From: Candidatus Woesearchaeota archaeon
GTDB taxonomy: Archaea > Nanobdellota > Nanobdellia > Pacearchaeales > UBA284
Direction of reading: 5' to 3'
Length of the DNA stretch: 61,409 bases
Assembly: GCA_964500015.1 (NCBI GenBank)
Contig: CAZCMN010000001.1
Coordinates: 1 to 61,409 of the forward strand
The position numbers and the translations under genes are program-made. Shown piece after piece: positions 1 to 61,409 of the stretch. The first letter of the stretch is position 1. The number at the start of each line of letters is the position of its first letter. Below the pieces are notes generated by a model. It was not told where the DNA came from. It did no database searches and saw nothing but the letters and a program-made list of their open reading frames with translations.

Positions 1-274
1 TACTTTGATTTTTCTAGATTATTTTAGGGGGTGACATATGTCTATGGATTGCACAGTTATGTTCTATTAAATTAAATAATTAAGTATTAATCACCGTAGG
101 GTTAGGTTCGCTACGTTGTGAACTCAAGAGTTCATCGAACCTACTAAATCATAAAAAACTCGCGAGTTTTTGTGATGCCGAAAAAGTTCTCTTTTTCTAG
201 CATAAGATAAATTATCCAATTACACTTACCGAGTTTTATCAAAAACTTCTTAAATTGCTTTTCTCTTAGTTTTT

Positions 275-1186
275 ATGGCAAGCACAAATCAATCTCCAGA
301 ATATCAAGCAGCAGAGAAAAAGTATCTTAATTCTCAGACAGATGAAGAAAGATTAGAAGCTCTTAAAAAGATGATGAGTTACATGCCAGCGCATAAAGCT
401 GGCGAGTCTTTACGAGCAAATTTAAGATTAAGGTATAAAAAACTAAAAGAAAAACTAGAAATTCAGAAAAAGAAGAAAAAATCTCAAGGAAAAGCTGGAA
501 TTAAAAAAGAAGGGATTCAAATAGCTTTAGTGGGATTGACAAATTCTGGAAAATCTTCTTTATTGTCTTTATTAACAAATGCTAAACCAGAAATTTCTGA
601 AATAGAATTTTCAACACAACAGCCATTAGTGGGAATGTTAAATTATGAGGGAATAAAATTCCAGATAGTTGATTTGCCAGCAATAAATCACGAAACTTTT
701 GATTTGGGAATTACAAATACAGCAGATATCTTAATTATACTAATAAATAATATAAAAGATTTAGAGATAAGTCCCCCTTATCTTCAAAAAACAACTGGAA
801 AAAGAATTGTCGTTTTTAATAAAATAGATTTATTAAATGATTTTGAAAAAAGAAAAATTCAAGCGAATTTACAAAGCAAAAAATTGAATTTTTGCCTGAT
901 TTCATGCAAAACTCAAGAAGGTTTTGATGAATTAAAGAAAAAACTGCTTGAAAATTCTGGAATAATCAGAATTTATACAAAACAGCCTGGAAAAGAAAAA
1001 GATGAAGATCCAACAACAATTAAGCCAAACTCAACAGTAGAAGATTTAGCTAAAAAACTCTTTCATTCAGGAATAAAAATTAAGGAAACAAGAATAACAG
1101 GGCCATCAAGCAAATTTCCAAATCAAACAGTTGGCCTCAAGCATATCTTGAAAGACAAAGATATTGTAGAATTTCACACTGACTAA
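275..1186 (+). CDS. Obg/DRG-family GTP-binding protein with C-terminal TGS-like domain
   Basis: P-loop GLTNSGKSSLL, G4 NKID, C-terminal TGS-like tail ...LKDKDIVEFH. Confidence 0.75.
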   Translation: MASTNQSPEYQAAEKKYLNSQTDEERLEALKKMMSYMPAHKAGESLRANLRLRYKKLKEKLEIQKKKKKSQGKAGIKKEGIQIALVGLTNSGKSSLLSLLTNAKPEISEIEFSTQQPLVGMLNYEGIKFQIVDLPAINHETFDLGITNTADILIILINNIKDLEISPPYLQKTTGKRIVVFNKIDLLNDFEKRKIQANLQSKKLNFCLISCKTQEGFDELKKKLLENSGIIRIYTKQPGKEKDEDPTTIKPNSTVEDLAKKLFHSGIKIKETRITGPSSKFPNQTVGLKHILKDKDIVEFHTD

Positions 1187-2317
1187 TTATTTTTTGATTA
1201 ATGTTTCCAATTCTTTCAGCATATCCTTGACTTTTGGTTGTGCAAAATGTTTTCTTGCAGGTTCAAGTAATTTAGCAATTTCTTCAGCAATTGCCATTTT
1301 CAAATCAAGGGGATGCAATTTTTTGTTCAAAAAATCTTTTTCCAAATTATCATAATTCTCATAAACTATTTTTCCTCCAAATTTTTCTGAACGATTTACC
1401 TCTAATTTAGAGCTTTTGTTTCTAAAAACCAAAGATTTAGCCCAATCAAGAACTGGATTAAATTCAACTTCACCTTCTGGGCAAAAAGCATTTTTAATTT
1501 TGGTTCTAATTTCTTCTTCAGAATCATGAATAAAAATACATGTTTCTGGTTTAGATTTAGACATTTTTAAAGAAGACCAAACATCTTGTAGATTTTCTTT
1601 TTTTATAGGCCATACTGGTGGTTTTCCTAAACCCAAAATTAAGTGATGATGTACTGCAACAGGTTTTATTTTATTCCCTTTATTATCTAATAATGGGCTA
1701 ATTTTCAGATTTAATGCAACATCTCTTGCAATAACTTGTGCCTTTCTCTGATCTAAACCTGCATGAGGCAGATTAATTCCCTGAATAAAGATATCTGCAA
1801 CTTGCATGGGGGGATAAATTAATTTTGCAAAATCAACAGACTCACCTTCTTTTCTTCCCATAATGGTTATGCTCCTCATCATTCTTGCTAAACTTGTATT
1901 CTTACTTATATCAATCATCGTTTGCCAATATTCATCATTATTATGATACAAATCAGACCCTAAAACAAATTTTAATTTTTCAGTATCTCCACCAACACAC
2001 TTAAAACTTGCTTTTAATCCTTCTTTAAAATAACCTCCAGCAACCCTCTTTATTTTTTCTCTATCTCCTCCAAGTTTGTCATTAATCCAAGAGTGCCAAT
2101 CTGCTAGAAATATAGAACAATCAATTCCAGCATCCATAAAATCCCTTACTTTAGACATACACATAATTCCAGTTCCTAAATGAATCTTACCAGAAATTTC
2201 AAAACCAATATAGTGTTTAAGTTTTATCCCAGACTCTAATCTTTGTTTAAGATCCTCTTCAGTCATTATCTCTTCTGTATTTCTCTTAATAAGTTCAAAT
2301 CTTTTTTCATTATCCAT
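1187..2317 (-). CDS. tyrS: tyrosyl-tRNA synthetase, archaeal type
   Basis: YIGFEISGKIHLG (HIGH region), KMSKS loop, EKFGG and ELHPLDLK...EEI.K.LEP.RK blocks as in archaeal TyrRS. Confidence 0.9.
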   Translation of the reverse strand: MDNEKRFELIKRNTEEIMTEEDLKQRLESGIKLKHYIGFEISGKIHLGTGIMCMSKVRDFMDAGIDCSIFLADWHSWINDKLGGDREKIKRVAGGYFKEGLKASFKCVGGDTEKLKFVLGSDLYHNNDEYWQTMIDISKNTSLARMMRSITIMGRKEGESVDFAKLIYPPMQVADIFIQGINLPHAGLDQRKAQVIARDVALNLKISPLLDNKGNKIKPVAVHHHLILGLGKPPVWPIKKENLQDVWSSLKMSKSKPETCIFIHDSEEEIRTKIKNAFCPEGEVEFNPVLDWAKSLVFRNKSSKLEVNRSEKFGGKIVYENYDNLEKDFLNKKLHPLDLKMAIAEEIAKLLEPARKHFAQPKVKDMLKELETLIKK

Positions 2318-2524
2318 ATTATTCTAAAACTCCCTAGTTTATAAATTTTAATAATGGTTGGCGCATATGTGACAGCGATAAGTTGTAATAGATTGTCAAA
2401 AACCAACTAAGAGCAGGTTCAATAAAACCAAAAAGAGAACTAAACCATACCTCCCACTTACATTTCATCCAAAGTAAGATTTAAAAAACAGAAGAACCTT
2501 TAAATCAGAGAAAAGAGAGGTAAA

Positions 2525-2959
2525 ATGGAGATAAATTATTTATTAGTCACAGCACAACTTTTGATTACTTGTGGTTTGTCAGCATTAATCGGCTGGGAAA
2601 GACAAAAAACCAAAACAGTTGTTAAAGGAACAGCTGGCCTAAGAACACATATGTTGGTTGCATTGGGAGCAGTTTTATTAACACTTATCTCGATTTATGG
2701 TTTTCAACAATTTTCTAATGCAGATCCTGGCAGAATAATAAGTTATATTGTAATGGGCATTGGTTTTCTTGGAGCTGGAACAATTATAGCTCATCAAGGA
2801 AAAGTTTATGGATTAACAACAGCAGCTTCAATTTGGCTTGTTGCAGCAATCGGAATTGCAGTTGGTTTGGGACTGTATATAATCGCGATTATAACGACAG
2901 TATTTGCATTAATCGTTCTAGAGTTATGGAGATTAGAAAAAAACTTTAATAATCCATGA
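2525..2959 (+). CDS. MgtC/SapB-family membrane protein
   Basis: GWERQ...AGLRTHMLVALGA signature, 4 TM segments; ATGA overlap with the next ORF. Confidence 0.75.
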   Translation: MEINYLLVTAQLLITCGLSALIGWERQKTKTVVKGTAGLRTHMLVALGAVLLTLISIYGFQQFSNADPGRIISYIVMGIGFLGAGTIIAHQGKVYGLTTAASIWLVAAIGIAVGLGLYIIAIITTVFALIVLELWRLEKNFNNP

Positions 2960-3312
2960 AAAACCTAGGGTTAATTCAATTTTCATTAATTATTTCTGTA
3001 GTTGGAATCATCATTCTAATTTTTCTCTCTATTTATTCTGAACCCAAAATAAGTTCTATAGAAGAGATAAACAAAAAAAACTTAGAAAATTATGTGAAAA
3101 TAAACGGAACAATAATTAATATAGATAAAATAAAATCTGGAGAAAACTATTTTTTGATAATAAGATTAAAAGATTTTTCTGATTCAATTGATGTTTTAGA
3201 TTATGAAAATTCTAATTTAAAAATAAATCAAAAAATCCAGGTTATTGGAAAAATTTCAGAGTATAAAAATCAACTTCAGATTGAAGCTAAAAAAATAAAA
3301 CTTCTAGAATGA
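2956..3312 (+). CDS. membrane-anchored OB-fold-like protein
   Basis: N-terminal TM helix then about 80-aa beta-rich segment; translationally coupled (ATGA) on both sides. Confidence 0.45.
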   Translation: MKNLGLIQFSLIISVVGIIILIFLSIYSEPKISSIEEINKKNLENYVKINGTIINIDKIKSGENYFLIIRLKDFSDSIDVLDYENSNLKINQKIQVIGKISEYKNQLQIEAKKIKLLE

Positions 3313-4514
3313 TTGAACAAATAATCATTTCCATAATTTTAGGCATTTTAGCAGGTTTATTTACTGGATTAATCCCTGGAATCCATATCAACCTTGTGGC
3401 AACACTTCTTTTTATTAATTCTTCTCAATTACTCTCTATAACTACCCCAATTACTCTAGCAATTTTCATTATTTCTATGACAATGGTTCATACTTTTACA
3501 GATTTTATTCCCTCTATTTTTTTAGGCGCCCCAGATGATGAAACAGCCCTAAGTTCATTGCCAGGACACAGAATGCTTCTAAAAGGTTTAGGATATGAAG
3601 CTACAAAATTAACTGCAATTGGCTGTCTTATAGGAACAATTGCTGCGATAATCTTATCAATCTTCTTCATAAAAACTGCCCCAATTTTTTATCCTTTTCT
3701 AAACAAAACAATGGTTTTTATCTTGATAGCACTCTCTCTTTTCTTAATTTTAACTGAAAGAAGTGCAAAAAATAAATTTTTTGCCTTAGTTATTTTCATT
3801 CTTTCTGGAATTCTCGGTTATTTTACCTTAAACTTAACAGTAATAAAACAGCCCTTATTTCCTTTATTCACTGGTTTATTTGGTTCATCCTTATTAACTA
3901 TAAGTTTTCTGCAAAATGTCAAGCTTCCTGAACAAAAGATTACAAAATCAAGAATTGAAAAAAAAGAAATTTTAAAAGCCCTGATATTGAGTATATTCTC
4001 TTCTAGTTTAATTTCATTTCTTCCAGGAGTCGGTTCAAGCCAAGCAGCTACAATTGCTTCTGCTTTTAAGAGGATTAGTGAAAAAACTTTTTTAATAGTC
4101 TTAGGAATGGTAAATTCCATGACTATGTTATTGAGTTTTGTTGCCCTCTATGCTATAAATAAACCTCGAAGTGGAGTAGCTGTTTTTGTTGGAAAATTTC
4201 TTCCAAATATTTCTCTTGAACAGCTTTGGATTCTGTTTATAGTGGCATTAATTGTTTCCATAATCGCCTTCTTTTTAACAATTATTCTAGCAAAAAACTT
4301 CTCAAGATTTATTTCAAAAATTAATTATAAAAAACTCTGTCTATTTATTTTGATTTTTTTAGCAATTCTAACTCCAATAATCTCTGGTTGGATTGGGTTG
4401 ATTGTCTTAGCAACTGGAACTTCTTTAGGAATTTTTTGTTCTCTAATTGGAACAAAAAAAATATTTTTAATGGGTTCTTTGCTTCTGCCAGTGATACTTT
4501 GGAGTTTGCTCTAA
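3309..4514 (+). CDS. TctA-like / DUF112 polytopic membrane protein
   Basis: about 10 TM segments, GLIPGIH and PGVGSSQAA motifs typical of the TctA family. Confidence 0.6.
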   Translation: MIEQIIISIILGILAGLFTGLIPGIHINLVATLLFINSSQLLSITTPITLAIFIISMTMVHTFTDFIPSIFLGAPDDETALSSLPGHRMLLKGLGYEATKLTAIGCLIGTIAAIILSIFFIKTAPIFYPFLNKTMVFILIALSLFLILTERSAKNKFFALVIFILSGILGYFTLNLTVIKQPLFPLFTGLFGSSLLTISFLQNVKLPEQKITKSRIEKKEILKALILSIFSSSLISFLPGVGSSQAATIASAFKRISEKTFLIVLGMVNSMTMLLSFVALYAINKPRSGVAVFVGKFLPNISLEQLWILFIVALIVSIIAFFLTIILAKNFSRFISKINYKKLCLFILIFLAILTPIISGWIGLIVLATGTSLGIFCSLIGTKKIFLMGSLLLPVILWSLL

Positions 4515-4515
4515 A

Positions 4516-4923
4516 TTATCTCCAAATTCTTTCTTTGATCAAAAAATCTAAAACACTCTCTTGAACATTGGTCATGATTTTATATTTTTTTCCTAGATAA
4601 TCTTTAACATTTATCCAAAAAAGATCATGAACATATCTCTCTTTTTGGGGGACCATTAATTTTCCTTTAGCCTTAATTAAATAAATTTTGTTTCTAGAAG
4701 CCTCCCTAAACATTGGAGACTTTCCAAGAGTTTCTCCAACAAATCTCATGGAAATTAAATCTAAATTTGTTTCTTCTTTTAATTCTCTTTTTAGACATTC
4801 TTCATCTGTCTCGTTATTTTCAATTTTTCCGCCAGGTGTCCACAGTAATCCAGACTTTCCTCGCATCATCAATAATTTATTGTCTTTAATTATAATTCCC
4901 GCAATTCTATCTCTAATTTCCAT
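4516..4923 (-). CDS. NUDIX hydrolase
   Basis: Nudix box GGKIENNETDEECLKRELKEETNL. Confidence 0.85.
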   Translation of the reverse strand: MEIRDRIAGIIIKDNKLLMMRGKSGLLWTPGGKIENNETDEECLKRELKEETNLDLISMRFVGETLGKSPMFREASRNKIYLIKAKGKLMVPQKERYVHDLFWINVKDYLGKKYKIMTNVQESVLDFLIKERIWR

Positions 4924-4954
4924 AGAAAAATAAAAGAATCATACTTAAAAAGCT

Positions 4955-7900
4955 TTAGAAAAACTTCTTCAATTCTTGCTGCCTTTCTGTATCTCTTCCA
5001 AACATAGTTTCTATAGCTGCCTTTGTTATCTCTAAACTTTGTTTTGTATAAGCTGGAACAGGATAATTTCTTGCTAGATTCATTGCAGCTTCAAGATATT
5101 TTAAAATCGAGCCCTCTGAAATCGTAAAAATAATCCTCCCTGCACAAAGCTGCCCATTATTCAAGACTTTAATGCATTTTCCAATCAAAGGAGGTCTTCT
5201 ATAAATTTCATTACAACTTACACATCTAAAAGATTGTTGTGTAAATTTGTTAAAATTACCCTTAATGTCTCTGATAAAATGCCTCTCAATAATCAACCTG
5301 GCAACATCTCCTATGTCTACTGCCCTTAACTTGCAGTCTAGTTCCATTTGTTTTTTTACTTTCTCGGCCATACTTGGAATTGATTTGTAAGCTGAATTCA
5401 CAACACCATAATTAAAATCATCAGTATTGTGAGTAAATCCAACATTTTCCATAGGTTCTTTTCCTTCTTTTAATCTTTTTCTAACAGTATCCAAAACAAC
5501 CTTGGAAGAATGTTCTTTTTTTTCAGCTAGCTCATACATCTCAAGGGGATAATCCCCTAATTCAAAATCTAAAATCTGGTCATCTACCTCTCTTGCCCTG
5601 ACTCTTGCATTCAAAACTAGTGGAGCATCTTGTGTCCCCCCTCTATGTGCTGGAAGAAATTCTTTTGAAAAATTAATTAAAACATCTAACAATAACATCA
5701 CTGCTACTTCATCGCCATCGCAGTCTCTACGCACAGCAGCATGAATATAAGGAGAGGCTAGTAACCCCTGAACTTTAGAAAACCCAATAATTCTGGTTAT
5801 AACCCCTGCGCAATTGTGTGGAGCCATGCAAATAGTTAAATGCCCTATCAGATCCTCTTCTTTTTTCAGATTATAAAAAGGGTTTAAACCATAAAATCTT
5901 ACAAGTAAATCATCAACAAATTTGCATGTTCTGAAAAAAACAATGTCTGCTTTCTCATCACTGGAATCTGGACAAGAAGGAAGAATAATATCCTGTGGCT
6001 TTAATTCTAAAATCTGATTATCGTTCTCAAGATTATCTCCATGAATATCTTTTTCATAACCCAAGTTTTTTAATTTTTCAATATCTGCTGAAATTTCTTT
6101 TGGTTTAAAATGAGTAATAGGCAGCTCAGTAACATCATATCTCATAGTTCCATCTTTATTTACGTTTATATTATGAGATGCTCTCAAAATTCCCTTTGCC
6201 AAGTTTTCTGGAATATGTTTGGAAGAACTTGTTCCCCTAACTCCCTTAACAATTTTCAGATTATCAGGAAGATCTAATTTTTTTATAGCATTCTTATAAT
6301 AATCTTTAATATTTATTCTCATATTTGCATAAGGCCTACATTTTCCATGAATCCTACAGCTCTCTGAAAACATTTTTTTATCACAGCCATAACAATAAAA
6401 CATTTGTTTAGCTTCTTTTCCACAATCACAGATAAAATAAACTGTCTCTTTGTTGCAATTCTCGCAAAAATAAATCGGAAAATCTGCTTTAATAGTTCCC
6501 TTATCTATAGCAGCTTGAAAACTTCTTAATTTTCCCCCTTCTTCTCCAACAGGAAATAGAACGTGTGGACTTCCAGTTAGTTCTCTTGGTTTTGCTTTTT
6601 CTGGTCTGCCCATCCTCGATCCTATAAAAGTTCCTGCTTTATCTTTAATTTTATAATTAGAAGAATTATTAAGTATTTCTAAAATATCGGGTTTAGGTTT
6701 ATCTTGAACAAAAAGTTGAACTTTTTCTAAATACTGTTTAACAGAATCTTTAAATTCCTTATCTGAAATCTCAAGAATTCCGAGATTTGCTAAAAAAGCT
6801 AGGCTTCTTTCTTTTTCCAAAACAACATTCTCAGTAGTAACCTCATGATCTATGCCTATCAGCTCTAAAGCCCTTTTTCCGATTTTATAGGTTTCTATTT
6901 CAGCCCGATTATAGGGAAAAATTATTTTTCCCCCATTATAATCTGCCTGCTTTAACCAATTGAGCAGCTCTTTAAATTGATTAAAATCAATTTGGCTCCA
7001 ATAAAAAATATGTTCTGGATGTAATGGAAGATTAAATTTTTCAGAAAACTCTTTTGCTTGTTCAAAATTTATCTTATAAGGATTTATTAAGAGAATTTCT
7101 CCAAGCTTCTCCTTAGAAGCTTTTTTTAATTCAAGATTCCACCACTCTTCAACATATCCTGGTTTTAATAATTCATAATTTCTATTTATTACATCTCCCA
7201 AAGAAAATAAAATATCCCCAAAATAGATTATTTCTTCAACATCATGATAAATCTTTTTTGCTTCTTCAAAATCTTTTATTTTTTTAACACTTCCATTTTT
7301 CAATTTGACAATTGGGCCATCAATTGAATCACAAGAAGTTATAACACATCCCTTAGTTGGTTTTTCTACTTTTAATTGAGTTCCTGTTGATAAAAAACAG
7401 TTTGAAATTCCCATTGTTGCAGGATGAATCGATGTTGCAGAAAATCCAGAAACTCTTGACCTCCCATATCTAAATCTAAAACCTCCAGATCTAGAAGGAT
7501 GTCCAAAAACCGGCCTACCTGCAACTAAATCTTTGATATATGTTGGGCTGGTATCAGTAGTTCCAGAAGTTCTTTTAGCATGAATCTTTAAATATTCCTC
7601 TAAAAAATCCCATCCAGTTGTTTTAAACCCCTTGCTCTGAACTCCTTTTAATACCCTTAATCCTTTTTGTGCTTTTTGAGCTAATCCTTCTGAAAAAATC
7701 AAACACATTCCTCCCCGAACAAAATTTGTTTCAACTCTATCTAAATCCTTATAATTTGAAACTTCTCTTTTTTCAGTTGGCTCACCAGTAATCTGAATTG
7801 GAATATTTTTTGCAAGAAATTTAATTTCTTCCTCTGTCGGAAGATATTGCAAGTTAGTAACTCTCTCATGATAATCATAATTCTCTATAAAATATCTCTT

Positions 7901-8452
7901 GACCTCTCTTTCATCTGGATCAAATTTTGCATAACCAAACATCTCTCTTAAATAATCAATTAACATTAAAACAACACAAGAAGCAGTTGTCCCTGCACTC
8001 CTGATTGGTCCTGAAAAATAAGCTTTAAAATATTCTTTTCCATCTCTTGTTTTTCCTACTTTTAATTCAGTAAAACCTTCTAAAGGACTTGAAACAACTC
8101 CAAGAGTTATATAAGCAAAACCGACCCTGATTCCAGCATCAATTGCCTGGATTAAAGATTCAAATTTACAGAACCTCTCTTTAGCAATTTCTTCAGCAAT
8201 TTTAAATGCAACAGCAGCATCTAATGGCCCATATTGCTGTTCTAATTCCAAAATCCGATTGATTATCTTCTTATCATTTAACTGAGGATAAATTGTTGAA
8301 ACTAATCCCAAAGATTTTTCAGCCAAGTTAGAAGCTAATAGAATTTCAACTTTATTCAGAGGATCTAATCCTTTTGATCTAGCTGCCCCTGCAATAGAAT
8401 ACTCTTTCTTAACTCCTTTTCCTATAATCTCAAAATATTTTTCTAATTCCAT
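4955..8452 (-). CDS. polC: DNA polymerase II (PolD) large subunit DP2, no intein
   Basis: 1165 aa; Cys clusters CENCNKET...CDCG and CVSCNEIYRRPPL...C, RDCDGDE block; directly downstream of DP1. Confidence 0.95.
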   Translation of the reverse strand: MELEKYFEIIGKGVKKEYSIAGAARSKGLDPLNKVEILLASNLAEKSLGLVSTIYPQLNDKKIINRILELEQQYGPLDAAVAFKIAEEIAKERFCKFESLIQAIDAGIRVGFAYITLGVVSSPLEGFTELKVGKTRDGKEYFKAYFSGPIRSAGTTASCVVLMLIDYLREMFGYAKFDPDEREVKRYFIENYDYHERVTNLQYLPTEEEIKFLAKNIPIQITGEPTEKREVSNYKDLDRVETNFVRGGMCLIFSEGLAQKAQKGLRVLKGVQSKGFKTTGWDFLEEYLKIHAKRTSGTTDTSPTYIKDLVAGRPVFGHPSRSGGFRFRYGRSRVSGFSATSIHPATMGISNCFLSTGTQLKVEKPTKGCVITSCDSIDGPIVKLKNGSVKKIKDFEEAKKIYHDVEEIIYFGDILFSLGDVINRNYELLKPGYVEEWWNLELKKASKEKLGEILLINPYKINFEQAKEFSEKFNLPLHPEHIFYWSQIDFNQFKELLNWLKQADYNGGKIIFPYNRAEIETYKIGKRALELIGIDHEVTTENVVLEKERSLAFLANLGILEISDKEFKDSVKQYLEKVQLFVQDKPKPDILEILNNSSNYKIKDKAGTFIGSRMGRPEKAKPRELTGSPHVLFPVGEEGGKLRSFQAAIDKGTIKADFPIYFCENCNKETVYFICDCGKEAKQMFYCYGCDKKMFSESCRIHGKCRPYANMRINIKDYYKNAIKKLDLPDNLKIVKGVRGTSSSKHIPENLAKGILRASHNINVNKDGTMRYDVTELPITHFKPKEISADIEKLKNLGYEKDIHGDNLENDNQILELKPQDIILPSCPDSSDEKADIVFFRTCKFVDDLLVRFYGLNPFYNLKKEEDLIGHLTICMAPHNCAGVITRIIGFSKVQGLLASPYIHAAVRRDCDGDEVAVMLLLDVLINFSKEFLPAHRGGTQDAPLVLNARVRAREVDDQILDFELGDYPLEMYELAEKKEHSSKVVLDTVRKRLKEGKEPMENVGFTHNTDDFNYGVVNSAYKSIPSMAEKVKKQMELDCKLRAVDIGDVARLIIERHFIRDIKGNFNKFTQQSFRCVSCNEIYRRPPLIGKCIKVLNNGQLCAGRIIFTISEGSILKYLEAAMNLARNYPVPAYTKQSLEITKAAIETMFGRDTERQQELKKFF

Positions 8453-8480
8453 ATTTTAATTTTTTATCTTTAATTATTTT

Positions 8481-10001
8481 TTAACTAAAATCTAAGATAC
8501 TGGCTTTTCCAGTTTGTAAATTTACTATTGGTATTTTGCAAGGATCTGGTTCATGTCCAAATTTCTCTTGATAAGAGGTTTTAGCTTGCCAACAAGCACA
8601 TGAAATAGTTAAAATCCCATTATACCTTGAAACCGCACTCTTATGAATATGCCCTGAAACAAAAATATCTGGAATTTTTCTTATAGCTAATAAATCTTTT
8701 TCACAGGGATAGTATGTTGTTGAAGTATGTGTTGGAGCAAGGTGTCTTTTTTTTAATAAAAATTGCATAATCAAATCAGGTTTTAGTTTAGAGTTATTAA
8801 TTCTCAAATAATCTATCCGATCCATATAATAATCATAAGAATCTCCATGATAAATCAGAACATCTAATCCTGGAAAGACATCAGAAATTGCAATCCTAAC
8901 TAATGAAGGATTTGGAACAAGAATGACATTCTCCATATCATAAAGTTCAGGAGCAAATTCTTTAGATAATTTAGGTTGTGGCTCAACCTGATAAACTGCA
9001 TCGTGTTTCCCTCCAGGACAAACAATGATAGTTACATCTTTTCTGATTTTTCTTAAAAATTCTGCGAATAGTTTATACTGCTCATAAATATCTTTAACTA
9101 AAAGTTCAGATTCTTGTTTAGGATAAACTCCTACGCCATCGACACAATCCCCAACAATAAAAAGATATTTTACTTTTTTGGAAATTTCCTTCTGTTTCTC
9201 ATTTCCAACTTCTCCATTAAGCCAGGAGATAAAATTTAAGAAATTCTCTTGGAAAAATTTATTAGAGCCTATATGCAAATCTGCAGTGAATACAGCATAA
9301 ATCTCTTCAGGATGTTTTTTGATTTCCTTTACACAATCCATCACTAAAACATCATTAGCGAAAATTATCTCATTTGATCCAACTCCCCTAATAGCAATAA
9401 CTTCATCTAAAACCACATTATTTGCTTTATTGAACAGCTCTTGTTTGTCTTGTCTAACCAAAACAGTAACTTTTCCAGTCAAATCCTCTATTTCCAGCAA
9501 TAAATTCTTATTTTTTGTTAATCTCTTGTCAAATACCATCCCGATTATAGAAACATTTCTTTGTTGATTTGACAACTTGCCTATGCTGCATAGATTTTCT
9601 AAGGCTCTATCTTGCAGATATTCTTTGAAAGTGAAATATCTATCTCTGAAATATTTGATAAAATCTTCAATAAAGATTTTTTGGGGTTTTAATTCAGTCT
9701 CTTCTATTATCTCCACATCTTTTTTCTTAGTTTTTTCAGTAATAATTTCACAAGAAGAAACTTCTTTCTTATTAAAAGAATTTAAAAATATTTTAATATC
9801 TTCGTCTTCAAGAAGAACATTTAGTTTTTGGGTGTTTTCTGTAAAAAAAGAATTAGAGATTATTTTTGGAGGATTGAGTTTGATTAGACTATAAGTTAGT
9901 TTAAGAAGTTTCTCGTCATTTAATCCAGAATTCTTTAGAGTCTGGATTAATGAGGCTTCTAATAAATACCCTTTATTCATAAATTCCCCAATAAACTGCA
10001 T
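8481..10001 (-). CDS. polB: DNA polymerase II (PolD) small subunit DP1
   Basis: calcineurin-like phosphoesterase motifs DLHIGS, GDCVDG, GGKHD, GHIH; OB-like N-terminal half. Confidence 0.9.
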   Translation of the reverse strand: MQFIGEFMNKGYLLEASLIQTLKNSGLNDEKLLKLTYSLIKLNPPKIISNSFFTENTQKLNVLLEDEDIKIFLNSFNKKEVSSCEIITEKTKKKDVEIIEETELKPQKIFIEDFIKYFRDRYFTFKEYLQDRALENLCSIGKLSNQQRNVSIIGMVFDKRLTKNKNLLLEIEDLTGKVTVLVRQDKQELFNKANNVVLDEVIAIRGVGSNEIIFANDVLVMDCVKEIKKHPEEIYAVFTADLHIGSNKFFQENFLNFISWLNGEVGNEKQKEISKKVKYLFIVGDCVDGVGVYPKQESELLVKDIYEQYKLFAEFLRKIRKDVTIIVCPGGKHDAVYQVEPQPKLSKEFAPELYDMENVILVPNPSLVRIAISDVFPGLDVLIYHGDSYDYYMDRIDYLRINNSKLKPDLIMQFLLKKRHLAPTHTSTTYYPCEKDLLAIRKIPDIFVSGHIHKSAVSRYNGILTISCACWQAKTSYQEKFGHEPDPCKIPIVNLQTGKASILDFS

Positions 10002-10006
10002 TTTTA

Positions 10007-11257
10007 TTACAAGTTTAAGGAATCAGATAATATAGCAGAAACCCTCTCCATCAAATTTTCCGGCAAATCAACCCTTATCTCTCGAGTTCTACCATACCTT
10101 CCCTTACTGATAACCTTAGCATTAATCAAGCCGAGCATATCAAACTCGGCAATTATATCTGAAACTCTTCTTTGAGTTAAAACTTCAACATCTGTTTTTA
10201 AACAAAAATCTTTGTAAAGATTGTAAGCATCTCCTGTAAAAATTTGGCCCTCACTTGAAATTCTAGTCTTTTTATGGAGCTCTAATATAGATAATAAGAC
10301 TAATTGAAATTGTTTTGGTTGATTCTCAACAGCAATAAGAACTTTATCAGCTTCAATCTTATCTTTAGCCTTATCAATATAATCTAGATTTATTTTTTTC
10401 TTGTTCTCTCTTTCAACTAATTCTCCTGCAATTCTTAATAAATCTAAAGCCCGTCTAGCATCTCCATGATCCCTAGCAGCGTATGCTGCACATTTTTCAA
10501 TAACTCCATCTCCAACTACTCCTTGCTTAAAAGCCTCTCCAGACCGATTCCTTAAAATATCTTGTAATTGCAAGGCATTATATGTTGAGAAGAAAATTTC
10601 TTCTTCACTTAAAGAACTTTTAACTCTCGGGTCTAATGAATCTAAAAATTTTAAATCATTTGAAATGCCGACCAAAGAGATCTGGGTTTGGGTTAATTCT
10701 GTATTCAGTCTAGTAAAGTTATATAAGAACTCATCTCCAATTCTTTTGACTGCTTGATCAATTTCATCAAGAATAATAATTACAATTTGTTTCTTAGAAT
10801 CAACTAAATCCACAAATCTTTTATATAGCTGGTCTGTTGGCAAGCCAGTTGCAGGAACTTTTCCGCCAAGTTTTTTAATAAGTTCAGCTAAAATCCTATA
10901 TTCAGTATCTGCAACCTTCCTTAACTTGCAATTAATAAAAGGCATCAATAAACCAGTCCCCTCTTGTTCAGCTTTTTTAATCAATTGATTTTTTAAGTAC
11001 TGAATTACAAGAGTTTTTCCTGTTCCAGTCAAACCATATATAAATAAATTTGAAGGTCTTTCAAGTCTTAAGCAGGGTGCGAGAATAGGAGCAATCTGAT
11101 TTATCTGTTTTTCTCTATGAAAAATAGATTCAGGAGTATAATTAGACTGTAAAACAAGTTTATTTTTGAAGAGGGTATGTTTAATAAAAGCATTAAAAAT
11201 AGTATCTACGGCATTCCCTACCCGGTCTATTCTTCTTTTTTCATTACCTCTTATCAT
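10007..11257 (-). CDS. cdc6: Orc1/Cdc6 replication initiator
   Basis: Walker A GLTGTGKT, Walker B ILDEID, C-terminal winged helix; heads the cdc6-DP1-DP2 operon (5-nt and 28-nt gaps). Confidence 0.95.
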   Translation of the reverse strand: MIRGNEKRRIDRVGNAVDTIFNAFIKHTLFKNKLVLQSNYTPESIFHREKQINQIAPILAPCLRLERPSNLFIYGLTGTGKTLVIQYLKNQLIKKAEQEGTGLLMPFINCKLRKVADTEYRILAELIKKLGGKVPATGLPTDQLYKRFVDLVDSKKQIVIIILDEIDQAVKRIGDEFLYNFTRLNTELTQTQISLVGISNDLKFLDSLDPRVKSSLSEEEIFFSTYNALQLQDILRNRSGEAFKQGVVGDGVIEKCAAYAARDHGDARRALDLLRIAGELVERENKKKINLDYIDKAKDKIEADKVLIAVENQPKQFQLVLLSILELHKKTRISSEGQIFTGDAYNLYKDFCLKTDVEVLTQRRVSDIIAEFDMLGLINAKVISKGRYGRTREIRVDLPENLMERVSAILSDSLNL

Positions 11258-11307
11258 CTAGCTAAAACAAAAATGAAATTTATAAATATTGTTGTCCTAA
11301 AGAAATT

Positions 11308-11337
11308 GGGTGGAGGGGTACGTTTCTCATGGAAAAA
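11308..11337 (+). promoter_or_regulatory. ORB-like element with G-string
   Basis: GGGTGGAGGGGTACGTTTCTCATGGAAAAA; G-run plus GTTTC..GGAAA dyad-like core. Confidence 0.35.
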
Positions 11338-11417
11338 TGATAACTTCTTTTTTTACTTAGCCTTTTTTCTTTTTTTTATCGAATATAAAAAAATCAAAAT
11401 GAGAAATTAATAACTAT

Positions 11418-11495
11418 ACTAATATAATATAATATAATATAATATATATTATATAATATATATATATTTATAAATATAAAATAAAATAAAATAAT
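11418..11495. repeat. A/T-only simple-repeat block (AATAT / TA / AAAAT units), candidate DNA unwinding element
   Basis: about 80 nt read directly without any G or C. Confidence 0.6.
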
Positions 11496-11541
11496 CAATT
11501 TTCCTTTATAAATCTTAACTCCTTTTCCATATGCAATCATA

Positions 11542-11560
11542 GGGGGTATCAGAAACCTGG
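11542..11560 (+). promoter_or_regulatory. ORB-like element with G-string
   Basis: GGGGGTATCAGAAACCTGG on the other side of the A/T block. Confidence 0.35.
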
Positions 11561-11711
11561 TTTTTTCTTGTTTTTTCATAAATTTTCTTTAATTTACTAT
11601 TTAAACCTAAAAAACAACAATCTACTTCAAATATACTATTTAAAGAGAGAAAAGTTTATAAATTAAAAACATCTAACATTTAGATTAAATAAAAACATAT
11701 TAACTAAAAAA

Positions 11712-11969
11712 ATGGTGCTTGAAAAGAAACCTGTAAAAGAAATTGTTGGAAAGCTTGTTGTAACCAAAGAGGGTAAAAAAATTGGATTAGTAAAAGATAT
11801 TTCTTTCGAAGCAAGAAGTGGAGAACTTATTCACATACTTGTCGCTTCACCAACAGCTTATGGCGCTTCGCTTAATGTAGAGACAAAGGATGGAGGACTC
11901 TTAGTTCCTTATTCAGCAATAATGGCAATTGGAGACTTTGTAGTGATTAGCGAAGAAGACATGAGATAA
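11712..11969 (+). CDS. PRC-barrel domain protein
   Basis: GKLVVTKEGKKIGLVKDISFE...GDFVVI pattern typical of small archaeal PRC-barrel proteins. Confidence 0.6.
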   Translation: MVLEKKPVKEIVGKLVVTKEGKKIGLVKDISFEARSGELIHILVASPTAYGASLNVETKDGGLLVPYSAIMAIGDFVVISEEDMR

Positions 11970-12005
11970 AGATAAATTCTTTTTTCCTTTTAAATTCACA
12001 GAAAA

Positions 12006-12476
12006 ATGATAATCGGTTTAAACTTTGATAAGGCTTTAATTGAAAAAAATTTCAATAAAGATAAACAAAAAGTTGCTAAAATAGGAACAAAAACCGATCT
12101 TGTTTCAATTGATGAAGAAAAAGTAGAAATTCCAAATAAAAAAGCCCTAAGAATAAGCTTTTCTTTTGGAATTTCTTATGATCCTAACCTAGCTAAAATC
12201 TCCATGAATGGTTCAATCCTTTATTTAGAGAATCCTGATAAAATCTCTGAAATACTTGATTCATGGAAAAAAAAGAATCTTTCTCGAGAACTAAGAATCG
12301 AATTTTTAAATTATATCCTGCTAAAATGCAACTTAAAAGCACTCTCTTTAGAAGATGATTTTAATCTTCCACCCCATATTCCAATGCCTAAGTTTCAGCC
12401 AAAAAAAGATCAATCAATTGCAAATTCAAAAAATTCCAAAGACAAAGAGCCTGCAAAAACCGATTACGCTGGTTAA
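12006..12476 (+). CDS. hypothetical protein
   Basis: 156-aa ORF co-oriented with the PRC-barrel gene; no motif recognised. Confidence 0.4.
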   Translation: MIIGLNFDKALIEKNFNKDKQKVAKIGTKTDLVSIDEEKVEIPNKKALRISFSFGISYDPNLAKISMNGSILYLENPDKISEILDSWKKKNLSRELRIEFLNYILLKCNLKALSLEDDFNLPPHIPMPKFQPKKDQSIANSKNSKDKEPAKTDYAG

Positions 12477-12579
12477 TTTTTCTTTCTTTTCTCCTTTTTC
12501 TTAATACAACACAACATAAACCTACAATCTCTCATATGCTATAAATTACTTCTATAAGGTTAATTTTCTTCTTTAAAAA

Positions 12580-13569
12580 TTAGAAAGGCACACAATTCTT
12601 CAAATAAAAATACTTTCCAGATGAAAAAACATTTTTTAAGCTGACCCTTAAGTCTTGTTGTTCTTTTGTCTTTCTCAGAGTATCGCAAAAATCACTTGAA
12701 CTTTCTAATTCAGGAACCCTATAATCTCCAAGAGTAAATTCAAGATCATATTTTTGTTCAGAAAAAGTAGAAAGAACTCCTCCTCCTGAAATGAAAAACT
12801 TTTCACTTCTCATTGCCCCATTTCCATCAAAAAATGTTAAGAGAATTGCAGCATTTCCCGGAAGTTTAGTAAAATACTCACATTTCTGAAACAAAGTCTG
12901 CAAGCTCTGAGTGTTTAATGCAATCACAATCGGAACATAAACTGGAGTAGGACACACATTTCCAGTATTAACTAATTTTCCGTTAACACAATTTTGTATT
13001 GTCTCCTTACTTCCATCATAACATATTTGAATGTTGTCTGAAAAACATGGACATATTTTACCCGTATTAATTAATCTTCCATTAATACAGTCTTGTGTTA
13101 CCAAAACACTCCCATCTTCGCAAGTTATAGTCATATTTCGAATACAAGGGCACACCTTTCCAGTATTACTCAATACACCATTCTCGCACAATTGAGTAAT
13201 AATCGCACTTCCACCCTCACACGAGATAGTTGTATTCGCGATGCACGGGCATATTTTTCCAGTATTAACTAAAATGCCATTATTACATTCCTGTGTTACA
13301 ATTATCTCTCCGTTACTGCACGATAAAGTAGTATCTATGGTACATTGTGGTTGTTTAGGTTCGTGATTAGATAAATCTACTTTAGAAATAACTTCTTGCC
13401 AAAATTCTTTTTGAAAAAGTTTCTCCCCAAATACCGAAACTCCAACAATCGCCAGTATAACCACAACTGCAATTACAATTAAATACCGCTTTTTCTTAAA
13501 TTTCTTCAGCGCATCACTTATCTCTCTCTTTTTTATCATATTCAAACGCTTTTTATTTTGGGCATGCAA
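12580..13569 (-). CDS. membrane-anchored protein with five tandem Cys-rich repeats
   Basis: N-terminal TM helix, then 5 copies of C..G....TQ.C.NG.L.NTGK.CPC. Confidence 0.6.
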   Translation of the reverse strand: MHAQNKKRLNMIKKREISDALKKFKKKRYLIVIAVVVILAIVGVSVFGEKLFQKEFWQEVISKVDLSNHEPKQPQCTIDTTLSCSNGEIIVTQECNNGILVNTGKICPCIANTTISCEGGSAIITQLCENGVLSNTGKVCPCIRNMTITCEDGSVLVTQDCINGRLINTGKICPCFSDNIQICYDGSKETIQNCVNGKLVNTGNVCPTPVYVPIVIALNTQSLQTLFQKCEYFTKLPGNAAILLTFFDGNGAMRSEKFFISGGGVLSTFSEQKYDLEFTLGDYRVPELESSSDFCDTLRKTKEQQDLRVSLKNVFSSGKYFYLKNCVPF

Positions 13570-13639
13570 AAAACAGCCCCTCGGTTTTTTAGCATGTTGC
13601 TATCTTATTCCTCGAATTCTTACTTTTTATACCTTAGCA

Positions 13640-13734
13640 CGCCCAGACCAGGAATCGAACCTGGATATCCTTGCGGAAAGCAGTTCTCTTGTTTTCAGTT
13701 CGAGACTGCCGGAGTACCTTTGTCCCATCTGGGC
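13640..13734 (-). tRNA. tRNA-Ser(CGA) with a candidate 13-nt intron at 37/38
   Basis: hand-folded: acceptor GCCCAGA/TCTGGGC, 3-bp D stem with GG loop, anticodon stem GCAGT/ACTGC, loop CTCGAA..A, long variable arm TCC-GCAA-GGA, T arm CCAGG-TTCGATT-CCTGG, discriminator G, no encoded CCA. Confidence 0.8.
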
Positions 13735-13757
13735 ATAATTCTTTTAGAAATCAAAAC

Positions 13758-14051
13758 TTAAATAGATTCTCTTTTTGCTTCTTTTTCATAAGAAATAAGG
13801 TCATGCGCCTCTCTGCTTGTTTTTCCTTTAAACCTAAATTTAAAAAACTGGCAACAATAATTCCACGAGAACCTTGCTATTCCCTCTCGTTTAACTTGTT
13901 TTATATGCCCTAATTCGTGTTTTTTTATCATCTTTTTAGGATTTTTGTTTTTATAAAAAATAAATGGGTAGATGGTAATGGCCATTATCTGAAATCCATA
14001 AATGATATCTAAAATTTTCAACCATCTACAATTAAAAAATTCTTTAGTCAT
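13758..14051 (-). CDS. small membrane protein with HExxH motif (metallopeptidase-like)
   Basis: TM helix followed by KKHELGHIKQ. Confidence 0.4.
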   Translation of the reverse strand: MTKEFFNCRWLKILDIIYGFQIMAITIYPFIFYKNKNPKKMIKKHELGHIKQVKREGIARFSWNYCCQFFKFRFKGKTSREAHDLISYEKEAKRESI

Positions 14052-14063
14052 TTTATAAATACC

Positions 14064-14270
14064 CTATCTAGTTAACATAGTTCTATGATAACGATCCAAC
14101 GCACAGTTATAATGGACTTGGTAAAAGAGCCTTTCGTTCCCATCTTTACAAAAGTATAAACTTGCCAGAGGAATGTCTCCCTGCTCGCCTATTGCACTCA
14201 TTTCGTCCCCCCAAATTTCAATTAGTCCTTCTTCTGAAAGCAATTCTTCATCTAATAAACCATTTGTCAT
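14064..14270 (-). CDS. hypothetical protein (68 aa, GC-richer)
   Basis: ORF only. Confidence 0.35.
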   Translation of the reverse strand: MTNGLLDEELLSEEGLIEIWGDEMSAIGEQGDIPLASLYFCKDGNERLFYQVHYNCALDRYHRTMLTR

Positions 14271-14276
14271 TTTTGA

Positions 14277-14984
14277 TTAAATACTTTTCAATTTTTTTAA
14301 CTTCCCAAACTTATAAACCTTATCTCCTAAAACAAAAACCTCAAAATCCCTGATGTTTTTTAAAAAAGGGCTTAACAATCTTTTCTTTCTAATATCACTT
14401 CCCTCAACTAAATTAAAAAAACTAGGCATAACAATTAATTTCTTGCTTTGATATTTTCCTAATAAGAAACATTTATACTTCTCTTGTTTAACAGAATCAC
14501 TCAATGAAAGAGCAGGATGACCGTGTCCTATAATTAAAACTTTAATTTTTTTATCCAGGATATCTAAAATAATCTCATCTCCATGTAAAATAGCAATTTT
14601 ACCTAAAACAAGATAATCTTTTGTTTTCAAACCCCTTTTTTCAGCAATTTTACCTAAAATATTATCATGATTTCCCCTAATTATAACAAGTTCAGCTTGT
14701 TTTTTTATTAAATCAATTAATTCTAGAGAGTCTTTCCATTCTTGATTAGAAATTCTCGAAAATTCATGTTTTAAATCCCCATTAATCACAACAATTTTAG
14801 GTTTTAATCTTAATAATTCTAAAACTTCTTTTTTAATCTCCGAAAACATAGATTTTGGAATTAACATTCCAGAATTAATCAGGGCATCTTCATATCCTAA
14901 ATGAAAATCTCCAAAAACAAGTACCTTTTCCTTCTTAATCCATAAAGCTTTTCCTTTTATCTCAATTCCCTTAATAATTTGCAT
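14277..14984 (-). CDS. metallophosphoesterase, SbcD/Mre11-related (MJ0037 / PdeM-like)
   Basis: GDFHLGYE, INGDLKHEF, RGNHDN, GHGHP phosphoesterase motifs. Confidence 0.75.
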   Translation of the reverse strand: MQIIKGIEIKGKALWIKKEKVLVFGDFHLGYEDALINSGMLIPKSMFSEIKKEVLELLRLKPKIVVINGDLKHEFSRISNQEWKDSLELIDLIKKQAELVIIRGNHDNILGKIAEKRGLKTKDYLVLGKIAILHGDEIILDILDKKIKVLIIGHGHPALSLSDSVKQEKYKCFLLGKYQSKKLIVMPSFFNLVEGSDIRKKRLLSPFLKNIRDFEVFVLGDKVYKFGKLKKLKSI

Positions 14985-15034
14985 AAAATCTAAAAGAAAA
15001 ATTACATAAAAAACTTTCTATTCTATTAAAATTA

Positions 15035-15442
15035 TTAATAAATCCACCAAACATGTCCCTCACTTAGACTTTTTTTAATTTTCTCCCTAACAACTCCAAA
15101 AAGAGGATATTCTGGAAAGTTATCCTCTCCATTTTGAACACTAACTTCTCCCCTTTCTTTGAGAATTCTTACTAAACCCTGCTCACTTTCTTTATCTAGT
15201 TCCATCTCTCCATCATGCTGTTTAAATCCCTCTTGACTTAAAGCAGTTCTTGTTTTTTCTAATTCTGCCCCAGTTTTTGGTTTCAGAAAAAAATAAAAAA
15301 CCGGTTCTCTTAAAAGTTTTCCTTTTCTTAAATGCCCAACTTCATAAAAACCATAACCAAAAATAAATTCTTGGGAGATAATTGCCCCATAGAAATATGG
15401 CTCAAAGTCTTCAGCCATATGAAATAACTCTAATTTAACCAT
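15035..15442 (-). CDS. hypothetical protein (135 aa)
   Basis: ORF with TATA-like box (rc CTTTTAAAG) upstream. Confidence 0.45.
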   Translation of the reverse strand: MVKLELFHMAEDFEPYFYGAIISQEFIFGYGFYEVGHLRKGKLLREPVFYFFLKPKTGAELEKTRTALSQEGFKQHDGEMELDKESEQGLVRILKERGEVSVQNGEDNFPEYPLFGVVREKIKKSLSEGHVWWIY

Positions 15443-15502
15443 TTTCTTTAAACCTCTTTTTGTAATCTAAACAATCTTTAAAAGAATTATGGTGATAAAA
15501 GT

Positions 15503-16465
15503 TTAGTCAAATAACACACTTAAACTTTCTCCAACAGCTTCCCTATAGATTGCTTCAGCTAACAACTCAGTCAAAGGAATAACTTCAACATGCTCTTTAT
15601 TTTGCTCTGGAAAAGTATTTCCAACGAAGATTTTGTCAATTATCTTTAATTTTTCAAAACCCTCTGTAAAGATTCCATGAGTAGCATAAACACATACCTT
15701 CTTAGCTCCCTGTTTTTTAAGAACTTCAGTACATCTTACTAAAGTATTTCCAGAATCAATGATATCCTCTGCAATAAAAACATTTTTTCCCTGAACATTC
15801 CCAATTATTTTGAATTCATCAACTTCTCCTGCCTTAGGCCTATGTTTTGAACCAATCGCGATCTCGCTTTTAATGCCATATTTCTCTAATCTCTTTGCAA
15901 AAGCATAAGCTAATTTAACAGAGCCAGCATCTGTTGCAGCTAAAACAAGATTATCTAATAACTCTGGATGATTTTCTTTTAAATAACTTGCAACAACAGG
16001 AAAACTTCTTAGATTATCTAAAGAAATATTATAAAACCCCTGTATTTGATCAGCATGTAAGTCTATTGTAACAACCCTATTAGCATACATAGAAATGCAA
16101 TCAGCAATCATCTTAGCTGTTAAAGCAACTCTTGATTCATCTTTTCTATCTTGCCTAGAGTATAATAAACAAGGCAGAATAACAGTAATTTCTTGTGCTC
16201 CAGCATTTTTTAATGCTTCTAATGTGGCTAATAATTCAAAAAACCAAGTTTCAGGGTGTTTTCCAGAATCATGCAAAAAGAAACAAGTATGTTTTCTGAC
16301 ATTTTCCTCAATTTTTATCTTCTTTTCTTTATTTCTAAAGCTTTTGATATTCACCCTAATAAGTTTAACATGAATTTTTTTCTGCAAATAATTTAAAATT
16401 TCTTCAGCAATTGCCCAAGACTTGCTTTCAGGGTCAGCTAAAAGAATAATTTGATCATTAATCAT
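15503..16465 (-). CDS. prs: ribose-phosphate pyrophosphokinase (PRPP synthetase)
   Basis: DLHADQIQGFY, ATDAGSVK, IAEDIIDSGNTL PRPP-binding loop. Confidence 0.9.
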   Translation of the reverse strand: MINDQIILLADPESKSWAIAEEILNYLQKKIHVKLIRVNIKSFRNKEKKIKIEENVRKHTCFFLHDSGKHPETWFFELLATLEALKNAGAQEITVILPCLLYSRQDRKDESRVALTAKMIADCISMYANRVVTIDLHADQIQGFYNISLDNLRSFPVVASYLKENHPELLDNLVLAATDAGSVKLAYAFAKRLEKYGIKSEIAIGSKHRPKAGEVDEFKIIGNVQGKNVFIAEDIIDSGNTLVRCTEVLKKQGAKKVCVYATHGIFTEGFEKLKIIDKIFVGNTFPEQNKEHVEVIPLTELLAEAIYREAVGESLSVLFD

Positions 16466-16523
16466 AAAAAATTAATTGTTCTCAAGTTTAAAAGGATTAT
16501 TATGAAATTTGACAAAGATTATT

Positions 16524-17195
16524 TTAAATTCTTGCTTCTAAATTAGCTATGGCTTTTACAAGTTCTCCAGGATTTCTAACATGTGCAGTTGGTTTTTCTG
16601 CAAGAAGAGCTGTTTCTGATTGATACCCCCAACTAACAGAGATAACTGGGACTTCAATAGAATGCGCAGCCCTTATATCTCTAACTTCATCTCCAACATA
16701 AACTAACCTATCTGGTGTCAATCTTTCTCTATTTAAGATTGATAACATCTTTGCCCCCTTTCCAAGAACCGGAACTCCAGCATAAACATGTCCTGAAAAA
16801 TGATCTGCCAAACCATTCCTATCTAAAAATAATCCAACATTTCTTGGAGAATTTGTGCTCATTATCCCAAACATATAGGAATTTTGTCTAGTTAACTCTT
16901 CAATAGCTTCATGTACTCCGGGATATGCTCTAAATTTATGAATCACTCGTCCCAATCGTTTTCTTCCCTCAGTAACTATTTTGGGTATTAACCACCAGGG
17001 AATGTTTAATTCTTTTCGAATATCACTTGGCCCTAATTCTCTTAATCTTCTTGCATCATCACGACTAATTCTTTTTAATTTAAGTTTTCTATACTTCTCA
17101 TTGAAGTAATCAATTACATCATTTGCAATACAAACAGAAACCTCAAATCCATTTGCTAATGGTCCATCAACATCAAACAAGACATAAAAACCCAT
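16524..17195 (-). CDS. HAD-superfamily hydrolase
   Basis: FDVDGPLANG (DxD motif I), MSTNS, GDEVRDI. Confidence 0.75.
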   Translation of the reverse strand: MGFYVLFDVDGPLANGFEVSVCIANDVIDYFNEKYRKLKLKRISRDDARRLRELGPSDIRKELNIPWWLIPKIVTEGRKRLGRVIHKFRAYPGVHEAIEELTRQNSYMFGIMSTNSPRNVGLFLDRNGLADHFSGHVYAGVPVLGKGAKMLSILNRERLTPDRLVYVGDEVRDIRAAHSIEVPVISVSWGYQSETALLAEKPTAHVRNPGELVKAIANLEARI

Positions 17196-17216
17196 TAAAC
17201 TAAATAAAAAACAAAG

Positions 17217-19841
17217 TTATAAATTCTTCTTTCCTATTTTCTCCATAACTTTCTCATGCATCCTCTTCAAAAAAAGGATTTTATTTTCCATCCTCATCAA
17301 ATCAGCATAACCTTGTAAGACTAAATTCAAAGAAAAAGGACTTGGATATTCGCTTTGCGTTTTATCAACTTTAATTTTTCCCTCTTTTATCCAATCTAGG
17401 ACTTGTTCAGTGGATTTCAAATCCATAACATCCTCTAAAATCTCTCTTTTAGTTTCTCTTAAAATAGGAAAATCACTTGAAATCTTTCTAACAGCATAAT
17501 AAAGAACATCTGATTTAACTTGTTGTCTTCCTACGCTCTTATTCTGTCCTTTATAATTCCTTAATATCATTAAAGATCTTGTTGCACAATGCCTGAATCT
17601 TCTCTTAAAAGTCTCTGTTTTTTCAACAGCATCTTCTAAAATTTTTCTCAGCTCTTTTGGCTTTTCAGATAATAATTTTAGGGCTTTCTCAACTTGCAAA
17701 GGCTTGACAGAAGCAATAAAAAATCCATTATCATTTATCCCGATTTCTAAATCTGTTTTATTGCTAGCTATATAAGCAAGAGCTCTAGATAAAGCATCAT
17801 TCACTCTTCTTCCATATAGTGTATGAAAAATATAATATCTTTTTTCCCCATCAATATAAGTTTCAATCACAATTCTTCTTTCATGTGGAACTAAACTATA
17901 ATGAAACTGTTCATAAAAATAATTATATAATGCTTCAGCAGAATTTTCATCACAGTAAACATAATTTAAAATAAATTTCTTAATTTCTGATTTGCTATAC
18001 TTTTTCTTAAATTTTTCTTCAAGCAAATATCTAAAATGTTGTATATCTAAAGCTAAATCAAAACTTAATGGCAGCATTTCAGAAGCCCATGAAGGAATTG
18101 TTGGTGGCCTAGAAACAGAAGCATTAACATAAGCATTCATTCCTCTTGAATATAAAAACTGGTATTTATGCCCTCCTAAAATAAAAACATCTCCTTTTTT
18201 CATCCTTTCAAGAAAAGATTCATCAATTTTTCCAACTTTTTCATTTCTTCTTTCTCCTGCGCTTATAACAACATTTGCAAAACTTTCATCAGGAATAGTT
18301 CCTATATTAGTCATGTAAATCATCCTTGCAAGCCTTCCTCTTTTTCCAATTTGTTTTGTATTTTCATCATACCAAATCTTAGCATAAACACTCTTGCTTT
18401 CCAAGCCAGCATACTCTCCAGTTAAATAACTTATTACAGAGAAAAAATCCTCTCTAGTTAAAGAATTATAACAATAACTTTTTTTAATAGTCATGTAAAG
18501 ATCAGAAATATCCCAGATTCTTTCAATTGCCATGCCAAAAATCTGCTGGCTTAAAACATCTAAACAATTTTTAGGAATAAAAACCCTATCAATTTTCTTA
18601 TCAACTGCTTCTTTTAATAAAACACAGCACTCAACTAAGTCATCCCTATCTAGAATAATCAATCTACCCTCACTTACATCATGTAATTTATGTCCTGCTC
18701 TTCCAATTCTCTGCATAGCCCTAGCAACTGATTTAGGGCTTCCTAGTAAGATAACTAAATCAACATAACCAATATCAATACCCAACTCTAAAGAAGTTGA
18801 AGTAACAACACACTTTAATTTCCCTTCTCTTAATCTCTGTTCAATTGAAAACCTGTGTTCTTTGCTTAAAGAAGAATGATGTGCCCCAATATTTTCATTT
18901 ACTGCTTCATATTTTCCTGGAAACATATCTTTTAAATGATTAATAACCCGTTCAGTAGCTGCCCTAGTATTAGTGAAAATTATAGTTGTTTTATGCTCCT
19001 GAATCAGCTTATCAATTAAAGAATAAAGACTTTCTTGCATTTCTTTAGCTGTTGTATTAATTAAATCTTTTAAAGGACTTAAAACTTTCAAATCCATTTT
19101 TTTTAAATACTGAACATCTGCTATTAAACAATCTTTCTCAACAAATTTCTTATTTTCATATTCATAACCCACTAAAAACTTTGCAATTTCTTCAATTGGA
19201 GCAACTGTTGCACTTAATCCAATCCTAACAGGCCTAATCTGGGAGATTTTATCTAGTCTCTCTAAAGATAAGGATAAGTAAACTCCTCTTTTATTAGCTA
19301 GAGCATGAATCTCATCAACAATAACAAACTCAATAGCATTCATTTTCTCAATAAACTTCTTTGTTGTTAATAAAATAGCCAAACTTTCAGGAGTTGTAAC
19401 TAAAATATGGGGTGCTTTTTTCAACATTTTCTGTTTATCCTTGACAGAAGTGTCTCCTGTTCTCACACTAACTCTTATTTCAGATTCTTTTCCAGAAATC
19501 TTATTCATTTCTTCTAAAGGATTATTTAGATTAACTTCAATATCTCTAGATAAGGCTTTTAAAGGAGAAATATAAACACAATAAACCTTATTTTCAAGTT
19601 CATTTCTTTCTTCTAAGTTCATTAAATAACTTAAAATAGATGCAAAAGCACTTAGAGTTTTTCCAGACCCAGTTGGTGAGCTCAGCAAAATATTTCTTCT
19701 GTTTCTAATTGGAACAATTGTGAATTTTTGCGACTCTGAAAAATGTCCAAATTTCTCTTTAAACCATCTTGCTACAATAGGGTTTAATGATTCCTGAACT
19801 TCTGCTTCTGTATTTGGTTTTTCTATAAATTTTATTTTCAT
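17217..19841 (-). CDS. lhr: Lhr-type ATP-dependent DEAD/DEAH helicase
   Basis: SPTGSGKT, VDEIH, SATV, RIGRAGH helicase motifs plus about 450-aa Lhr-type C-terminal extension. Confidence 0.85.
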   Translation of the reverse strand: MKIKFIEKPNTEAEVQESLNPIVARWFKEKFGHFSESQKFTIVPIRNRRNILLSSPTGSGKTLSAFASILSYLMNLEERNELENKVYCVYISPLKALSRDIEVNLNNPLEEMNKISGKESEIRVSVRTGDTSVKDKQKMLKKAPHILVTTPESLAILLTTKKFIEKMNAIEFVIVDEIHALANKRGVYLSLSLERLDKISQIRPVRIGLSATVAPIEEIAKFLVGYEYENKKFVEKDCLIADVQYLKKMDLKVLSPLKDLINTTAKEMQESLYSLIDKLIQEHKTTIIFTNTRAATERVINHLKDMFPGKYEAVNENIGAHHSSLSKEHRFSIEQRLREGKLKCVVTSTSLELGIDIGYVDLVILLGSPKSVARAMQRIGRAGHKLHDVSEGRLIILDRDDLVECCVLLKEAVDKKIDRVFIPKNCLDVLSQQIFGMAIERIWDISDLYMTIKKSYCYNSLTREDFFSVISYLTGEYAGLESKSVYAKIWYDENTKQIGKRGRLARMIYMTNIGTIPDESFANVVISAGERRNEKVGKIDESFLERMKKGDVFILGGHKYQFLYSRGMNAYVNASVSRPPTIPSWASEMLPLSFDLALDIQHFRYLLEEKFKKKYSKSEIKKFILNYVYCDENSAEALYNYFYEQFHYSLVPHERRIVIETYIDGEKRYYIFHTLYGRRVNDALSRALAYIASNKTDLEIGINDNGFFIASVKPLQVEKALKLLSEKPKELRKILEDAVEKTETFKRRFRHCATRSLMILRNYKGQNKSVGRQQVKSDVLYYAVRKISSDFPILRETKREILEDVMDLKSTEQVLDWIKEGKIKVDKTQSEYPSPFSLNLVLQGYADLMRMENKILFLKRMHEKVMEKIGKKNL

Positions 19842-19941
19842 TTTTCTATTTTTTTAATTCAAAAATTTAATTTTTAAGTGAATTTTCCTTTAAATGAAAA
19901 GAAGTATTTAACCCTTTCTACTTATCTATATATCTACTTAT

Positions 19942-20871
19942 CTAATGTCTTTGAAGAATCTTGACTTCTCCATTAATTCCCGCTGTTTTTAATTGAATTT
20001 CATTTAAGAAAGGAGCATCTGGAATTAATGTCAAATCTGTTTGTGAATTAACACACACAAAAAAAGGTCTTTGTTCTTTAGCATTGCTTCCAGTTCCACT
20101 CCAAGAAAAATGAAATCTTAAAGCCTTAACATCATGCACGTCTGCCCAGGAAAAAGGAGGATAAACATAAAACCTTTCTATAACAATAGGTTCATTAATT
20201 TGTAGACTATATTTCATTTCCATCTCTTCAATTGACGGCCCTTCTAATAAAATTCCTGCAGAAACTAAAATACCTTTTAAAAAGGTTTGAGTGACATTTA
20301 AAACCTCTGCTCCAGACTTGATTGCTTGTTTATCTATAAAATCAAGAATATAAAAAAAACTACTTGATTTCATATTATCTACTGTTCTGATTCCTAGTTT
20401 TCCATCTCTAAGTCTTCTTATAAGATGACTCTCGCTTTCTGTCCAGACGTTCATTCCTTGCCTGTAAATTAAATATACGCTTGTTGGTCCAATACTAAAA
20501 TTTTCATAATTACTATAACTATGATCATTAAACCTTGTAACAAATAAATTTAAAATCCCTTGTTGAAGATCAGGATTTGGAAAACCAAACCTAAGCCCAT
20601 AACCCATATAAGTTCCTTTATGTCTATAAGCAGGACAAACATCATTATAAGTCTGATATAAAACATCTCTACCTAAAAAACTCCTTACAACATCCTCTAA
20701 TTCTTGTTCTTCTTGAGAAAGAAAAATTCTTGGATGCCTTGTAATTAAACCAGTTCCAAATTCCTTATTAAGATCTTCTGGCTTAAGAATTGGTTGTGCA
20801 ATAGAACTTCCAGTTAAAGCTCCGATAATAGATAATCCGCTCAAAAGTGTGACTAGGCCTCCTTTTCCCAT
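19942..20871 (-). CDS. hypothetical secreted or membrane-anchored protein
   Basis: N-terminal hydrophobic signal-like segment; no motif recognised. Confidence 0.5.
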   Translation of the reverse strand: MGKGGLVTLLSGLSIIGALTGSSIAQPILKPEDLNKEFGTGLITRHPRIFLSQEEQELEDVVRSFLGRDVLYQTYNDVCPAYRHKGTYMGYGLRFGFPNPDLQQGILNLFVTRFNDHSYSNYENFSIGPTSVYLIYRQGMNVWTESESHLIRRLRDGKLGIRTVDNMKSSSFFYILDFIDKQAIKSGAEVLNVTQTFLKGILVSAGILLEGPSIEEMEMKYSLQINEPIVIERFYVYPPFSWADVHDVKALRFHFSWSGTGSNAKEQRPFFVCVNSQTDLTLIPDAPFLNEIQLKTAGINGEVKILQRH

Positions 20872-20920
20872 TTCATTTTAATCTAAAAAACTTTATAAAT
20901 CTGGTGTTTCTCATCTTAAA

Positions 20921-21217
20921 ATGCCACAGATAAGCAAGAAAAAAGAAGATAAGATAAAAGAATTGATTATTTCAATACTCTTCCAGAACTCTCCTAGACC
21001 ACTTTTTACAGCTCATGTGTCTCAAGAACTAGCTCGAGATGAAGAATATACTAAAAGACTCTTAGAAGAGCTTGAATCTAAGAAATTAGTTGTTCCTATT
21101 AAGAAGAGTCCTCAAGGCATAGATTATAAAAAAAGAACAAGATGGAGACTCTCAGATCAAGCCTATAATACTTATAAAACACTTCAAGAAGGCAAACCCG
21201 ATCTTCAAAGGATATAA
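20921..21217 (+). CDS. small winged-helix DNA-binding protein
   Basis: 98 aa, helix-turn-helix-wing pattern ...AHVSQELARDEEYTKRLLEELESKKLV. Confidence 0.5.
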   Translation: MPQISKKKEDKIKELIISILFQNSPRPLFTAHVSQELARDEEYTKRLLEELESKKLVVPIKKSPQGIDYKKRTRWRLSDQAYNTYKTLQEGKPDLQRI

Positions 21218-21277
21218 CTCCAATTCTATATAAAGAATAGGCATAATTTATTTAAATACAGAATCTCCTAAAAACAA

Positions 21278-22039
21278 ATGGACCAAACAGAAAAAGAGAA
21301 TATCCAAAATTCCTTTAAAAAAATAAAAGAAGATATGTCTTTTCTTAAAGAAGAAGTCTTTATTCTTAAGAAACAATTAAGTCAGACAAACAAGTCCTTG
21401 AATTACTTAAATGCCTATTTAAGCAAACATCTTAATAAAGATAATAAAGAAACTAACAAAGAAATAGAATCCAGCACATCTTCAACAGACACCCAGCAAA
21501 CAAGTCAAAATCCAGCACAAAATCCCATTTATAATAGAGATATAAGCCCTAAATCATCATTCTCCATAGGAAATGAAGGGGTTCCAGCAGACAGACAACA
21601 GACAGTCAGCAGACACATTTTAGAAGAAAATCCAGCAGTATCCTCTCAGCCTAGCTTAACAGCTTCTCCGTCGACAAACATTCCTAGATTCGACGACAAA
21701 GAGAAAGAAATAAACTTAAATAGCCTTTCCTCAATATTAGAAGATCTTAAGAAAGAACTTAAACAAAAGTTCAAGAATCTTACTAATCAAGAGCTTTTGA
21801 TATTCTCATTGATTTATACTCTTAATGAAGAACTAGGAGAAGTTTCATATAAAGACATTTCATTAAGAGCTAACCTCACTGAAAGCTCTGTTCGAGACTA
21901 TATATCGAGGCTGGAGCATAAAGGCATCCCTTTAATCAAAGAAAGAAAGAACAATAAGATGATTATTCTTAAGATTCCCGATGAGCTTAAACATATCTCT
22001 ACACTAGATAATCTAACAAAATTGAATAAGAATTCTTAG
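21278..22039 (+). CDS. coiled-coil protein with low-complexity linker and C-terminal wHTH
   Basis: N-terminal heptad region, S/T/Q-rich linker, C-terminal LTNQELLIFSLIY...SVRDYISRLEHKGIPLI. Confidence 0.5.
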   Translation: MDQTEKENIQNSFKKIKEDMSFLKEEVFILKKQLSQTNKSLNYLNAYLSKHLNKDNKETNKEIESSTSSTDTQQTSQNPAQNPIYNRDISPKSSFSIGNEGVPADRQQTVSRHILEENPAVSSQPSLTASPSTNIPRFDDKEKEINLNSLSSILEDLKKELKQKFKNLTNQELLIFSLIYTLNEELGEVSYKDISLRANLTESSVRDYISRLEHKGIPLIKERKNNKMIILKIPDELKHISTLDNLTKLNKNS

Positions 22040-22139
22040 TTTTAAGCAGTTAAATCAATTTAAATCATAATTCTAAGCTAGAATCTATATTATTCTTCGG
22101 CTCACCGAACAATTACACCAACCCATTAAAAAATATCAA

Positions 22140-22250
22140 TTACCTATTTAAATTAGGATATAAACCTTAAATCTAGCTTATGGTATTTACCCTAACTTTT
22201 ACCTATTTCCTGTTTTTTAAAATCTCTCTAACTCTATCTTTTACCTATTT
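22140..22250 (+). repeat. three exact TTACCTATTT 10-mers (iteron-like) between convergent genes
   Basis: copies start at 22140, 22199 and 22241; degenerate copy TATTTACCC at about 22184. Confidence 0.5.
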
Positions 22251-22387
22251 TATTTTCAGTTTTTTTCTTTTTTATCAAAAAATTGATCTTTTTTCGATTT
22301 TTAACTATTTACGAACTCTCACTTTTGCACTTTAAGACTGTTTTTTTCAGCTAAAAATCAACTAAAGAAAGGATTGTGCGAACCATT

Positions 22388-23065
22388 TTACATTGAAGAG
22401 CTCTCACTTTTCCTTTTTCTCACCTTGCTTTTTAGCTGTTTTAATAGACTCTCCTTTATTCTCGGATCTATATAATATCTCTTTTTTCCGTTTTTTTCAA
22501 CATGCTCTAAGATCAAACTTTCATTTTTTCTTTTTATGCTGTTCAACTGTCCACGAACTGTTGTTCTTTCTTTTCCAAGCAATGCTGCAACATCATCGCA
22601 ACTTAATTTTAATTCACTGTTCAAAACAATCCAAACAATTGTTCTTTCTGTTGAACTTAATCCCCTTAAAAATGAACTATAATTTCCACGATTCTGATTT
22701 TCATTTTCCCAATTCTCAAAATTAGCATTAAAAATAGGTGTTTGCACACCTGTTTGCACACCTGTTTGCACACCTACAACAGCTGTTTGTTTATAAACAG
22801 GTGTGCGTGGGTGTTTAAACACCCCTCTAGAAAGTGAAGAATCGAAGTAAGAAATGAAAGATTTTACACCGTCGATATCTTCCTTAATTTTAATAATTTC
22901 ATCATACACCTCTTCTATCTTGGTGTTGTGCTGTTTATCTTTGGTGTGCAAATGATTAATCCAAGCAGAAATTTTATCAACATCAGCCTTAACTTCAGCA
23001 AAAGAATCCTTAATTTCTTCCTTAAAACTTTCATCTCTTTTTTTTCCAAACCACAAAAAACCCAT
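22388..23065 (-). CDS. coiled-coil protein with VQTG repeat and C-terminal wHTH (same architecture as 21278..22039)
   Basis: N-terminal coiled coil, GVQTGVQTGVQTP repeat, C-terminal LSSTERTIVWIVL...TVRGQLNSIKRK. Confidence 0.5.
   Translation of the reverse strand: MGFLWFGKKRDESFKEEIKDSFAEVKADVDKISAWINHLHTKDKQHNTKIEEVYDEIIKIKEDIDGVKSFISYFDSSLSRGVFKHPRTPVYKQTAVVGVQTGVQTGVQTPIFNANFENWENENQNRGNYSSFLRGLSSTERTIVWIVLNSELKLSCDDVAALLGKERTTVRGQLNSIKRKNESLILEHVEKNGKKRYYIDPRIKESLLKQLKSKVRKRKSESSSM
22736..22783. repeat. 12-nt tandem repeat ACCTGTTTGCAC (two perfect and two variant units)
   Basis: read directly; in frame, encodes the VQTG repeat on the minus strand. Confidence 0.85.
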
Positions 23066-23177
23066 ATAAATTAGTGAATTTTTTTCTTTTTAAATGTTTC
23101 TAAAAAATTACAAAAAAACAATTTTTTCTGTAGATTTAAAAATAATTTTTAAACAAATTAAATTAATCTAATATAGC

Positions 23178-23303
23178 TTGTAAAAAGGATCATCTTTTTC
23201 AAAAAATAGCTGTTTAAAACTTTTAATCAAAACACAAAACATTTAGCATGAAGAAAAAATAGAAAAAAATCAAAAATTTGTAAAAAAACATGCCAGAAAT
23301 CAC
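23178..23303 (+). repeat. left copy of a roughly 125-bp imperfect direct repeat flanking ORF 23340..23804
   Basis: shared blocks TTGTAAAAAG, GATCATCTTTTT, TAAAACTT, GCATGAAGAAAAA, GTAAAAAAACA[TG]G[CT]CA. Confidence 0.6.
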
Positions 23304-23339
23304 AACAAAGATTAAAAAATAGACTAATCTATAAAAAAC

Positions 23340-23804
23340 ATGCCAAAAAATAAATCTGATGAGATTAATCTAAGGGTCAGATTGAAAGATTCCGAGTATA
23401 AACCATGCCCCCTTAACAGATTTTCCTTGCCCACTGCTTGCAAAGAATTTAAGGAATTTTTAGACGATTCTTTATTAGATTTATTCTTTTATAACAAAGG
23501 AACAGGTCTTTGGAATACTCATTGTACAGTTTATGCAGGAAGAGCACTAAGATTGCAAGATTGTATTCATCATACAAGAGGATGGGGTGGTCAAAGACTT
23601 TCACTAACTTTTTCAATTGTTTTGCCAAATAAATCAGAAAATCAACATTATAGATTAGTTTTACGTGAAGATAAGGGAGCATCATATCAATTATTAGAAA
23701 CAAGAGTAAATGTAATAGAAGTAGGAGGAATTTTAATTACGCAACAACAAGTTCCCGATCAAAAGAAATATGGTTCACAAAAACTTGTTTTTGTAAAAAG
23801 ATAA
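23340..23804 (+). CDS. hypothetical protein (154 aa)
   Basis: ORF bracketed by direct repeats; no motif recognised. Confidence 0.45.
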   Translation: MPKNKSDEINLRVRLKDSEYKPCPLNRFSLPTACKEFKEFLDDSLLDLFFYNKGTGLWNTHCTVYAGRALRLQDCIHHTRGWGGQRLSLTFSIVLPNKSENQHYRLVLREDKGASYQLLETRVNVIEVGGILITQQQVPDQKKYGSQKLVFVKR

Positions 23805-23926
23805 AAAACAAAAAAAGATCATCTTTTTAATTAAAATCAATCATCTAAAACTTCTGCACAAAAGCTAAAACTTTCTGCATGAAGAAAAACAGAGCAAAAA
23901 TGTAAAAAAACAGGTCAAAACTTCAC
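23791..23926 (+). repeat. right copy of the direct repeat flanking ORF 23340..23804
   Basis: see left copy; roughly 75% identity by eye with two short indels. Confidence 0.6.
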
Positions 23927-24080
23927 TTAATCAGTATTAAATGTAGTTCCAATTCTCATTTTTCTCCAAAAAATGCAAAATACTTCGCACAAGGCACATT
24001 GTTACGCATTGCTAGTGCGAACTTTTTATCACTGAAAAATTTTTACACATGTTTATATATTGGTTCGTACAAACATTTAG

Positions 24081-25202
24081 ATGAAAAAAGAGTGGATTAA
24101 ATATTCTTTTAGGAAATATAATAAGACTTATCCAAAATGGTTTAATCAAGAAAAAAAACAACTTTTCAGAATTCTTGGCAAAAAAGTGAAAATAGAACAC
24201 ATTGGAAGCACAGCAATTCCAGGACTTGGAGGAAAAGGAATAATTGACATAGCAATCCTTATCCCAAAAGAAAAATACATTTTAACAAAGAAAAAGATCA
24301 TCTCTTTGGGTTATTTGCAATGGCCAGTTCCAAGCTGGAAAAAAAGGCTTTCATTTGAGAAATATCCTAAAATCAAGAAAAGTAATAAGATATATTACAT
24401 ACATCTAACTTCTGATTTAAGGGAATTCAAAAAGATGACCTTTTTTAGGGACTATTTACTAAAAAACCCAGAATTAATTAGAGAATATTCTAATCTCAAG
24501 AAAAGAGCAGCAACCCTCTGCAAAAACAAAGGACAAAAATATAGAGATCTAAAATCTCCTTTCATAAAATCAATTAATAGAAAAATTAATCAAAACAACT
24601 CTAAAGTTAAAGCAATTATCTTTGATATTGGTGGTGTGTTGCATGTTGGAGATCAAAACTCTCATGAAGAGGTTTATCAAGCATTAAATATTCCTAAAAA
24701 AGAGTATTTTAAAAAAATTGGTCTAGTCTGGGAGAAATTAGTTATTGGCAAAATCAGCAATGAAAAGGGCCTTTTTTTAATGGCCAAAAGCCTGGGTGTT
24801 TCAAAAGATAGATTAAGAGCAATCTGGAAGCAAGGAATAAAAAAAAGATTTATCTTAAACAAACCTCTGCTAGCTTTAATCAAAAATCTAAAAAAGAACT
24901 ATAAAACTGCAATCCTCTCAGATCAATGGTTTTTGCCCTATAATCAACTTATCACAAAACAAGTGTCTTCTGCTTTTGATGTGACGATATTTTCTCATCA
25001 AATTGGTATAAGAAAACCAGATAAAAAAATCTATAAGAAAACCCTGGCCAAGTTAAAATTAGATCCTCTGCAATGTGTTTTTATAGATAACCAAGATTGG
25101 AATCTTACTCCAGCTAAAAAGCTCGGTATGAAAGCCATCTTATTCAAAAACAATAAACAGCTTGTCAAAGAACTGAAGAAATTAGGAGTTAAGGTAAAAT
25201 GA
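24081..25202 (+). CDS. GrpB-family (UPF0157, nucleotidyltransferase-fold) / HAD-hydrolase fusion protein
   Basis: N-terminal half EHIGSTAIPGLGGKGIIDIAI (GrpB); C-terminal half IIFDIGGVL...SDQ...DNQDWN (HAD). Confidence 0.75.
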   Translation: MKKEWIKYSFRKYNKTYPKWFNQEKKQLFRILGKKVKIEHIGSTAIPGLGGKGIIDIAILIPKEKYILTKKKIISLGYLQWPVPSWKKRLSFEKYPKIKKSNKIYYIHLTSDLREFKKMTFFRDYLLKNPELIREYSNLKKRAATLCKNKGQKYRDLKSPFIKSINRKINQNNSKVKAIIFDIGGVLHVGDQNSHEEVYQALNIPKKEYFKKIGLVWEKLVIGKISNEKGLFLMAKSLGVSKDRLRAIWKQGIKKRFILNKPLLALIKNLKKNYKTAILSDQWFLPYNQLITKQVSSAFDVTIFSHQIGIRKPDKKIYKKTLAKLKLDPLQCVFIDNQDWNLTPAKKLGMKAILFKNNKQLVKELKKLGVKVK

Positions 25203-26113
25203 ACAAAACTGATTTTCTAAAAAAACTTGAAGTTGAACTGAAAATATCAAAAAACTCAGAATATACTGTAAGAAACTATGTCCATGCAAACTCAGAGCTT
25301 TTTGATTTTGTGAAAAAAGAGCCAGAGCAAATTAACCAAGATGACTTAAAATTATTCATGTCTGAGAAATTAGCAAAAAGATCCTCAAGTTCAACTATCT
25401 TGTTTTTAGCAGCTGTAAGATATGGCTTTTCAAATATCTTAAAGAAAGACATAACCCAAGGAATAAAAAGACCAAAAAAAGAAACAAAAATCCCAACTGT
25501 TCTAACAAAAGATGAAGTCAAAACACTATTAAACGCAATTTTAAACAAAAAAAGTAAATTAATGTTAAGTTTAATTTATGCTTGTGGTTTCAGAGTTTCT
25601 GAACTAACCAGCTTAAAAGTTTCAGATATTCATTTTGATGAAAAAATAGGTTATGCAAGAAAAGCAAAAGGAAACAAGGATAGGATGTTTAATATTCCTG
25701 ATTTTTTATTAGAAGAATTAAAAACACAAGTTGAATTTCAAAAAAATAACTCGCAAGAATTCTTGTTTTCTGGACCCAAAGGAAAGCTTTCTGTCAGGAA
25801 TATTGAAAAAATCACAAGAAATGCACTAAAAGCATCAGGAATCCAGAAAGACATCCACCCACATTCTCTTCGTCATTCATTTGCAACACACCTATTAGAA
25901 GACGGGATTGATATTAGAATGATTCAAACAATGCTTGGCCACAGTAATCTTGATACAACTGCTATTTACACCCATATTTCATCAGAGCAAATTAAGAAAG
26001 TTCCTAGCCCAATTGATAATCTGATGAAAAAAGAAGAAGTTAAAGAAAAACCAGAAATAGAAGAAGCAATTAAATCTAAAGAAGAGGTTGAAGAAAAAAA
26101 TGAAATTCTCTAA
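25199..26113 (+). CDS. tyrosine recombinase, XerA/XerC/D-like, with K/E-rich C-terminal tail
   Basis: GFRVSEL (Arg I), HSLRHSFATHL (HxxR), LGHSNLDTTAIYTH (His and Tyr nucleophile); ATGA overlap with the upstream gene. Confidence 0.85.
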   Translation: MNKTDFLKKLEVELKISKNSEYTVRNYVHANSELFDFVKKEPEQINQDDLKLFMSEKLAKRSSSSTILFLAAVRYGFSNILKKDITQGIKRPKKETKIPTVLTKDEVKTLLNAILNKKSKLMLSLIYACGFRVSELTSLKVSDIHFDEKIGYARKAKGNKDRMFNIPDFLLEELKTQVEFQKNNSQEFLFSGPKGKLSVRNIEKITRNALKASGIQKDIHPHSLRHSFATHLLEDGIDIRMIQTMLGHSNLDTTAIYTHISSEQIKKVPSPIDNLMKKEEVKEKPEIEEAIKSKEEVEEKNEIL

Positions 26114-26636
26114 TGGCATAATTGAATTGAAAAATCATAAAAAATACTCTTTTAAGCCCTATCAAAAAGATTATGTTGATCAATTTAATTCTGAAAAGAA
26201 AATTCTTACAAAAATCTTATCTAAAAATGCAAGAATAGAGCATTTTGGAAGCACAGCAGTTCCAAAATTAGGAGGAAAAGGGATGATAGACATTATTATT
26301 GAAGTTCCTAAAAAAGATTTTCTTAAATCAAAAAGAATCTTAGAGAAAAATGGATACGAATATAAACCCCACTTTAAAAAAAGATTATTTTTCAAAAAAT
26401 ACTACAAAAATAGAAAAGTTCATGTTCATTTAACTTATATTGGAACAAATGAAATAGCGAGGGCAGTTTCAGTTAGAAACTATTTAATAAAAAATAAAAA
26501 AGAAGCAAAAAAGTATGAGGACATTAAGAAAAAAGCAGTTAAACATGCTAAGGGGATTGGGCAAAAATATCGCGATTATAAAAAACCCTATCTAGATAGA
26601 TTAGAAAAACGAGCAATAAGAGATTATATTAAATAA
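26088..26636 (+). CDS. GrpB-family protein (paralog of the N-terminal half of 24081..25202)
   Basis: EHFGSTAVPKLGGKGMIDIII; overlaps the recombinase 3' end by 26 nt. Confidence 0.75.
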   Translation: MKKKMKFSNGIIELKNHKKYSFKPYQKDYVDQFNSEKKILTKILSKNARIEHFGSTAVPKLGGKGMIDIIIEVPKKDFLKSKRILEKNGYEYKPHFKKRLFFKKYYKNRKVHVHLTYIGTNEIARAVSVRNYLIKNKKEAKKYEDIKKKAVKHAKGIGQKYRDYKKPYLDRLEKRAIRDYIK

Positions 26637-26764
26637 TTAAGGTTTGGCTTTTCAGCCAGCTATAAGTGTTAATAATTCAGATTTTCTGATTTTGTTTGTT
26701 TCTTAAAGAATTGTTAGAGACAAGAAATTGTTTATATGTTAATTACAACATAACTCGGAAAGAA

Positions 26765-27049
26765 TTAATTAGTAGGTTCAGGAAAATACTCTTTTTTCAT
26801 TGCAATGTCGTGAAAGGAGAGATGACGGCAGGGCTGTCCTACAACTACAACTTCATTATGCTTGCTTCTCCGAAATACAATTCCCCGATAATCACAATGC
26901 CCAGTCTGAACTGAAGAGATTATTCCAGATCTCTTTTGCCCTTCATTTCCAAGATATAATGTGCAATCTGCTGAACATCTCACACTTTCTGGAATATATT
27001 TTCTTCGATGCTCTTCAGAGCCTGGTGTGGATGTTGTTTCCGGAGTCAT
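26765..27049 (-). CDS. hypothetical Cys/His-containing protein (94 aa, GC-richer)
   Basis: best of three overlapping frames here; CTTAAAAAC-type TATA box about 25 nt upstream. Confidence 0.4.
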   Translation of the reverse strand: MTPETTSTPGSEEHRRKYIPESVRCSADCTLYLGNEGQKRSGIISSVQTGHCDYRGIVFRRSKHNEVVVVGQPCRHLSFHDIAMKKEYFPEPTN

Positions 27050-27112
27050 AAATTCTCATAGAAGTTTTGTTTTTAAGTGTTGCGCCCTGTTATTATTCTA
27101 CAAGGTGCGCTT

Positions 27113-27592
27113 TTATCTTTCAAATTCTTCTAGGACACCAGAAATCTTAGCACTAGTTTTTATTATAAAACTCACAACTTTTTGATAGCGTTCTTCAGAA
27201 CAATCTATCAAATTTTTAACAAGTTCTGGATGTAATATGCTGAGTTTATCTGCAACCCTGAATATTTTTCCTTCTTCTGTAACAGGATTGCCCTTTGTTC
27301 TATGATTTAAGATGCAATCTCTTAGTGTTTCACTTAACTCAAATTGTTTTTCTAGGATTTCAATAGAATGTTTTTCATGATCTTCTTTATCTATTACTTT
27401 TCCAATATCATGCAACAAACCAGCTATCTCAAGAGTTTCTTTATCAACATCTTTCTTTTCAGCTAAAATCAATGCTATTTCAGAATCAAGTTTAGAATGA
27501 AGAATGATAAATTTAGCATTTTCCTTGTTCTCTAGCTTCATCAACGTTTCTTTGCAGAATTTCCTAGCTTTCTCAACATCTAATCTTTCCAT
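27113..27592 (-). CDS. HD-domain phosphohydrolase
   Basis: ...AGLLHDIGKV... HD motif, all-helical. Confidence 0.8.
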   Translation of the reverse strand: MERLDVEKARKFCKETLMKLENKENAKFIILHSKLDSEIALILAEKKDVDKETLEIAGLLHDIGKVIDKEDHEKHSIEILEKQFELSETLRDCILNHRTKGNPVTEEGKIFRVADKLSILHPELVKNLIDCSEERYQKVVSFIIKTSAKISGVLEEFER

Positions 27593-27634
27593 AGAAGTTT
27601 ATTATGAAGAGGTATAAAATTCTTTCGAGCGGGC

Positions 27635-28282
27635 CTAAATTTTAGCTTCTGGATTTCCTAAGAGAACTTGACCAAAGTAGTTATTCCATAATGCCCAGGT
27701 TAATACAAATGAATCCGCCTCTTTACTATTAATTACCTTTTTCAAATTTTTTAATATTTGTTTTTTAGAATTTTCATAGGCATCTTGTGTAGATTGCCCC
27801 TTAATTAGCGAGATAGGAATTAAATTTGAAGGCTCTAAAAAAAGTTTAGCTTTGTTATCATTGTGTGGTTTTGCACTCCACCTGGCGTCCATAACAAAAA
27901 CAAATGGCAAAGAATATCCAATAAAACAACTCTCCTTATTACTTTCAACACACTTTTCACCCAGTATTTGTGCAGCATTACAGGATCGGGCGTAAGTAAT
28001 TCTTCCGTTTAAAAGATGCTCATTTTCACCTACTTTAATTAATACGCAATCTTTATAACCATAAATTGAATCTGCAGATCCATGCCCGTTTAAAACAATT
28101 AAATTGTAATCTAATTTTGTGACAATTTTAGAAAAATTATTTATTTCTACTTCTTCGTCAGTTATCTCTTTAAGTTTAACATTTCTATTCTTAGCCTCTT
28201 CGATTATAATTTTAGAAAAATAATATAAATATTCAGTTGCATCATCATATCTTGGACAAGTAATTATGAGCCCTTTTTGCAT
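27635..28282 (-). CDS. hypothetical protein with caspase-like (clan CD-like) His/Cys dyad pattern
   Basis: strand-loop motifs LIVLNGHGS and ITYARSCNAA in a Rossmann-like alternation; inference only. Confidence 0.4.
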   Translation of the reverse strand: MQKGLIITCPRYDDATEYLYYFSKIIIEEAKNRNVKLKEITDEEVEINNFSKIVTKLDYNLIVLNGHGSADSIYGYKDCVLIKVGENEHLLNGRITYARSCNAAQILGEKCVESNKESCFIGYSLPFVFVMDARWSAKPHNDNKAKLFLEPSNLIPISLIKGQSTQDAYENSKKQILKNLKKVINSKEADSFVLTWALWNNYFGQVLLGNPEAKI

Positions 28283-28283
28283 T

Positions 28284-28538
28284 TTAGTTTGTCAAAGAAT
28301 TAAGTTCGTTTATTAGTTTTCCACTAGTAACTGCTTTAATAAAATTAATATGCATTTGTATTATTTGTTTACCTTCTTTATCCCCAATCCTTACATGTTC
28401 TATCATCTCTTCTTTGTTTAGGGTTTTGCCACCCCCAATAGATAGCTTGACTGTTGAAGGACTTGCATTTAGCCGCATAATAACTAGTTCTTTTATCTTT
28501 TCATTAGTTTCTTCTTTAGAATCTTCTTGTTCGCTCAT
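28284..28538 (-). CDS. hypothetical protein (84 aa)
   Basis: 4-nt overlap with the upstream ORF, 1-nt gap to the downstream ORF. Confidence 0.4.
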   Translation of the reverse strand: MSEQEDSKEETNEKIKELVIMRLNASPSTVKLSIGGGKTLNKEEMIEHVRIGDKEGKQIIQMHINFIKAVTSGKLINELNSLTN

Positions 28539-28720
28539 ATTATCTCTAACTCCTGAAGGGCTTTTAAAATTTTCTGTCCTAAAATGCTATTGCTACTTAT
28601 CTCAAAAAAAGAGGTATTCCAGTTATAAGGCTTTTTATCTATAATAACAATAATGTCCTCCCTTAATGCATCAGGTACATTTGCATAAATTTTCAAGAAT
28701 TTAGCTCTTTTATCTTCCAT
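28535..28720 (-). CDS. hypothetical protein (61 aa), weak similarity to the 84-aa neighbour
   Basis: GAGGGAG SD-like and TATA (rc TGTATATAAG) upstream; K.P.N....E(I/V).....G.K.I pattern shared with 28284..28538. Confidence 0.4.
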   Translation of the reverse strand: MEDKRAKFLKIYANVPDALREDIIVIIDKKPYNWNTSFFEISSNSILGQKILKALQELEII

Positions 28721-28810
28721 AGTAACACTCCCTCTTTAATGATACTTATATACATTTACTCTTTAATAATTTATCGAAAACCATCATCAACAAAAATAAG
28801 TTCTTCTTAT

Positions 28811-28843
28811 TCATTTTTTCCTCAGCTTAATCTCCCCTTTCTT
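28811..28843 (-). pseudogene. relic of AbrB-fold gene 3' end (KKGEIKLRKK*)
   Basis: 27/27 nt identical to the relic at 32784..32810 and near-identical to the 3' end of the intact gene at 33763..33927. Confidence 0.55.
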
Positions 28844-28901
28844 TGATTTGGGGAATGGTGTGGGGATTGTTTAGGCATTTAAGGATTATTGTGATTTCTT
28901 T

Positions 28902-28918
28902 GCAGAGTGAGTTTGAGC
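28902..28918 (-). promoter_or_regulatory. 18-nt motif copy A (plus strand GCAGAGTGAGTTTGAGC) just upstream of a minus-strand TATA-like box
   Basis: aligned by eye with copies at 29911 and 32236. Confidence 0.4.
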
Positions 28919-28933
28919 AATAAAAGAAACAGC

Positions 28934-29329
28934 TTATATGCCCGCAGGTTTAAATGCGGCCTTAATAGCTGCGTTTATCCTATCTTCTAAAGGTTTAGTT
29001 GGTGTCCTAAATGAAAAAAGGTCTATTGCTATTGAATCTATTTCTGTGCCTCCACTATTAAAAAGCATAGAAGAGGGCGTGCTTTCAGCTCGAAGCATAA
29101 GACCAATATCTTCAGTTGACATAGCATACCCCATCTGTACATTTTGTATATGAGAAAGTGTAGGGTCGCAAAGACTAAGATAAAAAGCATTTCTTTGGAG
29201 GAAATCCATTATGGCCCCATATGCTTTATGCATGTTAGCCCCCATATCTCCTCGAGGCGCGTTGTGTTCTCTTTCCAAAGTGGATCCACGATAGATTTGA
29301 ATTCTTCCGCAATATTCTGGTGTTGGCAT
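28934..29329 (-). CDS. hypothetical protein (131 aa, GC-richer)
   Basis: ORF with promoter and leader homologous to that of 32832..33701. Confidence 0.5.
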   Translation of the reverse strand: MPTPEYCGRIQIYRGSTLEREHNAPRGDMGANMHKAYGAIMDFLQRNAFYLSLCDPTLSHIQNVQMGYAMSTEDIGLMLRAESTPSSMLFNSGGTEIDSIAIDLFSFRTPTKPLEDRINAAIKAAFKPAGI

Positions 29330-29338
29330 TTTAATTTT

Positions 29339-29400
29339 TTCAGAATAAGGTTTCTGGTACCCATCACCTCAAAAGGATATTCCCCATGGTTATTTAAAGG
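29339..29400 (-). promoter_or_regulatory. promoter and leader module shared with 33707..33769
   Basis: TATA (rc CCTTTAAATAA), then GGTGATGGGTACCAGAAACCTTATTCTGAA; 28/30 identical to the second copy; contains TGGTACCCA. Confidence 0.55.
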
Positions 29401-29498
29401 TTTTTCTTTATCTTTCAGAATAATAATCCTTAAAAACTTCAAGAAGAATGAATAATGTAGACAAAATGAGCAGAAGAAGAATTCAAGAAAGTGATTGA

Positions 29499-29858
29499 AT
29501 GCGCCTTGGGGGATTTCTTAAGGAGAGCCACTATGAAAGGATCTATTTGGAAAAGGAACGAATCCGCAGAAGAGGTCACAAGGGGATCAAGGGACTTGTT
29601 TTGGGCAGCGGGATTGCTTTTGGGTTGACTATTGCATCAACATTGGTGACAGGAAGTGTATCTCAGAATTATTATTTGAAGTCAGAGCTTTATTGTCATG
29701 GGTTTTCTGTTAATGTAGAAGAGGATAAAAGAAATTATAACCTTTCTGAGAAGTATGGAATTGCCTGTTTGTATCTTTTTGGGGCTGCGTGTGCTAGTGG
29801 GTTTGTAGTGATGATGGCAGAATGTGCACTTAGAGATGCCCAAGAACAAAGAGCATGA
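29499..29858 (+). CDS. hypothetical 2-TM membrane protein (119 aa)
   Basis: two hydrophobic helices; AATAATCCTTAAAAAC promoter box at 29422..29437. Confidence 0.45.
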   Translation: MRLGGFLKESHYERIYLEKERIRRRGHKGIKGLVLGSGIAFGLTIASTLVTGSVSQNYYLKSELYCHGFSVNVEEDKRNYNLSEKYGIACLYLFGAACASGFVVMMAECALRDAQEQRA

Positions 29859-29910
29859 TAAGAAGTCATGCAGGTAGATGATTAAAATTAAGATTAAACC
29901 TTTTTCTTTT

Positions 29911-29928
29911 GGCGGAGTGAGTTCGAGC
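29911..29928 (-). promoter_or_regulatory. 18-nt motif copy B (plus strand GGCGGAGTGAGTTCGAGC)
   Basis: followed on the minus strand by an A-rich spacer and AAGGTTTAATC; would drive antisense transcription into 29499..29858. Confidence 0.35.
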
Positions 29929-29978
29929 GAAGTGAATCGGACTTTAACCATAAATCTTAATAACTCTTGTTCTTTTAA

Positions 29979-31358
29979 TTGATCATGGAAGATATTACAA
30001 AGCAAATTTCTGGTTTCGCAAAAGTAAGCCCACATGGCACATTATCTGGAATTATAAAAAAGAGATTAAACAATCAACAATCTAGGATAAGAAAGGATTA
30101 TTGGGGAGTTACAGATATTTGTAATCCATTACAAACCTATTTTAGAATAAAATATCCAGAAATATACAAAGATTCTGTAGAAACAAAGAAGAAATTTTCA
30201 TTGGGAAATAAACAACATAATATACTTCAAAAAAAGCTAGAAACAATAAATGGATTTGTAGATCGAGAAATAATCCTTGATGGAAGATTATTAGGAATTC
30301 CATTAAAAGGAAGAGCTGATGCAAAAATAGGTACTTCTATATGGGAAATAAAATCAAAAGAAGCTTTACCTAAAGATATAAGTGAATTATTAAAAAATTA
30401 TCCACAAGATATTGAACAAGTGTGTTTTTATTCTTTAATTGACCCAGAGTATCCAAAAGAAAATATCCTGATTACTACAACACACTCTAATTCAGAGGAG
30501 TGCAAGGCATATAAAATAAAAATAATGGACCTAGGAAAAATAAAAGCTCTTGCTTTAACAAGAATTGAAAAGTTAAACAAGTGGTTGGACGAAGGAAAAT
30601 TACCTTCTCTATCATTCAAATGCAGATATTGCAATGATGATTGCACAATTAAAGATGCGAAACTTTGCTCTTTTTTCGAAAACGAACCGCTATCTTGTGA
30701 AGTTGAAGATTTTATAAAAATAGAAGAAGCTCCGGAAATAGAAGAAAACTTGAAAAAGATAAGCATTTTCAAATCTGAAGCAATACCAATATTTTTATTT
30801 AACCTAATAACTCCAAGACAGTATATTCTCAAAGAATCTTGCGATTTGGAAGAAGAACCCTTTGATAATTCTTATAAAACAGAACATAAACAATTAATTC
30901 AAGATGTATTATATGAAGAAGGCAAAATCATTAACAATGAAGAATTAAAAAAGCTGAAAGAATTACAAAAAATTAAAGAATTATATCAAGGAAGAAATTC
31001 TTTTATTAAATTAGATTTAAATGGAGAAGAGAAAATATGCCCTCTTTTAATTCATATTAGCCAAAGTACATATTCTAATGCATTACAAAATGTTTCTCCT
31101 TATAAAAAAGGAGAATTGGGATTACAATGTTTAAATAATGGGGTAAATCAAGGTTATTTAATTGCATATTTTCCTGAACAAAATCACGAGGTAAGGGTTT
31201 TTGAAATCAGTTATGATTTTGAAAAAGGAACCCTAAACAAAATAAAAAAAATTGTTGAAATTCTTAAAAATAAAGATAAAGACAAATTAAATGAATTGCC
31301 AAGATGCCCAGATTTCATGTGTAAAGCTTGTGCTTATCAAAATATCTGCCCAGAATAA
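29979..31358 (+). CDS. tandem Cas4/RecB-like PD-(D/E)XK nuclease-domain protein with two Cys clusters
   Basis: domain 1: GRADAKI...IWEIKSKE plus C48 and CRYCNDDC; domain 2: degenerate core plus terminal CPDFMCKACAYQNIC (CxxCx5C). Confidence 0.65.
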   Translation: MIMEDITKQISGFAKVSPHGTLSGIIKKRLNNQQSRIRKDYWGVTDICNPLQTYFRIKYPEIYKDSVETKKKFSLGNKQHNILQKKLETINGFVDREIILDGRLLGIPLKGRADAKIGTSIWEIKSKEALPKDISELLKNYPQDIEQVCFYSLIDPEYPKENILITTTHSNSEECKAYKIKIMDLGKIKALALTRIEKLNKWLDEGKLPSLSFKCRYCNDDCTIKDAKLCSFFENEPLSCEVEDFIKIEEAPEIEENLKKISIFKSEAIPIFLFNLITPRQYILKESCDLEEEPFDNSYKTEHKQLIQDVLYEEGKIINNEELKKLKELQKIKELYQGRNSFIKLDLNGEEKICPLLIHISQSTYSNALQNVSPYKKGELGLQCLNNGVNQGYLIAYFPEQNHEVRVFEISYDFEKGTLNKIKKIVEILKNKDKDKLNELPRCPDFMCKACAYQNICPE

Positions 31359-31454
31359 ATGGTTTTTAGGATTTTTTCTTTTCTTTTTTAGGATGCCCAG
31401 AACATACATTTCTTATTATTAAGTGATTACAGAAGAAAGATTTATAAATAGAGA

Positions 31455-32057
31455 ATGTTAAAGGGATTAATGGGATCGTTTACAGATGGTTTAAATTTAG
31501 GACTTGTAGGTAATCTTGCAGTTTGTAATGTTGTAGCAGACACACAACCAAAAGACGTTAGGTTTTTGGGCGTTGTTCATGATCTTTCAGATGGAAATGA
31601 TAATGGGGACCCTTCAATTGTTTTAAAATTTTATGAGATGTTTAGACATAACAAACCAAGTGCCCATAATGTAGATCTTTTAAGAAGCAGAAATTTTTTA
31701 GAAGATGTTTTGAGATCTAGTGGCAGAAATGGTTTTAACAGAGCATCTGGATTGGGCTTTGCTATTGTTTCTGATCATGCAGATATGGTTAATGCAGTAA
31801 GATGGAGCCTTAAATATCCCACTGTCCCAATTAATACTTTATGGGTTTATGACGGAACGTCCAGAGTGTACAAGATGCAGAGTATTGATTCTGAAGGTTC
31901 TTTTTGTAGAGGAGAAAGGGCAATTGTGGATTGTGAAAGTGCTGCCTGGGATATTTATCTTGGTTCTCCTAGAAGAGACGATGACAAAAAAGCATATCTA
32001 AACTATCATCTTCCAGATGGTGAGCTAGTTGATGCTGTTATCCATCCTAAATATTAG
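31455..32057 (+). CDS. hypothetical protein (200 aa, GC-richer)
   Basis: ORF, TTTATAAATA box about 15 nt upstream. Confidence 0.5.
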   Translation: MLKGLMGSFTDGLNLGLVGNLAVCNVVADTQPKDVRFLGVVHDLSDGNDNGDPSIVLKFYEMFRHNKPSAHNVDLLRSRNFLEDVLRSSGRNGFNRASGLGFAIVSDHADMVNAVRWSLKYPTVPINTLWVYDGTSRVYKMQSIDSEGSFCRGERAIVDCESAAWDIYLGSPRRDDDKKAYLNYHLPDGELVDAVIHPKY

Positions 32058-32194
32058 TGCAAATCAACGTAATAGTAATACTTGTCCCCAGAACAAGATG
32101 CTCCTGTTTTGTAGCCTTTTTTATTTAGAAGAATGATAAAATTTCGGATGCTGGGGTCTAGTTCAGGGATTATTTCTTTTGTAAGATCTTGCAT
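32054..32194 (-). CDS. small ORF (46 aa; own translation MQDLTKEIIPELDPSIRNFIILLNKKGYKTGASCSGDKYYYYVDLH), possibly a gene fragment
   Basis: below the ORF-track cutoff; TATA (rc CCCTTTAAAC) about 18 nt upstream and 18-nt motif copy C further upstream. Confidence 0.3.
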   Translation of the reverse strand: MQDLTKEIIPELDPSIRNFIILLNKKGYKTGASCSGDKYYYYVDLH

Positions 32195-32235
32195 AATTTG
32201 AAAAGAGGGGGGAGTTTAAAGGGTTTTGGAAAGAA

Positions 32236-32253
32236 GGGGGAGCGAGCTCGAGC
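32236..32253 (-). promoter_or_regulatory. 18-nt motif copy C (plus strand GGGGGAGCGAGCTCGAGC)
   Basis: aligned by eye with copies A and B; sits upstream of the TATA of the 46-aa ORF. Confidence 0.35.
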
Positions 32254-32301
32254 AGAGAGAGCAGAGTGTAACAAAATTATCAGTTTAAACACAAGAAGAA
32301 A

Positions 32302-32667
32302 TTATGCCCTTGGAAGGTTAAGTCCTGGGCGACATCGTGCATAGTCTGTATCACCATCAAGTCTTATTTTATAAACATATACTGTATCAGTTGTTTCAAT
32401 TCCAAACTCTTTAAGAACAGCACGAGTTGCTACCTCACCTAGCCCCATAACATCTGAAATAAGGGTATGTGTATCCTGAAGAATATCCTTTAAGTCAGGA
32501 CTAAGATTGCGTTTGGTATCAAATTCTTTTCTTTCAGTTACTTTTGCCCGCAATCCTCCCTGGATTAATTCTCTCTGAACTGTTTCTGGTTCTAGAAAAT
32601 ACCCTCCTGTAAAACCCCAAACAAGGTTTGCGTGTGAAACTGAATCAAATGTGAGCATTTTAATCAA
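32302..32667 (-). CDS. hypothetical protein (about 118-121 aa, GC-richer)
   Basis: ORF; track start is TTG, an ATG lies three codons in. Confidence 0.5.
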   Translation of the reverse strand: MIKMLTFDSVSHANLVWGFTGGYFLEPETVQRELIQGGLRAKVTERKEFDTKRNLSPDLKDILQDTHTLISDVMGLGEVATRAVLKEFGIETTDTVYVYKIRLDGDTDYARCRPGLNLPRA

Positions 32668-32783
32668 TTTCTAAAAGAAAATTCACTTTTTAAACGTTTC
32701 CATTTATAACTACTTTATAGAGACAAAGAAAATGATGTAACTTATCTTTACTGATTATATCTGATATCGATGATGGTTCAATC

Positions 32784-32825
32784 TCATTTTTTCCTCAGCT
32801 TAATCTCCCCTCTCCTCGCCTCAAC
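32784..32825 (-). pseudogene. relic of AbrB-fold gene 3' end (VEARRGEIKLRKK*)
   Basis: begins 6 nt after the stop of 32832..33701; homologous to LEAEAKRGEIKLRKKV* of the intact copy. Confidence 0.6.
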
Positions 32826-32831
32826 TTAAAA

Positions 32832-33701
32832 TTAAAAGTCCTTTGGATTTGCCCAATCTCTTCTTTCTACAAAAGCATTTATTCTGTCATGAACAGATTT
32901 GGGAGTCCATTTCTTTACATTAGCATAACTTTTTTCAATTTTTTGGGGATCAGTTACTCCTGCAAAGAATTTTGCAGTAATTGCTCCCAATGTTCTATTT
33001 AAAAAAATAGGATTTGCTACTAGAACATAATCTTCACCAAAGTCACATATCTCTGGATGCAATAATGCAACAGCAACAAGAAAATCACTTGAAACAGCAT
33101 CTCTATCAAACATACCACTTTCATCTATAACTGCTTTTTTTAAAGACGAAAAAGTATTATATTTTTCAATTAAGCTTTTTCCTTCACTTAAACCAGGCCA
33201 ATATAATCGTCTTGTCACACAAATATCTGAAACCAATTGTGGTTCTCTTATTCCTTCAACTTGTCCTTGTGAGCAAAAATAATTTTCTTTGTCTAAAACA
33301 CCAAGTACTTGTCGTAAAGCATGATTCTTTTGATTTCTATTCAGTAAAGGATAAACAGATCCCACAGCATTCCATAATTCAATTGGAATCGCTTCATACG
33401 GACCACCAGCAATAGCAGTAATCCACTCATTTTTTCCATAAGCCTTCTCCAAGCTATCATGATATTTTTCAAAAATCATTCCAATAGCTCTGTCTGGGTC
33501 TTTTCTTAATACATGAACAAAAGGTTCAATGTCAGTAAGTGCTACAAGATGGTGTTTATCTGTTTCTGTTTCTATTCCTCTGACAACTTCTTGCGCTATT
33601 CTTTCAGATCTAGACTCTACAGATTCTTGTTGCAAGTTATCAATTAGTTGATCTATAGTTTCTGGAACTGCAAATGGTTTTGCTAGTTTTTTTCTTTCCA
33701 T
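32832..33701 (-). CDS. hypothetical protein (289 aa, GC-richer), downstream partner of the AbrB-fold gene
   Basis: ORF; its promoter TATA overlaps the stop of the AbrB-fold gene. Confidence 0.55.
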   Translation of the reverse strand: MERKKLAKPFAVPETIDQLIDNLQQESVESRSERIAQEVVRGIETETDKHHLVALTDIEPFVHVLRKDPDRAIGMIFEKYHDSLEKAYGKNEWITAIAGGPYEAIPIELWNAVGSVYPLLNRNQKNHALRQVLGVLDKENYFCSQGQVEGIREPQLVSDICVTRRLYWPGLSEGKSLIEKYNTFSSLKKAVIDESGMFDRDAVSSDFLVAVALLHPEICDFGEDYVLVANPIFLNRTLGAITAKFFAGVTDPQKIEKSYANVKKWTPKSVHDRINAFVERRDWANPKDF

Positions 33702-33706
33702 AATAA

Positions 33707-33769
33707 TTCAGAATAAGGTTTCTGGTGACCATCACCACAAAAAACAGACCTGATTAGGATATTTAAACC
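33707..33769 (-). promoter_or_regulatory. promoter and leader module (second copy)
   Basis: TATA (rc GGTTTAAATAT), then GGTGATGGTCACCAGAAACCTTATTCTGAA. Confidence 0.55.
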
Positions 33770-33927
33770 TTTTTCCTCAGCTTAATTTCCCCTCTCTTCG
33801 CTTCCGCCTCAAGCTCGTCTCCTTCTTTGAAACCTGATTCATTTATGAAACCTTCAGGAATAACTACAACGAATTTATGATAAATCTTACTTTGTTTTTT
33901 ATCCGATACTTGTTTTTGAAGCTTCAT
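33763..33927 (-). CDS. AbrB/MazE/SpoVT-fold DNA-binding protein (54 aa; own translation MKLQKQVSDKKQSKIYHKFVVVIPEGFINESGFKEGDELEAEAKRGEIKLRKKV)
   Basis: below the ORF-track cutoff; canonical swapped-hairpin signature V.IP......G.KEGDEL......G.I.L. Confidence 0.7.
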   Translation of the reverse strand: MKLQKQVSDKKQSKIYHKFVVVIPEGFINESGFKEGDELEAEAKRGEIKLRKKV

Positions 33928-33961
33928 ATATATTACAACTTACAGAGATATTTAAGCATTT

Positions 33962-34023
33962 TGGTACCCACCACTTTAAAGTTAATAATTGGGTACCCAA
34001 ATATTTATAAGTCTGGGTACCCA
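33962..34023. promoter_or_regulatory. three palindromic TGGGTACCCA-type sites (candidate operators) in the divergent promoter region
   Basis: TGGTACCCA 33962-33970, TTGGGTACCCAA 33989-34000, TGGGTACCCA 34014-34023; first site abuts the TATA (rc GCTTAAATATC) of the AbrB-fold gene. Confidence 0.5.
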
Positions 34024-34032
34024 AGAAAATGC

Positions 34033-34143
34033 ATGGAAGTTTGTTATGATTGGGAGATGCTTGGTTTAGGTATGTTTGTGATGCTGGTTATATATTTTAT
34101 AATCCATGTAGTTTGGGGGATGATAAAGAATAAAAGTATTTAA
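34033..34143 (+). CDS. possible 36-aa single-TM peptide (MEVCYDWEMLGLGMFVMLVIYFIIHVVWGMIKNKSI)
   Basis: internal ATG of track ORF 33877..34143, about 22 nt downstream of ATATTTATAAG; divergent from the AbrB-fold gene. Confidence 0.25.
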   Translation: MEVCYDWEMLGLGMFVMLVIYFIIHVVWGMIKNKSI

Positions 34144-34155
34144 AAAATGGGAAAA

Positions 34156-34563
34156 TTAATCAAAAAATTTTGTCCAAAATAAATACCCCCATGCAAGAAT
34201 CATGCCTAAAACTAAAAAAACCATCTGAACCAAAGAACCAGCATTACAAGATAAAACAAATTGCCACCAAATTTCAAATAATAAGATAATTAGACTACTA
34301 AAAATCAAATAGAAATAACTAATCTTTTTGGAAGGCCAGTAAAGTTTTCCACAAGATAAATACTCTCCTAATGCCTGGCCTACATAGGCCAAAGAGAATA
34401 AAACTAGGGGGGCATAAAATCCAGTAAAAAAATGTTCTATGAATATTCTAGCTCCAAAATTAAAAGGCAATCCTGCCTGTCTATTCAAGGCAAGTAATGC
34501 CCCAAAAATTGTTAAAATAATAAGAACAAAAAGAGTAATTATGACCTTAATTTCTTTTTTCAT
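34156..34563 (-). CDS. 4-TM membrane protein (135 aa), last gene of the xseAB-DUF2075 operon
   Basis: four hydrophobic helices; 17-nt overlap with the upstream ORF. Confidence 0.55.
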   Translation of the reverse strand: MKKEIKVIITLFVLIILTIFGALLALNRQAGLPFNFGARIFIEHFFTGFYAPLVLFSLAYVGQALGEYLSCGKLYWPSKKISYFYLIFSSLIILLFEIWWQFVLSCNAGSLVQMVFLVLGMILAWGYLFWTKFFD

Positions 34564-35188
34564 TTTTTTTATTAATCCATCCTCTCAATAGTTGGACGTC
34601 TTTCTCCTCTTCTTTTTCGATTTTTGAAAAATCATGTTCTTTACTATAAAAATTAAAGAAAACATAAAAGAAAATAATAATTAATGTTGTACAGGTCAGG
34701 TAAAAATACAAATTCCCTTTAAATAAAATAAAGAGAATAGACAGAAATGAAGCAAATAATGAAAAAATGATTAGAGCGCTTGACTTTTTAATTAATTTAC
34801 TCTCCCCCTTCATCGAGGTCCAAGTAAGTTTTTCTAATTTTTTTAAAACAGCAATTGTTTTTATTTCAAAATTTTCAGTTTCTAAATCCCCTAACAACTC
34901 TTGGTCTAATTTAAACCAATGAACTGCAGGCATATCAACCGCAAAATATTTTAGTAATATTACAATTGAAATAATTTGGGGGATTATTGGAAGTAATATT
35001 AAAATATTACTAAAAAGATTAGTAGAATAAAGCGTAATAGATAATATTGGTAAAAATGTTGAAATAAGCAATAGAAAATCTATCTTCCCTTTAGCTTTTC
35101 TTTCTCTAACATCGTACATGTGCTGATAAGAACTCCAGAATAGAGGGAGATTTTCCTTTAATCTCTTAATTTTTTCATTTCGATTCAT
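34547..35188 (-). CDS. 4-TM membrane protein (213 aa) with cytosolic N-terminal helix and charged tail
   Basis: TM hairpin, about 55-aa soluble insert, second TM hairpin; start overlaps the DUF2075 stop (TAATG). Confidence 0.55.
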   Translation of the reverse strand: MNRNEKIKRLKENLPLFWSSYQHMYDVRERKAKGKIDFLLLISTFLPILSITLYSTNLFSNILILLPIIPQIISIVILLKYFAVDMPAVHWFKLDQELLGDLETENFEIKTIAVLKKLEKLTWTSMKGESKLIKKSSALIIFSLFASFLSILFILFKGNLYFYLTCTTLIIIFFYVFFNFYSKEHDFSKIEKEEEKDVQLLRGWINKKNEKRN

Positions 35189-37053
35189 TATTTTACACTT
35201 TCCTCAACAATTTTACTTCTAAAATAATTCTCAGTATCTTTATCAATGAAATAAACATAAACCCCTTTATGTGCTCGAGATAATAAAACTCGGTAAACAT
35301 TTTTTAGGTGTTTTAATAGTTCTTTATTATCTCTCTTTACTTCGGTATCATAAGAGTTCTCGGGTTTGGCTTCCCAACTTCCTTTTTCTTTATTATAGGC
35401 TAGATCTTTTCCAAAAATCACCCCAATATAATCAAATTCAAATCCCTGGGCTGTGTAAACGGTTCCAACTTGTTGCATCCCAGAGTCATCTGTTGCCCAC
35501 TTCCAAAATTCATCCTTTTTCTCCCAAGGCATTTCAAATGTTCCAATTTTAATATCATTCACCAGAGTTCCATCCATTTTAGGAGCACTCCAAGGCCAGC
35601 AAAAGCCAGTAACGATTCTAGCGCAGTTTTTCTTTTGCTTATTCTTTTCATCTATAGTTTTTCTTAATTCATTTGGATCAGAGAGAATGTTGAATTCCAT
35701 TTTTTCATCTTTTTGAAGAAGAAGGTCATTTTTTTCTTTTATTTCTAACACATCTTCTAGCCATTGAAGATAAGAATCAGACCCCCCACACCTAAATTGT
35801 GTTTTTAATTCATATTCAAATATGCTCCTTTCTTGAACTCCCAACTTTTCAGCAGTTTCCCTTATTAATTTTATATTTCCTATTTCTTTTGGTCTTACAA
35901 TCTGATGTTCATCAATAAAGAAAATTAAAAGTTGGGCAGCTTTGATCAATTCTTCAATTTGTGGAACTTCTGTTCTTTGAACTTTTGGTGTATATCTGCT
36001 TTCGCTAGTTTTCCTTATTCTATGTGCCTCATCACAAATTAATACCTCTATTTCATTTTCCTTGTGGTTTGCAAAACTATTGAAAAATTTAAAGAAACTA
36101 GAAGATCGAGTGCCCAAGACTTTTCTTAACGTATTTGTAAATGCTGAAGAACCAGTGGCATGATAAACCTTCTTCCCATTTCTTAGTAATTCACCCATAA
36201 CCTCCAATGCAATAACAGACTTTCCCGTTCCTGGTCCGCCTTTAACAATTATTATTGATTTTTCACTAAGTTTAGAAAGTTTTTTTGCTTTGTGCATTAT
36301 TGTGTTGTATGGGGTTATTTGCTCATCAATTAAGTTAAAAATTTGTTGTTTGTGAATCATATCTCTTGTATGGTCCAGCAATCTTTTAGAAGGTCTTAGT
36401 ATGCTATGTGTAAATCTGCCGAAAACTTCTAAACCGTCTCCTTTATTTAGTCTTTCTTTAAAATAATTCCCTAATTCTTTTATATCCTCTCGAGAAAATA
36501 AGGGATATTTCTCAATTGCTTTATGAAATTTAGTTGAATAAAGAACTTCTTTTTCACCCTTTTTATAATTATGGCAATATGCGCATGCACTAAGAAATAT
36601 TTTTGGAGTTTCTTCAAAGACACCCATAAAATCTTTAAGATAGTAATAATAACCCTCTACTTGTAGAGAAGGATGTGGTGTTTCTTGAAATCTGCCAAAC
36701 TTAACCAAAACATTACCTTCATTTTCAGAATCTTTGACATTATTATTAGACCATTGCTTTAATTCTATAACAACTATATTATCTGAACCACCATTATCAA
36801 CACCAAAAAGAATAACATCAATTCTTTTTGCAGAATAGGGCAATTCATATTCAATAATTATTTTATTCTTAAGCAATTTAGATTCTTCTAAAACATCTTT
36901 TAAGACTCTTAAAGAATTATCCCATGACCTAAACTCGGATTTATTAACGGATTTTTTGTAATATTCTCTGAATTTATCTGCTATTTTTTCAGCAATAGAA
37001 TTATTTACAATATCTTTTTTGAATTCTTGGACTGTTCCTTCGTATAGTCTCAT
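35188..37053 (-). CDS. DUF2075-type protein: N-terminal PD-(D/E)XK-like nuclease module plus SF1-helicase-like P-loop ATPase
   Basis: RIDVILFG...VVIELKQW (D..ExK), Walker A GGPGTGKS, Walker B LICDEAHR, YTAQGFEFDYIGVIFG, LLSRAHKGVYVY. Confidence 0.85.
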   Translation of the reverse strand: MRLYEGTVQEFKKDIVNNSIAEKIADKFREYYKKSVNKSEFRSWDNSLRVLKDVLEESKLLKNKIIIEYELPYSAKRIDVILFGVDNGGSDNIVVIELKQWSNNNVKDSENEGNVLVKFGRFQETPHPSLQVEGYYYYLKDFMGVFEETPKIFLSACAYCHNYKKGEKEVLYSTKFHKAIEKYPLFSREDIKELGNYFKERLNKGDGLEVFGRFTHSILRPSKRLLDHTRDMIHKQQIFNLIDEQITPYNTIMHKAKKLSKLSEKSIIIVKGGPGTGKSVIALEVMGELLRNGKKVYHATGSSAFTNTLRKVLGTRSSSFFKFFNSFANHKENEIEVLICDEAHRIRKTSESRYTPKVQRTEVPQIEELIKAAQLLIFFIDEHQIVRPKEIGNIKLIRETAEKLGVQERSIFEYELKTQFRCGGSDSYLQWLEDVLEIKEKNDLLLQKDEKMEFNILSDPNELRKTIDEKNKQKKNCARIVTGFCWPWSAPKMDGTLVNDIKIGTFEMPWEKKDEFWKWATDDSGMQQVGTVYTAQGFEFDYIGVIFGKDLAYNKEKGSWEAKPENSYDTEVKRDNKELLKHLKNVYRVLLSRAHKGVYVYFIDKDTENYFRSKIVEESVK

Positions 37054-37073
37054 TTTTAATTAAACTTCGCTTT

Positions 37074-37289
37074 TCAACCAAATTTTTCAAATTTGATCTT
37101 TCCATCTTTATTAACAATCTTCTGTATACTCATTTCGGCTTCCTTGAGTTCTTTGTCACAAAATTTTAGTAATTCTGCCCCTTCTTTGAATCTTTCTATC
37201 TTTCCTTTTAATGGAAGACCTTCCTCTTCAAGCGAAGATGCAATCTCCTCTATCCTTTCCAATGCTTCTTCAAAAGATTTCTTTTTCAT
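37074..37289 (-). CDS. xseB: exodeoxyribonuclease VII small subunit
   Basis: FEEALERIEEI...LEE..LPL...ERFKEGAELLKFC...L.EAE pattern; overlaps the xseA 3' end by 20 nt. Confidence 0.85.
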   Translation of the reverse strand: MKKKSFEEALERIEEIASSLEEEGLPLKGKIERFKEGAELLKFCDKELKEAEMSIQKIVNKDGKIKFEKFG

Positions 37290-38493
37290 TTTTGTTTTTT
37301 ATTGTTGAACATATTTCTCCATCTTTAACAATTGTAGATATGGTGTCGCCGGACTTTATATTCTTTATGCTTGAAATAACTTTACCTTCTTTTATGGTTA
37401 TGCTATACCCTCTCTTTAATACAGAAAAAGGGCTTAATGCATCTAATTTTTCAGTTGATCCTTTTAATTTTATTTTCAAAATTCTGATATTATCTCTCGA
37501 TATCTTTATAAGATTAAGACTCATTTCATCTAATCGTTGTTTAGTTTCTTCTATCAAACTCATTGGTCTTCTGAAAAAGGATCTATCTTTGACATTACTA
37601 ACTTGTTTTTTGTAGGATCGAAGGGTATTTTTAAGTTCCATACACAATCTATTTTGCAAATTATCAAGTGAATCATAAATTTCTATTTCATTAGGCACTA
37701 CAAGTTCGGAAGCAACCGAAGGGGTTGGCGCTCTTTTATCAGCTACAAAATCGGCAATGGTGTAATCGGTTTCATGGCCTATTGCTGAAACTATGGGGAT
37801 TTTTGAATTAAATATCTCTCTTGCAACAATTTCTTCGTTGAAAGGCCATAAATCTTCAAAAGAACCACCTCCTCTTGCAACAATTATAACATCCACAAAT
37901 AACTGGTTCAGTATTCTTATACCTTGGGTTATCCCATATTTTGCATCATCACCCTGAACTGCTGAAGGGAAAATTACAAGTTTAATATGGGGGTATCTCC
38001 TTTTTACAACCTTAATGATGTCATGAATTACAGATCCTTCTGTAGATGTAACAACACCAATAATCTGGGGATATTTGGGAATTGGCCTTTTATGTTCTTC
38101 TTTGAAAAGCCCTTCTTTTTCTAATTTCGCTTTTATTTGTAAGAATTTAAGATATAATTCGCCCTTCCCCGCTAAATGCATCTCTTCAATAATTATCTGA
38201 TAGGTTCCTCTCGGTTTGTAAACTTCCAAACTTCCCCTAATAAGTACTTTCATGCCATCTTCTGGAATGAATTCCAGGTATTGGTTTGCTCTTTGAAACA
38301 TAGCACAACCAAGTATCGAACTTTCATCTTTTAAATTGAAGTACATATGGGCCTTACTAGAATTTCTAAAATTTGATATCTCGCCTTTGATCCATATATT
38401 CTGAAGATTCTCATTTTGTTCTATCAAATTTTTAATACAAATAGTTATTTCATCAACAGAATAAACTTTTGTTTCTGGTTTGATTTCTACCAT
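37270..38493 (-). CDS. xseA: exodeoxyribonuclease VII large subunit
   Basis: N-terminal OB (GEISNF...HMYFNLKD), VQG, ARGGGSFEDLWPFNEE, SAIGHETDYTIADFVADKRAPTPS. Confidence 0.9.
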   Translation of the reverse strand: MVEIKPETKVYSVDEITICIKNLIEQNENLQNIWIKGEISNFRNSSKAHMYFNLKDESSILGCAMFQRANQYLEFIPEDGMKVLIRGSLEVYKPRGTYQIIIEEMHLAGKGELYLKFLQIKAKLEKEGLFKEEHKRPIPKYPQIIGVVTSTEGSVIHDIIKVVKRRYPHIKLVIFPSAVQGDDAKYGITQGIRILNQLFVDVIIVARGGGSFEDLWPFNEEIVAREIFNSKIPIVSAIGHETDYTIADFVADKRAPTPSVASELVVPNEIEIYDSLDNLQNRLCMELKNTLRSYKKQVSNVKDRSFFRRPMSLIEETKQRLDEMSLNLIKISRDNIRILKIKLKGSTEKLDALSPFSVLKRGYSITIKEGKVISSIKNIKSGDTISTIVKDGEICSTIKNKNEKEIF

Positions 38494-38510
38494 AATCTCT
38501 TATATTCCAA

Positions 38511-38530
38511 GAATATAAAATCCTTTCTAT
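38511..38530 (-). promoter_or_regulatory. BRE/TATA promoter of xseA (rc ATAGAAAGGATTTTATATTC)
   Basis: about 20 nt upstream of the ATG; same GAAAGG-TTTTATA pattern recurs upstream of many minus-strand genes. Confidence 0.55.
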
Positions 38531-38610
38531 CTCCCTTCACACCAATCACAGCTATCCTTCGGACACCTTGAATTTGACAACTTTATTGCTTAAAAATATT
38601 TTCTGTTTTT

Positions 38611-39135
38611 TTAGTATTCTCTTCGTTGGATAAGACCTAATTTTAATTTATAATTAAATATTTCTCTATAATAATCTTCCCCTTTATTCTTTCTCCAAAA
38701 TTCAGACATTTTTTTTCTGTATTCATTCCATGTTCTATCTTCCTTATGTAAAAATTCATGATCCCCCACAAACATTACTTTCAAATTTTCTCTTCTATTA
38801 TCTTTATGATTAAAATTAATATGGTGGACTTCTACTTCAGAAAGTTCACAATTATTCTTTTCACAAAATTCAGAAATTTTTTCTGAAATTAAAAATCTAT
38901 GGTATGCTACTTTAAATGGCTCTATTTTTATAAGAAGATATCCTGTCTCACTTATATAATATTTATCTTGATACTTAAATTTTCTTTTAAAAAGCTCATA
39001 ATCATCATTATCAAAAATATAATCCTCTTTTCCCCGTATTGAAACAGAAATTGATTTATTTTTTTCAAAATCTTCTTCATTCTTCAAAAGTTTTCGAGTA
39101 ATAAATCTTCCTTCAGAATCAAATTCCATAACCAT
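38611..39135 (-). CDS. HNH endonuclease-domain protein (174 aa)
   Basis: EVHHINFNHKDNRRENLKVM...HEFLH. Confidence 0.75.
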   Translation of the reverse strand: MVMEFDSEGRFITRKLLKNEEDFEKNKSISVSIRGKEDYIFDNDDYELFKRKFKYQDKYYISETGYLLIKIEPFKVAYHRFLISEKISEFCEKNNCELSEVEVHHINFNHKDNRRENLKVMFVGDHEFLHKEDRTWNEYRKKMSEFWRKNKGEDYYREIFNYKLKLGLIQRREY

Positions 39136-39137
39136 GT

Positions 39138-39800
39138 TTATTCTTCCCCCACATTCTCACACCACTCACACCCCTTCTTCGGACACTCCCCATTCAACAA
39201 CTCTAGGGCATCTTTCCAAACTTTCTCAACAATCTTGATATTAACTTCCATCTTAATAAGATTTGTATTGAACAGAACTTCTCCTGTCTCTAAAACTTCT
39301 TTTGGATGATAAAATAACAGGAAGAAATGGTCACCTGTTTCGTAGCCATTTTTTCGCAATAAAAAATTGTAAATATTCTGTTGTAATCTATAATGCTCTG
39401 CAGTATCTTCTTTTAATGGAAAACCTCTTGTCTTGTAATCTAAAACAATTAACTTTTTTCCATCAACTAAAATATTATCAACTGCTCCATGAAGTTCATT
39501 TCCTTGTTCATCTTTCCAGGAAATTCCTTTAAAATTGCTTCTCCAAACTTTTAACAGAGACTTATTACTGAATAACTTCATATGTTTGCAATGAACATGA
39601 TCTCTTATTTCTGGAGGTAAAATTCCTTGTTCCATAAATTTATCAAAATGTTTCTTTAGAATTCCATCCATGCCATTTGGAAGGCTTGGAAATATGCCTG
39701 CTGGCCTTTTCCAGACATTATGTTGGGTAAGCCAGAAACATCTTGGGCATTCTTTCATGAGATTCAGGCTTGAAGGTGATAATTTGAATGTTTGTGTCAT
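39138..39800 (-). CDS. Cas4-like PD-(D/E)XK nuclease with four-Cys cluster
   Basis: CPRC at the N-terminus, GAVDNI...LIVLDYKTRG, YRLQQNIYNFLL (QxxxY), C-terminal CPKKGCEWC. Confidence 0.75.
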   Translation of the reverse strand: MTQTFKLSPSSLNLMKECPRCFWLTQHNVWKRPAGIFPSLPNGMDGILKKHFDKFMEQGILPPEIRDHVHCKHMKLFSNKSLLKVWRSNFKGISWKDEQGNELHGAVDNILVDGKKLIVLDYKTRGFPLKEDTAEHYRLQQNIYNFLLRKNGYETGDHFFLLFYHPKEVLETGEVLFNTNLIKMEVNIKIVEKVWKDALELLNGECPKKGCEWCENVGEE

Positions 39801-41482
39801 TTTAAATGTTTTTTTACTCTTTCTGGGATTGGAATATTATATTTTTTTAATAATTCTACACCCTGAATATAACTTAACCATTTATGATTCTTATAATGAA
39901 TTTCATCATGAATATTTTTATCAATTTTTATTAGGTTGTAATAATCGTTATTCCTTCTATCTCCATCTATATGATGTACATTAAATAAGTTAGTGTATAC
40001 TCTTTCTTGAGAATTTTTTTCATACCACCATACATGGAATGATTTATTTTTATCCCAAGAACAAATTTCATATCCATCTTGATTAAGCAAAACTTTAATC
40101 CGCTGTTTATTCAAAAAAGGTTGAGTCATTAATTTTTTTGTTTTTTCTATTTCGAGTTCTATTTTAGATCTATCTTCATTTGCTTCTTTAAGCTTTTTAT
40201 TATTTTCTTCTATCAAGATATCGATCTTTTGTTTGTCAATCATAAACTCGTTATGTAATTCTTCAGCACGTTGGTTATACCTCATTCTTATTTTATCAAT
40301 CTCTTTATCAAGTGCCTTTTTTGCCTCAAGATTAGCATTTTTTTTCTTTTCATGAATTTTTTTTATTTCAGTTTGTTCTTTCTCTTTTAAATTTGATAGA
40401 CCTTTATCAAATTCTTCTTTTTTGTTTAAATAATTTTTTTCTAATTTTATAATTTCTTTTTTTGATTTATTAATAGAATTCTTCAAAGATTGTTTTTCTT
40501 TTCTTAAATTATCTATAACTTTTTCTTCATTTTGTCGTTTGTGCTCTGCGTCTTTCGTTTTTCCTTCTTCTTCTTTTCTTTTATAAACTGCAAAATACCA
40601 AACACCTATTGAAACTATCAAGATAATTGCACCAATTATAATCAAATAAGCCCACCATGACGGAGGTTTTGGTTTACAATTATTATTTTTCCCAATTCCA
40701 TATTTACATTCTGTTTCACAAAAATAAGGTTCGTTTACTTTACTTCCAGAGATATCACAACAAAGATTATTTTTAGTTAGTTGAGACTTGCACTCCCATT
40801 CACACATATATGGCTCTCTAACTTCTTTAGTGGAGGGTTTTAGGCAGATTGCATCGTTGCAATTTTTTAAACCATCGGGGCATGGAACCGGATCTTCATG
40901 TCCACAAAAACCCGCTATGTTACAAATTTGTGAACCACATTTTTCATCATCAGAAAGAGGGTTACAAACTGCACCATCATCTAAACATTGTTGGTTTTCA
41001 CATATCATACAAACATCTCTGGATTTAGTAACCATTTCATTTTTTAAAGTAATTATTTTTGGATCAGTAATTACATATTTTATGCTTGCAGGGTCAATTT
41101 GACCATTCCCCAAGTCCGGGCAAGTTGCAGTTATAGGGTCGGAGTAAGAATACTGACTAACTGAAACAACAGTTTGATATTCTCGTTTAGATGAACCAAA
41201 AGCATTGCCCCAAGTGAGAGAATAGCTTAAATTTAGCGTTATATCTTCATTTAGTGGATTATAAACTTTGAAAGAAGCGTAACTACACCCTTCAATATTC
41301 ATCATACCTCCAGAAAAATTGGTAAATTCCAAAGGAACACCAAAATAAGCCCCCCTAGAAGTATAAAGCCCAAGTTCTAATTCTTGATAAGATTCCTTTT
41401 CAGTATATTGGCATGCGTTAACAAAAGAAATAGCTAAAATTAAGAATAAGAAACAAAACAATATCTTGGTTAATTTCTTCAT
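39797..41482 (-). CDS. membrane-anchored HNH protein: signal peptide, Cys-rich ectodomain, TM, coiled coil, cytoplasmic HNH
   Basis: MKKLTKILFCFLFLILAISFVNA; more than 25 Cys in the ectodomain; TM WWAYLIIIGAIILIVSIGVWYFAVY; K/E-rich heptads; NVHHIDGDRRNNDYYNL...HDEIH. Confidence 0.65.
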   Translation of the reverse strand: MKKLTKILFCFLFLILAISFVNACQYTEKESYQELELGLYTSRGAYFGVPLEFTNFSGGMMNIEGCSYASFKVYNPLNEDITLNLSYSLTWGNAFGSSKREYQTVVSVSQYSYSDPITATCPDLGNGQIDPASIKYVITDPKIITLKNEMVTKSRDVCMICENQQCLDDGAVCNPLSDDEKCGSQICNIAGFCGHEDPVPCPDGLKNCNDAICLKPSTKEVREPYMCEWECKSQLTKNNLCCDISGSKVNEPYFCETECKYGIGKNNNCKPKPPSWWAYLIIIGAIILIVSIGVWYFAVYKRKEEEGKTKDAEHKRQNEEKVIDNLRKEKQSLKNSINKSKKEIIKLEKNYLNKKEEFDKGLSNLKEKEQTEIKKIHEKKKNANLEAKKALDKEIDKIRMRYNQRAEELHNEFMIDKQKIDILIEENNKKLKEANEDRSKIELEIEKTKKLMTQPFLNKQRIKVLLNQDGYEICSWDKNKSFHVWWYEKNSQERVYTNLFNVHHIDGDRRNNDYYNLIKIDKNIHDEIHYKNHKWLSYIQGVELLKKYNIPIPERVKKHLK

Positions 41483-41490
41483 GAAATCTC

Positions 41491-41516
41491 TAGAGAGAAG
41501 AGATATAAAAGAGTTT
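41491..41516 (-). promoter_or_regulatory. TATA promoter (rc AAACTCTTTTATATCTCTTCTCTCTA), 24/26 identical to 42816..42841
   Basis: read directly; about 20 nt upstream of the ATG at 41482. Confidence 0.55.
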
Positions 41517-41530
41517 TGGTTAAAGAAAAT

Positions 41531-42115
41531 TTATTCCTTTCTCAACTTATCTACTTCCTGAATCAGCTCCTTCCAGCCTCTCACTCGAACAATGTTTTCG
41601 TGCTTAAGATTCTGGTTCCAGTTTTGATTGAATAACAACACTTTTATGCCTTTTTCTGCACAAGCCAAAGCAGTATCAACAAAATCTTCAACAAACACAT
41701 CAATTTTTAATTTTTTACAGACATCTGCCTTACTATCTGCATGATTATACATCCCAGAATGTACAACCTTGATTTTATCTGTTTTAAGATGATATTTTAT
41801 CCAAGCTTCTACTTTTTTCTTAAATTTTTCTGGCCTTGCAGTTATTATAAAAAGTTCATCACCTTTTTCCAATAAATAATTAATTGATTCTAATGCACCC
41901 TGAATTGGTTTAAGATCTTCAATTTTAATTTTTTCATGAAATTCATTATTCATACTCTTAATTAATTCATCCCCGGTTATGCCAAAAACTAGCCACCAAT
42001 CATTTTCTTTAAATTGCTCTCTTAAAAAATTCTTTCCAGTTTTGTGATTATACCATCTCAAAAATGCTTCTAAACAATCAGCAATAACATCATCTAAGTC
42101 TAGTCCAATTTTCAT
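41531..42115 (-). CDS. HAD-family 5'(3')-deoxyribonucleotidase-like protein (NT5C-like)
   Basis: GLDLDDVIAD (DxDxV), ITARP, EDF motifs; size about 190 aa. Confidence 0.65.
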   Translation of the reverse strand: MKIGLDLDDVIADCLEAFLRWYNHKTGKNFLREQFKENDWWLVFGITGDELIKSMNNEFHEKIKIEDLKPIQGALESINYLLEKGDELFIITARPEKFKKKVEAWIKYHLKTDKIKVVHSGMYNHADSKADVCKKLKIDVFVEDFVDTALACAEKGIKVLLFNQNWNQNLKHENIVRVRGWKELIQEVDKLRKE

Positions 42116-42151
42116 TTTTTAACATCCTCGCTTTATAGGGATCAGTTTGAT

Positions 42152-42170
42152 AAATATAAAACCCTTTCGC
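42152..42170 (-). promoter_or_regulatory. BRE/TATA promoter (rc GCGAAAGGGTTTTATATTT)
   Basis: about 40 nt upstream of the ATG, with GAGGATG SD-like element between. Confidence 0.5.
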
Positions 42171-42241
42171 CCCCTTCATGCCACTGATTCTTTTAAGAAA
42201 GAGAAAACGAAACATTTAAATCTATAAAAGGATTATATAAA

Positions 42242-42316
42242 ACATAGGGAAACAGACCCTGACGAAACCTATGCTTGACATAGTTAGTAGGATTGACGGG
42301 CCTACTTACCCTATGT
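42242..42316 (+). ncRNA. candidate structured RNA (75 nt; closing stem ACATAGGG/CCCTATGT, two internal hairpins)
   Basis: GC-richer island in an AT-rich spacer; CGAAAC-ATTTAAAT BRE/TATA-like box at 42208..42221 about 25 nt upstream; strand uncertain. Confidence 0.3.
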
Positions 42317-42327
42317 GTTCTAGGAAT

Positions 42328-42807
42328 TTAGACAGATTTATTTAGATAATTTAATCTTTCTATATTTAATAAAGTATCAAGAACTAAGCTCATCCGATAC
42401 TCTGGACTATCTTTTTTTAATTCACTCTCTTTTACAATTTTAGTGTTTGCTCCATCAATAATCTTAACTAGTTTTTCAAAATTAACATATTGCCTGTTAT
42501 CCACTGAAATAAAAATTAAACAATTATTATGCTCCTTCAAAAACCCCAAAATATCAGAATATATTTCTGGGGTTTCTGTCACCTTTTTGATTTTTTTCTT
42601 AAGGATATAAGATAAAACTTGGTTTCTTTCAATTACCCTCTTTATAGAATGAATATAAGCAGATTTGTATTTTAATTCCCTATAATGGGAAAATTTAGTG
42701 ATATTTTTAAGAAAATCATTAATTTTAGAAATTTCAATAATCATGTATCCTAAAAAATTTTCAGAATAATCAATAAAAATATAATAATCAAATTGTTTTT
42801 GCCCCAT
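42328..42807 (-). CDS. hypothetical protein, possible NYN/LabA-like (PIN-like) nuclease fold
   Basis: YYIFIDYSENF and CLIFISVDNRQY resemble the vFIDg.N / lvSgD.Df motifs; weak. Confidence 0.35.
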   Translation of the reverse strand: MGQKQFDYYIFIDYSENFLGYMIIEISKINDFLKNITKFSHYRELKYKSAYIHSIKRVIERNQVLSYILKKKIKKVTETPEIYSDILGFLKEHNNCLIFISVDNRQYVNFEKLVKIIDGANTKIVKESELKKDSPEYRMSLVLDTLLNIERLNYLNKSV

Positions 42808-42815
42808 TTTACATT

Positions 42816-42841
42816 TAGAGAAGAGAGATATAAAAGAGTTT
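42816..42841 (-). promoter_or_regulatory. TATA promoter (rc AAACTCTTTTATATCTCTCTTCTCTA), twin of 41491..41516
   Basis: read directly. Confidence 0.55.
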
Positions 42842-42864
42842 CTATCTCAATAGAAACCACAGAA

Positions 42865-43221
42865 CTAATTGTAGACTAATACTTCTTGTCTGGGTGTTTT
42901 ATGCCCCAAGTCCAAAGTAAGAGGGATTTGAACATTGACCTCTTTATCTTCTTTCTTGAATGTTATCATAAGTAAAACATAAACATGATTGGTTTTATAG
43001 TTTACAGACATTTTCATGCTTTTAATGTTCTTCAAGATGTTTTTGTCTATTCCTAAGTTCTCACTCGCATCCATAATCTCTATACCACAAACAAGATTTT
43101 CATGATTTACATCTAAAACAAAATCCCCTATATCTATAGAAGCTTTTACTTTCTCCTCATTCGATATAAAGAGTATATCGCTATTTTCATCGTAATCTAT
43201 TGTTTTAATTGGTTTTGCCAT
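42865..43221 (-). CDS. DUF2283-like antitoxin-type protein
   Basis: IDYDENSDILFIS...LVCGIEIMDASENL matches the YD.e.D.l.i...ivGiEIl.AS pattern. Confidence 0.6.
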   Translation of the reverse strand: MAKPIKTIDYDENSDILFISNEEKVKASIDIGDFVLDVNHENLVCGIEIMDASENLGIDKNILKNIKSMKMSVNYKTNHVYVLLMITFKKEDKEVNVQIPLTLDLGHKTPRQEVLVYN

Positions 43222-43514
43222 TTTCTATTGCTATTCCAAGCACTTATAACTTTTAAACCTTTTGAATTTATTTCAATAATAATCTCTGTGATAACAACTA
43301 AAGAATATTTTTTGCTCATCTTGAACCAAAGCTTAAATCTATTCAGTTCTTTTCCTCTTTCAATTTTTTCTAATTTGTCGGTTTGAGACAAAAAGTTTCT
43401 TACCATCCCCTCATTTATGGGTCTTTCTTTAGTCCTTTTATAAAAATGAGGATCAAAAATGACCCCATTTTGATTTAATTCTTCAAGAAAACTTTTAACC
43501 TCATTTAATTCCAT
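43197..43514 (-). CDS. DUF4258-like toxin-type protein
   Basis: PHFYKRTKERPINEGMVRNFL; 25-nt overlap with the DUF2283-like gene. Confidence 0.5.
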   Translation of the reverse strand: MELNEVKSFLEELNQNGVIFDPHFYKRTKERPINEGMVRNFLSQTDKLEKIERGKELNRFKLWFKMSKKYSLVVITEIIIEINSKGLKVISAWNSNRKWQNQLKQ

Positions 43515-43599
43515 TTTGCCTTCCTATTTTCTATAAGAAGATTATTATTTCAATTCTTTTAAGAGTTTCGCTCTAAAGAATCAAACCCTTTTAAAAAGA

Positions 43600-43887
43600 T
43601 TATGAAGAGTCTGGATAAACAAGAGCTTCTAAATTGATAGGAATACCAAAAAATGTTATTCTATCAGTATCTCCACTTACCCTGGTTTTATTGGGAATAC
43701 TTTCCATGCTACTTACGCCTTTTAAAGTGTCTCCTTCATCTGTTATTAAATCCAGTTTGTAATAGCTTGGACCCCAGAAGGTACTTCTAACATTATTCAC
43801 AGTTCCTGAAACTCTTCCCGTATGACAATTATAACCACATGCAGTAGCTAATAAAGCAACATAAATTGGAATCTGATACCATTTCAT
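43600..43887 (-). CDS. small secreted or lipoprotein-like protein (95 aa)
   Basis: signal-like IPIYVALLATACG. Confidence 0.4.
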   Translation of the reverse strand: MKWYQIPIYVALLATACGYNCHTGRVSGTVNNVRSTFWGPSYYKLDLITDEGDTLKGVSSMESIPNKTRVSGDTDRITFFGIPINLEALVYPDSS

Positions 43888-44000
43888 GATTTTAAGACTA
43901 AGAATTAATATTTAAGTATTATTGTGATTAGAGAATATAAAATAAAATTCTTTCTATATTCCAAGACTGCGAAGTACAACACGCTAAAAATTCAGAAGAA

Positions 44001-44018
44001 TTTTGACGTGCCAAAAAT
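44001..44018. promoter_or_regulatory. near-palindrome TTTTGACGTGCCAAAAAT (copy 1)
   Basis: 16/18 identical to 46251..46268; about 60 nt upstream of the AATAATCCTTTTAAG promoter box of 44106..44378. Confidence 0.4.
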
Positions 44019-44105
44019 CATAAGATGATTTTTTAGCATTGTCAAAGAAACCTTTCTAGCAAAATATTACAATAATCCTTTTAAGTATTAAAGGAATCAA
44101 AAAAG

Positions 44106-44378
44106 ATGGGAAAAAAACAAAATGTTGCAGATGTTGCAAGCGGCTCAACTAAAAAAAGCAAGCTGAGACAAAATTTAGAAGTGCTCGCATTTTTGCTTTG
44201 CCCAGGTACACTTATAAAATTCTCAATAGATACTATTCGTGAGCAACCAAATATGCCTAAACAAGATAAAATATTATATTATGGGGGGATAATGTCTATT
44301 ATCGAACTATATAAAATTGGAATAGAGCTTTATGTTGGTTATCAATTAGCAAGGTATATCTCCCCACATATTCACTAA
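44106..44378 (+). CDS. small membrane protein (90 aa)
   Basis: two hydrophobic segments. Confidence 0.35.
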   Translation: MGKKQNVADVASGSTKKSKLRQNLEVLAFLLCPGTLIKFSIDTIREQPNMPKQDKILYYGGIMSIIELYKIGIELYVGYQLARYISPHIH

Positions 44379-44448
44379 ATAAATTCTTAATTACAACACT
44401 TACTCTTTAGCCCAATAATGCTTAAAAGAGCAATAAATCTAAAAAAAT

Positions 44449-45027
44449 ATGGCTTGGAAACAATCTCAACAAGGTATTTATTTTAAGACACAGTTCATAT
44501 ATCAAGATTCTCCTAAAGGGCCAGCTATTCAAGTAAGCTCATCAAATCACCTGCCTCTTGAACGCCTGCCTTCTGGCGAGTTAGGAATACATACCCAAAT
44601 AAAAGAAGGCGATGTTTCAAGAACAAGAATCGTTATTACGCCCTATGAATCCCGTGTTTTTGTTACTGATGTTGACATACCCTATCAAAATTCAAGATTA
44701 CGCTCCATGGCAAGACAAAAAGGAACAATTCGTAAATTGCAAGTTGTTCTAGAAGATAAAACTGTGCAGGCTATGAACATGTTTGTTGGTTTTCCCTCAG
44801 TAATGAATGAAAGAATAAGCCTCTTGAGTGGCAGTGTTAGTTATGAGGCTAGCCATTCGCCAAATCTAAACATTTCTAACCTAATGTTAAAAGATACCCG
44901 ATGCTTTCGAGGTACATTAGAAGGCACCATTCCAAGAGCAGTCAGAGATGAATTCGTAAGGCTAACAGAGGTTTATCCAGCAGCACGCAATGACTTGGAA
45001 TATTGTGTTGCATTATTATTATCCTAA
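44449..45027 (+). CDS. hypothetical protein (192 aa, GC-richer)
   Basis: ORF; AATAATGCTTAAAAG box upstream. Confidence 0.45.
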   Translation: MAWKQSQQGIYFKTQFIYQDSPKGPAIQVSSSNHLPLERLPSGELGIHTQIKEGDVSRTRIVITPYESRVFVTDVDIPYQNSRLRSMARQKGTIRKLQVVLEDKTVQAMNMFVGFPSVMNERISLLSGSVSYEASHSPNLNISNLMLKDTRCFRGTLEGTIPRAVRDEFVRLTEVYPAARNDLEYCVALLLS

Positions 45028-45096
45028 GTCTTTTTTTGCTGGCCTGCTTTTTTCGCTCAAAGAAAAGTTTAAATTCTAAAGTAAACTTCTTAAAAA

Positions 45097-45753
45097 ATGG
45101 AAAGCGATAAAGAAATTCTTGAAAAAGTATATGAAAAAGGAGCAGTTTGGACAGAACCCGAACCCCCAAAAGAATTAATTGAGTTAATTGATAACAAGGA
45201 TAACAGCAAAAAAATCAAACCATGCAAAGCTCTTGATGTTGGATGTGGTGAAGGATTTTACTCTATTTATTTAGCTAAAAAAGGTTTTGAAGTTACAGGC
45301 ATTGATATCTCAGAAAATGCTATAAACTTAGCAAAACAAAATGCCATTAAACATGAAATAAAAATTAATTTTATAGCATTAGATGTTGCGGATTTAAGTA
45401 AAATAAATAATAAATTTGATTTTGTATTTGAATGGGCTCTTTTACATCACATAATTCCTGAACAAAGACAAGAATATGTAAAAAATATTAAAAGAATTTT
45501 GAATAAAGGAGGAAAATACTTATCAATTTGTTTTAATAGTCAAAATCCTGATTTCGGAGCGAAGGGGGAAACCTTAAGGATAATTCCTGAAGGATCTGCA
45601 ATGCCAGCAGGAACAAAATTATACTACTCTTCATTTGAAGAAATAAAGCAATTATTTGAACCTTATTTTAAGATAATTGAATCCAAGTTAATACAAATAA
45701 CTACTGGAAATAAACCACACATTGTAAATTATTTTTTTATGGAGAATTTATAA
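45097..45753 (+). CDS. class I SAM-dependent methyltransferase
   Basis: LDVGCGEGFYSIYLAKKGFEVTGIDIS (motif I/II), FDFVFEW. Confidence 0.85.
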   Translation: MESDKEILEKVYEKGAVWTEPEPPKELIELIDNKDNSKKIKPCKALDVGCGEGFYSIYLAKKGFEVTGIDISENAINLAKQNAIKHEIKINFIALDVADLSKINNKFDFVFEWALLHHIIPEQRQEYVKNIKRILNKGGKYLSICFNSQNPDFGAKGETLRIIPEGSAMPAGTKLYYSSFEEIKQLFEPYFKIIESKLIQITTGNKPHIVNYFFMENL

Positions 45754-45798
45754 AAAATAAAACCCTTTCGCTCAAAGTTAAACATTAACAACAACTTC

Positions 45799-46161
45799 TT
45801 AAAGGCTAGGTGTTTGAGCTAATTTTTCTCTAAGAGACTTATAAACCCTGCTAATATCATCAGGTTTTAGAAATGAACATGCCCGTGAATCATGTATTAC
45901 TCCTGCTGTTAATTGCTCAACTGTTGAATATACAGGATAAAACTGACACCCTGGTTGATCTTGTTCCCTAATCTCGCGTATGGCTTCTTCTCTTATGAAG
46001 TGAGCACCAAATACAGTAGCTTCCAGAGGAGATTCACCAGGCTGTGCAACTGCATCAGTTGTATATCTAACAATAAAAATCTCAGTATCATTCGGCAGGT
46101 CTAATGGCGCTTCTCGAACTGCAGGTTCTTTCCCTAAAGATATGCCTAAAATTCTTCGCAT
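45799..46161 (-). CDS. hypothetical protein (120 aa, GC-richer)
   Basis: ORF; promoter box rc AATAATCCTTAAAAAC at 46187..46202, identical 16-mer to 29422..29437. Confidence 0.45.
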   Translation of the reverse strand: MRRILGISLGKEPAVREAPLDLPNDTEIFIVRYTTDAVAQPGESPLEATVFGAHFIREEAIREIREQDQPGCQFYPVYSTVEQLTAGVIHDSRACSFLKPDDISRVYKSLREKLAQTPSL

Positions 46162-46250
46162 TTTAATCTTTATTCCAGGTTTTTGAGTTTTTAAGGATTA
46201 TTGCCTTTTATTAGATAAATTACTTTCTATTATTCCTGAAAAAACCTAAG

Positions 46251-46268
46251 CTTTTTGGCGTGCCAAAA
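46251..46268. promoter_or_regulatory. near-palindrome TTTTGGCGTGCCAAAATT (copy 2)
   Basis: TTTTGGC-GT-GCCAAAA inverted half-sites; about 48 nt upstream of the promoter box of 45799..46161. Confidence 0.4.
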
Positions 46269-46274
46269 TTCTTT

Positions 46275-46505
46275 TTACATACCTAAAACTTTTAGCACTA
46301 AGAACAAAGGCCAGATAATTGCTTTTAAAAATCCTAAAACACCTTGCCAGAAAGTTGTAGCTTGGCCAATATAATAAATTGCTGTGCCTAGGAAGCCTAG
46401 GAAATAAAAAAAGCCGCTGCATCCTTTACTGCCCTTGAATTTCCAAGTTTTACATTCACAATTTTGGTTGTTTTTTTCTTGATTAATTTTTCTTTTTTTT
46501 GCCAT
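46275..46505 (-). CDS. small 2-TM protein (76 aa)
   Basis: K-rich N-terminus, two hydrophobic helices. Confidence 0.4.
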   Translation of the reverse strand: MAKKRKINQEKNNQNCECKTWKFKGSKGCSGFFYFLGFLGTAIYYIGQATTFWQGVLGFLKAIIWPLFLVLKVLGM

Positions 46506-46573
46506 GATTATTTAGGGAGAATGAATATTAAAGGCTTTCGATTTTCTTCCAGAAATTTAAACTTTTTCTAAAA

Positions 46574-46969
46574 CTAAGAATTAGGAAAAAGTTTGTTTTT
46601 TAATGAACAAAAGAAAGAACACTCTTTTACTTCACCCTTTAAACAAACACCACCCTTACAACCTCCCAAACATTCGTATTTTTTAGAAGCTTCATTTGAA
46701 TTAATTCCCTCTTTTACTTGGCAAGAATATTCTACAAGTATTTTTTGGTTTTCACAAAAATCTCCTTTGATAAATTCTTTTGGTGAAGAAGAAAAGTAAG
46801 AATGTGTTGTTCCTTTGATAACTCCTTTAACTTCATAATTATATCCTATATCTGAATCTTGACAAGTGTCTAAGCTGGTGTAATTTAAATGACCTGTCAA
46901 TCTTATGAAGAAAAAAGATAGTACAAGAACAAGTACAATTCCCATGATTAATACAAACCACTTTTTCAT
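46574..46969 (-). CDS. secreted Cys-containing protein (131 aa)
   Basis: N-terminal signal or TM segment WFVLIMGIVLVLVLSFFFI. Confidence 0.45.
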   Translation of the reverse strand: MKKWFVLIMGIVLVLVLSFFFIRLTGHLNYTSLDTCQDSDIGYNYEVKGVIKGTTHSYFSSSPKEFIKGDFCENQKILVEYSCQVKEGINSNEASKKYECLGGCKGGVCLKGEVKECSFFCSLKNKLFPNS

Positions 46970-47039
46970 ATATTCTCCAAGGTTCTGCTTTTTTTAAATC
47001 TTTTCTTGTTTAAAAACAAAACAAAAATACAGAAATAAT

Positions 47040-48197
47040 TTATGCTGCGCGTGCGAATTTATCAATATCTTTTGTATAATATGAAGTAAGAGCAGTCCAT
47101 TTATCATCTATTCCATGATAAAGGGTTATTATTCCTCTTTTTTCATCAACTACCATTCCTGTAGTAAAAACAGTATTTGGAACATAACCATTTTCTGGCA
47201 AAATCTTTCTAAAATCTTCTCGTTCTAGCAAAGTTGGAGTTTTATACAATACAATCCATGGTTTTTTTAAATCAAGAACCATGAATTTAGTGCCATAGTT
47301 TGTTTTTCCTTTCTTGTTCCTTGTTGTTTCATGATATGCTGCTAACCAACCATAAGGTCTTTTTACAGGAGGACTCCCTGTTCCAGTTACTTCATCTCCT
47401 TCACTTGTTATTAATCTATGGCTCTGCCCCCAATGTACAAGATCAGGAGAAAAAGAAACACCTACACCTGGTCTACTTACATCTGGATGTGCATCTGGCC
47501 TTACAAGTGCAGCATATAATTTCTGTCCCTTTCTTATAATTTCTGTTCCTGCAGGGCTTGCAATTTTTTCTGAAAATAAAGCACCATCTTTTCCTTGACT
47601 CCCTGGATGAGGAGTATCTCCCCTGATAACCCTTTCTAAACTTAAAGGATTTTTTATATCCCTGGTTTTTAAAAGAGAAGTACAAACTCCAGAATCCCTG
47701 TGCGGTGTAACATAAGTCACAAAATAACCTTTCTTTCTTATATATGTTATTCTTACATCTTCTAATCCAAACCTCTCAAATTCCCAGCAAGGAGATATTG
47801 CAGGTTCTTGACGCATTTCAGATATTTCTCCATCTTCATTTAATAAAACCATCCTAGGCAATGAAATATGCCTTAATCTTGTTGGCCCTTGTTTTGGAAC
47901 AACATGCTTTTTGTAAACTTTTTTAAGACCTTTTCTATCAGTAATATCATAATCAATTTCAAGAGGAGCACATTCTTGATTTTTTATATGAAAAAAAGGA
48001 AGTAAAACTTTTCCGCATATTCTCCTTTTAGGAGTTTCAGCAACTCTTACAAATAAAACTGTTTCCAAACCATTGGCAGTCTCTACAGTTGCAACTCCAG
48101 GATTAAATGCACCAACAACTCTAAAATCTTTTCGTGTTGGTTCGAAATCTTCAGGTGATGCAATTAGTTTTATTTTAAAAGGTTTTGGTGTATCCAT
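47040..48197 (-). CDS. GH130-family glycoside phosphorylase/hydrolase-like protein
   Basis: GAFNPGVA, GLEDVRITYI, GKDGALFSEKI blocks typical of GH130 (DUF377) beta-propellers. Confidence 0.7.
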   Translation of the reverse strand: MDTPKPFKIKLIASPEDFEPTRKDFRVVGAFNPGVATVETANGLETVLFVRVAETPKRRICGKVLLPFFHIKNQECAPLEIDYDITDRKGLKKVYKKHVVPKQGPTRLRHISLPRMVLLNEDGEISEMRQEPAISPCWEFERFGLEDVRITYIRKKGYFVTYVTPHRDSGVCTSLLKTRDIKNPLSLERVIRGDTPHPGSQGKDGALFSEKIASPAGTEIIRKGQKLYAALVRPDAHPDVSRPGVGVSFSPDLVHWGQSHRLITSEGDEVTGTGSPPVKRPYGWLAAYHETTRNKKGKTNYGTKFMVLDLKKPWIVLYKTPTLLEREDFRKILPENGYVPNTVFTTGMVVDEKRGIITLYHGIDDKWTALTSYYTKDIDKFARAA

Positions 48198-48339
48198 TGT
48201 ATTTTAATTAAAAATTTGAGTATAAAACCCTTTCTATCCAAATATCACAGAAATCTTTATATAAAACTCCTGATTATAGTTATTAGAAGATTTTATTGTT
48301 TTATGAAATAATAAGATCTTATTATTTTTTAAGTAAATC

Positions 48340-49002
48340 TTGGAAGGAGGTATAAAAATGAAAAAAATACTTTTTGGAACTCTTATCGGGTTTTTATTGA
48401 TTGCAGCAACTATTACAATGGTAATGGCAGCTAAACCAACTGGGTTTTATTCAAATGGTGTAGAAAAAAGTTGGGAGCAATGTTCATGTACCACAATCCA
48501 AAGTGGGGAGTTGGAGACAAGCACTGGTGAAACTATAACCACCGGCTATGATAAATGGGGTTATAATTATCAAGCACATATGTTCAATGGAGGATATTGT
48601 GATTCTTATCAAAATGCTGCTTGGTGTCAGCCATATGCAGATGTCAAATTGGTAATGAAATGGAATGATAAGTGGTTATCTAATTCAGATTGTGATGAAG
48701 ATGGATTATTAGACAAGCCTACCAGTTATATCGGAACCGGAGCATGGCAAACAAACCATCAATTTGGAAGTTATGAATTAAATGGAGAAACATGTAAATG
48801 GAACTATTTTTTAAAATTAATAGCTGCTCCTGCAGATGCAATAAGAGTCGGTGGAGTCTGGTATTTAGACGATGTTGAGATTGGAGATGTATGGGGGGGA
48901 CAATTTGTAATGATAGAAGAAGTTTATAATGATCCTTGTGCAGGTTATAAGGGATTATTATCTAACCCACCAGCACCAACAGGATTCGGATTTTACAACT
49001 AA
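48340..49002 (+). CDS. secreted hypothetical protein (220 aa)
   Basis: signal or TM segment ILFGTLIGFLLIAATITMVMA; GGAGG SD-like element upstream of an internal ATG. Confidence 0.5.
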   Translation: MEGGIKMKKILFGTLIGFLLIAATITMVMAAKPTGFYSNGVEKSWEQCSCTTIQSGELETSTGETITTGYDKWGYNYQAHMFNGGYCDSYQNAAWCQPYADVKLVMKWNDKWLSNSDCDEDGLLDKPTSYIGTGAWQTNHQFGSYELNGETCKWNYFLKLIAAPADAIRVGGVWYLDDVEIGDVWGGQFVMIEEVYNDPCAGYKGLLSNPPAPTGFGFYN

Positions 49003-49070
49003 AAACCCATTTTTCCTATTTTTTTCTTTTTAAGTTTTATTGCTCCTTTATTATAGAAAAAAAACCCTTT

Positions 49071-49475
49071 CTATCCAACAAAAAAGAGAACTAAAATAAC
49101 AATTATCAAGATCAAAAGAAGTATTAAACTGATTATCTGGGAGGATTTTTTTGTTTTTTTCTCTTTTTCTGTCAATGGCCTTAACTTATTCTTATTCTTT
49201 TTTTCAAATATTCCCCCGATTATGCTTCCTGCAGCCATTCCAACAATAAAACCAATTGGAAATCCCAAAGAATCTGTTTTTAGTATAGCGTCAAGTATCA
49301 AACCAAGAAGCATACCAATTATCATTCCAAAAGACCTTCCTTTATTGACATAATATCCTTTAGGATGTTTTCCTGTTTTATCTTCTGGCTTTTTTGTTTT
49401 TATAGCAAATATAGCTAATATCAAGAAAATAATGATTATAATTGTTATAGCCATAATTGCCCATGGAATTGTCAT
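49071..49475 (-). CDS. membrane protein (134 aa)
   Basis: 3-4 TM segments; promoter rc GATAGAAACTCTTTTATATTA at 49493..49513. Confidence 0.5.
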   Translation of the reverse strand: MTIPWAIMAITIIIIIFLILAIFAIKTKKPEDKTGKHPKGYYVNKGRSFGMIIGMLLGLILDAILKTDSLGFPIGFIVGMAAGSIIGGIFEKKNKNKLRPLTEKEKKTKKSSQIISLILLLILIIVILVLFFVG

Positions 49476-49543
49476 ATATCTCTAATTCTTTTTAATATAA
49501 AAGAGTTTCTATCAGCATGTGTAATAAAATACTAGGGATTATT

Positions 49544-49648
49544 TAAAAAAACAAAAACTCCAGAGAATATTTAACTTATCTCTAACACTTTCTATCAGAA
49601 AATTTTTCAGAATTAGAGAGATAATTTCAATAATTAGAAGGTCTCTCC
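49544..49648 (-). ncRNA. candidate small RNA (about 105 nt)
   Basis: BRE/TATA (rc GGAAAGGGTTAAATAC, 49671..49686) about 25 nt upstream; imperfect hairpin TTATCTCTCTAA/TTAGAGATAA; ends in TTTTTGTTTTTTT; no ORF. Confidence 0.3.
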
Positions 49649-49876
49649 TATATTAAATAAAGGCTCTGGAGTATTTAACCCTTTCCATATAAATAATTGC
49701 GTAGGTTAGATTGTAGTATTTTAGCAGTTGTCTATTAGAAAACTGCGTTAAAAAAGTCATACAAGTAACACAGTTTTCTATAAAATATTTTTACCTGTGC
49801 TGGGGTACAGGCTTAAGACAAGCAGACATATCCCTCATCACAATAATACTTTTAAACAAATCAAGCTATTCTAAAA

Positions 49877-50212
49877 ATGGCATTTTGTGCGAAATGTAAA
49901 AATTCTGTAACAGCTGGAGACACTTTCTGTAGACATTGTGGCAGGATGTTAAGCCAAAGTCCAGTTAGTCCGAATATACATCGTGAAGAACCATTTACTA
50001 CACAGAATACAAGTGCCTTGTCAATTCTTGCCCTAGTTCTTGCCTTTGTTATTCCAATAGTGGGTTTTATTCTCTCGTTTTTTGCATTAGCTGAATTTAG
50101 AAAAAATCCAAATCTTAAAGGAAAAGGTTTTGCTTGGGCAGCTTTTTTCTTGCCTTTAGCAATGATAATAATTTTATTAATCGTGGTTTTAATTAGAAGT
50201 TTTAGTGGTTAG
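49877..50212 (+). CDS. zinc-ribbon protein with two C-terminal TM helices
   Basis: CAKC...CRHC ribbon followed by two hydrophobic helices. Confidence 0.6.
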   Translation: MAFCAKCKNSVTAGDTFCRHCGRMLSQSPVSPNIHREEPFTTQNTSALSILALVLAFVIPIVGFILSFFALAEFRKNPNLKGKGFAWAAFFLPLAMIIILLIVVLIRSFSG

Positions 50213-50248
50213 AGAAAACATTTAAATTCTCTTTTAAATTATAAAATC

Positions 50249-50410
50249 ATGTCAGAATTACATTTACCTGGAAAGAAAAGAGAAATGCGTTACAATATAG
50301 ACCAGAACACATATGATGAATTTGTAAAAGCTTGTTCTAGAAAAGGACTTGCTCCACAAGTTTTGATTGAAAGGGCAATGAGAAAATTCATTGAAACTGG
50401 CCAGATATAA
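50249..50410 (+). CDS. ribbon-helix-helix (CopG-like) protein (53 aa; own translation MSELHLPGKKREMRYNIDQNTYDEFVKACSRKGLAPQVLIERAMRKFIETGQI)
   Basis: below the ORF-track cutoff; beta strand RYNIDQ plus two helices; TATA-like TTTTAAATTATAAAA immediately upstream. Confidence 0.55.
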   Translation: MSELHLPGKKREMRYNIDQNTYDEFVKACSRKGLAPQVLIERAMRKFIETGQI

Positions 50411-50488
50411 TTGTTAATTATGCTTTGAATGCCTAAACACAAAGTTGTCAAAGAAAATTATCTCTCTAATGTTTTAAAACTCTCTCTA

Positions 50489-51115
50489 TTAAAAATATTC
50501 TTTCCACTTTTCTTTAATTTCTTCTAGATTTTGTTTCGTCAGATCAAAAACTCTCTCTTCATGTTTATTAAATTCATCCAAAATTTCAAAAAATTCTTCT
50601 TCTTTTACAGGGTTGAGATTAAATTCATTGCAAACTTCTTTAATCTCTTCAAGAATTTTATCAATATCTCCTTTTTCGTGAACTACTTTTTCAGCTTCAA
50701 AATAATCAAGAATATTTGTTTTAACTAAAGCAAATTCAATTTCTTGATAGATAAAAACAAAAGTTTTAGTTGCTTGAATTTTTCCTTTATTCCATTCAAG
50801 AAACTTAAACAACTCCACTGCTTTATCAAAATCTTCTGATTTTATTGGAATTAGAATTTCTTTTCTTCCTTCACTTCCCTTGACATAGCCATATTTCAAA
50901 ACAATTTCAGGTTTTTTATTGGTGATTCTGACTTTTAAATCAACTTTCTCATTTTTTAGAGTTTCTTTTTTTAAAGCATCAGATAAACTTAATCCAGGTC
51001 TAGCAAATAATAAAGTAAACCTATCTTTTTCTTCAACAAACTTAGCTTTTTTTCTAAATTCTTCCAGGGTTTTTTCAAAATTTTCTATTTTTCCGCGAAC
51101 TTCAACTTCTATCAT
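50489..51115 (-). CDS. CYTH-domain protein (CyaB / thiamine-triphosphatase-like)
   Basis: N-terminal IEVEVRGKI (ExExK), alternating charged beta strands over about 150 aa, plus helical C-terminal extension. Confidence 0.7.
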   Translation of the reverse strand: MIEVEVRGKIENFEKTLEEFRKKAKFVEEKDRFTLLFARPGLSLSDALKKETLKNEKVDLKVRITNKKPEIVLKYGYVKGSEGRKEILIPIKSEDFDKAVELFKFLEWNKGKIQATKTFVFIYQEIEFALVKTNILDYFEAEKVVHEKGDIDKILEEIKEVCNEFNLNPVKEEEFFEILDEFNKHEERVFDLTKQNLEEIKEKWKEYF

Positions 51116-51148
51116 AAAAAGTTAAAGGAAAAGAATACTTAAGATTTT

Positions 51149-51619
51149 CTATTGTCGAGCAGACATCATTTGAAGATGTGCTTTCCATCTTGAAATCATT
51201 TTTTTATTAAATGCTCTTGCCCGCTCAAGACCTCTTCTTTCTTCTAAAGGATCAACTAATGTAGGATCTGAAGGACTTAAAGAAAGTGCATAGGCATAAT
51301 AAAAAACAGCAAATTTACGACAATGTACTGAAATATCTATCCAAGAGCATAATTGTGCGTCTTTTGCAGCTTTATCAAAATCTACTGCTGCATTCCGAGC
51401 ATAATCAAAGGTTTGATATTTCCTAAATAATTCAGCATATACTCTTGCAGCATAATATTTGTGATATAATGCTCTTGCCCCATTCCTTCTCCAGTCTTCT
51501 CCAACTTCACTATAATTTCTTGCTGTCTCTTCATCTAGGGGATAATCTGATTTGTCAATTAAAGAGAAAATTGTTTCTTTTTCAACTATGTCATCTAAAG
51601 CTAGCATGTCAAAAGACAA
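51149..51619 (-). CDS. hypothetical helical protein (156 aa, GC-richer)
   Basis: ORF; weak similarity to 52163..52660 (FDKAAKDAQL vs YSKAAKNANL). Confidence 0.45.
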   Translation of the reverse strand: MSFDMLALDDIVEKETIFSLIDKSDYPLDEETARNYSEVGEDWRRNGARALYHKYYAARVYAELFRKYQTFDYARNAAVDFDKAAKDAQLCSWIDISVHCRKFAVFYYAYALSLSPSDPTLVDPLEERRGLERARAFNKKMISRWKAHLQMMSARQ

Positions 51620-51642
51620 GAAAGAAGTTTAAAAACTTAACT

Positions 51643-52113
51643 TTAGATAAAAGCTAATAAATTCAAGATAGCAGCAAACGCCACCCAAACAAGATAAGGA
51701 ACTAAAAGCCACATAGATGTTTTATTTATTTTCCTTGTAACAGAAATCATCATCCAGATAGAGGCCCATAAGAAAATTATTTCAATAAACCCCAATAACG
51801 GATTTCTTAAGTAAAAGAAAAACAAGCTCCATAAAACATTCAAGACAAGATTTATTCCAAATACTAAAGCTACTTTCTGCCTGTCTTCTTTATTTTTTGA
51901 ATTTGTCCAGGCAAGATATAAAGAAATTGCAATTAAAACAAATAATGTTGTCCAAGCAATTGGAAAAACAAAATTCGGAGGCGTAATAGAAGGTTTAATC
52001 TGTTGATACCACGAGCTAGATGTGCTAGAACTTGTAAACAAACTTCCTATAAAAGCAACTAAAATAACAATTACAAACGATACAATTAATGGAACTATTC
52101 TTATCTTTGCCAT
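51643..52113 (-). CDS. tspO: TspO/MBR tryptophan-rich sensory protein
   Basis: WYQQIKPSITPPNFVFPIAWTTLFVLIAISLYLAW, 5 TM, W-rich. Confidence 0.85.
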   Translation of the reverse strand: MAKIRIVPLIVSFVIVILVAFIGSLFTSSSTSSSWYQQIKPSITPPNFVFPIAWTTLFVLIAISLYLAWTNSKNKEDRQKVALVFGINLVLNVLWSLFFFYLRNPLLGFIEIIFLWASIWMMISVTRKINKTSMWLLVPYLVWVAFAAILNLLAFI

Positions 52114-52162
52114 CTTCTTTTATTCAGAAAAATAGTTTTTTGTTCTTTTAAATTTTTGTTTT

Positions 52163-52660
52163 TTAAGTGTAAAATCCAAGTTGTTCATAATCAAATCTTT
52201 CAAAAAATTTCAAGATATCTTTTGTTTCAATCTCGATATTCCTTCTAATTCCTGTTTTGCTTTTTTCACCCCTACAAGAAAGGAGAGCATCAGAAAATAA
52301 TCTATGAGAAAGCATTCTACATCTAATAGCACTTTGATGATGTTTTGGAAGGAGATTAGCGTTTTTAGCTGCCTTGCTATAAGCATATGCTGCTTGTATA
52401 ATCATTGTCCAATTAGGGTTTTCAGGAGTTTTATCACAATAAATTAAAGATTCAAAACTTCTTGCAGCAGCAACTTTCAAACAATATGCTGCCCAGCAGT
52501 CATATCTCCAAATCATGTCTGCAGTTCGAGAAACAATATCTGCATTAGTAGGATCTAAAGAGTATTTTCCTTTTAATAATATATCTCGGGCAAATGTCGG
52601 ACCCTCATTCCATGGAACAAATTTCCTATATTTCCCCTCATATCGTTCTGGCACAATCAT
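52163..52660 (-). CDS. hypothetical helical protein (165 aa, GC-richer)
   Basis: ORF; possible distant paralog of 51149..51619. Confidence 0.45.
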   Translation of the reverse strand: MIVPERYEGKYRKFVPWNEGPTFARDILLKGKYSLDPTNADIVSRTADMIWRYDCWAAYCLKVAAARSFESLIYCDKTPENPNWTMIIQAAYAYSKAAKNANLLPKHHQSAIRCRMLSHRLFSDALLSCRGEKSKTGIRRNIEIETKDILKFFERFDYEQLGFYT

Positions 52661-52832
52661 CCCAATACATTCACAACCCCTTTAAATAAACTCATGTAAT
52701 CCTTTATATAAAGAAAATCTTGAGAATTAAATACATTTATAAATCCTTTATTTTTTACTAATTATAAGAAGTAGTTGCACACAGCAGACGAATTCTTAAG
52801 AAGAGATAAAATGCATAAGGAGGATTTTTAAA

Positions 52833-53102
52833 ATGCCATATGGCGGTGGTTTTGGACGAGGATTTAAACGATCTTTTGGGCCTAGGACAATGACTAAAAT
52901 CAAATGTTCTGAATGCGGCAAAGAAGATGAAGTTCCTTTCAAACCAAGAGAAGGCACCCCAGTTTATTGCAGGGAATGTTTTTTCAAGAAAAAAGGAATA
53001 ACACCAAGAGAGAAAAAAGAAGAAACACCAGAAACAGAAGAAGTCGTTGAGAATCCAGAAGAAACAAAAGAAGAAGAAACACCAGAAGAGAAAGAAGACT
53101 AA
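52833..53102 (+). CDS. CxxC...CxxC zinc-ribbon protein with G/R-rich N-terminus and acidic tail
   Basis: CSECGKEDEVPFKPREGTPVYCRECF; GGAGG SD upstream. Confidence 0.6.
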   Translation: MPYGGGFGRGFKRSFGPRTMTKIKCSECGKEDEVPFKPREGTPVYCRECFFKKKGITPREKKEETPETEEVVENPEETKEEETPEEKED

Positions 53103-53216
53103 ACTCTTCTAATTTTTAATTAATTTTATTTTTTTATATTTTGTTTTCGAGAACTCTCAAGAAGACTTTGAATATTCTGGTATGATTGATCACAACTTAT
53201 CTCGCATTGGCAAAGT

Positions 53217-56200
53217 TTAATCCATCTCCAGGATATATCTTGTGCGGATATTTTTCTTTTGATTCCTTCTAGCAATAATAATGTAAGTTATCAGTCCAGA
53301 AAGTATCAAGATGACTGCTCCCAAACCCCAAAAATTCCATGTTGGTTCATCATACTCTTCACCTTCTTTGCAGTCTGATGGGCAATTTTCATTAGTTTCT
53401 CCTAATTCGCATCTTGTATTTCCACATATACTTGCAATTGCTCTTAATTCATTTATAAAAAGATTTGCTTTTCCAGAAATGACATTCACAAGCCCAATTT
53501 CTATATCATTAACACTATCATCATTTATATCCATCTTTTTTGATTCCCCTGTCTTTAGATTAACCATAAGTGGGTCAGAAAAAATAATTATTGTGACAGA
53601 ATCATTTGTTACATTCATGAATGCAATCTTATGTTTTTCAGGTGTTGAAGTTGTGCTTCCAGTTAAATTAAAATTTATAATATCTCCTCTGCCTCCTTCA
53701 ATGTTTATCTTTCTTATCACTACATTTTCTTCAAAACCATTGATCTGCTGTAGATTATTATCAATAGATATATTTTCATTTAATTCGCTCTGATTTGCGT
53801 TATTTTCAGAGATGGGACTACTACCGCCACCACCGCCTCCTCCACCACCTCCGTTGTGTGGGGCATTATAATTCACACTAAAAGTTCTGTTTGTTGTGAA
53901 GTTTGAGTTTCCTGCAGCATCATTGCATCTTACTCCCCAAACATAGTTTCCATTTGGTATGCTAGAAAGAGTTGTGTTCCAGGAAGTATCATTTTGTGGA
54001 TATGAATTTGTACTTGCACTAGTCCAAGTTCCGTAGATATTTGTCCATAACTCTAATGTATTTACTTCAATATTATCTGAGCATTTCATCTCAAATGATA
54101 CTGATGAGCTAGATGAAATATAATTCTCAACAGGGTTTGTTCCAAAAGATGCTACTGGATTAGTTGAATCAATCCAAACAGTATAAGAATCATTCAATGC
54201 CATGTTCCTTAAACTATCATTCACATAAACATAAATTTTTTTATTTCCATCTGTTAAATTAGTTAATGCATATGTTCCATTACACCACCCATTATTAACT
54301 AATAAGGTTTGATTTCCCTGTTCATCTATGTTAATCAAGCAATGACTTGCTCCAATTCCCGTGTCTATTGCAGAGATATTAAAAATCAAGGAAGTTGAAT
54401 TTTTCTTTTTTGTTGCGTTTGTGTAAATTGGCAGAGTGATTATTGGGCTAGTTGTATCAATCATGAATGTTCTATTTGATTCATCAAACCTACACTCACT
54501 TTCATTATCACAGGCTAGACAATTCCAGGAATATGTTCCATCTGCTATTGCTTTTATGAATAGATTATAAGAACTATTAACTGGGCTTGAATTAGTTTGA
54601 TTAGCTTTCCAAGAGCCTGTCCAGTTTCCATACAAAGTAACATTTATTAGCTTAATATCATCTGAACCACTGCAGTTAAATAGAATACTATAGTTTGAAG
54701 AATTAAAATTATCAACTGGAGAATTTAATTTAATTTCTGGTGGTAAGATAGTGGATATGGCAACATTCCAGGTTTCTTCATCTGAAGTGTAGTTTTCATT
54801 TCCGCTCCAGTTGCACTTAAACCAAAATATGCCAAGGTTATTTAGTTGAGAAATATCCTCTATTGGTGATATCCCAGAATTCCATAAATTTATTCCAGAA
54901 GAATAGTTTGTCCACAATTCAACATATTTTTGAGAAGGAGAATTCATTCTGCAACTGAAATTCACGCTAGTCCCATTATGGTAATTTTTATTAGCTCTAG
55001 ATCCATTTAGATATAACCCTATATCTGAATTAGCTTTTTCAACTATAAATCCAGAAGAGTTACTTGTAGAAGTATAATTTTGTGTTTCAGAAACATTGCA
55101 TATATAATTATAGCTTGATGCAGTAAGTGTAACAAGTTGATTGTTTTCTGAAGTCACATCACTATTATTTCTATAAAGTTTTGCGTTTGCTTCTGAATTT
55201 GTGCATGAACAAGAAGCATTTACTTGTGTGCCATAGATTATCGGAGAAGTCTGATCAAAAATTAATGAACAAGTTGATGCTACTTTATTCATAACAAAAC
55301 TTTCATTATCATAATAAATTGTATAATTCTCTTGATCTGTTCTTATAACACTAAAGTTATAGTATCCTGCTCCAAGTGCTTGAACCGAATTATTTGTAAT
55401 TGCTGTCCCATTTATGTATAATGCAAACGCAGAATTGCAATTGCTGTAAGTTTTGAAAACATAAGGATAGGTTTGTGTGTTAGTTGTATTGAACAAAACA
55501 TCACAATTTCCCGAATTTTTACTAATAATCAGACTGTTTGAACTTGAAGCACCTGTGTAATTTTCATTTCCACTTGTATTGTAAGTATAATTATAAGCGC
55601 CATATCCTAAAGTAGTTATTTCTGGATTGTTTACCCCGGTGTTATTTCTATACAAATTACAAGTGACTGATGCAGGGCATCCAGAACCAGTAACATTTGT
55701 CTGTGTCCCATAATCTACAATCCAATTTGGTAAAGCATCTAGATTCAATGAAATTGCTGCCTTATTTATTGTAAAGAATTTTGTATCCTGAACATTAGTA
55801 TAATTCTCTTGATCTGTTCTTAGAACTGTAAAATTCCAATAACCTGCAGCTAGATTCTGTTCAGAATTATTTGTAATTGCTGTCCCATTTATGTATAATG
55901 CAAACGCAGAATTACAATTGCTATATACAATAAAAGAAGCAGGATAATTTAATGGGCTAGTTTCATTGAATAAAACATCACAGTTTCCTATATTTTTATT
56001 TATTATAAAAAATTCTGTATCCTGATTATTACTGTAATTTTCCTGATCTGTTCTAATCACTGTGAAACTATAAGAGCCAACAGCCAGAGACTGCACAGAA
56101 TCATTTGCAATTGGAACAGCATTTCTGTATAATGTAAAATCAGAATTGCAATTACTATAAACTCTGAAACTATCTGGATAATTTAATGGGCTAGTTGCAT

Positions 56201-59200
56201 TGAATAAAACATCGCAAGGTCCTGTGTTCTTATTAATAATTAGATTATTAGAAACACTATCCGCAGTATAATTCTCATTTCCACTTGCGTTATAACTATA
56301 ATTATATGTTCCATAACCTAAGGTGATTATTTCAGGATTGCTGGCCAATATGCTGTCTCTATAAAGGTTGCAGGTTAATTGGCTTGGGCAATTGCTACCG
56401 TTTACAGTAGTCTGAGTTAGGTATGCATTAGTCCAAGATGGAGAGCTTGCCAAATTTAATGAGATAGTTGCTTTATTTATTGTGAAATACTCTTCATCAT
56501 AATAATTAGTATAATTCTCATTATCCTTTCTTATAACACTAAAATTCCAGTAACCTGCTGCTAAATTTTGAACAGAATTATTCCCAATTACTGTTCCATT
56601 CCTGTACAATGTGAAATTACTATCGCAGTTGGTATAAACAAGAAAAGCATAAGGATATGTTTTCGGAGAAGTTGTATTAAAGAGGATATTACAGTTCCCA
56701 GTACTGTTCTGAACAGTCAAAATGTTTGAACTTGAAGCACCTGTGTAATTTTCATTTCCACTTGTATTGTAAGTATAATTATAAGCGCCATATCCTAAAG
56801 TAGTTATTTCTGGATTGTTTACCCCGGTGTTATTTCTATACAAATTACAAGTGACTGATGCAGGGCATCCAGAACCAGTAACATTTGTCTGTGTCCCATA
56901 ATCTACAATCCAATTTGGTAAAGCATCTAGATTCAATGAAATTGCTGCCTTATTTATTGTAAAGAATTTTGTATCCTGAACATTAGTATAATTCTCTTGA
57001 TCTGTTCTTAGAACTGTAAAATTCCAATAACCTGCAGCTAGATTCTGTTCAGAATTATTTAAAATAACTGAACCATTTCTATATAATACAAAATCAGAAT
57101 TGCAATTGCTATAAACTTTAAACACAGAAGGATATGTTTGTGGTGAACTTTCATTGAATAAAACATCACAAGAACTTGGATTTTTAATTATTGTAAATAT
57201 CCAGGAATTTGAAGAATTCCATTGGTTTGTTGAATCATTTGCATAGCTTTTCCAATACCATGTTCCTGCAGGAAGAGTTCTGGAATAATTATATTTATTT
57301 AAACCAAGACTGTTCATTGAATAATTCATAGCTGAGCTAGAAAAATTGCTTTCAAACCACGCAGTGCTTATAGATGATTCGTCCTGCCAAGTTATGTTGA
57401 AATAGCTTAAAGTTGTTGGAGAATAAGTTGAAACAATATCTGTTTGATTGCTGCCCCAGTAAGGAGGATTATTTGCTGGAATAATTGTTATCAAAACTTC
57501 ATCAAAATTAGGATTTCCTAAAGAATCATTGTAGAGGATAGTATAATTCCATAACCCCAAAGCTGAAGTATTCACAAAAACATTCAAAATTGTGTTATTG
57601 TTCCATGAAGCAGTTGTATTTTGAATACTTGAATTTCTTAAAATATAATAATAACCTGAAAAATAGCTATCATACAGAATCCACCCAATTGTTTCAGCAG
57701 TATTTTGGACATATTCTGCATTGATTGGGTTATTGTCGTAAGGGGAAATTGTATCAATTGTAAATGTTCTGTTATTCCCAATCCAGTCTTCTAAACTTGA
57801 GGTATCATTGCACCAGACTTGCCATTGATAATTTGTTCCATCAGGAATTCCTGTAACACTCACATTCAACCAAGTATCATTTGTATAACTTGAATTAGAA
57901 TAATTTGCTTCCCAAGTTCCGCTCCAGTTCCCATATAAGCTAATTGTTGAAATGCCAAGATTATCAGAACATTTCATGTCAAATGTTACACTTCCATCTG
58001 AGTCATTATAATTGTCAACTGGATTTGTTCCAAATGATGCTAAGGGAGGGGTTGAATCTGATTCATAAAGCGTCATCCAGATATAATTTGAAGGTAAAAT
58101 ATAATTTGTTGTCAAATTAACAATGCTCCAATTGTTTGCATATCCTACTAATGTTCCATTAAAATTATAATTTGTATCATGATACATTGCAGTTGCATTC
58201 TGCATGTATTCTCTTAAAATCAATCTTTGAATGTATCCCGAACTGTTTGTCAAAGACCAATTTTGTAGAATGCTGTTTGTATCTGTTGCACTTACATTTA
58301 CTGATTCTAAAGGATTTCCCCCAGTATCATTAACATAAACATCAGCATACCAGAAAACATTTATTTGCCCGGTGTCTAAAATGTTCGTATTGCTCTTGTT
58401 AAATGTACAGTTTGTGAAATTATTGATGCCTGAGCCACTAGAATATATGCTTGAGGCTCCAGAAGAAGAGGCATTGATGACAGTATCTTTTATAATATTG
58501 TTTGTTGAATCTGAACTAAGGACAATTCCATCACCACTAGAAGTTTTTATGTTGTTGTTTATAAAAGTGTTGTTGTCTGATGTGAAGTAAAGTCGAACTC
58601 CTGAAACACCAGTATTAGTAACAGTAATATTATTATAATAAAAATGATTATTAGAGCTAGAACTAGCAAGAGTAATTCCACCATTACCTGTGCTAGTCTT
58701 GTAAATGTTGTTATTATAAACATAATTATTAGAACAAGTTCCAAAATAAATACCATTGGTACTTGTACCAGTTACAGTAATATTATTGTTTGTTATGTTA
58801 TTATTATATGAATTTGGCCATAATTCAATTCCAGATGCACTATTCCCTATAGTTGAAATAGAATTATTAAAAATTGTTCCATTAGTTACATTAATATAAA
58901 AAATCGCATAAGCATTAACATAAGAACTGCTTGTTTGTTTTATAACACAATTCTTTATAGTTGTATTGATTTTATTAGAAACAATGCCATAAACTGATGA
59001 ACTTAAGGAATAATTGATTGTGAAACCTTGGCAATCCAAAGTCACATTATCAGCTGTAATATTAAAACAAGTTCCAGGCGAGGAAACATTTTGAATTAAA
59101 GTATAAACAGTATTTGCCATGTTTAAATTACGGCAAAAACTTACATTAGAGCCTGTTTCAACACTAAACGTTCTATTGTCGGTGATGTTTGTCAATCCAG

Positions 59201-59672
59201 TTGTATCATTGCACCAGACAGCCCATTTATGATTGCTTCCTTGAGGAATTCCTGTAACACTTATATTGAGCCAAGTATTATTTGTATATGATGAATTTGT
59301 GTAATTTGCATGCCAAATTCCTGTTGTGTTTATCCATAATTGTATTATATCAACAGCAGCATTGTCATAACATTTCATATCAAATGTTATTGAATTGCTC
59401 GATGAATTATAATTATCAATAGGGTTTGTTCCCAAACTTGCTACTGGCGCGATTGTATCTGGAGCAACATGAATACTCACGTTAGCGTTCCAATTTTCAG
59501 AATCTGCAGTATAATTCTCATTTCCACTCCAATTACAAGTAAAAAACCATGACCCTGCGATGGATAAATTAGTTCCGTTAGTTAATGGGCTTGTTCCCTC
59601 GTCCCATAATTTTAGTATTCCGTCAGAGAAATTAGTGTAGATATTAACTGTTCCCGAAGCAGGGGTTACCAA
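53217..59672 (-). CDS. giant sequon-rich surface protein, C-terminal 2151-aa part (beta-helix region, Ig-like modules, about 135-aa tandem modules, poly-Gly, C-terminal TM anchor)
   Basis: track start is TTG and the frame stays open to 59777 with homologous sequence; NNITVTG.../NNIY beta-helix repeats; WNFWGLGAVILILSGLITYIIIARRNQKK anchor. Confidence 0.8.
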   Translation of the reverse strand: MVTPASGTVNIYTNFSDGILKLWDEGTSPLTNGTNLSIAGSWFFTCNWSGNENYTADSENWNANVSIHVAPDTIAPVASLGTNPIDNYNSSSNSITFDMKCYDNAAVDIIQLWINTTGIWHANYTNSSYTNNTWLNISVTGIPQGSNHKWAVWCNDTTGLTNITDNRTFSVETGSNVSFCRNLNMANTVYTLIQNVSSPGTCFNITADNVTLDCQGFTINYSLSSSVYGIVSNKINTTIKNCVIKQTSSSYVNAYAIFYINVTNGTIFNNSISTIGNSASGIELWPNSYNNNITNNNITVTGTSTNGIYFGTCSNNYVYNNNIYKTSTGNGGITLASSSSNNHFYYNNITVTNTGVSGVRLYFTSDNNTFINNNIKTSSGDGIVLSSDSTNNIIKDTVINASSSGASSIYSSGSGINNFTNCTFNKSNTNILDTGQINVFWYADVYVNDTGGNPLESVNVSATDTNSILQNWSLTNSSGYIQRLILREYMQNATAMYHDTNYNFNGTLVGYANNWSIVNLTTNYILPSNYIWMTLYESDSTPPLASFGTNPVDNYNDSDGSVTFDMKCSDNLGISTISLYGNWSGTWEANYSNSSYTNDTWLNVSVTGIPDGTNYQWQVWCNDTSSLEDWIGNNRTFTIDTISPYDNNPINAEYVQNTAETIGWILYDSYFSGYYYILRNSSIQNTTASWNNNTILNVFVNTSALGLWNYTILYNDSLGNPNFDEVLITIIPANNPPYWGSNQTDIVSTYSPTTLSYFNITWQDESSISTAWFESNFSSSAMNYSMNSLGLNKYNYSRTLPAGTWYWKSYANDSTNQWNSSNSWIFTIIKNPSSCDVLFNESSPQTYPSVFKVYSNCNSDFVLYRNGSVILNNSEQNLAAGYWNFTVLRTDQENYTNVQDTKFFTINKAAISLNLDALPNWIVDYGTQTNVTGSGCPASVTCNLYRNNTGVNNPEITTLGYGAYNYTYNTSGNENYTGASSSNILTVQNSTGNCNILFNTTSPKTYPYAFLVYTNCDSNFTLYRNGTVIGNNSVQNLAAGYWNFSVIRKDNENYTNYYDEEYFTINKATISLNLASSPSWTNAYLTQTTVNGSNCPSQLTCNLYRDSILASNPEIITLGYGTYNYSYNASGNENYTADSVSNNLIINKNTGPCDVLFNATSPLNYPDSFRVYSNCNSDFTLYRNAVPIANDSVQSLAVGSYSFTVIRTDQENYSNNQDTEFFIINKNIGNCDVLFNETSPLNYPASFIVYSNCNSAFALYINGTAITNNSEQNLAAGYWNFTVLRTDQENYTNVQDTKFFTINKAAISLNLDALPNWIVDYGTQTNVTGSGCPASVTCNLYRNNTGVNNPEITTLGYGAYNYTYNTSGNENYTGASSSNSLIISKNSGNCDVLFNTTNTQTYPYVFKTYSNCNSAFALYINGTAITNNSVQALGAGYYNFSVIRTDQENYTIYYDNESFVMNKVASTCSLIFDQTSPIIYGTQVNASCSCTNSEANAKLYRNNSDVTSENNQLVTLTASSYNYICNVSETQNYTSTSNSSGFIVEKANSDIGLYLNGSRANKNYHNGTSVNFSCRMNSPSQKYVELWTNYSSGINLWNSGISPIEDISQLNNLGIFWFKCNWSGNENYTSDEETWNVAISTILPPEIKLNSPVDNFNSSNYSILFNCSGSDDIKLINVTLYGNWTGSWKANQTNSSPVNSSYNLFIKAIADGTYSWNCLACDNESECRFDESNRTFMIDTTSPIITLPIYTNATKKKNSTSLIFNISAIDTGIGASHCLINIDEQGNQTLLVNNGWCNGTYALTNLTDGNKKIYVYVNDSLRNMALNDSYTVWIDSTNPVASFGTNPVENYISSSSSVSFEMKCSDNIEVNTLELWTNIYGTWTSASTNSYPQNDTSWNTTLSSIPNGNYVWGVRCNDAAGNSNFTTNRTFSVNYNAPHNGGGGGGGGGGSSPISENNANQSELNENISIDNNLQQINGFEENVVIRKINIEGGRGDIINFNLTGSTTSTPEKHKIAFMNVTNDSVTIIIFSDPLMVNLKTGESKKMDINDDSVNDIEIGLVNVISGKANLFINELRAIASICGNTRCELGETNENCPSDCKEGEEYDEPTWNFWGLGAVILILSGLITYIIIARRNQKKNIRTRYILEMD
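55535..55872. repeat. 338-bp perfect direct repeat, copy 1 (inside the giant gene)
   Basis: compared base by base with 56723..57060; offset 1188 bp (396 codons, in frame). Confidence 0.9.
56723..57060. repeat. 338-bp perfect direct repeat, copy 2
   Basis: identical to 55535..55872. Confidence 0.9.
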
Positions 59673-59731
59673 TGAGCAGGTTATATTCGCAAGGTCATAT
59701 CGAGTATAATTTTTATCCCCTCTGGTTCCGT

Positions 59732-61294
59732 TTAGATACTCCCTAATGTCTGAACTAAGGGGGTTAAAGTTAGTAAACTAGTTTTCGAATCAGAAGTATA
59801 ATTCTCATTTCCACTTGTATTGTAAGTATAATTATAAACGCCTCCAGCTAAAGTCTGAATATCAGAGTTACTCACTTCTGTTCCATTTCTGTACAGATTG
59901 CATGTAAGTTGGCTAGGGCAATCACTTCCGGTTATATTTGTCTGTGTCCCATAAGTCTCTGTCCACGAAAGGGATGATGCCACATCCAGGATTGTTGTTG
60001 CTTTGTTGATTGTAAAAATCCAGAAATCTGAAACATTCGAATGTCCTAAGCTGTCATTTGCATAGCTTTTCCAATAATATGTTCCTACCCCTAAAATTAC
60101 TGAATATTCATAATTGCCATTTCCAAGGTTAGTCATAGAATAATTCTCTGAAATTCCAGAAAAATTACTTTCAATATAAACTGTCTGTAAATTAAGATCT
60201 GTCCAAGTTATATTAAATATAGATAAGGAAGATTCATAATTAAAAGGATAATTCTCTGTCATAGAAGACCATAAGGGGCCAATTGTATCAACTGTAAAAA
60301 AATAGTTTTTAGATGAGACATTATTGGCCCCGTCACTGATTATCGCGTTCCAAAAATATAATCCATCGAGCAAAGAGCTCCAATTAAAGGTGACTATAGA
60401 ATTATTCAAAACATTCTCTGTTGTGTTTATTAAAGCATCATTCCCAAAAAACCAAGCAGTTGTATTGCTTCCTTCTGGATCAGATGCTGTAAGATTAAGC
60501 AAGGCATAATTAACTGAAAAATTTGAATTATTTTGTGGAGAATTTATGATTATATTCGGAGGATTGTTTACCTCGGTAATAGCATTTATATTAAATCCAA
60601 GAATTGCCCAGGGTGTTCCCCCTTCTGGTAAAACCCAGCTCATATTTACAGAAGAAGAACCATTTTCAGTACTTCCAGTAGCATGTCCTCCGCTTGTTTC
60701 TAAATTCCATCTTTCTATTTGGCCTGTTCCAGGATAAGGAAGTCCACCGACAGTAAGCGAAGACATCACATCTTGGACTAAATCTCCGTTTTCACTTGAA
60801 ACAAGAACATAGGGATATTGGTCTTGGCCGAAGGATATACTCAAAGAAGAAATTGGATTTGATTGATTTACTCCAGAATAAGATATTATTCCAAATGCCA
60901 CTGCTGTATGCGTCGCTAAAGTTACATTAGTTTTCTGTGTTCCCTCTGGAGGATTAACTAGATACCATCCCAAAACTCCAGGATTGCCTGTTGATTCATT
61001 AATACTTTCTCCAAAATAAGTAAGGTCCTGTCCCCCATAAGTAACTGAAGTGACGTTTCGAACTGTTTGAAACTCACTGTAACCAATAGTAAATACCAGC
61101 AACCTGTTTGAACTAGAAGGAATAGTATGACTAAGAGAAAAAAAAGCAGCATCTCCAGACATATTAGTTACATTAGTTACTGTAATGGTTGCAAGAGCAT
61201 TTTCACTTGAAAATAAGATCAACAAAAATAGAGTTATCACAAGTATTACTACAAAGATACATCTAATTAGTCCTTTCCTTAAAAAACGCGACAT
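59732..61294 (-). CDS. N-terminal 520-aa part of the giant surface protein (signal anchor plus modules), separated from the rest by a frameshift
   Basis: MSRFLRKGLIRCIFVVILVITLFLLILF signal anchor; C-terminal module ...CPSQLTCNLYRNG...YNYTYNTSGNENYT is the same repeat as in 53217..59672. Confidence 0.75.
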   Translation of the reverse strand: MSRFLRKGLIRCIFVVILVITLFLLILFSSENALATITVTNVTNMSGDAAFFSLSHTIPSSSNRLLVFTIGYSEFQTVRNVTSVTYGGQDLTYFGESINESTGNPGVLGWYLVNPPEGTQKTNVTLATHTAVAFGIISYSGVNQSNPISSLSISFGQDQYPYVLVSSENGDLVQDVMSSLTVGGLPYPGTGQIERWNLETSGGHATGSTENGSSSVNMSWVLPEGGTPWAILGFNINAITEVNNPPNIIINSPQNNSNFSVNYALLNLTASDPEGSNTTAWFFGNDALINTTENVLNNSIVTFNWSSLLDGLYFWNAIISDGANNVSSKNYFFTVDTIGPLWSSMTENYPFNYESSLSIFNITWTDLNLQTVYIESNFSGISENYSMTNLGNGNYEYSVILGVGTYYWKSYANDSLGHSNVSDFWIFTINKATTILDVASSLSWTETYGTQTNITGSDCPSQLTCNLYRNGTEVSNSDIQTLAGGVYNYTYNTSGNENYTSDSKTSLLTLTPLVQTLGSI

Positions 61295-61409
61295 TTTAAC
61301 CAGTTTTTTCTACTATATAGGAGAATGTTTTACTTTTAAAATCTTTTCATACAATCTATTAAATGTATGAGCCAGAGACATATGTCATGGGATAACCGAA
61401 AATTAGTTC

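Follow-up and report, generated by a model that had tools for sequence, protein, structure and literature searches.

A probable patchwork of variable cassettes behind the exonuclease VII operon of a Candidatus Woesearchaeota archaeon

The five-gene array on the minus strand at 34156-38493 of the 61,409-nucleotide stretch analysed here (the window) is best read, with a probability of about 0.6, as a local patchwork, in which an exonuclease VII (ExoVII) operon is followed by a variable-cassette flank, and not as a co-evolved system. According to this reading, the xseA-xseB operon would have been inherited vertically, while its variable 3' flank would, within this DPANN clade, gather mobile cassettes of defence and toxin type. 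Co-expression of the five genes would then reflect read-through from the xseA promoter, brought about by insertion together with a 1-nt indel of recent date, and not a selected joint function.

The array consists of five minus-strand ORFs: xseA (37270..38493; 407 aa, ExoVII large subunit), xseB (37074..37289; 71 aa, ExoVII small subunit), a Nhi/AbiO-type nuclease-helicase gene (35188..37053; 621 aa, PD-(D/E)XK nuclease plus DUF2075/SLFN group-3 SF1 helicase), and the genes for a 213-aa 4-TM protein from a small family without annotation (TM213; 34547..35188) and for a 135-aa small membrane protein (TM135; 34156..34563). xseA and xseB overlap by 20 nt, a gap of 20 nt separates xseB from the nuclease-helicase ORF, the stop codon of the latter overlaps the TM213 start in the sequence TAATG at 35186-35190, and the TM213 and TM135 ORFs overlap by 17 nt. 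These ORFs, overlaps and gap are exactly those listed in the first-pass annotation, whose identification of xseA, xseB and the DUF2075 gene is borne out by domain matches.

A promoter-like BRE/TATA motif, GAAAGGATTTTATAT, is located at 38513..38527 on the minus strand, approximately 20-34 nt before the xseA start codon. It matches the motif GAAAnnnTTTTATAT, which recurs elsewhere in the window, approximately 20-30 nt ahead of the ATG of several genes (copies at 42154, 42828, 48220, 49495 and 27612) and has no occurrence on the coding strand within 34156-38493. The promoter proposed upstream of the array is thus supported, and the motif distribution suggests that the five genes probably share this single promoter, that of xseA, and are co-expressed. 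The first T6 run on the sense strand occurs only inside the TM213 gene. Another, at 34142..34147 on the minus strand, lies 9 nt past the TM135 stop codon, the last of the array, and may be an archaeal termination signal at which the array ends; given that T-runs are frequent in DNA of 30% GC, it is weak evidence for a terminator.

Both ExoVII genes are full-length equivalog matches: xseA scores 470.9 bits (3.6e-141) against TIGR00237 (cut-off 180) and xseB 58.2 bits (6.4e-16) against TIGR01280 (cut-off 35). xseA has the Pfam domains tRNA_anti_2 and Exonuc_VII_L and contains the RGGGS and GHETD motifs. The overlap between the two genes is kept in relatives, measuring 20 nt in loci L088-L090 and 29 nt in L087. 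Homologues of xseA with 55-71% identity are numerous; few carry a source name, and those are labelled archaeon or Nanoarchaeota. The earlier remark that ExoVII is uncommon in archaea therefore does not apply to this lineage. xseA and xseB are an ordinary, intact ExoVII pair with a housekeeping role in DNA repair, common in this DPANN clade. No difference from known exodeoxyribonuclease VII (XseA/XseB) was detected in the window genes, and their sole peculiarity is what lies downstream.

The downstream content was compared across four to five xseA contexts. In L087, a DUF2075 allele with 52% identity is found downstream of xseB, fused to an AbrB tail. L088 has a convergent MazG-DUF2075 arrangement downstream of xseB (42% identity), with DUF2075 one gene away from xseB. 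In L090, xseAB is followed by neither of these; in L077, xseB is followed by three other genes and then a TM213 homologue, with no DUF2075. The flanks abound in genes linked to toxin-antitoxin (TA) systems, mobility and defence: HEPN, MNT, Y1 transposase, integrase, RNase H and AbrB. Because the DNA downstream of xseB differs between close relatives and the junctions are all different, a cassette hotspot accounts for this region better than does an operon under selection as a whole.

The cassette block in the window is bounded by a minus-strand AbrB/MazE-like gene of 54 aa at 33763..33927 (PF04014, 3.9e-7). AbrB-like 3'-end remnants occur elsewhere in the window, at 32787-32822 and 28814-28849, and the C-terminal peptide of this 54-aa gene follows xseB directly in L077 and forms the tail of the fused DUF2075 protein in L087. 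These copies of the AbrB-like 3' end, in the window and in related loci, may be junction scars, and they are the sole candidate for a hotspot junction. As in defence islands and other variable-cassette hotspots, the genes behind a conserved anchor (xseAB) change from one relative to the next and are of defence, TA or mobile type, allele replacement is limited to one gene (see below), and the putative junction scars recur. The difference is that no recombinase, integrase or att-like site defining a hotspot was identified at the window site, where the AbrB-3'-end junction is a candidate site only.

The 621-aa protein matches PF09848 (SLFN-g3_helicase/DUF2075) at 1.4e-86, with a weak NERD match at the N-terminus, and PADLOC returns the candidate family PDC-S41 (6e-24) and AbiO (1.4e-14). 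The motifs RIDV...ELKQW, GGPGTGKS and DEAHR are at least 90% conserved across 50 orthologues, in keeping with the first reading of a PD-(D/E)XK-like N-terminus and an SF1 P-loop ATPase with a defence flavour. That the array could not be matched to any named system is no longer true of this protein: an N-terminal PD-(D/E)XK nuclease fused to a DUF2075/SLFN group-3 SF1 helicase is the architecture of Nhi (S. epidermidis SERP2475), Nhi-like (Millman et al. 2022) and lactococcal AbiO, which are single-protein antiphage nuclease-helicases. Relatives also adjoin restriction-modification (R-M) genes on plasmids. The AbiO match is partial, however, covering residues 240-474, and no model named Nhi is among the PADLOC matches. 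By analogy with Nhi, the 621-aa protein probably needs no partner to unwind foreign or replicating DNA and degrade it.

The orthologue group of the window protein differs from these systems in being unusually conserved (47-93% identity over 52 genome loci from bacteria and archaea) and in its normal setting, a two-gene cassette. Of 51 informative loci, 42 have a MazG-like gene directly upstream of the DUF2075 orthologue, and in 41 of these the two are no more than 100 nt apart; the window has no such gene. Twelve loci have RadC in the vicinity, on the upstream side in 10 of them, and 10 loci have SRA-HNH, which lies downstream in 7. We found no description of the MazG-like-DUF2075 cassette in the searched literature, and it is a by-product of this analysis that merits follow-up. 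The closest relative of the window gene is in L002 (Pacearchaeota contig JAPLYB010000015, 5416-7278): blastn and tblastx delimit a block of 87.5% nucleotide identity at 35197..37058 on the minus strand, limited to that one gene, with unrelated flanks. Since the homology is bounded by the gene and L002 contains no xseAB within its 13-kb locus, allele swapping is indicated. The junction alignment further reveals that a 1-nt indel relative to L002 adds six codons to the window ORF, and it is this lengthening that creates the TAATG overlap with TM213. Under the patchwork reading, the Nhi/AbiO-type enzyme would have come in, or been replaced, as an exact gene-sized piece, with loss of its usual MazG-like partner.

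A different explanation is that ExoVII and the DUF2075 nuclease-helicase form a true functional pair in one DPANN subclade, with ExoVII digesting the ssDNA made by the helicase-nuclease and so replacing the MazG-like partner. The same-strand order xseA-xseB-DUF2075 is shared by the window and L087, both of which lack a MazG-like gene, DUF2075 is also close to xseAB in L088 and L013, and the three xseAB-adjacent DUF2075 alleles represent three separate branches of the family tree, so that the association could have been selected repeatedly. We nevertheless consider such a pair unlikely. xseAB is found within 6 kb of DUF2075 at only three of 54 other loci, with a different orientation and spacing in every case (L088 is convergent and retains its MazG-like gene); no DUF2075 accompanies xseAB in L090 and L077; and both the AbrB-fusion scar in L087, which indicates insertion, and the gene-bounded homology to L002 point the other way. 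DUF2075 lies beside xseAB in two of three informative close relatives, and within 4.4 kb of it in L013; this exceeds random placement, speaks against a patchwork and could be functional.

TM213 has four hydrophobic segments (residues 36-54, 61-79, 138-156 and 160-178), as originally proposed. An AF2 model is all-helical (mean pLDDT, 78.8), and the family comprises 82 cluster representatives among 1.84 billion proteins, with no match to TM213 in Pfam, PADLOC, NCBIfam or the PDB. In 10 of 14 informative contexts, the TM213 homologue is located between hsdM and hsdS of a type I R-M operon, with start/stop overlaps with its neighbours; elsewhere, an AbrB-like gene precedes it or it is found downstream of xseAB. 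This embedding in type I R-M operons links TM213 to defence loci, and the suspected defence connection thus holds. The proposed resemblance to SLATT proteins could not be demonstrated. TM213 shares with SLATT-family 2TM effectors a helix plus TM-hairpin topology and an occurrence in conflict loci, but no SLATT model matched. Three of 61 family members gave sub-threshold matches on the TM hairpin (best, 1.1e-3) to DUF4231, which we take to be SLATT-related, alongside many other matches resembling membrane noise. The surroundings of TM213 showed no SMODS, cyclase or LOG genes.

A parallel by context is offered by Ronin (RonA plus HsdMS) and PrrC/EcoPrrI, in which a cell-death effector is coupled to type I R-M components. 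PrrC, restrained by the type I R-M complex EcoPrrI, is freed when restriction is blocked; RonA is a TM protein closely linked to hsdS/hsdM. The TM213 family likewise consists of small membrane proteins encoded within hsdM-...-hsdS operons, and in these operons TM213 may plausibly be a membrane-damaging back-up effector that the R-M complex restrains, much as with Ronin or PrrC. The likeness to Ronin is one of context, and none is expected in sequence: TM213 has approximately 210 residues and four TM helices, RonA 61 residues and one. Unlike most Ronin loci, those bearing TM213 keep hsdR, and the contigs with family members are archaeal, of DPANN type. The window copy also differs from both precedents in having no R-M partner: the window contains no R-M genes, hsdM and hsdS included. 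In the patchwork, TM213 would be the second element of the flank, outside its normal setting. This R-M-embedded 4-TM family is a second by-product that merits follow-up.

TM213, possibly with TM135, might instead form a new sensor-effector abortive-infection pair with the DUF2075 enzyme, TM213 being a portable membrane 'suicide' module that joins DNA-targeting defence enzymes, HsdMS in most genomes and the Nhi-like enzyme here. Ronin provides a precedent, TM213 consistently shares operons with defence enzymes that target DNA, its start overlaps the DUF2075 stop codon in the window, and small membrane proteins unrelated to it are frequent companions, TM135 being the one here. We regard this pairing as quite improbable. 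Across 54 DUF2075 loci and 14 TM213 contexts it was seen a single time, neither TM213 nor TM135 adjoins DUF2075 at any of the 54 other loci, and the stop/start overlap is the product of a recent 1-nt indel. TM213 homologues also occur with only an AbrB-like gene (L072) or, with an interrupted ORF, beside MCM (L074).

TM135 is nearly an orphan. It has no family match in Pfam, PADLOC or NCBIfam, and the only homologue detected (52% identity) has neighbours of an unrelated kind: a ParE toxin, an ASCH and an MBL-fold gene. Three hydrophobic segments exceed the threshold; the fourth of the proposed four, near residues 41-65, is a by-eye reading of the sequence. In the patchwork, TM135 would be the third element of the flank. 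The first-pass proposal that all five genes make up one undescribed defence or DNA-surveillance system, which had drawn on the tight junctions, the single promoter-like motif and two components with a defence flavour, is close to refuted because the gene set is not conserved: neither the five genes nor any four of them recur in the contexts compared for DUF2075 (54 loci), TM213 (14) and xseA (5), DUF2075 and TM213 usually have other partners (MazG-like and hsdM/hsdS, respectively), xseAB is a housekeeping pair throughout the lineage, and TM135 is an orphan.

The window also encodes a Cas4-like PD-(D/E)XK nuclease of 220 aa at 39138..39800 on the minus strand (PF12705, 9.7e-10; PADLOC Cas4, 7e-8). 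Homologues of this protein are found within 3.5 kb of DUF2075 in L004, L008, L014, L032 and L044, and approximately 4.3 kb upstream of it in L087.

The five minus-strand ORFs at 34156-38493 are very tightly packed. xseA (37270-38493) overlaps xseB (37074-37289) by 20 nt, a 20-nt gap separates xseB from the 621-aa DUF2075 ORF (35188-37053), the stop codon of the latter overlaps the start codon of TM213 (213 aa; 34547-35188) as TAATG, and TM213 overlaps TM135 (135 aa; 34156-34563), the last ORF of the array, by 17 nt. These ORFs and junctions agree exactly with the first-pass annotation, and NCBIfam and Pfam matches confirm its assignments of xseA, xseB and the DUF2075 protein. The promoter that it had placed upstream of xseA is also borne out, as positions 38513-38527 (GAAAGGATTTTATAT) match a recurrent motif of the window, GAAAnnnTTTTATAT, which lies ~20-30 nt 5' of the ATG in several other window genes. 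The coding strand of the array contains no copy of this motif, and we therefore rejected an internal promoter for DUF2075, TM213 or TM135, with the proviso that weak promoters are still possible in DNA of 30% GC. Given the motif before xseA and none within the array, transcription of all five genes as one unit is plausible from the sequence.

The window encodes PolD DP1, PolD DP2, Orc1/Cdc6 and Lhr, and is a DPANN-type archaeal chromosome segment from a metagenome contig. Its nearest genome is a Pacearchaeota metagenome-assembled genome (MAG); for short contigs, the taxonomy given to a MAG bin may be mistaken. Searches of the window for tRNAs and Rfam families gave no matches. A viral origin was considered and rejected: scans of IMG/VR with xseA, TM213 and the DUF2075 protein returned no matches. 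Phages in GenBank yielded only four distant DUF2075 matches (25-36% identity).

XseA and XseB are full-length equivalog matches to TIGR00237 (470.9 bits; cut-off, 180) and TIGR01280 (58.2 bits; cut-off, 35), respectively. In Pfam, XseA consists of an N-terminal OB fold (tRNA_anti_2) and an Exonuc_VII_L domain, and its translation contains the sequences ARGGGS and GHETD, which correspond to the catalytic motifs RGGG and GHExD of E. coli XseA. The first-pass annotation had described exonuclease VII (ExoVII) as uncommon in archaea. The xseA gene, however, has many homologues at 55-71% identity, mostly on metagenome contigs, the few named ones being labelled archaeon or Nanoarchaeota, and the xseA/xseB overlap is kept in relatives. 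ExoVII is thus a normal resident of the lineage and not an exotic acquisition, and it would have its usual role as a single-strand DNA exonuclease.

The 621-aa protein matches PF09848 (DUF2075/SLFN group-3 helicase) over the entire model (positions 1-354 of 354; E = 1.4e-86), and its N-terminus gives a weak match to NERD (6.4e-4). The nuclease motif RID(79)...E(96)LK(98)QW and the Walker A (GGPGTGKS) and Walker B (DEAHR) motifs are all at least 90% conserved in 50 orthologues. PADLOC matched AbiO (1.4e-14, confined to the helicase part) and PDC-S41 (6.3e-24), a candidate family, and returned no model named Nhi; there are no solved structures related by sequence. Nhi, Nhi-like and AbiO are published single-protein antiphage systems that combine a PD-(D/E)XK nuclease with a DUF2075 SF1 helicase, and the window protein shares their architecture, with the nuclease at the N-terminus and the helicase at the C-terminus. 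Judged by these domains and motifs, it is most probably an enzyme of this known, Nhi/AbiO-like type. By analogy, it would act alone, as a nuclease-helicase on foreign DNA.

A scan restricted to one genome per species recovered 52 DUF2075 orthologue loci (47-93% protein identity) from Woesearchaeota, Pacearchaeota, Micrarchaeota, Bathyarchaeia, Omnitrophota, Saccharibacteria, Acidobacteriota, Nitrospirota and others; one of the Acidobacteriota loci lies on a closed 5.4-Mb chromosome. The recurrent partner of the gene is a MazG-like protein of ~120 aa (Pfam PF12643, 3.8e-19), encoded directly 5' of DUF2075 and on the same strand in 42 of 51 informative loci (positions 5050-7271 of the Pacearchaeota contig L002, with the other 41 drawn from L003-L053 and L088). 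The gap between the two genes is below 100 nt in all but one of the 42 and typically 0-6 nt. Our literature searches turned up no account of the pairing. No MazG-like gene was detected in the window (best tblastn E = 3.1). Twelve loci also encode RadC nearby, ten of them upstream of DUF2075, and ten have an SRA-HNH nuclease, which in seven lies downstream. On a Priestia plasmid the pair adjoins a type I restriction-modification (R-M) system. The window itself has a solo Cas4-like PD-(D/E)XK nuclease with cysteine motifs at both termini (39138-39800), homologues of which occur near DUF2075 in six loci (L004, L008, L014, L032, L044 and L087), one of them a Patescibacteria contig; in two of the six the Cas4-like gene is immediately 5' of the MazG-like gene. 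The MazG-like-DUF2075 pair is thus kept across bacterial and archaeal phyla, often with RadC, SRA-HNH or Cas4-like nucleases at its flanks. This conservation suggests that Nhi-like enzymes commonly have a nucleotide pyrophosphohydrolase as working partner, perhaps as a response to viruses whose nucleotides are modified.

The DUF2075 gene of the window is 87.5% identical at the nucleotide level (35197-37058) to that of L002. The homology runs from 5 nt 5' of the DUF2075 ATG to ~10 nt 5' of the TM213 start, and the remainder of L002 (13 kb) does not resemble the 61-kb window except in one 55-nt promoter-like stretch. Compared with L002, the 3' junction carries a 1-nt indel; the resulting frameshift extends the ORF by six codons and generates the TAATG overlap with TM213. 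The apparent translational coupling of DUF2075 and TM213 would, on this comparison, be recent and incidental, since the overlap was made by the indel, and the DUF2075 gene appears to have been exchanged as one segment of the size of the gene. A distance tree places the window allele with that of L002 inside a DPANN clade; the alleles of L087 and L088, two loci with close xseA homologues, branch outside the entire bacterial-plus-archaeal group.

We compared the 3' flank of xseB in four close xseA homologues (67-70% identity; L087-L090) and in two further loci, L077 and L013. L087 has xseA, xseB and DUF2075 on one strand without a MazG-like gene; its DUF2075 protein is 52% identical to that of the window and carries at its C-terminus the 20 terminal residues of an AbrB-like protein (...EGEELEVEVKKGEIKLRKK), a fusion scar. 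In L088 a MazG-DUF2075 pair (42% identity) is convergent on xseB with one gene between. L090 has neither gene beside xseAB, and the contig of L089 is too short to show the flank. In L077 (xseA 59% identical) xseB is followed directly by an AbrB-tail remnant, then by three unannotated genes and a TM213 homologue. In L013 the order is DUF2075, AbrB-like gene, RadC, xseAB, all within 7.7 kb. Genes around these flanks are of toxin-antitoxin, mobile and defence types (HEPN, MNT, Y1 transposase, integrase, RNase H).

xseAB and DUF2075 lie close together in this subclade beyond what chance would produce, and the alleles, orientations and junctions of the adjacent DUF2075 genes differ in every case. 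Given these differences and the toxin-antitoxin, mobile and defence surroundings, our preferred reading, to which we assign a probability of roughly 0.6, is that the 3' flank of xseB is a variable cassette site beside a conserved anchor, subject to allele replacement: a patchwork or hotspot, not a selected operon. The most probable alternative is a clade-specific partnership of ExoVII with the DUF2075 enzyme, which would account for their closeness in the subclade; we consider it unlikely.

For TM213, hydropathy analysis predicts four transmembrane (TM) segments, and the AlphaFold2 model is all-helical (mean pLDDT, 78.8). An internal duplication of a helix plus hairpin is not supported by hhalign comparison of the N- and C-terminal halves (probability 16%). 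A database of 5.8 billion sequences contains 20 close homologues of TM213, and a set of 1.84 billion proteins yields 82 cluster representatives, which are almost all stand-alone and ~200-230 aa long; the family is characterised by a length of ~210 aa, four TM segments and the N-terminal motif LPLFWxSYQHMYDxRER. TM213 itself matches nothing in Pfam, NCBIfam or PADLOC. The first-pass annotation had likened it to SLATT proteins. This likeness is not sustained by the Pfam matches of 61 family members, which include no SLATT model, and membership of another known membrane-effector family could not be shown either, as Pfam searches with 21 and 61 members gave only sub-threshold matches. These (DUF2207_C, 8xMP, NapE and DUF4231, the last in three of 61 members with a best E of 1.1e-3) resemble TM-hairpin noise. 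A profile search of the PDB returned designed coiled coils only, and Foldseek against the PDB nothing below E = 0.5. We saw no SMODS, cyclase or other nucleotide-signalling genes near the array or in the annotated TM213 contexts.

TM213 homologues usually lie in type I R-M operons. In all six look-ups the homologue follows hsdM, directly or after a few small genes, and in five hsdS lies directly 3' of it; the sixth contig stops after a 228-aa ORF without family assignment. With metagenome loci and tblastn searches using hsdM, hsdS and hsdR added, 10 of 14 informative contexts are inside type I R-M systems. Examples between hsdM and hsdS are L054 (6001-6645), L056 (6001-6708), L059 (6001-6633), L061 (2914-3546), L063 (6001-6675), L065 (3558-4100) and L068 (5001-5621). 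These operons are complete type I R-M systems on DPANN-type contigs, with hsdR nearby and start/stop overlaps common. The small companions of TM213 in them are mostly membrane proteins, and show no similarity to one another or to TM135 at E<1e-3. The four contexts outside R-M are the window, L077 (2.6 kb 3' of xseAB), L072 (an AbrB-like gene immediately before the homologue, an orphan methyltransferase next to it) and L074 (1139-1780), where the homologue lies between MCM and a 211-aa ORF, presumably OB-fold/RPA-like as judged by eye. An in-frame stop splits the L074 ORF into 95-aa and 117-aa pieces, the mark of either a pseudogene or a misassembly.

By position, the closest published analogues of TM213 are RonA of Ronin and PrrC of EcoPrrI. 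The Ronin effector is toxic alone, suppressed by HsdMS and released by anti-restriction proteins. The TM213 family occupies such a position beside hsdM and hsdS, but the window copy does not: tblastn detected neither gene, nor remnants of them, in the 61-kb window. By analogy, TM213 may damage membranes as an effector or toxin that HsdMS or an AbrB-type partner ordinarily keeps in check, and the small, unannotated, R-M-embedded four-TM family of DPANN archaea is a candidate for the archaeal equivalent of cell-death effectors that guard R-M. A bolder proposal is that the TM213 proteins of DPANN archaea are a novel family of four-helix membrane effectors, of 'suicide' or guard type, portable between DNA-targeting immune enzymes: HsdMS of type I R-M in most genomes, an Nhi-type nuclease-helicase in this one. 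DUF2075-TM213(-TM135) behind xseAB would then be a working sensor-effector unit. If true, such effectors would be what Ronin and PrrC are to decoy immunity, in archaea; we regard this proposal as unlikely. About as unlikely is a sensor-effector pair of DUF2075 and TM213. The co-occurrence of DUF2075 with the TM genes, which the first-pass annotation had proposed testing, is not seen: neither a TM213 nor a TM135 homologue adjoins DUF2075 in any of 54 other loci (the 52 of the scan and two found later).

TM135 has three TM segments above threshold by hydropathy and no match in Pfam, NCBIfam or PADLOC; its one homologue lies in an unrelated neighbourhood. It resembles the small companions of TM213 in R-M operons in kind, not in sequence.

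A full five-gene system, which as claimed would be a novel defence system of several enzymes in the little-studied DPANN archaea, is very improbable, as no other locus compared joins more than xseAB and one other gene of the array. Of that claim the defence-type content stands; the composite system does not, the gene set being without recurrence in the loci compared. The evidence points instead to an ordinary arrangement, a variable defence/toxin cassette site beside a core gene.

The cassette block is bounded by an intact AbrB/MazE-like gene (33763-33927). Copies of the AbrB 3' end (...GEIKLRKK) are found in the window at 33763-33804 (within the intact gene) and, as non-coding remnants, at 32787-32822 and 28814-28849, and in relatives at L087 8364-8432, L077 2396-2446 and L072 ~1019-1180. 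The C-terminal tail is fused both to the L087 DUF2075 protein and to a TM213 homologue, P0015; in L072 and L086 the gene before TM213 is an intact AbrB-like one. The recurrent 3' end may be a cassette junction or recombination scar. A 36-nt element with a GGTACC/GGTGACC palindrome is present at 29339-29374 and 33707-33742 (92% identical), just 5' of two unrelated ORFs of 131 aa (28934-29329) and 289 aa (32832-33701), and further GGGTACC copies lie at ~33960-34020, 5' of the AbrB-like gene. The element could be an operator for an AbrB-type regulator or a piece of duplicated cassette leader. Together, the AbrB remnants and the duplicated element are consistent with repeated cassette recombination.

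The stretch at ~29-34 kb shows a sign change in GC skew and clustered orphan ORFs, and may be another inserted element. Among these ORFs, one of 459 aa (29979-31358) has two weak PADLOC Cas4 matches (1.6e-5 and 2.3e-4), no Pfam match and a terminal cysteine cluster, CPDFMCKACAYQNICPE. On the other side of the array, two HNH-motif proteins (38611-39135 and 39797-41482) flank the Cas4-like gene. The latter, of 561 aa, has an unusual membrane-anchored architecture. It combines a signal/TM segment and a cysteine-rich N-terminal half with a second TM helix and a long, coiled-coil-like stretch rich in lysine and glutamate, and has its HNH motif at the C-terminus; HNH_3, matched weakly, is its only family match. 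Finally, a near-identical promoter/leader block, GAAACTCTTTTATATCTCTCTTCTCT, precedes several unrelated genes (window 41491-41516, 42816-42841 and 49495-49509; L002 3783-3836), and a 55-nt copy at 41475-41529 is 87% identical to its counterpart in the otherwise unrelated L002.
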